Positions 1-64,000 of a stretch of 64,000 nucleotides of DNA are shown in pieces. The notes beneath the pieces were generated by a model. It saw only the letters and a list, made by a program, of their open reading frames with translations. It ran no database searches and had not been told where the DNA came from. How positions within the stretch are numbered: position 1 is the stretch's first letter; each line of letters opens with the position of its first letter. The DNA is from Squalus acanthias. Taxonomy: Eukaryota. The stretch spans positions 7,440,001 to 7,504,000 of the forward strand of contig CM059452.1 of NCBI GenBank assembly GCA_030390025.1, given 5' to 3'. Made by a program: the position numbers and the translations under genes.

Positions 1-228
1 AAGGAGACCTCACTCAGTGTCTGACATCACAGCTGAGGGAAACCATTGGCGAAGTGCTGGAATCCTGAACCGTGAGGAACCCTGAGTCAGCACTGACAGC
101 GGAAGGGAACATAAACTGTGTGATTGGAAATTAGAAACAGTTCTGTGCTTTTTACTAATTCCAATAAAGGTCCTGACTGAGATCAGCGCTCAGAATGATT
201 TGGGACTTCACGAGGTTGTGTCTCTTAC

Positions 229-540
229 CCTGAGATCTGGTGATGTTTCGGCTTTGGGTGGCCCCTTCATGAGAGACCTGGCAGGTATAGACCGAGCCGG
301 CGAACCACTCCCCGGCGGTGAATGTCAGCCGACTGGTCACCGAGAAGTTCCCGTTCACTTCAAAGACGGGAGAGGTAACGAAGCCCGAATCCATGAGTTG
401 TCCATTCTTCAGCCAATTCACGGTCAGTGACATTGGACGGAAATCGATGATTGAACACACGGCGTTTGCAGACCTGCTGCTGGTGATTTCTTCACTGGAA
501 CTCAGGGTGAGGATCACAGTTGGGTGATGTACCTCACGAT
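229..540 (-). CDS. IGHM: IgM heavy chain constant exon CH2
   Basis: Ig C1 domain [12 protein letters not shown]...VCSIIDF...VNWLKNG...[14 protein letters not shown], resembling shark Cmu2. Acceptor ttgcag at 541 and donor GTAAGA at 228, both phase 1. Confidence 0.92.
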
Positions 541-614
541 CTGCAAGAAAATACATTTTATTGGGATTATTTGGTGCAATCCCAATAATTAAGAACTGTA
601 AAGCTGTTTTTTAC

Positions 615-1890
615 ATAGAATCTACAACACAGAAACAGGTCACTCGGCCCAACAGGTCGGTGTTTATGCTCCACATGAGCCTCCTCTCTCCCTACTTCAT
701 CTCCCCATCAACATAACCTTCTATTCCTTTCTCCCTCCTGTACTTATCTAGATTCCCCTGAAACGCATCTATGCTGTTCGCCTCAACTACTCCATGTGGT
801 AGCGAGTTCCACATTCTACCCACTCTCTGGGTAAAGAAGTTTCTCCTGAATTCCCTATTGGATTTATTAGTGATTATCTTATATTTATGGCCCCTAGTAT
901 CGGGCTCCTCCTCAAGCAGAAATATTTTCTCTACGTCTAACCTTTCAACCCCCTTCATAATTTTAAAGACCTCTATTAGGTCACCCCTCAGCCTTCTCTT
1001 TTCTAGAGAAAAGATCCCAAGCCCGTTCAATCATTCTTGACAGTTACAATTTTTCAGTTCTGTGTTCGTCCTTGTCAATCAGTTTTGCACTTCTCCAGTG
1101 CCTCTGTATCATTCTTATAATATGGAAATCAGACCTGTACACAGTACACTAAGTGTGAATATGGAGACCAGACCTGTACACAGTACTCTAAGTGTGATAT
1201 GGAGACCAGACCTGTACACAGTACTCTAAGTGTGATATGGAGACCAGACCTGTACACAGTACTCTCAGTGTGATATGGAGACCAGATCTGTACACAGTAC
1301 TCTAAGTGTGATATGGAGACCAGACCTGTACACAGTACTCTAAGTGTGATATGGAGACCAGACCTGTGCACAGTACTCTAAGTGTGATATGGAGACCAGA
1401 CCTGTGCACAGTACACTAAGTGTGATATGGAGACCAGACCTGTACACAGTACTCTAAGTGTGATATGGAGACCAGACCTGTACACAGTACTCTAAGTGTG
1501 ATATGGAGACCAGACCTGTACACAGTACTCTCAGTGTGATATGGAGACCAGACCTGTACACAGTACTCTCAGTGTGATATGGAGACCAGACCTGTACACA
1601 GTACTCTAAGTGTGATATGGAGACCAGACCTGTACACAGTACTCTAAGTGTGATATGGAGACCAGACCTGTGCACAGTACTCTAAGTGTGATATGGAGAC
1701 CAGACCTGTGCACAGTACTCTAAGTGTGATATGGAGACCAGACCTGTGCACAGTACTCTAAGTGTGATATTGTGACCATCCTGTGCACAGTACTCTAAGT
1801 GTGATATGGAGACCAGACCTGTGCACGGCACTCTAAGTCTGGTCTAACCAAAGTTGTATAGAAGTTGAACATAACTTCTCTGCTTTTCAC
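615..1890 (-). mobile_element. CR1-type LINE 3' fragment, internally expanded into a minisatellite
   Basis: ORF 692-1030 has the CR1 ORF2 C-terminus (LGIFSLEKRRLRGDLIEVFK...RNFFTQRV..WNSLP). The LEYCVQxWSPY motif continues through the repeat. Confidence 0.85.
1130..1838. repeat. 38-bp minisatellite (~18 copies) derived from CR1 RT sequence
   Basis: Unit CAGACCTGTACACAGTACTCTAAGTGTGATATGGAGAC repeated in tandem. Confidence 0.95.
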
Positions 1891-1919
1891 AGTTTTCCCC
1901 TGTATCCCACAACACTAAC

Positions 1920-2219
1920 CTCGCATTTCGACGCTCCAGTCCGAATCACTTCGTCGAACCTGGCAGTAGATTGTGCTGCTCCCCACCTCTGACTCGGTGA
2001 TGGATAACTGGCTGCTCAGGGTGTAGGTTCCCTTCTTGTTGAACACTGACGGGTAGGTCTTCAATCCAGTGGTGATCGGCTCTTTATCTTTACTCCAGGA
2101 AAGGCTGGTGATTTCCGGGAAGTAGTCCATCGCCAAACAGCCGTACGTGACGGGGCCGCCGGTGTTGGGTTGTTCACAGGAAGAGAGCAGGGCGTAGAGG
2201 GTGGGAGGAGACTGTGTCG
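1920..2219 (-). CDS. IGHM: IgM heavy chain constant exon CH1
   Basis: [16 protein letters not shown]...[20 protein letters not shown]...TYPSV...YTLSSQL...IYCQVRR, resembling shark Cmu1. Acceptor ttcccag and donor GTTAGT. Confidence 0.93.
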
Positions 2220-4059
2220 CTGGGAAAGAATGGCCCATTGAACAAGTTAGACTCTGTAATCCGTGCTTATAACATAACCAAACAACTCGAAATGTGACTA
2301 CAGGATAAACGAATTTCATCATTTGCCGATCAAAACCTAGATCAGCATTTGAGTTTCTGTGAATTGTGAGACCCGACGTGAAACGCCTTCATGTAACTCC
2401 AGTCTTGTACATAAGAAAAGTCAGGAGTCTGAAAGGGGCATTCTGTCCATGAGGCCCCTTTATACCGAGTGAATGCCGAAATATTGTATCGTGGACTTCC
2501 TCCAGCTCTTGATCCCCTGTTATGGAACACACCCCTCATTCCCCAACCACTTTCACATTAGATTCTTTCACATTCTGTCCACTGAGCTCCTCCCTACATC
2601 CTTTTGCTGTCAGCCTCTTATTATCAGCACAGAATCAGGCCATTCCATGATATCAACGTGTCGTCATCTCTCCATTGTAAGATGCTGCCTTAAAACCTAC
2701 CTCTTTGACCAAGCTTTTGGTCAACTGTCAGAGTAACTACCAACCATACTAAAGAAAACATGATATCTCCTTATGTGGCTCGGTGTCAGATTGTATCTGC
2801 TGACGCTCCTGTGAATCGTCTTGGGAGGTTTTACTACGTTAAAGGCGCTATATAAATGCAAGTTGTTGTTTTCAGGGGATAGACTTGTTTGAATAGCGGT
2901 GGGATTAGTTCTCCTAATCACACAACTCCTACAGCTAGATCTACCAGTTGTATTACCTTTAAAACAAATCCAGCATGTTTATAAAGCATGACCAGAATTA
3001 TAAAATAATACAACTTTACACCACAGAAGGAGGCTATTCGGCCAATCACGCCTCTGAAAGATCTCTCCACCAATCCCGTGCACCTTCCAATTCCCAATCT
3101 TCTCAACTGTGCAATTGTATCGAGCTATTATGGAGTCTGCATGCAGCCCTCTTCCTGATAGGACATCCCATGTTCAACAGTCCCCTGTGTAGAAAAGTAG
3201 AATAATACCCACTCCCTTCATTCTGTTGCTGCTGATTTTCAATCTGTGCCATTTACTCACCAACTCACCGACCCGGGGAAATATGTTTCACGAATCCCTT
3301 CATAAAACCTTTCATAATTCCAAACCCCTCTATCAGACCTCATCTAAATGTTCTTTGTTCCCATGACAATAAAGGACGTTTACAATAAATCGTTGAAGTC
3401 TCCTTTAAAATGTGAACGGAATAATTTAGCGCACGGATTTGAATCGGGAACTTTTGCACAGCCTGGTTTCTGAGATTCAAGCTTTAGATGAATCGGGATT
3501 GATTCGAGTCTCTCTCTTTCCTTCTCAGAATTGGAGGGAGAGCGATGCAGTGTGACTTGTGCTCTATCCCATTCTACTGAATGGATGTCTCCTGAGTTCC
3601 CTCCTCCCACTCACTCAATTAAATAATCCGAAATAAATACGGTCCCCAAAGCCGGTTATATGGAACGATGCTCTTTAAATGCTCCATTGCATTTTCCAAA
3701 TTACTTTCCAACCTCCCACCAGTGAGAACAGGCGCTGCTTTCTGGGTCGTTACAGTCACTTCTTGTTGCTGTTTGTACCGAACATAATCTAAACATCGGG
3801 ACAGGTTTCTTCTCTAAATATCTAATATTGGCAATCCTTAAACATTATAAATCGATTGGTTATCAGCGGGTTCTATGCAAGGAAGGACAAACAATAACTA
3901 ATGTGCTGACTGCTGATATGGGCAACTCTGGCTTCTGGTTTGTGCGGGGATGCAAGAGCAGGGGGACCTGGGGAGCTTATTCACAAATCTTTGAAGGTGG
4001 CAGGGCAAGTTGATCAGGGGGTTACGGACGTGTGTGGGATACTTGCCACTGCAATAGGG

Positions 4060-4612
4060 GCATTGAATAGAAAAACAAGGAAGTCCTGCTAAACCTTTAC
4101 AAATCACTGGTTAGGCATCAGATGTAGCAGTGTATTCAATTCTGACCATCACAATTTTGGAAGGATGACAAGGCCTTGGAGAGGGTACAGAGGAGGTTGA
4201 CCAGGATGATACCGGGGATGAGAGACTTCAGTTATGCGGAGAGATTGGATACGCTGGGATTGTTCCTTGGTGCAGAGAAGGTTAAGGGGAGACCTAATAG
4301 AGCTGTTCAAAATTGAGGGAGGTTTTGTCAGAGCAAGTTGGGAGAAAAGGTTTCTTCTGGCGAGTTTGTCGGTAACCAAAGGTCACTGAATTAAAATAAT
4401 TGGCAAAATATCTAGAGGGGAAATGAGGCTCATTTTTTCAAACGGAGTGTTGTTAATTTCTGGAATGCACAAGTCAACTGGACATGTTCTTGAAGAGACT
4501 CATTGGAGGGTTACGAGGAAACGTTGGGATTTGATTGGACAGCTCTTTCAGAGCCAGCACAGGCAAGACGGGCCGAATGGCCCCTTCTGTGCTCTGAGAT
4601 TCTGTGATTCTA
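4060..4612 (+). mobile_element. Degenerate CR1 LINE 3' fragment
   Basis: Contains GCCTTGGAGAGGGTACAGAGGAGG and AGAAGGTTAAGGGGAGACCTAATAGAG, ending in GGGCCGAATGGCC...CTGTGCT, like other CR1 copies here. Confidence 0.75.
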
Positions 4613-5349
4613 CACGGCTCAGCGGAATTAGTTCTTCCCGATTTAATGGAAAGAAACGCTTCATAATGTTGAACACCTCTATCAGATCTATTTTATTGTT
4701 GGTTATAATGCAAGAGGATATTTAAAATAAAAGGAACTGAGGAATTTGACTCAAATGATCCAATTGGATACCGTCACAGAGTCTTAAAGCTTATTGTGAA
4801 TGACGACTCATCGCAGGCTGACTGTTTCTCTTTAAATGTTCCACAGAGGTGCGGCTCAGTGACTGTGAACCTTGTGCTGTGACCCAGTCCAACAGCTGCA
4901 CCTCACCCGAGTTTGTCCCGGCCTGGTACCTTTTTAAAAAAACAAATTGAACGAAATAATGTTTTCAAACATAAGGTTCCCATGATGGTTATTTGGAGCG
5001 GGAGTCTCGACATTCTCCATTTAAATTGTCAAAATAACTCCCAGCCTCCCATCAGATCAGAACAGGCGCTGCTTTCTGGAGCGTTACAGTCACTTCCTGA
5101 AACTGTTTGTTCTGAAAGTGAGCTCAGGATCAGGCCAATCTCATTCAATCATTATCTGAAACTCAAAATGTTTAAAGTTTACCAATTCATTAAAAATTGG
5201 GCAGTTTTATTTGCAATAATGTTAAACTCAATTAATGCGCGGTTGTTTCATCGGAGCAATGGAAAGTTTTATTTTTATATATCTGGCTCGAGAACTCACA
5301 CTTTATTAGTTGGATGCACATTAAGCTTCCTTGAACAACACGGGACATA

Positions 5350-5735
5350 GCACTCACAGATCTGTTACAGTACAGATACAGAGTAAAGCTCCCTCTGCAC
5401 TGCCCTGCCATGCACTGTATGATCAGGTATAGGAAGGGAATGAATCCGAGCAACGCCAAGTCTGCACAGTACTGTCAAACACTCCGGGTAAGGCACCGCA
5501 CTGGTTAAATACAGAGTAAAGCTCCGTCTACATTGCACAATCAAACACTCCCAGGGCAGGTACAACACGGGCTAGATACAGAGTAAATTCTCCCTCTACA
5601 CTGAACCATCAAAGATTCACGGGGCATAACAGCACGGGTTAGATACAGAGTAAAGCTCCCTCTACACTGTCCCATCAAACACTCCCAGGGCAGGTACAGC
5701 ACGGGTTAGAAACTGATTTAAGCTCCTTCTACTGT
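5350..5735. repeat. ~67-bp degenerate tandem repeat (related copy on the opposite strand near 57930-57995)
   Basis: Recurrent TAGATACAGAGTAAAGCTCCCTCTACACTGTCCCATCAAACACTCCCAGGGCAGGTACAGCACGGG. Confidence 0.8.
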
Positions 5736-7839
5736 CTGCCAGACGTGTTTCTGAAATGCTGCTTCTGAATGTCACAAACTGGGTTACTGAGACGCCTCCT
5801 CAAACTTAAAGTCAAACTATCGCATTTCTCACAGATACAAGCTTCTGAAATAAATGAGTCGAATTGTACTCCATGAAACACAAGAGAACAAACCAGCAGG
5901 TTTACAACCAGTCAGGAGGACTCCTGATTCTCACACAGTGAGCAGGCGCACAGAAACAGAACAGACACAAACGGTGCAACAATCGTGCTCTCAGCAGATA
6001 GATCTGGTCAATCTGTCAATTTCAATGAAGCTGATTTCTAATTGATCTCTTGTCAATTTCCGACCACCTCAAGTCTGCACGTTTTTTGAAATTAAACTGA
6101 TATTAATTTGAAAAAGTTCTTCGATTTCCAATCATTTCTCCCTCCCTGTCGACAATCTTACAAACCGAGTAAGATTTAGTTTCCCTGAAAACAAGTATAC
6201 TGAAATAATTCACATTCCAGGGTAATTTGCTGCATATAACTGGGACTCCGTGACAGAGTAAGAATTTAACGAACTAGGAACCACTGGGTTAATATAATTT
6301 CATAATTAAATATAACCGGTAAAATCATCGAGGCAAAACACGAAGTTGATTCATTAAAATCTGCGGCGACACCTTCTCGAGCTGAGCACAGCTGAGTAAG
6401 ACATGTATTGCTTCTAAATTAATTTTAGACATAATTTAAAATTCTCTCCAACCCTTGAGATTTTACAGTAACTGTAATCCTGTCCAGCATACAACGCAAT
6501 TGTGGGAGGTCATTTATGTTTAATAAATTCGCACTCATATTATATTCTAAGTTAATATTGATGTTATGCTGCATTATAATAAAATTAGTTGATATTAATT
6601 TGAATCCTGTTTCTGCCTGGTAACTTGTGAACTTATAGGGTTTCAATTAAATTAACATGACAGTTATCAATATTAAAATATTAAAAATCATATTAATAGA
6701 TAAAGACATTCAGACAAATATATTATTTTTATTTAAATCAAATCACTTTTGAATAAGTTAAAATGGTCACTAACTTCTAATACATTCCCGCTCTCTATCT
6801 ACACACTTGTAAACTCTGCATGTTTCTGAACTCTCTGATACAACATAAACTCCATCTTTTCTCAGAGTGGATTTCACATGATGGATTTAGGAGTGAACTA
6901 TTTTAAATAGTTCAAAGTCTGGCGGTGGTCACATCTCACTAACTACCGATTGAGTGTAACACCGTATGTTTACTAAAGCAGGGCTCGCGAGTTTAAACAT
7001 TGTCCTCAATCTTAACTACAAATACTATTTTCGTGAATTAAAAGACAACCGGCCAGTTTGCAGTCAGTAACAGAGACTCCGCTATTTAATAACACAGACA
7101 ATCTTTTTATACTTTACTCCCGTAATTCACACAATGCCCGTAAATTAATTATTAAATATATTCTACTATTTATTGAAAACCAGTTCCAGAATGATCAGTG
7201 TAAAAGTGGCGGAGAACAAATCAATCAGACCATCTCCGACACTGAAATTTAATGAGCAAATGGAGGAGAGATTTTGTTGATCAATTTAACATTAATGAGA
7301 ATTAAACATAACTCTCAGATGTAATCTGTTCACTGTCTATAATTCTATCCCGTATACAGCACAGCTATGGGAGACAGGATGTTGTTATTACATTCAAAAT
7401 AATATTAATCTTGTATAATTAAATTAATCTGCTTGAATGTCAATGGGTTATTTGTCTGTCTCCAGCCTTACGCAGTCTGCACCTTCCTTGAATTTAAATA
7501 GAATCATATGAACAATTATTTGACTGCCAGCGACCGCTCAGCCAATGATCTTACAAACTGTTTAAGATTAATTTAGTGATAATTGTCTCGCTATCAAACA
7601 ACAAATAATATTGAAGGAATAACATGGTTTCTGCTGCACAGTAAGAATTTAATAACCCGGCAGATTTATTACATTTACAAACTGCAATTTACAACTCGCA
7701 TTTAATGCATAATTAAATACAATCCGTCATTCATCTGTGTAAAACAGGGAGATAACAATTAATTTCAAACCCACATTAAACTGAACACTGCGGTGGAATC
7801 AGTCTGTTATGAAAATAATTTCAGACATAATCAGAAATT

Positions 7840-9170
7840 GTCTCCAGCCTCTAAAATTCTCCGCTCAGGTTAATTGTGACCAGTGCACAGCAGAATTGTG
7901 GAAGGAGAATAATATTTAATACATTAATATTAATAATACAGTATATTAAGTGATATTGGGCAATATTACCGCATTCTAATTGTTTGAGTTATGTTAATTT
8001 AACTCTCCTTCAACCTGCAAATTGTTAATTATATAATTCGTAATTACAGTAACATTTCACCTATTAAATGTGAGCACCGTAAACCACAGATTAATAATTG
8101 AATCAGTAATTCTCACTTAAATATAAAGATGCATTAAATTATTTTTAAATGATTTCTGATTTATAAAACCTACTTGTTGTCAGCCTACAATCATCTTTCA
8201 AACAGTTTAAACAGATCTGAAAACCTGCAGCAGTTCGATGTCACCGAGATTAAACATTGCAGAAACTCCAAACAGTTTCACAAACTTTAGTTATTCAAAG
8301 TAACCCAGGCACACACTCTCCTCAGCAGATAAACAGCAAATCACATCACTGAGGGGCTGAATCCCGCAACAGAACGTTTTGTGGAGAAGCAACTTAATTC
8401 TATAAACCCTTTCAGCAGAATCAAATGTAACATTACAAAAAAATCTCAATACATAACCCCGCGAACCCATCTATCACTGAACGAATTAATTATTGAAATA
8501 AACATAAATATAAAATAATGACAGCGGAATTGTGAGTAGACGGATCATGTTTAATAAATTACTATTGATGTAGCATATTGTTGTAATATTCGGTGATATT
8601 AATACATTATAATAATTTAATCTATATTCATTTAAATCTGATTCAGGCAACAAATTTGTTAATTATGTAGTTATTAATTACAATAACAGTTCACGCATTC
8701 AATATGACCGTTGGTGAACATTAGATTAATAGCTGACAATGTAAACATCACAAATAAAAATACGGTAAAATATCTTAAGATTATTTTTGACCTCTAAAAT
8801 TTTCTGTTTTCTGCCTACAATCTTATTTCAAACACATTTAGTCACATAATGTTTACATTTGATCAGAAAACCTGTAACCATTAGATGTCACCGAGATTAA
8901 ACATTGTAGAAACTCCAAACAGTTCAACAACCGTTGGGTATTTAAGTAACCCAGGCTCACAGTCTCAACAGCAGATAAACACCAAATCACATCAATCAGG
9001 GGTTCAATCCCTCAACAACAATTTTATTGCTGGAGAAACTGTTTAAATCTATTATCACTTTTCAGCAGAATCAAATGAAACATTGCAAAAAATCTCTTTA
9101 CAGACTCCACCGAACCCAAGTTTCAGTGAATGAATTAATTATTGAAATAAACAGAAATATAAAATAAAGA
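7840..9170. repeat. Degenerate ~640-bp tandem duplication in the JH-CH1 intron
   Basis: GATGTCACCGAGATTAAACATTG occurs at ~8238 and ~8885; TTCAGCAGAATCAAATG at ~8411 and ~9061. A related tract lies at ~6440-6660. Confidence 0.75.
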
Positions 9171-9210
9171 CACAAATACAACAGTTACTGAAAGAGTGAA
9201 TGTTTCTTAC

Positions 9211-9258
9211 CTGCAGTCACCGTCACCATGGTGCCTTGTCCCCAGTATTCGAGGTAGT
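9211..9258 (-). CDS. IGHJ: IgH J segment (YLEYWGQGTMVTVTA)
   Basis: WGxG motif, donor GTAAGA at 9210, upstream 23-RSS. Confidence 0.95.
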
Positions 9259-9297
9259 CACAGTGTTACATTCCCCGGGCTGGGTCACACAATAACC
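9259..9297 (+). promoter_or_regulatory. JH 23-RSS
   Basis: CACAGTG (9259-9265), 23-nt spacer, ACAATAACC (9289-9297). Confidence 0.93.
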
Positions 9298-9623
9298 GGC
9301 TCTGTGTAAAACAGACAGAAATCCAACATTAGTTTAAATATTCACATCCCAGAGGAAAAGTAAAGTCACGATGGATCTTCATAAAATGATGCATGTGTCA
9401 ATGGATACTTTTCACTCTTTATAAATTCCCTGATGTTTTATATTTCACAGAGTAACCCATGAACAGTTAATGAAATCACCAACTGATCAATGATTAATTA
9501 TCACAGTTTATCCATCTTAAGCTGTGCTAGTAGACAGTGCTGGACACAAATAGGATTTCACTGCATCGTCAGTTGGATTGTGAAAGCGAGCACTGACCCA
9601 GACTCACTCAATTAGTGCTGAGG

Positions 9624-9651
9624 GGTTTTTGTATTGACAGTAACTGCTGTG
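9624..9651 (-). promoter_or_regulatory. 12-RSS following the joined VDD
   Basis: On minus: CACAGCA, GTTACTGTCAAT (12 nt), ACAAAAACC. Confidence 0.92.
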
Positions 9652-9974
9652 CCACCCAGCACCGCTGTACTCTCTTGCACAGTAATAGATGACGGTGTCT
9701 TCGGTCCTCAGGTTCTTCATGTCCAAAGCGAAGATGCTGTTTGAAGTGTCTTTGGAGGCAGTAAATCGACTCTCAATCCCTGGGGCGTGATGCTTGTTCG
9801 ATGAACTGTAATATCTAACCAGCCACTCCAGCTCCTGTCCGGGAACCTGTCGGAACCAGTGCATGACGTAGCTGCCAAGGTCGAACCCGCTGGTTTTACA
9901 GGTCAGTCTCAGGGAGCCTCCGGGACTCCTGGTCTCTGCCTCTGGCTGAGTCAACACGACATCCGACTGGACAC
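9652..9974 (-). CDS. IGHV: IgM VH exon joined to D1 and D2 (VDD), open frame
   Basis: [11 protein letters not shown]...[23 protein letters not shown]...YYCAR followed by EYSGAGW. No 23-RSS after CAR; GTACAGCGGTG and CTGGGTGG directly abut the V. Confidence 0.9.
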
Positions 9975-10101
9975 CTGTAAAAACAATCAAAAACCCCGAG
10001 GATTAATCCTGGTGAAATGATTCCTGACTCTGTAACATTCCAGAGAGAGACTAACACTGAGACAGTAACAGTGAGAGACTTGGACAATAAAAACTACTCA
10101 C

Positions 10102-10147
10102 CGGATAAGAAAGCCAACAACAGACTGAGAGAAATCGCCGACCTCAT
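10102..10147 (-). CDS. IGHV: IgH V leader exon (MRSAISLSLLLAFLS)
   Basis: ATG, hydrophobic 15-codon stretch, phase-1 donor GTGAGT. Confidence 0.9.
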
Positions 10148-10237
10148 CCTCCTGGCAATGGGTGGGAAATGGTTCTAACAAGAACTCACTGAGCAAACCC
10201 GCTCCCGGACTGGTGTATTGCGGTCCCAGTGACCGGC

Positions 10238-10320
10238 AGTTAAATACCCGGTAGAAGGGGGCGAGGTTACAGGCGCCGCCTTGTGATTCCCTGATAGAGG
10301 CGGCTACTGGATCCACGTCA
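10238..10320 (-). promoter_or_regulatory. VH promoter: TATTTAA box and CRE/decamer-like TGACGTGG
   Basis: Minus-strand TATTTAA at ~10240-10246 and TGACGTGG at 10313-10320. No octamer seen, consistent with shark IgH promoters. Confidence 0.55.
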
Positions 10321-11857
10321 CACCCTCCACATCACCAACTGGACTCAAAACTGGACTGTCAATGAAATCCCTTTATTTCCTCACTCCTTCACAGCGCATG
10401 TGAATCTCTGAGATTAAATTACATTACCAGGCTCTAAAGAGACAGCCAGTATGTGTTACTCCATCTCCCGCTATCTATCCATTCACTCAGTTCCAATAAA
10501 GTATCCCCTATATTATGAATTGCTTTAGGTCTATGTACCTGAATGCGGGAGATGGGTGGTGTGATTCTATTTACAATGTGGATGGCTATAGCTACACTAT
10601 TTGGGTCCGGAGATGAATAGAAAGCCCTCACATTATACAAGTGTCTCAAATTGCATTTTTCTAACTGCCCCTGAGTCTGTGACCCTAAGACAGTCCTTTA
10701 TAAAATTAGCTTTAAAATAAGTCCTCTTGCCTGATAATTAAGGAGTGAGTTGACGGAGACACTTAAAAAATTTGAGCCCACCCGCTTCAGATCAGCTTTT
10801 TAAAAGAGAAACTGGTGAATCAGAACTGATAACGCGATCAGCAAACCCCGGCATCCAAATCCTTGCAGCGAACGTTAATAGCGCCCGACTGTGTAACAAA
10901 CACTGGTATCAGGAACACAGTATATCAGGACATAGCGGTATGTTACAGAATATCACAAGAATAAATGCTTCATCTCCCGCTGAAACAGATTACAAACTGA
11001 ACATTTCTCTGCCCATTGGTAGCCGGGCTCTGAGAGGGGTTGTTTAGGAATCAAAATCAGCAAAATTAAACTGCACAGTGCGCGGCTGCTAATCAGTAAT
11101 AAGGGAGCCCTGAGTTTCAATCAGGGTCACAACTCTGAGAATATTCAAGGAAGTGCAGCGGGTTCGAGGCAATTCCACCGATTGTTTTATTTACTTTGCG
11201 ATTCCCACTGATCTCATTACAGTGTGGGTGTGGGGTCATTAAAATCTCTCTCCAGCACTTCGTGCAGTGCTGAATAAACCGACTGAATTATTTCGAATTG
11301 TCTTTAATAGGAATTTTAAAAATTAATTAGCATGTGGATCCATTTACTTTTTTCTGAACATATTTTATAATATTGTGAGCAAGTCATTTACCGAAAGTCA
11401 TTCTTTAGATGTTATACCATGTAAAATGTTTCTTTCTTGTGAGAGCAGCTGCTGAATAATTTAATGTTCAAATAGTTAAATCCCATCTTGTTTCCCATTC
11501 ATATTCACGCCAATCTGCCCCACGCAGTATTTGGCAGCAGCCCAGCCGACTGCTGTCAGGGAGGCTCGAACACCCAATGTCATTTACAGGAAGCATCTGG
11601 GGGTTCTGTGCAGTGAATCAAAGATCTGTTTCCTCACTACTGACCGCTTGGCTGAAAGCCAACTTCAAACCCTTAACATTGTGAGTGAGGTCTATTGATA
11701 AACAAATCTACCCAGCAACAGTACTGGAGTCAATTTTAATTATTCAGTTGTGTAACTGTGTGTAAAGGTTCCCATCTTTCAAGATAGGAAATATATCCAG
11801 CGTCTCAGACATCCTGTCAGCAGCAGCAGTCAGCTGGAGGGTCTGTCCAGCACATCA

Positions 11858-12008
11858 NNNNNNNNNNNNNNNNNNNNNNNNNNNNNNNNNNNNNNNNNNN
11901 NNNNNNNNNNNNNNNNNNNNNNNNNNNNNNNNNNNNNNNNNNNNNNNNNNNNNNNNNNNNNNNNNNNNNNNNNNNNNNNNNNNNNNNNNNNNNNNNNNNN
12001 NNNNNNNN
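11858..12008. other. Assembly gap (151 N)
   Basis: Run of N. Confidence 1.
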
Positions 12009-14659
12009 CAGAGGACCTCAGAGAGAGGATACATTCTGAAATAAATAAGTATGCGTGTTTGCATGGATGGATAGATGGATGTAGCGATGCATGAATAGAG
12101 AGATAGTTAGATGTCTGAATTTTTATTAATGGATCGATGAAAGGATTAATGCAAGGATGAATCGATGGATGGATGGTCCTGAAAGTTGCTGTTAGAACAT
12201 AAGAACATAAGAAATAGGAGCAGGAGTAGGCCATTCGGCCCTTCAAGTCTGCTCCTCCATTCAATAAGATCATGGCAGATCTGATCTTGGCCTCAACGTC
12301 ACTTTCCCGCTAGCTCCCCATAACCCTTGACTCGCCTGTAGCTCAGATATATGTCTACATTCTCATCTTTGTGAGTCTCTACTTCTTAACACGAGGCAGC
12401 CCCTTTACATTTGTGTCAGTCTGGCGCCTCCAGTCCTTCCTGATTTTCTGTATCATTTCACTCCATACAGTGTCCATTTATAACGAGCTGAAAATCACGA
12501 AGAGAAGCCTGAAGGTATCCATGCGGTACCAAGGATCCTTCTATGGTGATGGGGAATCTCCATCTCAGAGATATAAAGCGAGCACGTGTCTGGGTTGAGA
12601 AGGGACAAGTGTAATATTTGGAACATGTGGTCCTTTCATGTATAACAAAGCACTCAATATATCCTCACCCGAATTACTTCAATCAATGCGGAAACACAGC
12701 AGATCAACGGGTACATAATTTTTCCACTTCCCTACCTAAATCCTTGCTCCTCTGTGAGACTGGTGCAGTCACACCATTCTGAACACACGGATAAAAGGAG
12801 CATGAACTGTGACTTTCTTTACCGCCATATAGTCATTGTAAGTCATTGCCACAGTCAAATATGTCTTGTGGGTTTTGAACATTGTGGTCGTAAATTGAAA
12901 TGCTCTCAACTCCTTTAACCGCACTCCCCAGAGCCTTTCCATTCAGCCCCTTCATTCACTGAATGAATTGTTCACCAGTTGGGCGGGTAAGGTCAATACA
13001 TCACTGAGATGTGCTCAGGTTGATGGGGTCACTGTGATGGGGATATATGGTTAGAGTGGACATGGTACATCATGCAGACAGAGCTGAATCGGTGAAGTTG
13101 CCGAATATGGTGATTTAAATGAAAATTTTGGACAAGATTATTGGCTCAATGTTCTATGACATGAGGTTAAAGCAGATTCTTATTTCTCAAAAGGTTGTAC
13201 TTTTTTGTGCGACATGATTAGGTTCGTGGAGAGCTGGTGTAGAGATATAAAGAATGGAATAAGGTGCCATTATGGCCATATTTAGAAATTACTTATCCAC
13301 GTAATTTTCTGGTCCAAATGTATAGCTTCAAACCCTATCTTAATGTCCCAAAGTGCTTTAAAATGAATTGTAAGTATTGAAGTGTTATTGGTGATGCGAT
13401 TTTCCGCGAATGGCTCCGAGGGACTGATTCCTGATTCACCCCTCCCCCTTGTATAAGAGGCGCTCTCTCATAATCGACGGATTATTAATGTGGTTTGTGC
13501 ACAGTTCCCATTCCCGCTCAATACCCCACACTCGGGAGTAACAAACTGTCTCTGCGCCAAATAACAGAAATATTGACAGATGGACGAAGAGAGATTTCCG
13601 GACGCATTGTTATTTCCCAGGCCGTCATATTACTAAACAAATGATAATTCTCAATACTGTCGGCCTTCATCGTGTTTTCCAAACCACAGATGTTTCTCAA
13701 TCCATTGATGGGTTCAATCTATTGATAGTTCCCCAACCATCAACTTTCTCAAACAATTGATAGCTTGCAATCAATGGATGTTTCTCGACCAATCAATGAT
13801 TCCCAAACCTTTCAGGACTCCCTATAGATTGACGTTTAACAATCTATGAATGATCACCAATCCTTTAACGATTCACAATCCATTGATGTTTCGTTTATAA
13901 AATAAGAGAGTTCGCCCACATATCCTTTAGGTTTTTCCCTTTACCCGTGGCCATTCTGGTTTCTCTACTAAGCGGTTGGACTTTTAGTAAAATTCCCAGA
14001 ATGGCCTTGTGATTTCGGTGTCGAATTCAGGGTCACACCTGCAATCAGTGTCTGTACTACCGGCCGTACTGTACAACTGCAGTGAATATCTGAGCGGCCC
14101 GGACTCAGTCTGAGTTGCCTCTCTATCTGCAATGGAAGTTGAGCCGTTGAATGCCTGGGGTTCCATTTACCTATTTCTTGTTGATCTATATTTTAATCAG
14201 TAATGGCCATTCATCATTAGTAATTGGTGTAAATAAGGGAGTGTTGGATTGATTCGGTAAATCATAGAATCCCAGAATGATACAAATGAAAAGGAGGCCA
14301 TTCAGTCCCTCATGACTGCACCAGCGCTTTGAAAGATCTATTCAATTAGTCCCACTCCCCGCTGCTGTTTCCCCAGAGCCCTGCAATTTTTTCCTTTTGA
14401 AGTAATTATCCAATTCCCTTTTGAATGTTACTATTGAATCTGCTTCCACCATCCTATCAGGCAGTGCATTCCAAATCACAACAACTCACTACTTAATTCC
14501 CCACCCTCATATCGCCACTGGAACACGTCTCTGCTCTTCTATTTTATGAGCCAATGAAAGATAATTTATTGTGGTGACGTACGCAGTTTTTTATTTTGTA
14601 ATGTTACTGTAATGTGATAGAGCTCGGGGACAGAGAGTTTTTTTCCTGACCATGGGATC

Positions 14660-15870
14660 GACAGGTGCTTATGATAAGTACGAGGCAAAAGAAGATGGCA
14701 ATGGGACAAATTAAGAAACAAAAGATGGCTGTAGATGAAGTGTAAATAGTACTGGCAGAAAGAAAGACAGCTGTCATATGAGAGACAGAAAAAAAAATGG
14801 AAAATAAGTAGGGGCATAGGTTATGGTCTGAAATTGTTGAACTCTATGTTGAGTCCAGAAGGCTGTAAAGTGCCTAATCGAAAGATGAGGTGCTGTTCCG
14901 CGAGCTTACGCTGAGCTTCCGTGGAACAATGTAAGAGGCCGATGACGGTGAGGTCTGAGTGGGAGTGGAGCGTAGAATTAAAGTGACAGGCGACCGGAAG
15001 CTCGGGGTCACCCTTACGGACTGAACGGAGGTGCTCCGCAATTCAGTCACCCAATCTGCGTTTGGTCTCCCCAATGTAGAGGAGACCACATCGTGAGCAG
15101 CGAATACAGTATACTAAATTGCAGGAAGTACAGGTAAATCGCTGTTTCACCTGGAAGGGGTGTTTGCGGCCCTGGAAAGTGGGAAGGGGGGAGGTTTAAG
15201 GGCATGTGTTGCATCTCCTGCGCTTGCACGGGAAGGTGCCGGGCGAATAGGAAGGGGTTTTGGGGGTGATAGAGGAGTGGACTAGGGTGTCGTGGAGGGA
15301 GTGGTCCCTTTGGAATGCTGAAAGGGGAGGTGAGGGGAAGATGTGTTTGGTGGTGGGATCAGGCTGGAGGTGGCGGGAATGGCGGAGGATGATCCGTTGA
15401 ATGTGAAGGCTGGTGGGGTGAAAGGTGAGGACCAGGGGAACCCTATCGTGGTTCCGGGAGGGAGGGTGAGAGCAGAAGTGCGGGAAATAGAACGGACACG
15501 GTCAAGGGCCGTGTCAACCACAGTAGAGTGGAATCCTCGGTTGAGGAAAAAGGAAGACATGTCGGAAGCACTGGTATGGAAGGTGGCATCGTCAGAGCAG
15601 ATGAGGCGGAGACGGAGAAACTGGGAGAATGGAATAGAGTCCTTACAGGAAGCGGGGTGGGAGGAATTGTAGTCCAGGTAGCTGTGGGAGTCAGTGGGCT
15701 TGTAGCGAATGTTCGTCAATAGCCTATCCTCAGAGATGGAGACAGAGAAGTCGAGGAAGGGAAGGGAAGATTCGGAGATGGATCATGTGAAGATGAGGGA
15801 AGGGTGGAAATTGGAAGCAAAGTGAATGACATTTTCTAATTCAGGGCGAGAGCAGGAAACAGCACCGACA
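14660..15870 (-). mobile_element. Penelope-like retroelement 3' fragment (RT thumb/GIY-YIG)
   Basis: YKPTDSHSYLDYNSSHPASCKDSIPFSQFLRLRLICS, and a C-terminal EQHLIFRLGTLQPSGLNIEFNNF on minus; frameshifted. Confidence 0.8.
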
Positions 15871-16253
15871 CAGTCATTCAATGATCTTGAATATCTCTAT
15901 CAAACCTCCCCTTCATCTTCTCTGCTATCAGGAAAACAACCCCAGTTTCTCCAATCTCTCCACCTAACTGAAGTATTTCATCCCTGGTACCATGCTAGTA
16001 AATTTCTTCTGCACCCTCTACAAGACCTTGATATCCTTCCTAAAACCTGGTATCCAGAATCACACACGACTCCAGCTGGGGCCTAACCAAGTGTTTTACA
16101 AAGGTTTAGCAAAGCTTCATTGCTTGTGTACTCTATGCCTTTATTTCTAAAGCCAAGAATCCGGTATTCCCTTTAAACAGCCTATGAACTTACTCCCCCA
16201 GGTACCTCTGACCTGCACCCCATTAAAATTGTGACAATTAGTTTTGATTGTCA

Positions 16254-16450
16254 GGGTCTAGTGTAATAAACCAGATACATGTACTGGTGCAAAACAAACG
16301 GAGACATGGACTTGTGTAATATAAGCAAAGGCATCTTCTAGTGTAATATAAGCAGAGACATGGTCTAGTGCAGTAATTATTAAGACAGGGCCTAGTGCAA
16401 TATAAGTACAGACATGGTCGAGTGCAGTAGTAACTGAGGCAGAGTTTAGG
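16254..16450 (-). repeat. Short degenerate inverted copy of the 27-bp satellite
   Basis: Units such as CTAGTGTAATATAAGCAGAGACATGGT are the reverse complement of the main array unit. Confidence 0.75.
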
Positions 16451-18679
16451 GCCTCAACAGATGAAGTGGTGTGACACAGGGCCTGGGGTTGTACAAAAGG
16501 CCAGTATTGTAAGATGGCAGAAATCCCGCAGTGTTGTCGGGATGGAGGAATTTACAGAGATATGGAGCAGCGAGGCCATGGTGGAATTTTAGAACAAATC
16601 TGGAGAATTTTAAAATCCAGGCGTTGATGGGTGAACGGGACTTGCTGCCATTTAGAATGCGGGCAGCAGAGTTTTGGATGAGCTGGAATTGATGGAGTTT
16701 AGTATTATAACCGCTGGGTTGGTTGGTAACTGTTATAGTGCTGTGTGCAGTGATTGACGTCTCATTATAGGAAGGGCTTTAAAGTTCTAGAGACTGAAAC
16801 AGCTCAGATTCACTGGGACAGCCCTGGAAAGGGTAACGACGGTAATAATGCGAGACTTCAGATTTTCAGTTAAGCAAACACGGCTAAGGGATCAAATCGA
16901 GTTTTACTTAATTGTTAAAAGAAGATGTAAAGACTGATTCCTCTGCTCGAGGAGTCTGTAACCAAACCTTCATCAAATTACAATTGTCAATAAGAGAGAG
17001 AGGGGTCAGGATATCTCTGTATAGGGGGTTGTTGGAGGATTGGAATATTTTGCCACATAGAATGGCCGAGGTAGTGAACATAAAAGGATGCAGTAGTGTA
17101 GTGGTAATGTTACTGGATTAGCAATCCCGAGGCCTGGGCTATTAATACATCAATTAAAATCCCACCATGGCATTTCAATTCAGATTTTTAAAAGCTGGAA
17201 ATGAATAATCTGGTGTCTGTGAGACTGATCATGAAACTATGGGATTGTGGTAAAACCCCAACTGGTTCACTAATGTCCCTTTGGGGAAAGAACCCTGCCG
17301 TCCACATCTGGTCTGGCCGATATACGACTGTAGTCCCACACCAACGTGGTTGACTCTTAACTGTCATTTGAAGTGGTCTCGGAAGCCCCTCAGTTGTATG
17401 AAACTGCTGGAAAGAGCAGAAATGTAGTGGTTGAAGAAGAAGGCCCCCCACCACCTCCTCAAGGGGCAACTAGGGGATGGGCAGCCAACTCCGGCTTTGT
17501 CAGCGGTGCCCACATCTCGGGAATTAATAAGAATTGGAAAGTGTTAACAGGCAGTGGCATTCAGTTCTGATTGCTGCCAGACATTGATGGGCAGATGTTT
17601 GTGAGGAAAGGGTATTAAGGGCTAAGGAACCAAGGCGGGTGGATGGAGTTATGATACAGATCAGCCATGATCTAACTGAATGGCGGAACAGTCTCGGGGG
17701 CTGAAGGGCCTCCTGTGTTCCTATGTTCCTACTGCTTTATTAATATTGGATACAGAAATAAACAAGATCGAGATTGTCTTTTTTGCATGGACTGGTTGGC
17801 CCGAATGGCCTGTTTCTGTGCTGTATATTCTATGTAAATATGACGCGGCAAAAGATACATTTTATGGTTAGAAAACATGATTTACACAGAGCGAGGTGAG
17901 AATGTGGAATTCTCTGCCAGAAAGTATATTTGACTCCGACTCTTGTGGAGGAGTGAAGGGATTTGGGATTCCAGGTACTTTCTAGATCATATCAATTTGT
18001 GGTCAATAATAACAATAGGCTCTGGTTACACAATGATCGACACATCTCTCTGTCTATCTGTCTGTTTATGACACATTGAGGAAACATTGTGGATGGAAGA
18101 ATTCTTATCCTTCTCCTTCGGACTACACCGTGAGATTGGACCATGTCACAGTCTCCCGCGACCTAACACCTGCAGTTTATGTGTCGGCTCTTGCCCTAAA
18201 TACACCAGCGTGTGCGGTGTTAAAACACTGAAGTATTTCCTGGAATCCCCGGCTGTCACCTGTGGAACCCTTAAACTGACCGCTCGATAAGTTTTGGCCA
18301 AAGAAGAGGTGAAGTTGAATTTATAACAGTAATTTTAGTCATTCCGCCCTTAATTCCTCCTGATCCATTGCCCCTCTTCTGGTTCGCCTGAGAAACTCCT
18401 CTGGGTGAACGTAACTCGGTAAATGCGGAATTATGAATCATGTTTAATAAACTCAGGGGCCTGTAGTAGATGTTGTTCATCAGCAGGTGGCGACAGTGAT
18501 CTTATTGAAACATGAATCGTGCAGACGCCGATGTTGCTGTGCCCACAAGTCACTGTCAGAACAAGGAATATCATTGCTATCAATATTGATAATACTCAGA
18601 TTACTGCTCAGTCCAATTTTAAGAGAGCATGTATTCCTTAGAAATAATCTGAAGGAGAAATAAAGATTGAATTTATTTC

Positions 18680-19200
18680 AATCCACACATTAGGAAGGAT
18701 GTCAAGGTCTTGGATAGGGTGCAGAGGAGATTTACTAGAATTGTACCAGGGATGAGGGACTTCAGTTATGTGGAGAGACTGGAGAAGCTGGGATTGTTCT
18801 CCTTAGAGTAGAGAAGGTTAAATGGAATTTAATAGAATTGTTCAAAAACCATGAAGGGTTTTGATAGAGTTGACAGTGAGACATGTTTCCACTGGCAGGA
18901 GTGTCGGTAACCAGAGGATACAGATTTAAGATAATTGCCAAAAAAACAGCGGGGATATGAGGAGATTTTTTTGCAGCGAGTTGTTATGATCTGGAATGCA
19001 CTGCCTGAAAGGGTGGCGGAAGCAGATTCAACAGTATCTGTCAAAAGGGAATTGGATAAATACTTGAAAGGAAACATTTACAGGGCTTTGGAGACAGAAC
19101 AGGAGAGTGGAAGTAATTGCATAGCTCATTCAAAGAGCTGGAACAGGCACAGGCACGATGGGCCGAGTGGCCTCCTTCTGTGCCGTAATATCCCATGATT
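18680..19200 (+). mobile_element. CR1 LINE 3' fragment
   Basis: FLQRVVMIWNALPERVAEADS...KRELDKYL with the typical 3' tail. Confidence 0.8.
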
Positions 19201-22200
19201 CAGTGAATTTAAATTGCACGAATCAAAAGATTTGTAATTGTATTGTTGAAGTTACTATTTGTGATATTATTATATGGACGCTGAATATCAACAATGTTAA
19301 CCGGTATTATATTAAAATAGTTTTGCTGAACTTTCTTTGCGCAAATGTCACCTAAACCCATTAAGCATTTTAGTAGCAGCTTGGCTAAAGTGACTTTATT
19401 CTGGTTTCAGAATCAATCGATTGCAGACTTCACATCAACTTCAGAACCTAAGCACATTATCTAGGCGTCGAATCGGTGCAGCACTGAAAAGGAACTACCT
19501 TTCCTGAACGAATAATCTCTCCGCGCCCGCCGCATCTTGTCTGTTGAGGTGGACATTAAAGCTCCCAGGGTCCCAGACTGTGTCCGGGTCAACATTCCTC
19601 CCTTCAAGCAAGTTCAACAGAAATACAGTAACAGGAATCGAGCCACTTTGCTCTTTTGCTGATCTTTCTGTGCGCGAATCGGCCACATTCACCTGCAATT
19701 AGTTGCACTTCAAATCCTTTGGGAACTCCCGTAGAATGTGATGAGGTGGTACTTCAATGCAAGGTGCTTCTTGCTACATTAATATCAGAAACAGAAACTG
19801 ACATCTTAATTTTCCTAATAGGAGCAATGGCAAAGGTTTGCCACCAGGTGGCAGCGAAAACACGATTGTTTGCCTTCCACAAACAGGCCCTGCCTCAGTT
19901 ATTACAGCAGTAGACGCTGTCCCTATTTATATTACACTAGACTCTGTCTCAGTTATTACTGCACGAGAATCTGTCTGTGTTTATATTACACTAGACCCTG
20001 TCTCAGTTATTACTGCACAAGAATCTGTCTGTGTTTATATTACACTAGACCCTGTCTCAGTTATTAATGCACGAGAACCTGTCTGTGTTTATATTACTAG
20101 ACCCTGTCTCAGTTATTACTGCACGAGACCCTGTCTCTGTTTACATTACACTAGACCATATCACTGCTAATATTACAATAGTTCCTGTCTCAGTTATTAC
20201 TGCACTAGCACCTGTTTCTGTTTATATTACACGAGGCCCTGTCTCAGTTATTACTGCACTAGACCTTGTCACTGTTTATATTACACGAGACCCTGTCTCA
20301 TTTATTACTGCACTAGACCATGTCTCTGTTTATAACACACTGGAGCCTGTCTCAGTTATTACTGCATTCGACCCAGTCACTGTTCGTATTACACTAGACT
20401 CTGTCTCTGTTTATATTACACTAGATCCTGTCTCTGTTTATATTCACTAGACCCTGTCACTGTTTATATTACACTAGACTCTGTCTCTGTTTATATTACA
20501 CTAGATCCTGTCTCTGTTTATATTCACTAGACCCTGTCTCTGTTTATATTACACTAGACCCTGTCTCTGTTTATATTACATTAGACACTGTTTCAGTTAT
20601 TACTGCACTAGACCTTGTCACTGTTTATATTGCACTAGACCCTTTCTCAGTTTATATTACACTAGATCCTGTCCCTGTTTATATTACACTGGACCGTTTC
20701 TCTGTTTATATTACACTAGTCCCTATCTCTGTTTATATTACACTAGACCCTGTCTCTGTTTATATTATAATAGACCCTGTCTCTGTTTATATTACACGAG
20801 ACCCTGTCTCTGTTTATATTACACTAGATCCTGTCTCTATTTATATTACACTAGACCCTGTCTGTATTTATATTACACTAGAGCCTGTCTCTGTTTATAT
20901 TACACTAGACCGTTTCTCTGTTTATATTACACTAGTTCCTGTCTCAGTTTATTTTACGCTAAATCCTCTCTCTGTTTATATTATACTGGACCCTGTCTCT
21001 GTTTATATTACACGAGACCCTGTCTCTGTTTATATTACACTAGATCCTGTCTCTGTTGAAGTTACACTGGACCCTGTCTCTGTTTATATTGCACTAGACT
21101 CTGTGTCTGTTTATATTACAGTAGGCCCTGTCTCAGTTATTACTGCAGTATACCATGTTTCTGTTTATATTACTCTAGACCCTGTCTCTGTTTATATTAC
21201 ACTAGATCCTGTCTCTATTTATATTACACTAGACCCTGTCTGTATTTATATTACACTAGAGCCTGTCTCTGTTTATATTACACTAGACCGTTTCTCTGTT
21301 TATATTACACTAGTTCCTGTCTCAGTTTATTTTACGCTAAATCCTCTCTCTGTTTATATTATACTGGACCCTGTCTCTGTTTATATTACACGAGACCCTG
21401 TCTCTGTTTATATTACACTAGATCCTGTCTCTGTTGAAGTTACACTGGACCCTGTCTCTGTTTATATTGCACTAGACTCTGTGTCTGTTTATATTACACT
21501 AGGCCCTGTCTCAGTTATTACTGCAGTAGACCATGTTTCTGTTTATATTACACTAGACCCTGTCTCTGTTTATATTACACTAGACCCTGTCTCTGTTTAT
21601 ATTACACTAGACCCTGTCTCTGTTTATATTACACTAGACCCTGTCTCTGTTTATATTACACTAGACCCTGTCTCAGTTATTACTGCACTAGACCTTGTCA
21701 CTGTTTATATTACACGAGGCCCTGTCTCAGTTATTACTGCACTAGAACATGTCTGTGTTTATATTAAACTAGACCCTGTCTCAGGTATTACTGCACTAGA
21801 ACCTGTCCCTATTTATATTACATTAGACCCTGTCTCAGTTATTACTGCACGAGACCCTGTCTCTGTTTACGTTACACTAGACCATATCACTGCTAATATT
21901 ACAATAGTTCCTGTCTCAGTTATTACAGCACTAGAACCTGTTTCTGTTTATATTACACGAGGCGCTGTCTCAGTTATTACTGCACTAGACCCTGTCTCTG
22001 TTTATAACACACTAGAGCCTCTCTCAGTTATTCCTGCATTCGACCCAGTCACTGTTCATATTACACTAGACTCTGTCTCTGTTTATATTACACTAGATCC
22101 TGTCTCTGTTTATATTACACTAGACCCGGTCTCTTTTTATATTACACTAGACCCTGTCTCTGTTTACATTACACTAGACCCTGTCTCTGTTTATATTACA

Positions 22201-22819
22201 CTAGACCCTGCCTCTGTTTATATTACATTAGACACTGTCTCAGTTATTACTGCACTAGACCTTGTCACTGTTTATATTACACGAGGCCCTGTCTCAGTTT
22301 TTACTGCACTAGAACCTGTCTGTGTTTATATTAAACTAGACACTGTCTCAGTTATTACTGCACTAGAACCTGTCCCTATTTATATTACACTAGACCCTGT
22401 CTCAGTTATTACTGCACGAGACCCTGTCTCTGTTTACATTACACTAGACCATATCACTGCTAATATTACAATAGTTCCTGTCTCAGTTATTACTGCACTA
22501 GAACCTGTTTCTGTTTATATTACACGAGGCCCTGTCTCAGTTATTACTGCACTAGACCATGTCTCTGTTTATATTACACGAGGCCCTGTCTCAGTTATTA
22601 CTGCACTAGACCCTGTCTCTGTTTATAACACACTAGAGCCTGTCTCAGTTATTACTGCATTCGACCCAGTCACTGTTCATATTACACTAGACTCTGTCTC
22701 TGTTTATATTACACTAGATCCTGTCTCTGTTTATATTACACTAGAACCTATCTCTGTTTATATTACACTAATGAGAAGTCGCACAACACCAGGTTATAGT
22801 CCAACAGATTATTTAAAAT

Positions 22820-22855
22820 TACAAGCTTTCGGAGCTGTCGCTCCTTCCTCAGGTA
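22820..22855 (-). ncRNA. Minimal hammerhead ribozyme motif (PLE type)
   Basis: Minus: TAC-CTGAGGA-A-GGAGC-GACA-GCTCC-GAAA-GCTT-GTA. Confidence 0.65.
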
Positions 22856-23406
22856 GAGTAGCTGTGAGAGAATCTCCCAGAATTCACAATATAAACACAG
22901 AAAAAATGTATTCAAATCTTTCCCTACATCAAAGACACACTAAGAGCACAGCCAAGACAATGAGATGTGTCCCAGGGGGTCCAACGTGTCAAAACACCTG
23001 CTGGCTGCATATCCTCTGCAGTTGACTTTTGTTCTTGTGTTAGGTTTTTTTTAAAACAAAAGGCTGGAAAGACCGGCCATGATGTCAAGTCACGTTCTGT
23101 ATCGTGACATGAACCCGATATCGCGATTGAGGCCATCCTCATGAGTGCGGAACTTGGCTATCAGTTTCTGCTCTATGATTTTGCGCTGTCGTGTATCCCG
23201 AAGGCCGCCTTGGAGGACGCTTACCCGCAGATCCGAGGCTGAATGCCCCTGACTGCTGAAGTGTTCCCCCTGACACGTTGGAACCCCTGGGACACATCTC
23301 ATTGTCTTGGCTGTGCTCTTAGTGTGTCTTTGATGTAGGGAAAGATTTGAATACATTTTTTCTGTGTTTATATTGTGAATTCTGGGAGATTCTCTCACAG
23401 CTACTC

Positions 23407-23442
23407 TACCTGAGGAAGGAGCGACAGCTCCGAAAGCTTGTA
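23407..23442 (+). ncRNA. Minimal hammerhead ribozyme motif (inverted copy)
   Basis: TAC-CTGAGGA-A-GGAGC-GACA-GCTCC-GAAA-GCTT-GTA: CUGANGA core, stem II, GAAA, and a TAC/GTA stem I. Confidence 0.65.
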
Positions 23443-26400
23443 ATTTTAAATAAATCTGTTGGACTATAACCTGGTGTTGTGCGACTTCTCATTTTTGTCC
23501 ACCCCAGTCCAACGCCGGCATCTCCACATCATGACCTATATTACACTAGACACGGTCTCTGTTTATATTACACTAGACCCTGTCTCTGTTTACATTACAC
23601 TAGACCATGTCTCTGTTTATATTACACTAGACCCTGTCTCTGTTCATATTACATTAGTCACTGTCTCAGTTATTTCTGCACTAGACCTTGTCACTGTTTA
23701 TATTGCACAAGATCATGTCTCTGTTGATATTACACTAGACCTTGACTCAGTTTATATTACACTAGATCATGTCTATGTTTATATTACACTAGATCCTGTC
23801 TCTGTTTATATTACACTAGACCGTTTCTCTGTTTATATTACACTAGTTCCTATCTCTGTTTATCTTACACTAGACCCTGTCTCTGTTTATATTATAATAG
23901 ACCCTGTCTCTGTTTGTATTACACGAGACCCTGTCTCTGTTTATATTACACTATAACCTGTCTCTATTTATATTACACTAGACCCTGTCTGTATTTATAT
24001 TACACTAGACCCTGTCTCTGTTTATATTACACTAGACCGTTTCTGTTTTTATATTACACTAGTTCCTGTCTCAGTTTATATTACACTAGATCCTGTCTCT
24101 GTTTATATTATACTGGACCCTGTCTCTGTTTATATTACACTAGACCCTGTCTCTGTTTATATTACATTAGACACTGTCTCAGTTATTACTGCACTAGACC
24201 TTGTCACTGTTTATATTACACGAGGCCCTGTCTCAGTTATTACTGCACTAGAACATGTCTGTGTTTATATTAAACTAGACCCTGTCTCAGTTATTACTGC
24301 ACTAGAACTTGTCCCTATTTATATTACACTAGACCCTGTCTCAGTTATTACTACACGAGACACTGTCTCTGTTTACATTACACTAGACCATATCACTGCT
24401 AATATTACAATAGTTCCTGTCTCAGTTATTACTGCACTAGAACCTGTTTCTGTTTATATTACACGAGGCCCTGTCTCAGTTATTACTGCACTAGACCATG
24501 TCTCTGTTTATAACACACTAGAGCCTGTCTCAGTTATTACTGCATTCGACCCAGTCACTGTTCATATTACACTAGACTCTGTCTCTGTTTATATTACACT
24601 AGATCCTGTCTCTGTTTATATTAAACTGGACCCTGTCTCTGTTTATATTACACTAGACCCGGTCTCTGTTTATATTACACTAGACCCTGTCTCTGTTTAC
24701 ATTACACTAGACGCTGTCTCTGTTTATATTACACTAGACCCTGTCTCTGTTTATATTACAATAGACACTTTCTCAGTTATTACTGCACTAGACCTTGTCA
24801 CTGTTTATATTACACGAGGCCCTGTCTCAGTTATTACTGCACTAGAACCTGTCTGTGTTTACATTAAACTAGACCCTGTCTCAGTTATTACTGCACTAGA
24901 ACTTGTCCCTATTTATATTACACTAGACTCTGTCTCAGTTATTACTGCACGAGACACTGTCTCTGTTTACATTACACTAGACCATATCACTGCTAATATT
25001 ACAATAGTTCCTGTCTCAGTTATTACTGCACTAGCACCTGTTTCTGTTTATATTACACGAGGCCCTGTCTCAGTTATTACTGCACTAGACCTTGTCACTG
25101 TTTATATTACACGAGACCCTGTCTGATTTATTACTGCACTAGACCCTGTCTCTGTTTATAACACACTGGAGCCTTTCTCAGTTATTACTGCATTCGACCC
25201 AGTCACTGTTCATATTACACGAGACTCTGTCTCTGTTTATATTACACTAGATCCAGTCTCTGTTTATATTCACTAGACCCTGTCTCTGTTTATATTACAC
25301 TAGACCCTGTCTCTGTTTATATTACACTAGACCCTGTCTCTTTTTATATTACACTAGACCATTTCTCTGTTTATATTACACTAGTTCCTATCTCTGTTTA
25401 TCTTGCACTAGACCCTGTCTCTTTTTATATTATAATAGACCCTGTCTCTGTTTGTATTACACGAGACCCTGTCTCTGTTTATATTACACTAGACCATTTC
25501 TCTGTCTATATTACACTAGTTCCTATCTCTGTTTATCTTGCACTAGACCCTGTCTCTGTTTATATTATAATAGACCCTGTCTCTGTTTGTATTACAGGAG
25601 ACCCTGTCTCTGTTTATATTACACTAGATCCTGTCTCTATTTATATTACACTAGACCCTGTCTGTATTTATATTACACTAGACCCTGTCTCTGTTTATAT
25701 TACACTAGACCGTTTCTCTGTTTATATTACACTAGTTCCTGTCTCAGTTTATATTACACTAGATCCTGTCTCTGTTTATATTATACTGGACCCTGTCTCT
25801 GTTTATATTACACTAGACCCTGTCTCTGTTTATATTACAGTAGACCCTGTCTCTGTTTATATTACATTAGACACTGTTTCACTTATTACTGCACTAGACC
25901 TTGTCACTCTTTATATTGCACTAGACCCTGTCTCTGTTTATATTACACTAGAACTTGACTCAATATATATTACACTAGATACTGTCTATGTTTATCTTAC
26001 ACTAGATCCTGTCCCTGTTTATATTACACTGGACCGTTTCTCTGTTTATATTACACTAGTCCCTATCTCTGTTTATATTACACTAGACCCTGTCTCTGTT
26101 TATATTATAATAGACCCTGTCTCTGTTTATATTACACGAGACCCTGTCTCTGTTTATATTACACTAGATCCTATCTCTATTTATATTACACTAGACCTGT
26201 CTGTATTTATATTCCACTAGAGCCTGTCTCTGTTTATATTACACTAGACCGTTTCTCTGTTTACATTACACTAGTTCATGTCTCAGTTTATTTTACGCTA
26301 AATCCTCTCTCTGTTTATATTATACTGGACCCTGTCTCTGTTTATATTACACGAGACCCAGTCTCTGTTTATATTACACTAGATCCTGTCTCTGTTGAAG

Positions 26401-29400
26401 TTACACTGGACCCTGTCTCTGTTTATATTGCACTAGACTCTGTGTCTGTTTATATTACACTAGGCCCTGTCTCAGTTATTACTGCAGTAGACCTTGTTTC
26501 TGTTTATATTACTCTAGACCCTGTCTCTGTTTATATTACACTAGACCCTGTCTCTGTTTATATTACACTAGACCCTGTCTCTGTTTATATTACACTAGAC
26601 CCTGTCTCTGTTTATATTACACTAGACCCTGTCTCTGTTTATATTACACTAGACCCTGTCTCTGTTTATATCACACTAGACCCTGTCTCTGTTTATATTA
26701 CATTAGTCACTGTCTCAGTTATTACTGCACTAGACCTTGTCACTGTTTATATTACACGAGGCCCTGTCTCAGTTATTACTGCACTAGAACATGTCTGTGT
26801 TTATATTAAACTAGACCCTGTCTCAGTTATTACTGCACTAGAACCTGTCCCTATTTATATTACACTAGACCCTGTCTCAGTTATTACTGCACGAGACCCT
26901 GTCTCTGTTTACGTTACACTAGACCATATCACTGCTAATATTACAATAGTTCCTGTCTCAGTTATTACAGCACTAGAACCTGTTTCTGTTTATATTACAC
27001 GAGGCGCTGTCTCAGTTATTACTGCACTAGACCGTATCTCTGTTTATAACACACTAGAGCCTGTCTCAGTTATTACTGCATTCGACCCAGTCACTGTTCA
27101 TATTACACTAGACTCTGTCTCTGTTTATATTACACTAGATGCTGTCTCTGTTTATATTAAACTGGACCCTGTCTCTGTTTATATTACACTAGACCCGGTC
27201 TCTATTTATATTACACTAGACCATGTCTCTGTTTACATTACACTAGACCCTGTCTCTGTTTATATTACACTCGGCCCTGTCTCTGTTTATATTACACGAG
27301 GCCCTGTCTCAGTTTTTACTGCACTAGAACCTGTCTGTGTTTATATTAAACTAGACCCTGTCTCAGTTATTACTGCACTAGAACCTGTCCCTATTTATAT
27401 TACACTAGACCCTGTCTCAGTTATTACTGCACGAGACCCTGTCTCTGTTTACATTAAACTAGACCATATCACTGCTAATATTACAATAGTTCCTGTCTCA
27501 GTTATTACTGCACTAGAACCTGTTTCTGTTTATATTACACGAGGCCTTGTCTCAGTTATTACTGCACTAGACCATGTCACTGTTTATATTACACGAGGCG
27601 CTGTCTCAGTTATTACTGCACTCGACTCTGTCTCTGTTTATATTACACTAGATCCTGTCTCTGTTTATATTACACTAGACCGTTTCTCTGTTTATATTAT
27701 ACTAGTTCCTATCTCTGTTTATCTTACACTAGACCCTGTCTCTGTTGACATTATAATAGACCCTGTCTCTGTTTATATTACACGAGACCCTGTCTCTGTT
27801 TATATTGCACTGGATCCTGTCTCTATTTATATTACACTAGACTCTGTCTGTATTTATATTACACTAGACCCTGTCTCTGTTTATATTACACTAGACCGTT
27901 TCACTGTTTATATTACACAAGTTCCTGTCTCAGTTTATATTACACTAGATCCTGTCTCTGTTTATATTACACTAGACCCTGTCTCTGTTTATATTACATT
28001 AGACACTGTCTCAGTTATTACTGCACTAGACCTTGTTACTGTTTATATTACACGAGGCCCTGTCTCAGTCATTACTGCACTAGACCCTGTCTCTGTTTAT
28101 AACACACTAGAGCCTGTCTCAGTTGTAACTGCATTCGACCCAGTCACTGTTCATATTACACTAGACTCTGTCTCTGTTTATATTACACTAGATCCTGTCT
28201 CTGTTTATATTAAACTGGACCCTGTCTCTGTTTATATTACACTAGACCCGGTCTCTGTTTATATTACACTAGTTCCTGACTCAGTTTATATTGCACTAGA
28301 TCCTGTCTCTGTTTATATTATACTGGACCCTGTCTCTGTTTATATTACACGAGACCCTGTCTCTGTTTATATTGCACTAGCCCCTGTGTCTGTTTATATT
28401 ACACTAGGCCCTGTCTCAGTTATTACTGCGGTAGAACTTGTTTCTGTTTATATTACTCTAGGCCCTGTCTCTGTTTATATTACACTAGACCCTGTCGCTG
28501 TTTACATTACACTAGACCCTGTCTCTGTTTATATTACACTAGACCCTGTCTCTGTTTATATTACATTCGACACTGTCTCAGTTATTACTGCACTAGACCT
28601 TGTCACTGTTTATATTACTCGAGGCCCTGTCTCATTTATTACTGCACTAGACCCTGTCTCTGTTTATAAAACACTAGAGCCTGTCTCAGTTATTACTGCA
28701 TCCGACCCAGTCACTGTTCATATTACACTAGACTCTGTCTCTGTTTATATTACACTAGACCGTTTCACTGTTTCTATTACCCAAGTTCCTGTCTCAGTTT
28801 ATATTACACTAGATCCTGTCTCTGTGTATATTATACTGGACCCTGTCTCTGTTTATATTACACTAGACCCTGTCTCTGTTTATATTACATTAGACACTGT
28901 CTCAGTTATTACTGCACTAGACCTTGTTACTGTTTCTATTACACGAGGCCCTGTCTCAGTTATTACTGCACTAGAACCTGTTTCTGTTTATATTACACGA
29001 GGCCCTGTCTCAGTTATTACTGCACTAGACCATGTCTCTGTTTATAACACACTAGAGCCTGTCTCAGTAATTACTGCATTCGACCCAGTCACTGTTCATA
29101 TTACACTAGACTCTGTCTCTGTTTATATTACACTAGATCCTGTCTCTGTTTATATTAAACTGGACCCTGTCTCTGTTTATATTATACTGGACACTGTATC
29201 TGTTTATATTACACGAGACCCTGTCTCTGCTTATATTGCACTAGACCCTGTCTCTGTTTACATTACACTAGACCCTGTCTGTGTTTATATTACACTAGAC
29301 CCTGTCTCTGTTCATATTACATTAGACACTGTCTCAGTTATTTCTGCACTAGACCTTGTCACTGTTTATATTACACGAGGCCCTGTCTCATTTATTACTG

Positions 29401-31762
29401 CACTAGACACTGTCTCTGTTTATAACACACTAGAGCCTGTCTCAGTTATAACTGCATTCGACCCAGTCACTGTTCATATTACACTAGACTCTGTCTCTGT
29501 TTATATTACACTAGATCCTGTCTCTGTTTATATTAAACTGGACCCTGTCTCTGTTTATATTACACTAGACCCGGTCTCTGTTTATATTACACTAGTTCCT
29601 GACTCAGTTTATATTACACTAGATCCTGTCTCTGTTTATATTATACTGGACCCTGTCTCTGTTTATATTACACGAGACCCTGTCTCTGTTTATATTGCAC
29701 TAGCCCCTGTGTCTGTTTACATTACACTAGGCCCTGTCTCAGTTATTACTGCGGTAGAACTTGTTTTTGTTTATATTACTCTAGGCCCTGTCTCTGTTTA
29801 TATTACACTGGACCCTGTCGCTGTTTACATTACACTAGACCCTGTCTCTGTTTATATTACACTAGACCCTGTCTCTGTTTATATTACATTCGACACTGTC
29901 TCAGTTATTACTGCACTAGACCTTGTCACTGTTTATATTACTCGAGGCCCTGTCTCATTTATTACTGCACTAGACCCTGTCTCTGTTTATAAAACATTAG
30001 AGCCTGTCTCAGTTATTACTGCATCCGACCCAGTCACTGTTCATATTACACTAGACTCTGTCTCTGTTTATATTACACTAGTCCCTGTCTCTGTTTATAT
30101 TACACTAGACCCTGTCTCTGTTTATATTACACTAGACCCTGTCTCTGTTTATATTACATTAGACACTGTATCAGTTATTACTGCACTGGACCTTGTCACT
30201 GTTTATATTGCACTGGACCCTGTCTATGTTGATATTACACTAGACATTCACTCAGTTTATAATACAATAGATCCTGTTTATGTTTATATTACACTAGACC
30301 CTGTCTCTGTTTATACTACACTAGACCGTTTCTCTGTTTATATTACACTAGTTCCTATCTCTGTTTATATTACACTAGACCCTGTCTCTGTTTATATTAT
30401 AATATACCCTGTCTCTGTTTATATTACACGAGACCCTGTCTCTGTTTATATTACACTAGATCCTGTCTCTATTTATATTACACTAGACCCTGTCTGTATT
30501 TATATTACACTAGAGCCTGTCTTTGTTTATATTACTCTAGACCATGTCTCTGTTTATATTACACTAGTTCCTGTCGCAGTTTATATTACACTAGATCCTG
30601 TCTCTGTTTATATTATACTGGAACTTGTCTCTGTTTATATTACACTAGACCCTGTCTCTGTTTATATTACACTAGACCCTGTCTCTGTTTACATTACACG
30701 AGACCCTGTCTCTGTTTATATTACAATAGTTTTTGTCTCAGTTATTACTGCACTAGACCTTGTCACTGTTTATATTGCATTAGACCCTGTCTCTATTGAT
30801 ATTACACTAGACCTTCACTCAGTTTATATTACACTAGACCCTGTCTCTGTTTATATTACACTAGACCCTGTCTCTCTTTATATTACACTCGACCCGGTCT
30901 CCTTTTATATTACACTAGGCCCTGTCTCTGTTTATATTACACTAGATCCTGTCTCTGTTTATATTACACTAGACCCTGCCTCTGTTTATATTACACTTGA
31001 ACCTGTCTCTGTTTATATTACCATAGACCCTGTCTCTGTTTACATTACACTAGACCCTGTCTCTGTTTATATTACACTAGGCCCTTTATCTGTTTATATT
31101 AAACTAGGCCCTGTCTCAGTTATTACTGCACTAGACCTCTTCTCTGTTTATTTTACACTAGGCCCTGTTTCAGTTTATATTACACTAGACCCTGTCTCTG
31201 TTTATGTTATACTAGACCCGGTCTCTGTTTATATTACACTAGACCCTGTCTCTGTTTATATTACACTAGACTCTGTCTCTGTTTATATTACACTAGACAC
31301 TGTCTCTGTTTATATTACACTATACACTGTCTCTGTTTATATTACACTAGACACTGTATCTGTTTATATTACACTAGACCCTATCTCTGTTTATAATACA
31401 CTAGACCCTGTCTCTGTTTATATTACACTACACCCAGTCTCTGTTTATATTTCACTAGACCCTGTCTCTGTTTATATTACACTACACCCAGTCTCTGTTT
31501 ATATTACACTAGGCCCTATATCTGTTTATATTACCCTAGGCCCTGTCTCAGTTATTACTGCACTAGACCTCGTCTCTGTTTATATTACACTAGGCCCTAT
31601 TTCAGTTTATATTACACTAGACCCTGTCTCTGTTTATATTACACGAGACCCTGCCTCAGTTTATATTACACTAGTCGCTGTATCAGTAATTATTGCACTG
31701 GGCCCTGCCTTATTTGTTACAGCCCTTTACTTTGTTTATATTGTAATAGGCCTTATCTCAGG

Positions 31763-32310
31763 TAACATAAGAAAACAACAAATAGCAGCAGGTGTTGGCC
31801 ATTCGGCCCAACGAGCCAGCTCTGCCATTCAATAAGACCATTACCGATCCGCCACCTCAACTCCACTTTCCTGCACTATCCCCGTAAACCTTGTTTCCGT
31901 TAACATCCAAAAATCTATTGATCTCTACCTTAAATATACTCAACGACTGAGCCCTCACAGCCCTCTGGGGTGGAGAATTCCAAAGATTCACCACCCTCTG
32001 AATGAAGAAATTTCCCCCTCATCTCTGTCCTAAATGGCCGACCCCTTATTCTGAGACTGTGACCCCTGGTTCTGGACTCCCCAGCCAGGGGAATCATCCT
32101 CCCTGCATCTACCCTGTCAAGCCCTGTAAGAATTTTGTATGTTTCAATTGATCACCTCTCATTCTTCTAAAATCTAGAGAATATAGGCCTCGTCTACTCA
32201 ATCTCTCCTCGTAGGACAATCCTCCCATCCCATAAATCAGTCTGGTGAACCATCGTTGGACTCTCTCTATGGCAAGTATATCCTTCCTTAGGTAAGGAGA
32301 CCAAAACTGT
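31763..32310 (-). mobile_element. CR1 LINE 3' fragment
   Basis: QFWSPYLRKDILAIERVQR...LSYEERLSR.GLYSL.FRRMRGD. Confidence 0.8.
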
Positions 32311-32367
32311 AGGATGCAGGGTGTCCTTGAAGCGTTTCCTCTGCCCACCTGGGGCTCTCTTGCCATG

Positions 32368-32822
32368 TCGGGATGAAAGACGTCAGTTACGTGGAGAGAC
32401 TAGAGAAACTGGTTTTGTTCTCAATAGAGCAGAGAAAGTTGAGAGGACATTTAATAGAAGTGTTCAAAATTATGAGGAGTTGTGATAGAGTAGATAGGAG
32501 AAATTGTTTCCACTGACACGAGGGTCGGTAACTGGAGGACACAGATTTAAGATAATTTGCAAAAACAACAGAAGGGAGAGGAGGAGAAATTTGTTCAGGC
32601 ACTCAGTCGTTATGATCTGTAACGCACTGCCTGGGAGGGTGGTGGAAGCAGATTCAATAATAACTTTCAAAAGAGAATTGGATAAATACTTGAAAAGCAA
32701 GAATGTGTAGGGCTATGGGTAAAAAACCGGGGAACTGGACTAATTGGATAGCTCTTTCAAAGAGCCGACACAGGCACCATGGCCGAAAGACCTCCTTCTG
32801 TGCTGTATGATTCAATGATTCA
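32368..32822 (+). mobile_element. CR1 LINE 3' fragment
   Basis: GHRFKII...NALPGRVVEADSIITFKRELDKYL. Confidence 0.8.
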
Positions 32823-32900
32823 GCCCATAGGAATTGCAGTCGATGCTGCAGCTCTCTCTGACCGCACTGAAACACATCACCGCCAAAACAGACCGCAGGC

Positions 32901-33405
32901 AGCTTTTGTACGAGAGGAGAACTAGGTCATATCTCTGTGTCGGAGCGATGGGGCGAATCCACAGATGTACAGCGCCGTGTCACTCAGCTGGAGATCAGTG
33001 ACGGTTAAAATAGACACTTCTGAGCATGTCTTTAATTCAGAAGTGAAGCGATTCCCAATATTTTTTGCCTTTCCCCAACTGTTTCTCTAACTTCTCCACA
33101 CGATCATCTCCGGGGGTGTATCAGGATACTTTCGGTACAATACAGGTCGTACCAGCCTGCTGTTGTTGAATAGCTACATTGCGTTCTGAAAGTCTGTCTC
33201 ATTTTCCGGACTGCAGCCGACCAATCCTGAGACAGAGAATCTCCCTGACTCATATCTGGTGGAAAGACTGAAAATATTGATTGGAGGTTAATTGTGGGTT
33301 TAATATGAAACTTTGTTTCACGTAGCTTTGTACTATAACATCCTTTAAAGACTTACCAAATGTTAAACAGGTGAGGGTAGTCAAAAGGGTGAATTTGAAA
33401 TGCAT
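32901..33405 (-). pseudogene. TCR alpha/delta V pseudogene A
   Basis: Leader MHFKFTLLTTLTCLTF at 33357-33405; V exon 32940-33255 (GDSLSQ..QCSYSTT..DTALYIC). A 1-nt deletion at the FR2 Trp and an in-frame TAG. RSS is CACAGAG-23-ACAAAAGCT. Confidence 0.85.
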
Positions 33406-34873
33406 GATCCCCGACAATCCCAGCCAGTGTGGGCCTCTCCGGGTCGAGCTGATTTCCAATACTCTCTCCTTTGCTGGGAAGCTGATCCAGTATTTGCACT
33501 GAGCAGCTCGCGGCAATATTCTTCAATGACAAATCACGTGCTCCAGCTTTAACCAATCGGGACCGTCCGTTAACGGTCCTTGCGATGATTGGACATACGA
33601 GAGAGAGAGACACAGTTTGATTGGATAAATAGAAGTGGCATGTTAATTCATTCTCGGGCTGCAGGTGTCGCTGGCGAGGCCGCCTTTATTGCCGGTCCCC
33701 CGTTGCCCTGAAATGGTGAGTCCAGTCCAGTCCCACACCAATGTGGTTGACTCTTAGCTGCTTATGAAGCGGCCCAGCAAGACCGTCAGTTGTATCAGTG
33801 CAAGTAGAGATGGAAAGTACATGCCGGTCTTGTCAGCGACGTCCACATGAACTAAAAACATGAATAAAAAATGTTCCTGAACCAATTCAACACGTGACTG
33901 ACATCACCTCACACTGATCATTGTATCCGCTCCCCTTCCTTCACCGTCAGTGGTCGTTCATTAAAGGATATAGAATTCTCGGTGTCACCATCTTGCTTTT
34001 TAAACAAATATTGTGCCAATTTGGTGAGTTGACGGTTCCTCTGTGTTTCTGATCTTCACATCAGGAGTTGATTTCGATCGAACCCTTTTCCATTGCAATA
34101 ATTTCCGGCAGCCAACTGGTTCCTCATATACAGTTGACAAACTCCATCTGAAACTAAGGCGCGGACTTCACTGAGCGGAAGGGTGGAGTCCCGCCGCCCC
34201 CTGGTGGTTGACCCAGCATTGCACGCGGTGCTCCGGGACAGAATCTTAAGAAAATGCCAGATAACAATAAGAAAGGTGAATTTCGTCGTGTCCTGGCAAT
34301 TAGAGCTTAAAAAATAAATAAACTGCACTTGATAGAAAAGGTGATGCTAGTAACAGGAATAAAACAAGTTTCAAAATTTAGATGAGTCAAAATAACCATG
34401 ATAGGTTGTTTATTCAGATACAAATCAGACTAATTATCTAACTCAATGATTACTTGATCACACACCAGAAGTGTTTTGGGGAATCTAAACACACTGGATG
34501 AGGCTTTATGTAAATACAAAGTTTTGATCCTATTTGCTGCACACAATCAGTGCGTTCCCTCGGTGTTATAGACCTGCCGCTTGGTTTGCCTGGTGTGTAC
34601 AGCTCCTTGAACGGCTGGAACACAACGTCAAATTGTTTGGGCAGTCTTTCTGCCGCAATATCTTTTATTTATGAACTGGTATAAATTCTCTAAACACATC
34701 TTTTCACTATGTTCAGGAGCACCAGAGGAAAGTTTCCCCGATGCCTATCTGTTGCTCTCGGTTTGCTGTTTATTTGGGGTATTTTAAATCAGCACCTTCT
34801 GGTCACAAGTTTAGAAAGTCCCCGTTTCTCTCCACACTGCCCGCTGTCCCGTGACCTTGTCATGTTCCGGCAG

Positions 34874-35435
34874 TGTTTTTGTACGAGGCTCCCTCTGGTT
34901 CCTGTCACTGTGTCTCTCAGCCCGCAGTGATACACCGCGCTGTCAGACAGCCGCAGGCCGCCGATGGTGAATTCCCTCACTTTTCGAAGTGTCGAGAGAT
35001 GCGGAAAATCGAGCCCCCGCGCCCTCTGCTTTGGAAATATCCCCAGCAGAAGGGATGTAGATCAAGAATGTGGGGCCTTTGTCCCGATCCTGACGGTACA
35101 GTTGTAAGGAATAGAAAGTCTCAGTGGTCGAATAATTGTAATTGATGGTCACCGAGTCTCCTTCAAACTGCATCGCTCTACCCGGCCCCTGTGAGACCGA
35201 GTCTGCACCACTGACACCTGCAGAAATTTAGAAATACAGAACTGTAAGCTCTTACTGTCATTTTATTATAACTAATATAACAAAAGGTGACGGAATACAT
35301 GGCAAGTATAGAGAAACACAGTTAGAAGATTCTCTGTGTTAGTGACACTTGCAAGAGGAAGATTGTGTAACTTGTAAACTTACCCGTTAAGAAAGCTGCA
35401 ACTGAGACGAATGAATAAACTGAAAGAAACAACAT
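34874..35435 (-). pseudogene. TCR alpha/delta V pseudogene B
   Basis: Leader MLFLSVYSFVSVAAFLT at 35384-35435; V exon 34913-35217. First Cys is Tyr and FR3 is frameshifted; ends LSDSAVYHCGLR. RSS is CACAGTG-23-ACAAAAACA. Confidence 0.88.
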
Positions 35436-35569
35436 GTTTGCAGAGAGTTGAAACGGGATTTGAACAGAACGGATTGAACCTGTAATTGTTTTAGTCAAGA
35501 GTTGAGAAAATGTCGAGTAATATCCGGTCTCTATGCCGATTGGATCATTCCTGTTCGAGACAACAGGTG

Positions 35570-35690
35570 ACATCCAATCATCTCACCTGTGCTTTGTTCT
35601 CCAAATCAACCAATCAGCTCAGGTGTCCTTTGTTCTCCAATTCATCCAATCAGCTCAAAGGTCCTTTATTCGCCAGTTCATGACGTCAGA
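35570..35690. promoter_or_regulatory. Promoter-like motifs upstream of V B: three CCAATCA and a perfect CRE
   Basis: TGACGTCA at 35681-35688; CCAATCA at ~35574, 35610 and 35646. Confidence 0.5.
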
Positions 35691-36040
35691 GCGGGGAGCG
35701 GAGAATAAGGTGAAATTGTTCTCCTCATAACAGAGAATTAGACGGGAATTAAACCCAATGTTGGCCCATTAACAGGTCAGTCTCTGAGGTGTGGGCAGGG
35801 AAGGGAAATAGTTCATATTGTTCAGTGCGAGAGCGTCCAATTAAAAGAGTTGCTCACTGAGCATGAGAACTATTCGCTGCCGATATAAAGGGCGATATTA
35901 CGTATAATGACATAGAGTCTGCAGCACAGAAACAGGCCATTCGGCAAAACTGGTCTTTATAGTTTGGTTCCCGTTCTATTATCAGATCACAATCCAGGTC
36001 CCAAATCTGATTCATTGAGAGGGGATCGGAGTCCCTTGCT

Positions 36041-36502
36041 GTTTTTTGTAAGGACTGACTGCGCCCCTGTAACAGTGTGGAGTGCAGCGCACAGTGATAC
36101 ACGGCAGAGTCAGAGACATTTAAAGGAACCGTTTTTTTGTCTTGGTCCAAATCAGCAGAGAACTGGTCTGGGAAATCTGGAGACTTATTCCCCTGCCCCT
36201 TGCCGTATCTCTTCAGTAAATATCTCGGAGCTCCCCCGGGGTACTGGATGTACCAGAAGAGATAGGGAAAGTTATCGGATGTGGAGTAACTGCAGTTCAG
36301 TGTTATGGTCTGTCCTTCCTGAATCGTTAATTCAGATGGATTCTGCGACACTGAGTCTTCGCCACTCCTACCTGTAACAAAATACAGAATGTGTCAAAAG
36401 TGTGGCAGTAAATATAACCTATGGAACACACACTGACCCTTTAAACATGGACTCACCGGGCAGCACGACCATTATTATGAGTAAAGAACACGGGGAGCAT
36501 AT
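36041..36502 (-). pseudogene. TCR alpha/delta V segment C, probably defective
   Basis: V exon 36080-36371 (EDSVSQNP..LNCSYSTSDNFPYLFWYIQYPG...VPLNVSDSAVYHCAL) has a FR3 about 5 codons short. The leader frame (36457-36502) starts with ATA. RSS is CACACTG-23-ACAAAAAAC. Confidence 0.8.
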
Positions 36503-37371
36503 GGTGTTTGGATTGGAGTTCGACAGAAAATAGTAGATCGCTTTAAATATGTTAGTCCTTCTGTTCTTATATTAAAGTGTAAAGTCAAATCAGGGGCAGA
36601 CTTCACTTATTGGGACAATGAGGGACCGTGTCCCAGGGATAGGATTGGCTGGTCTCTCAGAACTGCCACCAGCTGTGCACCAATCAGTTTTAGTGGTGGA
36701 CCAATTACTGATGTCTACAAACCCTTTCCTTACCTAGCTCTGTGAGTGAGTCTCTCTCTCTCTCTCTCTCTCTCTCTGTCAGCCTCTCTCTCTCTCTGTC
36801 TCTGTCTCTCCCTCTCTCTCTCCCTCTGTCTCGTTGTCACTCACTCTGCTTAACTCGGTGTCTTTCTCACTCTCTCTTCTCTCTGTCTCAGCAAGGTTAA
36901 AGGCGAAAAATAATATAAATCAGTCTCAATCCCCGGCATCACTGAGCTTCCTCCACAGTCAATAAACTCCATTGCTAGTCATAGTCTTAAGACCACGAGC
37001 GATATGGCAAGTGGACCGCCCTCTGCACCAGTGAGGTATCTTTTAAAAAAGTGACCTGGCGGATCTGCATCATATCCAGGACTTTTACTTGTAGAGATCG
37101 ATCCTGTTATTCATCCCAGAGATCTGCAGGTTTGTACTAACACTGGGGTCTGAATTTGACCCTGGATTAAAATGGTTGAGAATAGTCACATTTACCAACG
37201 CTGACAGCACTGACCTTGACTAGTAAAAACCGCTCGGATCAGGCTTTATTTTCCCATTTACATTTTGCAGAAACTAATTGGGAATTAATCCCTGGTATTT
37301 TCCTGGAGCTCGCAATTGATGCTGAATTGTGCCCTGTTTTTGTGAGGACCGAAGGACCCTTATTCACTGTG

Positions 37372-37843
37372 GATCTCAGGGCACAGTAATACACGGCGCT
37401 GTCTGTGATCTTCAAGCCTTTGATGGATAAGTGAAAAATACCTTGTGTCCGGTTGAGATTTCCGCTGAAGTGTTCAAAATGCGCAGCCGTCTCGTTATTC
37501 CCGTAACTATCGTCTCTGAGCAGATACTGAGGGGCTTGCTGGGGATACTGGCGATACCAGAACAGGTTATAGCTTGTAGCTGAACCCGATACAGAGTAAC
37601 TGCAGGTTATTGTTGAATCTGCACCCTCTTCTGATCCGACTCCTTGTTCTGACTGGGACACCGAGTCTCTGTTACTCATCTCTGAAAATAAACAGCGGAC
37701 ACACAACGGGTTATACAGAGTAACAGAAAGAGAACAATAACCCAGAGATGAAGATGGGGATTGGAGAATGTTATAGGATGGTTCCAATATCACCGACCTG
37801 TGATCAGGACAATAACCAGAGTCAGGCAGAGTTTCACCTCCAT
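37372..37843 (-). CDS. TCR alpha/delta V segment D (open frame; leader 37798-37843, V exon 37372-37681)
   Basis: MEVKLCLTLVIVLIT, then DSVSQ...ITCSYS...LFWYRQYPQQAPQYLL...DSAVYYCALR. RSS at 37335-37371 has only a 21-nt spacer. Confidence 0.85.
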
Positions 37844-38079
37844 GGTTCCAGTCTGAACTCCAGAAACAAGAGATTGTGATCATTGCCTATACCGGGCTTG
37901 GAATGGGAGAAACTAAAGCAGCGCGGAGATGTCATCAGATCACTTTGGATTTCTTCTCCCCGCCCACTTGTATCGCTCCAAACAGTTAGTTCCTGCAGAT
38001 GCGGACCATTATCTTTAGCATGTGATCAGAGAACACCCTCTTGTGGACAGTACAATCATGACATAGTGCATTGGAAGCA

Positions 38080-39520
38080 CAGACAAACACACGCAGACAG
38101 ACACCCATACACAGAAATAGACACTCATACACACATACACAGACACAGTTACACCAACACCCACATACCCACACACACACAACACAGACACACATACACA
38201 GACACACTTACACCGAAACCCACATACCCACACACACAGAGACACAGACACGCAGACACTCATACACACACAGATACGCATGCACACATACACACAGACA
38301 CGCATACAGAGACACAGACACACATCTGTAGACACACACAGACAGACAGAAAGACACAGACACAGACAGACACAGGCAATATAAACCCAGATAAACAAAA
38401 CTGGTTCATGTGTTGTGGAGGAGAATTATTTATGTATTTACTTATTCGTTCATGGGATGTGGGCGTCACTGGCAAGGCCAGCGTTTATTGCCTATCCCTA
38501 ATTGCCCTACTGAAGGTGGTGGTGAGCCACCTTCTTGAACCGCTGCAGTCCGTGTGATGAAGGTTCTCCCACAGTGCTGTTAGGGAGGGAGTTCCAGGAT
38601 TTTGACCCAGTGACGGTGAAGGATCGGCGATATACTTCCAAGTCAGGATGGTGTGTGACTTGGAGGGGAACTTGGAGGTGGTGGTGTTCCCATGCGCCTG
38701 CTGCCCTTGTCCTTCTAGGTGGTAGAGGTCGCGAGTTTGAGAGGTGCTGCCGAAGAAGCCTAGGCGAATTGCTGCAGTGCATCTTGTATATGGACATGCA
38801 GCTCAGTTGTTTGAGACGAAAGATGTTGAAGAAGTGATCAGACAGCGCCCTCTTGTGTTCCTACAAGCCTCACCTAGGACACACAAACACAGAGACACAC
38901 ACATACCGACACAAACTCAGACAAATAAACTACACAGAAAAACATGCACAGATAAACGCAGAGACAGATAAACGCCGACACACACATTGATACAAACAAA
39001 CAGAGACTGATAAACACACAGACAAAAACGCACAGATAAACACACACAGACAGATAAAAACACACACAGAGACGCACATTCACCCTCACAAACGCAGACA
39101 TATAAGCACACAGAGACTAAAACGTAGACATAAACACAGACAGACAGACAGATAAAGACACAGAGAAACACATTTACACTCACAAAAACAGGCAGATAAA
39201 ACACACACAGACGCACACATACACACTCACAGACACAATCAGATAACCACACACAGACATACATTCTCACTCACAAACACAGAAATATAAACACGCACAG
39301 ACAAACACATAAACACAGACAGACAGACAGATCAACACTCACGGACAAACACATACAGACAAACACAGACAGACAGATAAACACACACAGACACACAAAT
39401 TCATACTCAAAAACACAGACAGATAAACACACACATAGACTCACATATTCACACTCACAGACACAGACAGTTAAACACAGACAGACAGATAAACACACAG
39501 AGAGATACAGACAAAAACGT
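38080..39520. repeat. CA-rich low-complexity tracts flanking a retroelement-like fragment (~38430-38800)
   Basis: ACAC/AGAC degenerate microsatellite at ~38080-38380 and ~38880-39520. Confidence 0.8.
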
Positions 39521-40076
39521 TCGAGAGTAAACTGTGGTTAATGGGAAACTCTGAGTTAGTGACGTTGCGACAACGTCGTGTCAGATTTTCATTTCTATCA
39601 AATGGAACTTTTCTCCTGCACAAGAAAACCATAAAATAGATTCCTCATTAATCGTGAGCAATGGCTTCAAAACACGGTTAAATTGGGAATCCTTTTGAAG
39701 AATAAACCTGAATCGAAGGGATTTCTTCCTCCTTCCGTGCAGTTCTGGGATGTGTCCGTGACATTGTGGGTGAGGCCGTTAACGGTCAGACAGAATCCTC
39801 ACCCATTCCCGGGATCGGATGATCAGATGTTCGGAACAAAGCAGAACAGCTCACGGAGCCTGTGTGCCGGGGCCGCGGGCAGTGATGATGGACACAGACA
39901 GCGACAATAATCAGCGGCAGATCATTGAAACCAGGCTCTTGGTTTGATTCAGGAAATGACGGGGACTCCGTGTGCTGACAGAAACACTTCAAATCTCCTC
40001 TTCAGTCCGAAAGCTGCAACTGAGAGGAGGCACCGGGTGAAGTGCGGTATCCCAGTGCGGGGAAACTGCGGCCATT

Positions 40077-43000
40077 GTGGAATTTGGGGTTTTCGTTATT
40101 TGGGGCCTAACAGCGTTGTTATTTGGTTGGTTAATTTATTTCTACATCTGTGTCTGTCTGTCCATTCCACTATTTACACAACTGTCTTCAATTCATCGAG
40201 CTCGAGGTCTATCCACCTATCTGTTAACGTATCTGTCTGTTTTTGTGTGTGTCTCTCTCTGACTGTCTCTCTCTCTCGCTCTCTGGCCATTTGTCTGTCT
40301 GTCTATCTGCCTGCCTGCCTGCCTGCTTTTCTGTTTGTCCCTCTCATGTCTGTCTGCCTCTCTGCCTCGCTGTCTGTCAGTTTCTATGTCTATCTATCTG
40401 TTAATACACCTGTCTATCTATATCTAGCCATTAATCTGTTACTTTCTCTTTCTGTCTCTTTGTCTCTCTGTGTACACACAGAGAGATAGACAAATATATT
40501 CTCAAAGAAAGAGGAACATGTGATCTGTTATCAATCTGTTTCCATGGGTAACCTGGAATGTTCTCTGCAGGACTGAGGTCTGGAGATTCCGCCGAGCAGT
40601 GGCGAAGCAAAGCCCAATATCTGGAAGGAACCTCGATGAGCATTAATTGTAACTATTCAACCTATGAACACAGCTATTATCTCGAGCTTTATCGTCAAAA
40701 CCAGAATAAGGCTCCGACTCTGATAATTCGAGTACATTCTTTTGGAAAGGAAGTAGTTAACGGACGTTTCTGTGTCATTCTGGAAAAGTTGAAAGCTGTC
40801 GCTGAGTGCAGATCGGAACAGAGTGTTAAACTACGAGTTTGGTGAGTGAGGGAGTAAATCTTAAAGGTTAATCTCTTATTGTTATAAATTCTAGTCTTGT
40901 GTGCTTGCAATTAGCATTTAAATTTACTGTTTCAAGTTTTATGTTTCTTCCAGGCTTGGGCAGGGCGAAGCAAGCTCTGTGCTGGAGAGCAGGTGAGAGT
41001 AATTAATTAATTAAGAGGTCTAATCTGGTTCTGTAACTGCCAGAGAGCTCACTTATTTAAATCTCAGCAGTATAAACAAGGGAGGCTAGAGTGCAGTTTG
41101 TCACGTAGTGCAGATCGGAACAGAGTGTTAAACTGCGAGTTTGTTGAGTGAGGGAGTGCGGGGAGGGAGGTGTTCCTTTCTTTTTCAATCTTTGTTAACT
41201 TCCAGGAGAGCAGGAGCTAAAAAGCTGCACAAGAGGGGACAGAGAACCAGCGGTGAGTACTCTACAGTATCTCTACATTCTAGTCATTAAAGTAAAAGTA
41301 AGGTCTCTAGTTTGGAGTAAGTAGTGTTTAAAGGGAAGTAAGGTCCCTAGTGTATTTAATATTCTTTAATTTAAAGGGAGTAAATTAAGGGTAGGACATG
41401 GCAGGGCAGCTCGGCAACGTGGAGTGCTCCTCCTGTGCTATGTTGGAAATCAGGGACACTTTAGGTGCCCAGAGCGAACACATGTGCAGGAAGTGTCTCC
41501 AGCTGCAGCTACTCGAAATCCGCGTTTCGGAGCTGGAGCTGCGGCTGGAGTCACTGTGGAGCATCCACGAAGCTGAGATCTTCGTGGATAGCACGTTTAA
41601 CAAGGTGGTCACACCGCAGGTAAAGAGTGCACAGGCAGACAGGGAATGGGTGACCACCAGACAGAGTAAAAGAACTAGGAAGGTAGTGCAGAAGTCCCCT
41701 GGTCCGTCTACCTCTCCGACAGATTTTCCGTTTTGGATACTGATGGGGGAGAGGGTTTCTCAGGGGAATGCAGCAAGAGCCAAGTCCGTGGCACTACGAG
41801 TGGCTCAGCTGCACAGGAGGGGATGAAAAAGAGTGGGAGAGCAATAGTGATAGTGGATTCGATCGTAAGGGGAACAGATAGACGTTTCTGTGGCCCGCAG
41901 ACGTGACTCCAGGATGGGATGTTGCCTCCCTGGTGCCAGGGTCAAGGATGTCACTGAACGGCTGCAGGGCATTCTGAAGGGGGAGGGCGAACAGTCAGAG
42001 GTCGTGGTTCACATTGGTACCAACGACATGGGTAGAAAGAGGGATGAGGTCCTGCAACAAGAATTTAGGGAGCTAGGTAGCAGATTAAAAAGCAGGTCCT
42101 CAAAGGTTGTAATCTCTGGATTACTCCCGGTGCCACGTGCTAGTGAGTATAGGAATAGAAGGATAGAGCAGATGAATGCGTGGCTAAAGAGTTGGTGCAG
42201 GAGGGAGGGCTTTAGTTTCCTGGATCACTGGGTCTGCTTCTGGGGAAGGCGGGACCTGTACAAGTTGGACGGGTTGCACCTGAACCGGAACGGGACCAAC
42301 ATCCTTGCGGGGAGGTTTGCTAGTACTGTTGGGCGGGGGTTAAACTAACTTGGCAGGGGGATGGGATACGGAGTGGAGCTATAGTAGGGGGTGATGCACA
42401 GCCAAATATAGAGCAAAAAACAAGTCAGCCTGGAAGGCAGAGTAAATATGTAACGGCACAAGGGAGTATGGCAAGGCTGGATGGCATTTATTTTAATGCA
42501 AGGAGTCTTGCGAGTAAGGCAGATGAATTGAAGGTGTTGATGAACACGTGGGAGTATGATATTGTTGCTATCACAGAGACATGGTTGAGGGAGGTGCAGA
42601 ACTGGCAGCTCAATATTCCGGGGTATAGAATCTTCAGGCGAGACAGAGGGGGGTGTAAAAGAGGAGGGGGTGTCGCAATATTAATCAAGGAGTCAATTAC
42701 TGCTGTAAGGAGGGATGATATCTTAGCAGGTTCCTCTAATGAGGCCATATGGGTAGAACTTAAAAACAAAAAGGGGACAAGCACTTTGCTGGGAGTGTAC
42801 TATAGGCCCCCAAACAGTCAGGGGGAGAGAGAGAGGAACAGATATGTAGGCAAATCTCAGAGATGTGTAGAAATAATAGGGTAATAATAGTAGGGGATTT
42901 CAACTTCCCCAATATTAACTGGAATTGTCAGAATGTGAAAGGCTTAGAGGGCGCGGAATTCTTAAAGTGCATCCAGGAGAGCTTTTTGAGCCAGCATGTA

Positions 43001-45454
43001 GAAAGTCCTACAAGAGAGGGGGCGGTACTGGACCTAATTCTTGGGAATGTAGCCGGGCAAGTGGAAGAAGTGTTAGTAGGAGAGCATTTTGGTGACAGTG
43101 ACCTTAACTCGGTGAGATTTAAGGTAGTCATGGAAAAGGACAAAGATGGACCGGAGATAAAGGTTCGAATATGGGGGAAGGCCGATTTTAATATGATAAG
43201 GCAGGATCTGGCCAAAGTGGACTGGAATCAGCTACTTGTAGGAACATCCACATCAGAGCAGTGGGAGTCTTTCAGAAAGGAAATAGAGAGAGTACAACGG
43301 CAGCATGTTCCCGTAAAGGTCAAGGGTGGGACCAACAAGCCCAGGGAACCCTGGATGTCAAGGGATATACGAGAATGGATTCGAAAAAAAGGGAGCCTTT
43401 TGGCAGATACAAAGGACTAAAAACAGTGGAAGCCCTAGAGGAGTATAGAAAGTGCAGGGGGGTACTTAAAAAAGAAATTAGGAGAGCGAAGAGGGGGCAT
43501 GAAATAACACTGGTGGGCAAAATAAAGGAAAATCCCAAGGTGTTTTATAAGTATATTAAGGGCAAGAGGATAACCAGGGAAAGAGTAGGGCCCATTAGGG
43601 ACCAAAGTGGCAATCTGTGTGTAGAGCCGGAAGATGTAGGTGGGGTTTTAAACGAATATTTTGCATCTGTGCTCACTATGGAGAAGGACGATGTAGGCAT
43701 AGAAATCAGGCAGGGGGATTGTGATATACGTGAACAAATTAGTATTGAGAAGGTACTAGCGGTTTTAGCAGGCTTAAAAGTGGATAAATCCCCAGGCCCA
43801 GACGAGATGTATCCCAGGCTGCAGTGTGAGGCAACGGAGGAGATTGCAGGGGCTCTGACACAAATTTTCAGAACCTCCCTGGCCACTGGGGAGGTGCCAG
43901 AGGACTGGAGGACAGCTAACGTAGTACCATTATTCAAGAAGTGTAGTAGGGATAAACCAGGGAATTACAGGCCAGTGAGCCTAACATCAGTGGTAGGGAA
44001 ATTGTTGGAAAAAATTCTGAGGGACAGAATTAGTCTCCACCTCGAGAGGCAAGGATCAATCAAGGATAGTCAGCATGGCTTTGTCAGGGGGAGATCATGT
44101 CTGACCAATTTGATTGAATTTTTTGAGGGGGTGGCTAGATGTGTGGATGAAGGTAGTGCAGTTGATGTGGTCTACATGGACTTCAGTAAGGCTTTTGACA
44201 AAGTCCCACATGGGAAACTGGTCAAGAAGGTAAAAGCCCATGGGATCCAGGGCAACTTGGCACATTGGATCCAAAATTGGCTTAGTGGCAGGAGGCAGAG
44301 GGTGATGGTCGAAGGTTGTTTTTGTGACTGGAAGCCTGTGTCCAGTGGTGTACCGCAGGGATCGGTGCTGGGTCCTTTGCTGTTTGTAGTGTACATTAAT
44401 GATTTAGATATGAATGTAGGACGTATGATCAGTAAGTTCGCAGATGACACGAAAATTGGTGGAGTGGTAAATAGCGAGGAGGGAATCCTTAGGCTACAGG
44501 ACGATATAGACGGGTTGGTTAGATGGGCAGAACAGTGGCAAATGGAATTTAACCCTGAAAAGTGAGGTCATACATTTTGGGAGGACTAACAAGGCAAGGG
44601 AATACACAATGAATGGTAGGACCCTAGGAAGGACAGAGGATCAGAGGGACCTTGGTGTACATGTACATAGATCCCTGAAGGCAGCAGGACAGGTAGATAA
44701 GGTGGTTAAAAAGGCATATGGGATACTTGCCTTCATTAGCCGAGCCATGGAATATAAGAGCGGGGAGGTTATGATGGAGCTGTACAAAACGCTAGTTAGG
44801 CCACAGCTGGAATACTGTGTGCAGTTCTGATCGCCACACTATAGGAAGGATGTGATTGCATTGGAGAGGGTGCAGAGGAGATTCACCAGGATATTACCTG
44901 GGCTGCAGCGCTTCAGCTATGAAGAGAGACTGGACAGGCTGGGGTTGTTTTCCTCAGAGCAGAGAAGGCTGAGGGGGGACCTGATTGAGGTGTACAAAAT
45001 TATGAGGGGCATATATACGGTAGTTAGAAAGGAACATTTCCCCTTAGTAGAGGGGTCAATAACCAGGGGGCATAGTTTCAAGCTAAGGGGCAGGAGGTTT
45101 AGAGGGGATTTGAGGAAAAACTTTTTCACCCAGAGGGTGGTTGGAATCTGGAACTCACTGCCTGAAAGGGTGGTAGAGGCAGGATCCCTCACAACATTCA
45201 AGAAGCATTTAGATGAGCACTTGAAACGCCATAGCATACAAGGCTACGGACCAAGTGCTGGAAAATGGGATTAAAATAGACAGGGCTGGATGGCCGGCGC
45301 GGACACGATGGGCCGAAGGGCCTCTTTCTGTGCTGTATAACTCTATGACTCTATGACTCACCCTGACTGAGCTGTAGCTCGCTGACAGCGCCGTGTACTA
45401 CTGTGTACTGAGGCCCGCAGTGAGAAGAGCCTCTGCTCACCTCGTACAGAAACC
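40077..45454 (+). pseudogene. TCR alpha/delta V pseudogene E, split by a CR1 LINE
   Basis: Leader-like (GTG)EFGVFVIWGLTALLF at 40077-40125. V 5' part 40571-40805 (GDSAEQ..INCNYST..LYRQ). V 3' part 45357-45415 (LTLTEL*LADSAVYYCVLR). RSS is CGCAGTG-23-ACAGAAACC at 45416-45454. Confidence 0.85.
40806..45358 (+). mobile_element. Full-length CR1-clade LINE (5'UTR with tandem monomer, ORF1 zinc-knuckle/SGNH esterase, ORF2 APE+RT); frameshifted
   Basis: ORF1: CSSC..CRKC, LPGARVKDV, VHIGTND, DGLHLN. ORF2: AITETWL, GDFN, NYRPVSLTS, MDFSKAFDKV, GVPQGSVLGP, KFADD. Ends in an (ACTCTATG)n tail. Confidence 0.95.
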
Positions 45455-46146
45455 GTGTTCTGTGAGATCAGCTTGAAGAAGCTACTTTAAACCCGGCCAC
45501 CAGGTAGCGCTGATAGAGCGCGGATTTGCACCGCCGGGCACCTTACATCAACCAATACTGACTGACACTTCCTCAAGATAAATTAACGTGAAATTCCGTT
45601 TTATTTAATATTTCTGCTCATTAATGTTATGCAATTCCTTACAGTATAATACATTCAAAAGTTAGTGAAGTGTTAACGATCTATTCGCCTGCAGATCCTT
45701 GGGATCTGTTGCCGTTTTGTTTCATTTCCCACCGCTAGTTTCAGCCTGTGGTTTTAACCCACTTCACTGATGAAGATTTCGTTAACTATTGAATAATAAA
45801 ATAATCCTACAATTCCTGTCACGAGTCTACTTGCCCCGAATTTGTAACGAATGTGAAAGTAACGCAGCCCTTATCGAGAGGCATAGTTCTATCATTTCCG
45901 AAGGGGACATTATTATTGAATTCAGTTCCTCACAGGTGGATCCCACGTGTGACAACATTGCCCCGGCAGCCCCGCCCACAACTTCGGTTTGCTGCTCTCG
46001 CTCTGACCCGCCTTGCCTACTCTGTGTTATTGGAGAGATTGCTGCCGCTGTTCCCTGTTTGGCATTGGTTGGATCAGCAGTGCAGTGGGGCGGGGATCTG
46101 TATTTCTGCTCCGACAGAGGATTTCCCGGACTGCAGAGTTACAGAC

Positions 46147-46654
46147 ATCTTGCGAAACCGACTCGCACCGCTCCTCATCATTATATCACTTCTCAGTAAG
46201 TCTTTCCTTCCCAGTGAAAACCCTTCTCCCCCGACTGCTGTAACTCAGATGTTATTATTGAAAAAATGATGTTGATGATGATGGTGACAATTGCTATTAT
46301 TTTATTTTAGGATGGAGCCAGTAAGACACAGTGGAACAGCCGGTCCCTGAAATTACAGTTGAAGAGGAAAGTAATGTCACTCTAACCTGCACCTTAAAAA
46401 CAAGCTGCCCTAACCCTGTTGTGTTCTGGTACATTCAGCACCCCGGGCAGCCTCCACAGTATGTGGTTTATATTATTGCAGAAATAGTAAACGGGAACCC
46501 CGACTTCACTGACAGACTCTCTTCTACGTTTAATAAAATTACCAAGATTACCGAGCTAACGATCGGCAAAGCCCTGATCTCCGACACCGCCTTGTATTTC
46601 TGTTCCATGGAGTCGACACTGCTGCAGAGATACAGCGAATCCCGGACAAATCAC
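46147..46654 (+). pseudogene. TCR alpha/delta V pseudogene F
   Basis: Leader-like stretch (no ATG) RNRLAPLLIIISLL ends at donor 46196. V exon starts at 46311 with an in-frame TAA (46322-46324), then DTVEQ...LTCTLKTSCPNPVVFWYIQHPG...DTALYFC. Degenerate RSS GACACTG. Confidence 0.82.
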
Positions 46655-47829
46655 ACACTGAGAGTTCCAGTTAACACTCACCAGAGGGCGCTCTCACCCC
46701 GATAAACAGAAGCGACAATTCAGCCTCCACAGTGAGAGTCACAGGAACCTTCTTAAAAGGACAACAAAACAAAACACTCAACAATTGGTGAGGTCCACTG
46801 GCGCAATGATATTGCCTGGTGATTATTTACACCCATTTATAATTTAAAAATAACTTCACAAATCCAATCTGGCGCCTTACCTCCCCTTTTGTCTTTCGAT
46901 GCCCTTTCCTTGCCTGCCTGTCCCTTCTCATATCTTGTCTCTACTCTTCACTCATAATCCTGTGAGCTTCCGCCTTCCAGTCTTTAGTTTAACGATGTAA
47001 AACCTTTGCTGCTTCTCTATACATTTATTCAGCAGCACCAACCCAGCTTCCCAAAAACAGGAACTGCAGACAGGGCAGTGAATAAAAACAGGATTTCTCA
47101 CCCTGTCCACCGACATCTGAACAGTTCTCAGAATATCCATAGAGGGCGTCAGGTCTCAATATTCCTTTTGTGGATCAGACCAAGGGGCTTTGAGTTAAAT
47201 GCTGATTCTCCAATAGTTGTGCAAATGCTGGAATGAATTCAAAATTAATATTTGAAATCCACTTGCCACAATGGGCTGGGTCTGTACGTCGGGCAATAAT
47301 CATCACAAAAAGACACCCATCATATCAAAGGATTGATTTCTGGTACTAACCAGTGGGCAGCACCAGTGAGTGGAAGGGTGTGGAAGATGGGGAAAGGAAT
47401 ATTAAAATGTGAATGCAAGGCACAACCTGAGAACTGATTTCTGAATCCATTAACTGTACTGATGACGGAGATCGATGTTAAAGGGGTGAAAAACAAACTG
47501 AAACCGCCTGTATTGCGTTTCATTTTCTGCGCCACATCCTTTTCTGATATGAGTGAAAGTTGTAAGGAGTGTTTCACGCCCTGCTGGTGTTGAGCTCTTG
47601 TTATCGAGGACCCGCCCTACACCTCATCCTGGGGGCTTTGAACCCGCTCCCCCGCTCTGCTCCCGGGCACTTTAAGCAGATGAGCGGTAAATTACTGAAA
47701 GGCGCGGATGCGCAACTGCCTCCATTCTCTCTTATTGCAAATCCAAAATCTGAAGATTATGGATCCCTAAATGAATCATTACAGATCACACTCATCACCA
47801 CACCTAAGCAGGTCACACTGACCAGATAA

Positions 47830-48190
47830 AAAGAAAGTAAGCATTTATATAGCGCATTTCACGTCCCACAGTGCTTTAGCTCCAATGAAGTACTTTTGGA
47901 GTGTAGTCACTGTTGTAATGTCGGATGCGTGGCAAACAATTGCGCACAGCAAGCTCCCACAAACGGCATTGTGATAATGACCAGATATGCTGTTTCAGTG
48001 ATGTTGATTGATGGATAAGTATTTGCCAAGACACCGGGGATAACTCCCCTGCTCTTCTTCGAAATAGTGTCATGAGATATTTTATATCAACTTGAGAGAT
48101 CAGACTGGGCCTCGGTTTAACGTCTCATCCAAAAGCCCGCACCTCCGACAGTGCAGCACTCCCTCAGTACTGCACTGGAGTGGCAGCCTA
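47830..48190 (-). mobile_element. SINE-like element
   Basis: GCATTTATATAGCGC...GGGCCTCGGTTTAACGTCTCATCC...GACAGTGCAGCACTCCCTCAGTACTGCACT. A related opposite-strand copy lies at ~49320-49510. Confidence 0.6.
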
Positions 48191-49877
48191 GACTTGATCC
48201 CACAACCTTCTGACTCACTGGCGCGAGTACCAGCACTGAGCCACACAAGACACAAGATAACAAGATGATATTTTTCACACTCAGTACCATTCTAAAAGTA
48301 GGAATTTTTAACAATTGATATTTGCATCAACTGATGCTTACAGCGTAACTGCGGCATTGTAGTGTTTCAGCACAGCTCCCACAATATCACCGTTTTGATG
48401 TTAATTATGGTTCTCTACAAGGATTTAATGGAATGTACTGTGAGACTACACATCAAGATCAATATCTTCAAAATTAGCAGCAAATCCAGTTCTCAAAGTA
48501 ATCATTGCTCTGCGTGGGCCATCTTCAGTGCCCCATACATTATGGCAAGTCCCATGACACAGTTCAGTGCTCTGAGCAAAAGGTGGCTATAAGGTATTAA
48601 CTTTTCGGTTCAGTTCCATGCTGAACTGTGAATCGGTGGGCAGGCAAAGGTTATTTAAAATGTCAGATGGGCAGCTGTATTGCGTGGGGCTGAAAAAAGG
48701 CCAATTTATGATTCTACAGGTCTTTAGGACCCTGCGGCAGCCCATCCGGCGGTGCTGAGCTCACGATTCAAGGCTCTGTCCAACACGGCCATCTTTGTGT
48801 GACGTACAGTCGGCCATGTTTCTGTGACGCATTGTGTGACGTACAGTGCATCTGCGGCCCTTAACTCGCCTTTTGTCCTTTGATGTCCTTTCCGTGCCTG
48901 CCTTCAATATTGTGCGGCCCTTTGCACATCTCCCCTGTTAGTGTCCCGGACCCTTTGATCGCGGCCTGTACAATGGTTTATTTGATCAGAGTATGTTGCT
49001 GGGTCAGAGGCAGTTTATACAAAATGAATAGATTTCACAATGTAGTGACTGTGCTCTTTAAAACAAGCCCCAAGCACAAAGTTCCTGCAATGTCGATTTG
49101 CCTTCCGAGTAACGCTTCATTCTCTGTCACTGCACCTGGAAACTCTGAATATTAGAGACCTTGAAATCAATCATTAGTTAATTGAAACATCTTTTAATTG
49201 GAAACCATAGAAGGGGGCGGTGCAGGAAGTATTTGTTTAAATTACAGAGAGATTTAATCTTTGTGTACAATATCTATATCTGCCTGTATATTGAAAATGG
49301 CCCTGGACTGTCTCATGTTATAATCTGACACTCAGTTGCTGGACTGAGGGAGTGCTGCAGGGTCGGTGGAGCCGTCCTTCGATCAGACGTTTAACCGAGG
49401 TCTCCAGCCCGTTCAGCAGGATGTTAAAGAATCCCCGGCACTATTGGAATAAGAGCGGGGGATTCTGCCGGTGTCCTGGGCCCACATTCCACCCTCAATA
49501 AACACCACACAATAAAACACATGAACCGACCTCCCAGCTTATTACTGTGGGGCAAAGGCGGGCGGCAGTCTCTGCTGACAGAACAACTTCACCCTGTATA
49601 TCAGACTAATGTGGGAGGGGCTTTCACATCGGGTTCAGAGACCCAATGAAGCCCCAGAAAACTGCAATTTCATTATTTAAACCTGTCGCGTATTCACACA
49701 ACTCACAGCCAGAGATCCGGGAACCGTGAGGCCCATCAATGTTCACCGGGGCACCGCCCTGTGCTAATTACCTCGATCCAATAAAGTCCAGCTTTGAGGT
49801 ACAGTCCCCCAGAACAGTCCAGGGCTGCAGTCTCCAGCTCCCCGTCATATAAACCATCAGCTCCAGGCAGCAGAACG

Positions 49878-49920
49878 ATGGGAATCCTCCTTGTTTTCAC
49901 CCTGTGTGTCTGTTTACCCC
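49878..49920 (+). CDS. NAR-TCR V leader exon (MGILLVFTLCVCLP)
   Basis: TATAAA at ~49849, ATG, hydrophobic leader, phase-1 donor GTGAGT. Confidence 0.88.
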
Positions 49921-50066
49921 GTGAGTACCGTTCAAACAAACCGACATTGTGTGGATTTAATATAAAGCTGCCCGGGTCCATCAAATTGCAGACACAGTCT
50001 GGATTTTAGCCCCGTTGTGTGGTTCGGCTCTGATGGCCAATTAAACTCTCTTTGTTTAATTTCCAG

Positions 50067-50357
50067 GCTCTTTCAGTAATTCAGTGACACAGACCCCGCC
50101 AGCGGTGACCAGGAAGGAGTGTCAGTCCCTCACCATCACCTGTGTTTTCTATGGTGGTTATTCTTTACGCAATGGACATTTCTTCAGACAAACCCAGACC
50201 GGGACAGAGTGGGAGCGGATCTGGAGCGGAGGGCAATTTTTTGTGAGGACGGATACGGCAGAAAATAAATTTTGGCTGGAAATTCGGGATGTGCGAGTTG
50301 AAGACAGCGCCACCTATTACTGTAAAGCTGGGTACACAGACCAATTTACTGGATCCT
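50067..50357 (+). CDS. NAR-TCR V domain, apparently joined to D
   Basis: VTQTPPAVTRKECQSLTITC...FFRQTQTGTEWERI..GGQF...EIRDVRVEDSATYYCKA then GYTDQFTGS. Short VNAR-like domain lacking CDR2, with an extra FR1 Cys. Confidence 0.88.
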
Positions 50358-50385
50358 CACAGTGGATAAGACCTGAGCAAATTCC
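50358..50385 (+). promoter_or_regulatory. 12-RSS after NAR-TCR V(D)
   Basis: CACAGTG, GATAAGACCTGA (12 nt), GCAAATTCC. Confidence 0.75.
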
Positions 50386-50702
50386 TGTGTACAATGAAAA
50401 TATAAAATTCCCCGGGCCCGGAACCTGAATTGTAGGTTTGATCTTATTATCGCTGTAATCTAGTTTAATTTCATTGTAATTTCCTGCTTTCAGTTATCTT
50501 TCTTTGCAATTTTCTCCATTTATATGAAGCGCCCATCTCTGGCCCGTGTTCCTGGGCCATTTTACTGAGAGCTCAGATTCTCACAAACAACAGTTTGAAC
50601 CGACGGGGACTGTGGAACACGGAATATTGTTTATTGATCCCTGGAATAATTGGGCAGCGCCGACTGTCTGGTGATGTGTGTCCGGCAGATTGAGGTGTCG
50701 GT

Positions 50703-50789
50703 GGTTCTTGTACCGGGGTGACCGAGAGCGGTGTCACTGTGGTTATTATTATGTGGATGGATCCGGGACGGTGGTGACTGTCACAGCCG
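50703..50789 (+). CDS. NAR-TCR J segment (coding 50742-50789, YYYVDGSGTVVTVTA) with 23-RSS
   Basis: GGTTCTTGT-23-CACTGTG, DGxGT motif, phase-1 donor GTAAGT. Confidence 0.9.
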
Positions 50790-51287
50790 GTAAGTGACTC
50801 CAAACCCCGCCGTGTGACAGACTGTCCCGGTTAATGTTCACCGTCAGTTTATTATTGTGATCAGTATCACCTCCATCTCTTCAAAATAAAACAGAGCGTT
50901 TTTTTAAGGGTGGGGGGAGTTCATTGCGGTTTTAGATTGGGGAGCAGAATATGAACCGGCTGTCGACTACCTGTGTGAGTCCGGAGAGAGGAGGTGTCAG
51001 AACCCATTCGAGAGGGTCTGACCCCATCTGGAGCATCATTCGTTTAACTGGTACCTCGTGGATCCCATGAGGTGCCCGGACTCTCTCTCACTCTGATCCC
51101 CAGTTGGTTTAAATGAGCGCAGATTGTCGACACTCCGGCCTCCATTCTCGGTGTTAACTGTGACTGAGGGAGCTCAGTCTGTCCCTGTGAGCAGGGCAGG
51201 GGGTCACAGAGCTCTGTCCTGGGTAGGAGATTGCAGTCCGAGCCGGGCAGTGTGAATGAGCTACCGGGAGAGTGAACCCAACACTAC

Positions 51288-51445
51288 AGCGGCCTCCGAT
51301 ACCTGCAGCGGCCTGTCCGAAACCTGCCGTTCGATACCTGCAGCGGCCTGTCCGATACCTGCCGTCCCATACCTGCAGCGGCCCCTCCGATACCTGCAGC
51401 GACCCGTCCGATACCTGCAGCGGCCGGTCCGATATCTGCAGCGGC
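51288..51445. repeat. ~21-bp GC-rich tandem repeat (~7 copies)
   Basis: CCGATACCTGCAGCGGCCTGT units. Confidence 0.85.
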
Positions 51446-51689
51446 AGAAAATCTGGAGCCCAACACGGGGGGCTTCAGATACAAGAGTTCCGCCTGTAGG
51501 TCTAGATGGCATTTCATTATTGAACATTCAGTGACTGAAATTAGTTGTACTGTGTCTGACATTTATTGGAATTGCTTTTATATAAACAATCATTTTTCCT
51601 CCACGGTTCTCGTCCAAGTCGAAATGTAAAAGCTTCGAACTAAAGATACTTTTCTATATTATTTATATTGTTATATATTTTCTAATCAT

Positions 51690-52790
51690 TCAAATAGGGA
51701 ATTCAGGAGGAACTTCTTTACCCAGAGAGTGGTCAGAATGTGGAACTCGCTGCCACAAGGAGCAGTTGAGCCGAATAACATCGATACATTGAAGGGGAAT
51801 CTAGATAAGTCGGTGAGGGAGAAAGGAATAGAAGGATCTGTTGATGGGGTGAGATGGAGTAGGGGTGGGAGGAGGCTCGTGTGGAGCAGTAACACCAGCA
51901 TGGATCGATTGGGCCCAATGGCCTGTTTCTGTGCTCTACATTCTGTGTAATGTTGTGTAATATTTAATGTTCATGTTTGAGAGATCGGATTACAGTAATT
52001 TATCTGTATCCCTGTTTACTGTTAACTGAAACAACACTGGGCAGTGAGCGAGTGAGGGCGAGGTTCTAATGTTCCTATAAAGGAGAGCAGGAACACCCGA
52101 GCGAACAAGTACAGACTGGAGGGAAGCCCATTTAGAACCAGCAAGAAATCATTCATCGAAAGGGAGAGAAATATCGGACTTCACCGGCCGGGCGGGGATG
52201 TGGAGACACCGGTCCCTGGGCCGTTCAAAGCACAATCCGACACCGGGGCAGTGAGATTTACTGGAGGGACGGGCTGCGATTGGAATCCGGCCCTTTTCTC
52301 AGCTTTGGTTTCTTACACTCCTGAGAGAAGAGACATCAGCAGCAATACACACATTTCTGGAAAGATTGAACAGGCTGGGGGTCTATTCTCTGGAAAAGAG
52401 AAGAAAACGAGGAGACCTGATGGAGGTGATTAAAATGATGAAGGGGTTCGATAGGGTGCACGTGGGGAAACTGTTTCCATTGTGGGTGAGTCCAGAACAA
52501 GGGGCCACAAATATAAGATAGTCACTAACAGAACAAATAAAGACATTGGGAAGAATTCATTCACACAGAGAGGAGTCAGAATGTGGAACTCGCTGCCACA
52601 CGGAGCAGATGGACCAGATATAATTGATGCATTTAAGGGGAGGCTTGAAAAATACAGGAGGGAGAAAGGAATCGAGGGACACAGGGGTCAGGGAGGTAAG
52701 AGGTAATTAGAGTGGGGGGAGGCTCGTGTGGGGTATAAACACCGGCACAGACCGAATGGCCTGTTCCCGTTCTACAGATTCAGTACAATG
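51690..52790 (+). mobile_element. Two CR1 3' fragments (~51690-51960 and ~52350-52790)
   Basis: TQRVVRMWNSLP...KGIEG motifs. Confidence 0.75.
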
Positions 52791-53743
52791 TAAATCTCAG
52801 AGAAAACTCCGCCCGGAGAACACGGGAGAGAATCAGCCAATGGGCTGAAGGAATTGAAGTTGTCAGAGAGCCGGAAGAGCCAGTTTCCAGTGAGTAACAG
52901 TAAAACCACTGCGGAAACTGCACAGACTGAACCCAACCGACAACCGAGAGACTTTGGGACAAGTTCTCAGGCTGGCAAAAAACCACAAACAGCACAAAGT
53001 GAGCGACCCAGATGTAGAAATAAAATAAAACTACTGTAAATAATTCAAATTAAAGTGAAATGGAACAAACGGGCACCACCGATGGAAGAAAAGAGACAAA
53101 TAGAGCGAGAGGCAGAAAGGAGCTCCCGTGAAGTATTAAACTGCATAAAAGATTGACCTTTGACCCACAGATTTTCAGTGTTAGTTTGGCTCAATCGGTG
53201 CTGATGAATCTCACTGCTTTCTGTTGGATCTTTCTGTGCGCAGTGACATTACACAGCCGGGTTACTCTCGGTCAAACATCATTGGAATCTCGTTGTCTCA
53301 GTGAGGAGGAGAATGGACTATTATTTTTTTCGGGTTTATCTTTCAACAAGAAAAATAAAAACAGAAATTCAATAGAAATCACAGAATGATACAGAAGAGA
53401 AGGAGATCATTCTGCCCACCTTGCCTGTGCGGCTCTTTGAAGGAGCTATTCAATTAATCCCACTCGCCCCGCTCTTTCCCCATAGCCCTGACAAATTTTC
53501 CCTTTCCAATTTCCTGTTGAAAGTTACTATTGAATCTGCTCCCACCACTGTTTCAGGCAGTGCATTTCCAGATCACAACGGCTCACTGCGTAAATACCCC
53601 TCTGCCCCCCCCCCCCCCCCCCCCCCCCCACCCCACGCCGGTGAATAGCATTAGCGCGAGAGGCAGAACTATTCCTGTGATTGACAAGTGTCCCCGGGTA
53701 AAAACCAGCCAAATAAATAACATTCTCCCATTTAATCCTGCAG

Positions 53744-54049
53744 ATTCCAGTTTCTCGGTATCCCAGGGTCCGCCTCTGCAATACTCTGCTGCCGGTGACA
53801 CCGTTGCTTTAAGCTGCGAATATACAGGGATCTGTCAGTACACAGTACACTGGTACCGTCAGTCCCCAGGGCAGGCTCCGAAATACCTGCTTCAGAGAAA
53901 CACTTCAGGAGAGGGGAATAACGAAAACGCTGCCGGGGGCCGAATTTCTGCTTCTGTCGATGGTGCGCAGAAAATCAGGCGGTTAAACATCGCGAAACTG
54001 CAACTGAGTGACTCCGCTGTGTATTACTGTGCACTGAGTCCGCGCACAG
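53744..54049 (+). CDS. Leaderless NAR-TCR supporting V-delta
   Basis: Acceptor cctgcag is phase-compatible with the NAR-TCR J donor. DSSFSVSQGP...LSCEYTGICQYTVHWYRQSPGQAPKYLL...LSDSAVYYCALS has an extra CDR1 Cys. No leader was found between J and this exon. Confidence 0.9.
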
Positions 54050-54088
54050 CACAGTGATACAGAGCACGGAGAGAGCCGTGCAAAAACC
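54050..54088 (+). promoter_or_regulatory. 23-RSS of the supporting V-delta
   Basis: CACAGTG, 23-nt spacer, GCAAAAACC. Confidence 0.92.
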
Positions 54089-55697
54089 TGAACATGGTGG
54101 CGATTACAGACACAGTGTGACACAGAGCACGGAGAGAGTTCACAAACCTGAACATGGTGGGGATTACAGACACACAGTGATAGAGAGCACGGAGAGAGTT
54201 CACAAACCTTAACATGGTGGGGATTACACACAGACAGTGATACAGAGCACGGAGAGAGTTCACAAACCTGAACATGGTGGGGATCACAGACACACAGTGA
54301 TACAGAGCACGGAGAGAGTTCACAAACCTGAACATGGTGGGGATTACAGGCACACAGTGATACAGAGCACGGAGAGAGTTCACAAACCTGAACATGGTGG
54401 GGATTACAGACACACAGTGATACAGAGCACGGAGAGAGTTCACAAAACTGAACATGGTGGGGATTACACACACACAGTGATACAGAGCATGGAGATAGTT
54501 CACAAACCTGAAAATGGTGGGGATTACAGTCACACAGTGATACAGAGCACGGAGAGCGTTCACAAACCTGAACATGGTGTGGATTACAGACACACAGTGA
54601 TACAGAGCACGGAGAGAGTTCACAAACCTGAACATGGTGGGGATTACAGACACACAGTGATAGAGAGCACGGAGAGAGTTCACAAACCTTAACATGGTGG
54701 GGATTACACACAGACAGTGATACAGAGCACGGAGAGAGTTCACAAACCTGAACATGGTGGGAATTACAGACACACAGTGATACAGAGCACGGAGAGAGTT
54801 CACAAACCTGAACATGGTGGGGATACAGACACACAGTGATACAGAGCACGGAGTGAGTTCACAAACCTGAACATGTTGGGGATTACAGATACACAGTGAT
54901 ACAGAGCACGGAGAGAGTTCACAAAACTGAACATGGTGGGGAATACACACACACAGTGATACAGAGCACGGAGAGAGTTCACAAACCTGAACATGGTGGG
55001 GATTACACACACACAGTGATACAGAGCACGGAGAGCGTTCACAAACCTAAACATGCTGGGTATTACAGAGACACAGTAATACAGAACACGGAGAGAGTTC
55101 ACAAACTTGAACATGGTGGGGATTACAGTCACACAGTGATACAGAGCACGGAGAGAATTCACAAACCTGAACATGGCATGGATTACAGACACACAGTGAT
55201 AGAGAGCACGGAGAGAGTTCACAAACCTGAACATGATGGGGATTACAGACACACCGTGATACAGAGCACGGAGAGAGTTCACAAACCTGAACATGGTGAG
55301 GATTACAGACACACAGTGATACAGAGCACGGAGAGAGTTCACAAACCTGAACATGGTGAGGATTACAGACACACAGTGATACAGAGCACGGAGAGAGTTC
55401 ACAAACCTGAACATGGTGTGGATTACAGAGACACAGTGATACAGAGCACGGAGAGAGTTCACAAACCTGAACATGGTGGGGATTACAGACACACAGTGAT
55501 AGAGAGCACGGAGAGAGTTCACAAACCTGAACATGGTGAGGATTACAGACACACAGTGATACAGAGCACGGAGAGAGTTCACAAACCTGAACATGGTGGG
55601 GATTACAGACACACAGTGATAGAGAGCACGGAGAGAGTTCACAAACCTGAACATGGTGAGGATTACAGACACAGAGTGATACAGAGCAAGGGGAGAA
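54050..55697 (+). repeat. Tandem array of 60-bp units, each an RSS-like copy (~27 copies after the native RSS)
   Basis: Unit CACAGTG-ATACAGAGCACGGAGAGAGTTC-ACAAACCTG-AACATGGTGGGGATTACAGACA. Confidence 0.95.
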
Positions 55698-57119
55698 AAT
55701 ACAAGTATTCTCTACGAAAGTATTCTCGATGAATCTTAGAATTTTAACACACAGAAACAAGTGATTAATCCCACCAAGTCTGCACTTTCCTTCCCGCTCC
55801 TCCCACCCTTTAATATTCCTCTTTTCGAGTCTCCTATCTATTTCCCCTGTTAAAATATTTCATGCATTAATTCCACATTTCACCTCATTCTGTGAAAATA
55901 ATTAGTTTTCTCAAGATAAAAATGTATATTTTGCCGTATGATATTTCACCCTAGGGGATAAATTTATTGTCCGCATGTTTCCACAGCAACCAATAGAGTT
56001 CCTCCTTTCCTTTTCTTTGATTCAATCCGTCTTTCACCGACTGGGTTCATGAGCGGTCACCACCTCCTTGATTTCCCGGATTCGGTGTCCAATCTGCTCA
56101 GAGATTCTCTCCGCTCAACAGAGCACCCGCAGCCTATCCGGACCAAGAATCCGGCTAGCTCCCGGCTGAAGGAGGTTCGGTTTGGCTTCAGTGAGTTAAT
56201 GACTCGGCCATGGAGGGCTGCGGCTCCCACAATTCACAGCGGCATAGAAAAGCCCCCTTGTGACAAGGGCCGCGCTGCACTCTTGGAAAACTTTCCGCAC
56301 ATGCACACAACCGCTTTAACGGCAACGTTTTTATTCTCTCGCGCGCCAAACTTTCACTTTTATCGATTAAGATCGAACGGTTATTTTGATGGAAACTGAA
56401 GTAAATTTTCTTTTCAATCCAGCCGTTTTATTTAAATAAACGGCAGACATGCGCAGTTCTTAACGTCACACCAACATGGACGTCTGTACGTCACACCAAC
56501 ATGGCCGCCGCCGGTTTGCCCTGTAGTTGATGGCGCCACAATACTTCAGCACGTCACAGCAACGTTATTGGCTGTTTCTCCCATTGATTCAGGGTCAGGA
56601 GACCACGGGGCTTCTCCAGCCTATGACGCGGGTGGGGGGAGGGGGGAGGGTGGCGGTAGCAGAGGGTGGGGGTGCAGCACCGGGCCTCTTAATCGGGCCC
56701 TGCACTCAAAGAGAATCATCGAACCCGGAGTCAGTGAGAGCCTGGGAACAGTGCAGAGCGTCAAGGGAGACATTAGAGGGGATGGTGGCCGCGGATAGAG
56801 GGAGGGTTGAGAGATTGTAGCAGAGACGGAGTTTAAACACCAACTCCATACATTCCCAATCTCCCTTCAGACGGTCCGTTAATTCTTCCCTCTCTTAACC
56901 CGATGCCATATGCAACTGCAGGAGACCTCACGCCTGAATTGCAGTAGTTTCCAGGAAGAGCAAAACCGCATTCGAAGGAAAATGCCGGAAGATTCTCGGG
57001 CCTGGCCAGAAACCTCTGCAGATGTTAATGTGGCCGGGAGTCACCGAACTAATCTGATGATACGGTGAAGGACGTGGAGTGAAAGTTCAGGGAAACAGGG
57101 AGCGGAGTTCTGAAGGTCA

Positions 57120-57480
57120 CTGCGGATCCCTGGGGTGATGTTCATTAAGTACAGGTAGATGTCATGAGAATAAATGGAGCAGAGCGGGAAGAAAGGATCC
57201 CTGGGGTGATCTTCAGTGAGTTGAGGTAGATTCTAACACAGGGAATGGGGGCGAGCAGGGAGAAAGCATCCCTTGGGGAGGTTCAGTGAGTTCAGGTAGC
57301 TGGTACAAGAGGGAATGAAACAGAGCAGGGAGAACGGATCCCTGGGGTGATGTTCAGTGAGTTTAGGGAGATGGTGTCAGAGGCAATGGAGCAGAGCATG
57401 GAGAATGGATCCCTGGGGTGATGTTTAGTGAGTTGAGGGAGTTGGTACAAGAGCGACTGGAGCAGAACAGGGAGAAATGT
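57120..57480. repeat. ~70-bp degenerate tandem repeat (~5 copies)
   Basis: Recurrent GGATCCCTGGGGTGATGTTCAGTGAGTT. Confidence 0.75.
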
Positions 57481-58799
57481 CGTCAGGGAAGCAGGAGACA
57501 GAGAGTCCGGGTTAATGGGTGTAGCTCAGATTGGAGAAGGGTTGGAAGTGGTTAAACCAGTGCTGGGTCTACTTTTCTCCTTGGTCTGTGTGGACCATTT
57601 GAACTCGGGTCTCCTTTAAAGGGGCGAATCCAAAACAAAAATACATTCAACTCGTGCCCACACTTGGCCTGAACTAGAATTATATTCCATTAGAATTTGA
57701 TTTTATCTATCAAACCCTTTCTCTAGTTGTGCTCACCGGGCGCAGAAGGCTCCAAAGGTGTCTGTGGACACCGCGAGATCGCTCATCTCCTCTCCCTCAA
57801 GTACTGTCCAAAGGCTGGAGAGTTTGTGAGTTTAACCGAACAGGAGGAGAGAGGCTGTGTGTCAGATAGACCCCAGGCTCTGGGAATCATCCCCAGCGTT
57901 TGTGCTCCCTAGTCAGTCAGTGTCAGATATATAACCCGTGCTGTACCTACCTTGGGAGTGTTTGATGGGACAGTGTAGAGGGAGCTTTACTCTACCATGT
58001 GCTGTGCTCTATCAGGCTGTGATGGAGCAGAGCACTGCTTGTTAATCGAACCTGGCATGTGACTGTGACAGACCATAATATTAGAGGGGACTGGGAGGTG
58101 CGCCTGTTCGCTGTGCAGTCATTCCGCCTCTGGGGCTTGACATGACAAGGCAGAGGTTAAGGTATCGTTACACTGATGGGACACTGGGTGGCGCAGTGGC
58201 TCCTTAACCGAAGGAACTTGGATTCAAAATACCTGTCAGGGAAATAAAACAAAATGTAATCGGGAAAATGGTGCGGTGTGGAGGAGCCTTGGAGAAAGGA
58301 ATTCAGCAAAGTCCAAGTTTGTCCATTTGTCACTACAGATTTATTCACAATTTCACAAAATACAATTTACAGAGAAGTTTTTAAAAAGTTAACACAAAGT
58401 GAATATAACAACTGAGCGTCACATTGAGACCAGAACACAGGCGGTCTCAGCTGCCAGTTATCTGTACAACTGTAACAGACACCAGGGAGTGAATAAAATG
58501 AAATCAATATAAAGAGAAGAGAACAATTGTGGATTAGGAATGAGAAAATATATTATTTACAAGTGAAATATTCAAACAACGGTGAAACTCTAAGATACAT
58601 TTATATTATTGCCACGATTATCTCACATTTCAAACAGAGAGACGGAAATCCCGGTTATGATTTTCTCAGCTACAGATTCGGATCTATTAACTGAAGACAT
58701 TTGACTCTGACAATCACCAAGAGGACATCTTTTATTTTCAGGACACAGAGATGTTAATAAACAGATGAGGAAAATCCACGGCGTCCGAAATTCAACCGT

Positions 58800-58808
58800 T
58801 CACTTGAC
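58800..58808 (-). CDS. IgH TM2 exon (VK-stop)
   Basis: cttttacag|GTC AAG TGA. Candidate AATAAA on minus at 58340-58345. Confidence 0.85.
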   Translation of the reverse strand, partial: VK

Positions 58809-58948
58809 CTGTAAAAGAGGGATAAAAGAATGAAGCAGAGATTTAGTGGTTTGGGGCATTTATCTCAGGGTTTTTATCAATGAAACTTTTAGAGATTTGT
58901 CAAACCGCTTCAGTCAGATCGAAGTGTGAGTGGATTGAATCTTCTCAC

Positions 58949-59076
58949 CTTCACTAGAGTGACCGCAGCGCTGTAGGACATGCTCAGGAAGAACAGGATG
59001 ATGAATGTGGAAGCGGTTGTCCAGATGTTGCCGCTCTCTTCCTCATAGTCTTCAATCAAGATGTGGTCTGAGGAAT
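58949..59076 (-). CDS. IgH transmembrane exon TM1, IgM-like, of a second IgH gene
   Basis: DSSDHILIEDYEEESGNIWTTASTFIILFFLSMSYSAAVTLVK (CART motif), with acceptor ccgtag and donor GTGAGA. Confidence 0.92.
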
Positions 59077-60670
59077 CTACGGGGATGTAGAGAAGGAAAT
59101 ATATTCAGATCGTTTATTAATCCAATATATCATATAATTATTAAATAATCTCTTTTCTTTTCCTTAAGTTATTAGTTTGTTCTCTAATTTAATTTTCAAC
59201 GTATATCTTGTGTTAAGTTAATCACTCTCAGCAATCTATCTCTGTTCCTAACTCCACAGTCGCTCTTTCTTTATGATCCTCCTCTGGTCCGTGTTGGAAA
59301 ATATGACTTTTGTTCTTCAATGTCTCAAGCTAATTGATTTTGCACCAATTTCCTACGATCTATCATTCGGGAATAATATGATGAAATATCGAGGGAGTTT
59401 TACTGATTGCTATCGATTATTTTAACGATAGGTTTAGATAGCTACTTATTTGGAGACTGTCAAGGGGGCTGGGCAAGAGATCAGATGTGAGTTATAATCT
59501 TGTTTATTTATTTGTTATGGCAATGCTCCGACCATAATTAAATTGTATCAGTTTCCAACATGAACTTTGATTCAGTGTATGTGTAGGACCAGAATAGAGA
59601 AATGTGAGATGTTATGGTATCAGGAATTATTTATTCACTGCAATCGTTGGAGACTGTGTCCGTAAAAAAGTGCATTTTAATTCTACATTCGTCTATAGCC
59701 TGACGTTTTTTTGTGCGCTTTAGTGTTTGTGTTTGTGTGTATGACGATCTATTGTTTTGGTTTAGTCTGAGTTTGTATAAGTGTGTGTGTTAATGTGTAA
59801 TTCTGTGCATGTGTATTTATGTATCAGTGTGTGCGTGCGTGTTTTTGTGTAAGTGTATGTGTTGTTGTGTAATTATATGTATGTGTATTCATGTGTAAGT
59901 GTGTCTGTGTTTATGTGTAACTGTGCGTGTTTGCATGGAAGTGTATGTTTGTGTGTGTAATTGTGTGTGTGTTTGTGTTGATTTGTTTATTTATGCGTGT
60001 TTTTGTGTGTGTAAGGGTGTGTGTGTGTATTTTTGCTATTGTTCAAAGTTTCGGAGAGTACCAATAACTGGGTCTGACAATGACGGTGCGTATTATATTT
60101 TGGTATGTGTAATATTCTGTGTCAGTGTGTTAACGTGTGTGTTTGTGTGTTAAGTCTCTGTGTGTTTATGCGTAAATGTGCACTTACACATAAACACACA
60201 CACTCACACAAAATCGCAAACACACTTACACATAAACACACACACACTCACTTTTACACGCATTCTACCCCGCTCTGTGTAAATGTGTTTTGTGTGAGAT
60301 GCAATGTGACGTCAGCCGATGGAATATAACATTTCAACCGATGGGCCTCAGAACCATTAGGGACACAACCGTGAGAAACCCGCAGAGGATTCAATCACCA
60401 GTTTAGATTTGGACTGTTAAAATTCAAACTGTTAGTTTACGAATAACAGGGACAGATTTGCCCCGAAGACTAGTTAAAGATAATATGATGAATAAATATT
60501 TATTTTACAATATGATTCCCATGCGGCAAGTCGGACAGTGAGTTAGAAGCTGATATTTTACTGATGGCAACTGAGTTCATAAAATAGAGATTGGTTCACC
60601 TCCCCTCTCTGGTTGGGTGTGGGAGGTACAGTGGGTTAACAAATGCCCATTTCCCTCTCTGTGGTGGGGG

Positions 60671-61715
60671 AACATAAGAAATAGGAGCAGGAGTAGGCCA
60701 TTCGGCCCCTCGAGCCCGCTCCGCCATTCAATAAAATCTTGGCTGATCTGATCTTGGCCTCAACTCCACTATCCTGCCCGCTCCCCATAACCCTTGGTTC
60801 CCCTATTTTTCAAAAATCTGTCTATCTCTGCCTTGGGTATATTCAATGACTCAGCTTCCACAACTCTGGGGTAGAGACTTCCAAAAATTCACGACCCTCT
60901 GAGAGAAGAAATTCCTCCTCATCTTCGTTTTAAATGGGCGACCCCTTGTTCTGAAACTATGCCCTCAAGTTCTAGATTCCCTCACGAGGGGAAACATCCT
61001 CACTGCATCTACCTTGTAAAGTCCCATCAGAATCTTAAATGTTTCAATAAGATCACCTCTCATTCTTCTAAACTTCAATGAGTATAGGCACAACCTGCTC
61101 AACCTTTCCTCATAAGACAACCACTTCAACTCAGGAATCAACCTAGGGAACATTCTCTGAACTGCCTCGAATGCAAGAATATCCTTCCTTATATATGGAG
61201 ACCAAAACTGTACGCAGCACTCCCGGTGTGGTCTCACAAACGCCCTGTACAGTTGTAGCAAGACGTCCCTACTTTTATACTCCAACCCCCTTGCAATAAA
61301 GGCCAATATTCAATTTTCCTTCCTAATTAATTGCTGTACGGGCATGCTAACTTTTTGAGTTTCATGTACGAGGACACCCAGATCCCTCTGTACCGCAGCA
61401 TTCTTTAGTCTCTCTCCATTTAAATAATATTTTGCTTTTTTATTCTTCCGACCAAAGTGGATAAACTCACATTACCACATTATACTCCATCTGCCAAATA
61501 TTTGCCAACTCACTCAACCTATCTATATACCTTTGCAGACTCTTTGAGTAATCCTCACATCTTGCTTTCCCACCTATCTTTGTATCGTCAGCAAATTTGG
61601 CAACACTACACTCGGACCCTTCGTCCAAGTAATTAATATAGATTGTAAATAGTGGAGGCGCCAGCACTGATCCCTGTGGCACCCTACTAGTTACAGTTTG
61701 CCAAACTGAAAATGA
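60671..61715 (-). mobile_element. CR1 LINE 3' fragment inserted in a minisatellite
   Basis: PQGSVL.P.LF..KFADD and CVQFWSPY...RRMRGDLIETFK. Confidence 0.85.
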
Positions 61716-64000
61716 CCTTTCCCCTCTCTCTGGTGGGGGAATGGGAGGTAGAGTGGTTTAACAATTAAACTTTCCCCTCTCTCTGGTGGGGGAGTGGGGG
61801 TACAGTGGGTTAACAATTGCCCTTTCCCCTCTCTCTGGTGGGGTGTGGGAGGTACAGTGGGCTAACAATTGCCCTTTCCCCTCTCTCTGGTGGGGCAGTG
61901 GGAGGTACAGTGGCTTAATAATTGGCCGTTCCCCTCTCTCTGGTTGGGGAGTGGGAGGTACAGTTGGTTAACAATTGCCCTTTCCCCTCTCTCTGGTGGG
62001 GAATGTGAGGTACAGTGGGTTAACAATTGCCCTTTCCCCTCTCTCTGGTGTGGGAGTGGGGCTACAGTGGGTTAACAATTGCCCTTTCTCCTCTTTCTGC
62101 TGGGGGAGTGGGAGGGTAATGTTGGTTAACAATTGCCCTTTCACCTCTTTCTGCTGGGGGAGTGGGAGGGTAATGTTGGTTAACAATTGCCCTTTCCCCT
62201 CCCTCTGTTGGGGGAGTGGGGGGTACAGTGGGTTAACAATTGCCCTTTCCCCTCTCTCTGGTGTGGGAGTGGGAGGTACAGTGGGTTAACAATTGCCCTT
62301 TCCCCACTCTCTGGTGTGCAAGTGGGAGGTACAGTGGGTTCACAATTGCCCTTTCCCCTCTCTCTGCTGGGGGAGTGGGAGGGTAATGTTGGTTAACAAT
62401 TGCCCTTTCCCCTCTCTCTGCTGGGGGAGTGGGAGGTACAGTGGGTTAACAATTGCACTTTCCTCTCTCTCTGGTGGGGGAGTGGGGGTACAGTGGGTTA
62501 ACAATTGCCCTTTCCTCTCTCTCTTGTGGGGGAGTGGGAGGTACAGTCGGTTAACAATTGCGCTTTCCCCTCTCTCTGGTGGGGGAGTGGGGCTACAGTG
62601 TGTTAACAATTGTCCTTTACCCTCTCTCTGGTGGGGGAGTGGGAGTTACAGTGGGATAATATTTGCCCTTTCCCCTCTCTCTGATGGGGTAGTGAGTGTT
62701 CAGTGGGTTAATAATTGCCCTTTCCCCTCTCTCTGGTGGGGGAGTGGGGGTAAAGTGGGTTAACAATTGCCCTTTCCCCTCTCTCTGGTGGAGAGTGAGA
62801 GTTACATTGGGTTAACAATTACCCTTTCCCCTCTACTCTGGGGATGGCAAGGGGGTACAGTGGGTTAATAATTGCCCTGTCCCCTCTTCCTGGTGGGGGA
62901 GTGAGTGGTATAGTGGGTTAACAATTGCCCTTTTCTCTCTCTCATCGCGGGGAAGTGGGGGAGCAGTGGTTAAATAATTGGCCGTTCCCCTCTCTCTGGT
63001 GGGGGATTAGAAGGTACAGTTGGTTAACAATTGCCCTTTCAGCTCTCTCTGGTGTGGGAGTGGGAGGTACAGGGTGGTAACAATTGCCATTGCCCCTCCC
63101 TCGGTTGTGGGAGGTGAGTAAAGTGGGTTAAGAATTTTCCTTTCCCCTCGCTTGGTTGGGGGAGTGGGAGGTTCAGGGGGCTAACAATTGCCCTTACCCC
63201 TCGCTCTGATTGGGGAGGGGAGTAAAGTTGGTTAAGAATTGCCCTTTCCCCTCTCTCTGGTGGGGGAGTGGGGGGTACAGTGGGTTAACAATTACCCTTT
63301 CCCCTCTCTCTGGTGGGGAGAGCGGAAACAGTGGGTTAACAATTACACTTTCCCCCCTCTTGGGTGGGGAGCGGAGTACAGCGGATTAACAATTGCCCTT
63401 TCCCCTCTCTCTGGTGTGGAAATGAGAGATACAGTGGGTTAACAATTGCCCTCTCTCTCTCTCTCTGGTGGGGTGTGTAATGTACAGGAGGTTAACAAAT
63501 GCTCCTTCCCGTCTCTCTGGTGGGGGAGTGGGAGGTACAGTGGGATAATAATTGCCCTTTCCCCTCTCTCTGATGGAGGAGTGAGTGTACAGTGGGTTAA
63601 CAATTGCCCTTTCCCCTCCCTCTGGTGGGGCAGTGGGAGGTACAGTGGGTTAACAATTGCACTTTCACCTCTCTCTGGTGGGGGAGTGTGAGGTACAGTG
63701 GGTTAACAATTGCTCTTTTCCCTCTCTCTGGTGGGGGAGTGAGGGTACAGTGGGTTAACAATTGCACTTTTCCCTCTCTCTGGTGGGGGAGTGAGGGTAC
63801 AGTGGGTTAATAATTGCCCTTTCCCCTCTCTCTGGTGGGGGAGTGGGAGGTACAGTGGGTTAACAATTGCCCTTTCACCTCTCTCTGATGGCGGAGTGTG
63901 AGGTACAGTGGGTTAACAATTGCCCTTTCCCCTCTCTCTGGTGGGGGAGTGGGGGGTACAGCGGGTTAACAATTGCCCTTACCCCTCTCTCTGGTGGCGG
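61716..64000. repeat. 53-bp G/C-tract minisatellite (orphan units also at ~60597-60670)
   Basis: Unit GGGTTAACAATTGCCCTTTCCCCTCTCTCTGGTGGGGGAGTGGGAGGTACAGT. Confidence 0.95.

Follow-up and report, generated by a model that had tools for sequence, protein, structure and literature searches.

We find in Squalus acanthias a NAR-TCR cassette whose V and D segments are already fused in the assembled genome, the inner recombination signals having been removed at their exact borders. In the account that we hold with good confidence, the fusion is almost certainly inherited and likely the work of RAG in germ cells, and only a VD-to-J rearrangement would still be needed. NAR-TCR is the doubly rearranging TCR-delta of cartilaginous fish. 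The cassette lies in a 64,000-nucleotide stretch of DNA, here called the window (assembly GCA_030390025.1, CM059452.1 positions 7,440,001-7,504,000, forward strand; the contig is labelled C29 in this analysis, and positions given without a contig label are those of the window).

The cassette reads on the plus strand, starting with a leader exon (49878-49920; MGILLVFTLCVCLP) that ends in a phase-1 GT donor and forms one open frame with the V exon across a retained leader intron (49921-50066). The VNAR-like V exon core (50067-50329) ends in YYCKA at 50329 and is followed by a V coding tail that is probably untrimmed by comparison with the tails of unjoined paralogues (50330-50343), a single junction base A (50344), a complete D segment (50345-50357), and the D's own 3' 12-RSS, CACAGTG-12-GCAAATTCC (50358-50385; heptamer 50358-50364, nonamer 50377-50385). 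A previous interpretation of this DNA, made from its letters and hereafter the sequence-only reading, had described a frame running 28 nt past YYCKA into a CACAGTG-12-nonamer, and 50330-50357 is indeed an uninterrupted 28-nt frame that leads directly into this 12-RSS. It had also reported no convincing 23-RSS after the V and no separate RSS-flanked D before the J; our RSS scan of the V-to-J interval likewise returns only the D 3' 12-RSS and, 317 bp beyond it, the J 23-RSS (50703-50741, minus strand; CACAGTG-23-ACAAGAACC as read on that strand). The J segment (50742-50789; YYYVDGSGTVVTVTA) has a phase-1 GT donor at 50790. We considered CACAGAC at 50335-50341, with a 23-nt spacer, as a cryptic 23-RSS and rejected it, with mismatches at four of its nine nonamer positions.

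The V is closest to IgNAR V: at E 1e-13 to 1e-10, shark VNARs are its best single-domain matches in the PDB, and the higher scores of three multi-domain antibody constructs come only from summed partial matches. The exon lies above the Pfam V-set cut-off. It has the hallmarks listed for NAR-TCR V in the account of PMC1845163, namely a leader (MGILLVFTLCVCLP), an a-b loop cysteine (KECQ), and no tryptophan in the WYRK motif, which is replaced by FFRQ; its CDR1 is three codons shorter than in most paralogues. As in the NAR-TCR described in the relevant parts of PMC1845163, PMC6795676, and PMC12227049, this VNAR-like V has its own D and J with 12/23-compatible signals, the D being present but fused, and lies upstream of a V-delta with a CDR1 cysteine and without a working leader. 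In contrast to that system, the V and D here are prefused, so that the tip domain needs one rearrangement and not two. The supporting V-delta exon is intact (53744-54049, plus strand), carries its CDR1 cysteine in CEYTGICQY, and is followed by a 23-RSS at 54050-54088; the leader-like remnant upstream of it (53204-53270, plus strand) is crippled, with a weak donor and no strong in-frame one. In the nine other remnant-bearing paralogues this remnant contains an in-frame TAA, which is TTA in the two copies of the present VD join and leaves both with an open peptide up to the weak donor.

Other elements of the window were recorded alongside. A 60-bp tandem repeat (54050-55696, 27.4 copies) begins at the heptamer of the supporting V-delta, each unit containing one heptamer and a degenerate nonamer, and similar arrays of varying length lie downstream of paralogous supporting V-delta exons. 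More TCR-type V exons are found at about 37380 (minus strand), 45400, and 46600 (both plus strand), one of them fragmentary and interrupted by stops and another carrying a degenerate signal, all within a block that is duplicated at C29:8.83-8.85 Mb. At 9210-10120 on the minus strand, the frame of an IgH-type VH runs directly up to a 12-RSS, and some 350 bp further downstream lies a JH with a 23-RSS; this is apparently a germline VD-joined IgH segment among TCR V genes.

We conducted a census of NAR-TCR V copies in the same genome, using a DNA search and two pattern searches and reading every copy individually. It yielded 30 copies (29 by pattern and one on C1780), of which half are unjoined (15/30) and half joined (15/30). 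An intact RSS-flanked D is present in 13 of the 15 unjoined copies and lost in the other two, and a J accompanies 12 of the 13. In the unjoined layout, a V tail of 13-20 nt is followed by CACAGTG-22-nonamer, and the D, of 13-16 nt, lies 379-391 bp after the V heptamer with a 12-RSS on each side; these 13 paralogues exclude the possibility, raised with the sequence-only reading, that a long V end with a 12-RSS is the normal state. That reading had expected a 23-RSS after an unjoined V, and a V signal does exist in the paralogues, but its spacer measures 22 nt.

Aligning the cassette to these unjoined copies assigned the V end to 50343, the junction A to 50344, and the D to 50345-50357. The tail at 50330-50343 matches that of unjoined C29:8194026 at 12 of 14 nt, its final 8 nt equal the tail of unjoined C29:6804778, and V tails end in CCA in 10 cases out of 19. 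The D, whose core the sequence-only reading had called correctly, shares 12 of its 13 nt with the commonest unjoined D (found in 6/13 copies), a match with a chance of 6e-7 at a fixed position. The V RSS, the V-D spacer, and the D 5' RSS are all missing, leaving the V tail, the A, and the whole D with an ordinary D-J spacer downstream, and the V-D spacer of an unjoined paralogue has left no trace in the whole window by blastn (best E at least 0.25). Both inner signals and the spacer, an interval of ~390 bp, were lost precisely at the coding borders; the leader intron was kept, and the junction is free of signal sequence, with one added base and no microhomology.

Judging from these alignments, the non-templated part of the junction is probably this one base, although up to nine bases could be N additions had the ancestral V tail been shorter, since the variable tails of the paralogues (13-20 nt) leave the V/N border movable. 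The A is what a P nucleotide from an untrimmed D end would give, and P inserts occur only at untrimmed ends according to a portion of PMC2193153; a base drawn at random would have an even chance of agreeing with one of the two possible P bases, which makes the A weak evidence for a hairpin. The peptide fixed by the junction is GYTDQFTGS plus one base, and the open frame reads CKAGYTDQFTGS plus one base. The idea of a V-N-D joint fixed in the germline is supported, with the adjustment that the junction is V, probably a single further nucleotide, and a full D; similarly, the hard-wired CDR3 given as GYTDQFTG is present in frame as a fixed stretch, but is longer by a serine and a base.

The joined sequence is repeated elsewhere in the genome. 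The same junction, with one synonymous difference, recurs 1.34 Mb away, on the opposite strand at C29:8832634, as part of an inverted duplicate of at least 17 kb that spans 34163-51443 of the window at 97.3-99.4% identity with indels. The two joined copies differ by 13 substitutions across 2.7 kb surrounding the cassette. Compared along 560 bp of V region, the twin is 99.5% identical and the nearest unjoined V 93.9%, the nearest unjoined D-J spacer is 97.1% identical, and none of the 30 V copies in the assembly is an unjoined twin above 94%.

We further searched four public DNA runs (X1, X2, X4, and X7), which are not defined by tissue and of which X1 or X2 may be the source of the assembly. 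In X2, one 78-nt contig (50307-50384) bridges the junction with 37 and 40 letters on its two sides, at a depth of 16.4 compared with 11.8-22.5 for other single-copy X2 pieces, and position 50341 shows only the letter of the second copy. X1, which has the organism code of X2 and comes from another sample and study, was read to about 55%; it shows the window's letter at 50341 with a depth of 88, a value for that position and not for a span across the junction. One X1 piece reaches 50355, where a doubled GATC leads into unrelated letters, apparently a ligation artefact of the library. X4 and X7, from two other organisms in one study, contain the VDJ junction of a five-copy set letter for letter (depths 8.7 and 25), and the DJ junction of a four-copy set is found in X2. 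Contigs of X4 and X7 have no cover at 50341 and, showing presence only, say nothing about an absence of the VD join there.

That the join is inherited in the germline is, on this sequence evidence, close to certain. Since the tissues of the runs are unspecified and one run may be the assembly source, the strongest case for inheritance is the duplication and the divergence that followed joining. The competing explanation, in which lymphocytes in the sequenced tissue contributed a somatic V-D rearrangement that the assembly took for germline, draws on the unspecified tissue of the assembly and on a little-trimmed junction that could recur somatically, but it would have to accommodate two diverged copies 1.34 Mb apart with a common junction, substitutions common to both in the D, spacer, and nonamer, the lack of any unjoined twin above 94% among the 30 V copies, and single-copy depth in X2. 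The last of these and the recurrence of the junction in diverged copies already make an assembled somatic join very unlikely, and taken with the rest we give it almost no weight.

As to the cause, we consider RAG highly probable, because both signals were excised at their exact borders while the leader intron was kept, as RAG cleavage followed by end joining would give. In the pertinent portion of PMC2193156 on germline-joined light chains of the nurse shark, retained coding ends and the loss of all signal sequence identify germline joins, and the present junction agrees with that analysis. The ancestral layout, still seen in the paralogues, was V/22-RSS, 12-RSS/D/12-RSS, and 23-RSS/J. The comparison shows that the V RSS, the spacer, and the D 5' RSS were lost exactly, and we propose that this came about in the germline when RAG cut the DNA, the hairpins were opened, and the ends were joined. 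The joined cassette was then duplicated within the inverted block of at least 17 kb and has gained substitutions since, as the two copies attest. In T cells, the D 12-RSS is predicted to pair with the J 23-RSS and the resulting VDJ exon to splice to a rearranged supporting V-delta, with diversity coming from a single junction and a tip-domain CDR3 that would start with a fixed AGYTDQFTG.

A deletion independent of RAG, through microhomology or unequal crossover at the common CACAGTG heptamer, appears highly improbable. The locus is rich in duplications, the heptamers are identical, V tails and D have short motifs in common, and D-like sequence at the ends of two unjoined V tails points to exchange at that place; however, a heptamer-to-heptamer crossover would remove the D, which is whole, both breakpoints of the ~390-bp interval fall on signal/coding borders with an added base and no microhomology, and the VD, DJ, and VDJ joins all obey the 12/23 rule. 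Reinsertion of a processed, rearranged transcript, for which marsupial TCR-mu offers a precedent (PMC7615758, in the part concerned), is refuted by the retained intron and signals, and we regard it as scarcely credible: the cassette still has its leader intron and upstream region as well as the D 3' RSS, the D-J spacer, and the J RSS, each collinear with the paralogues.

Germ-cell RAG activity, the cause we favor, can also be considered in the light of the other joins of the locus. The 15 joined copies comprise five VD joins (three junctions), four DJ joins (one junction), and six VDJ joins (two junctions), and each of these six junction types obeys the 12/23 rule. The VD join described here arose separately from a fully joined VDJ of this genome, whose junction we confirmed. 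On C29 alone, 10 of 22 copies are joined; the remaining eight copies sit on small contigs and may include haplotigs. We treat the three VD joins as independent because their junctions and D types differ; in our trees many forks are unsupported, the joined pair is placed among the unjoined copies with weak support, and the branches starred there are compatible with a single origin of the VD label. Trimming and GC-rich inserts are seen in other joins of the locus. V frames are broken in the four DJ-joined copies and in one of the five VD-joined copies, and of the two copies of another VD join one is frameshifted.

Several of these loci have features of their own. The DJ join occurs at C29:9343330, C449:774456, C210:68567, and C1780:312216, in each case behind a frameshifted V with its RSS. 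C29:9032341 (L046) is a single-copy in-frame VDJ join with a trimmed D and a long G-rich insert of the kind TdT would add. The last 11 nt of the unjoined V tails at C29:6887445 and C29:8867959 (L023 and L033) are the same as the 3' part of the D, but a V-type 22-RSS and then a normal D come next; the two could be old VD joins in which a hybrid joint or conversion at the heptamer restored a V signal. Among the cassettes on C29 (L021-L038), V 3' tails span 13-20 nt and J 5' ends extend 14-24 nt before the conserved core, both varying strongly in length and sequence among copies otherwise 92-97% identical, which could reflect germline open-and-shut processing of coding ends. Five tandem units (C29:6804778/6809478, 7891923/7896537, 8194026/8200688, and 8601299/8596620; C3620:44907/38687) consist of an unjoined or VD-joined NAR cassette, 4.6-6.7 kb, a fully joined VDJ exon, and one supporting V-delta. 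Their order resembles that of marsupial V-D-J-V-mu-j, and the splice phases would allow an upstream VDJ to be spliced onto the joined exon, giving a putative four-domain chain.

Whether the VD-J cassette is in use today is a separate matter; we think use slightly more likely than not. The frame is open through leader, V, and D, the J and the supporting V-delta are intact, and an untrimmed VD-J join would be in frame, with one base left on the D and two leading on the J. The remaining 12-RSS and the J 23-RSS are 12/23-compatible and the heptamer is perfect. At position 7 the D 3' nonamer departs from GCAAATACC, the form carried by 12 of 13 unjoined copies; it has one mismatch more than theirs, and the same change is present in the VD join on C3620. 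According to a mammalian assay in PMC12711392, as far as the account concerned extends, the main nonamer contacts are at positions 4-6, a motif outside which the changed base falls. Outside CDR1, the two joined copies have in common five replacement changes (two of them Ser to Trp) and one silent change that are absent from 12 unjoined V, with a pN/pS of about 0.9 compared with about 0.5 among unjoined V; with only six common changes this ratio does not separate drift from selection, and the pattern fits relaxed constraint as well as selection.

The cassette could instead be a real germline join that is now a decaying relic, rarely or never rearranged or expressed, a neutral by-product of leaky germ-cell RAG spread by segmental duplication. 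This is a serious contender, to which we give a little under an even chance, and it is compatible with the layout, exact loss, RAG, and duplication steps proposed above. The additional nonamer mismatch, the neutral-like 5:1 ratio of replacement to silent changes, and the broken V frames of other joined copies speak for it. Set against these are the open frames, both canonical cysteines, the a-b loop cysteine, and the splice sites kept in both copies, together with the perfect heptamer, an in-frame CDR1 deletion, the intact supporting V-delta in both copies, and the position of the nonamer change. We more tentatively entertain a stronger proposal, which we think rather doubtful as a whole: that the NAR-TCR array of this shark lineage is a repeated target of germ-cell RAG, which would have left six or more inherited joins belonging to three kinds, one of them shared between species, and that the VD-J cassette is a selected, expressed, semi-invariant receptor for innate-like or early-life gamma-delta T cells.

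Partial germline joins (VD-J, VD-DJ, and VDJ) have long been known in shark IgH clusters, as stated in parts of PMC5192425 and PMC2193153. Those clusters and the joined NS4 light chains (PMC2193156, in the portion cited above) resemble the present case in exact signal loss, a retained intron, what is probably little or no N addition, and several independent events beside unjoined copies, but the cassette here is TCR-delta-associated. Marsupial TCR-mu V-mu-j is also a TCR V with a germline junction in a three-domain chain; as characterized in that part of PMC7615758, it is fully joined, invariant, attributed to retrotransposition, and forms the membrane-proximal supporting domain, whereas the join here is partial and lies in the distal antigen-binding domain with intron and signals kept, and is thus not of the V-mu-j type. 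The pre-joined TRD V-J of Pleurodeles waltl differs, in the section of PMC12698447 that treats it, in being a complete V-J with no D and no leader, with a conventional V-delta, and in one haplotype. We found neither a germline-joined NAR-TCR nor a partially joined TCR in the literature searched, including portions of PMC12227049, PMC5931798, PMC6795676, and PMC5278385, a scope that excludes the founding NAR-TCR paper and a 2021 review; one supplement file of PMC3964593 gave no match for the terms searched, and its other supplements may bear on novelty. Provisionally, then, a partial join in a TCR cassette is new for TCR, while the half-joined state is already known for shark antibodies. The sequence-only reading had called it unusual for a shark TCR segment, which agrees with this literature but not with the locus, where joining is common.

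With inherited VD, DJ, and VDJ joins in its NAR-TCR cassettes, a TCR-delta locus would be added to the targets of germ-cell RAG activity, and unjoined sister copies at 92-97% identity allow each junction to be dissected. The fixed CDR3 start is a ready marker by which one NAR-TCR lineage can be followed in repertoires; this could help to establish what NAR-TCR recognizes and when it is used. T cells using the joined cassette would begin with part of the antigen-binding loop fixed. If the proposal of a selected receptor were true, the cassette would provide an antibody-like tip domain whose surface residues are remodelled and whose CDR3 start is hard-wired, and would be a T-cell counterpart of the neonatal germline-joined Ig of sharks.
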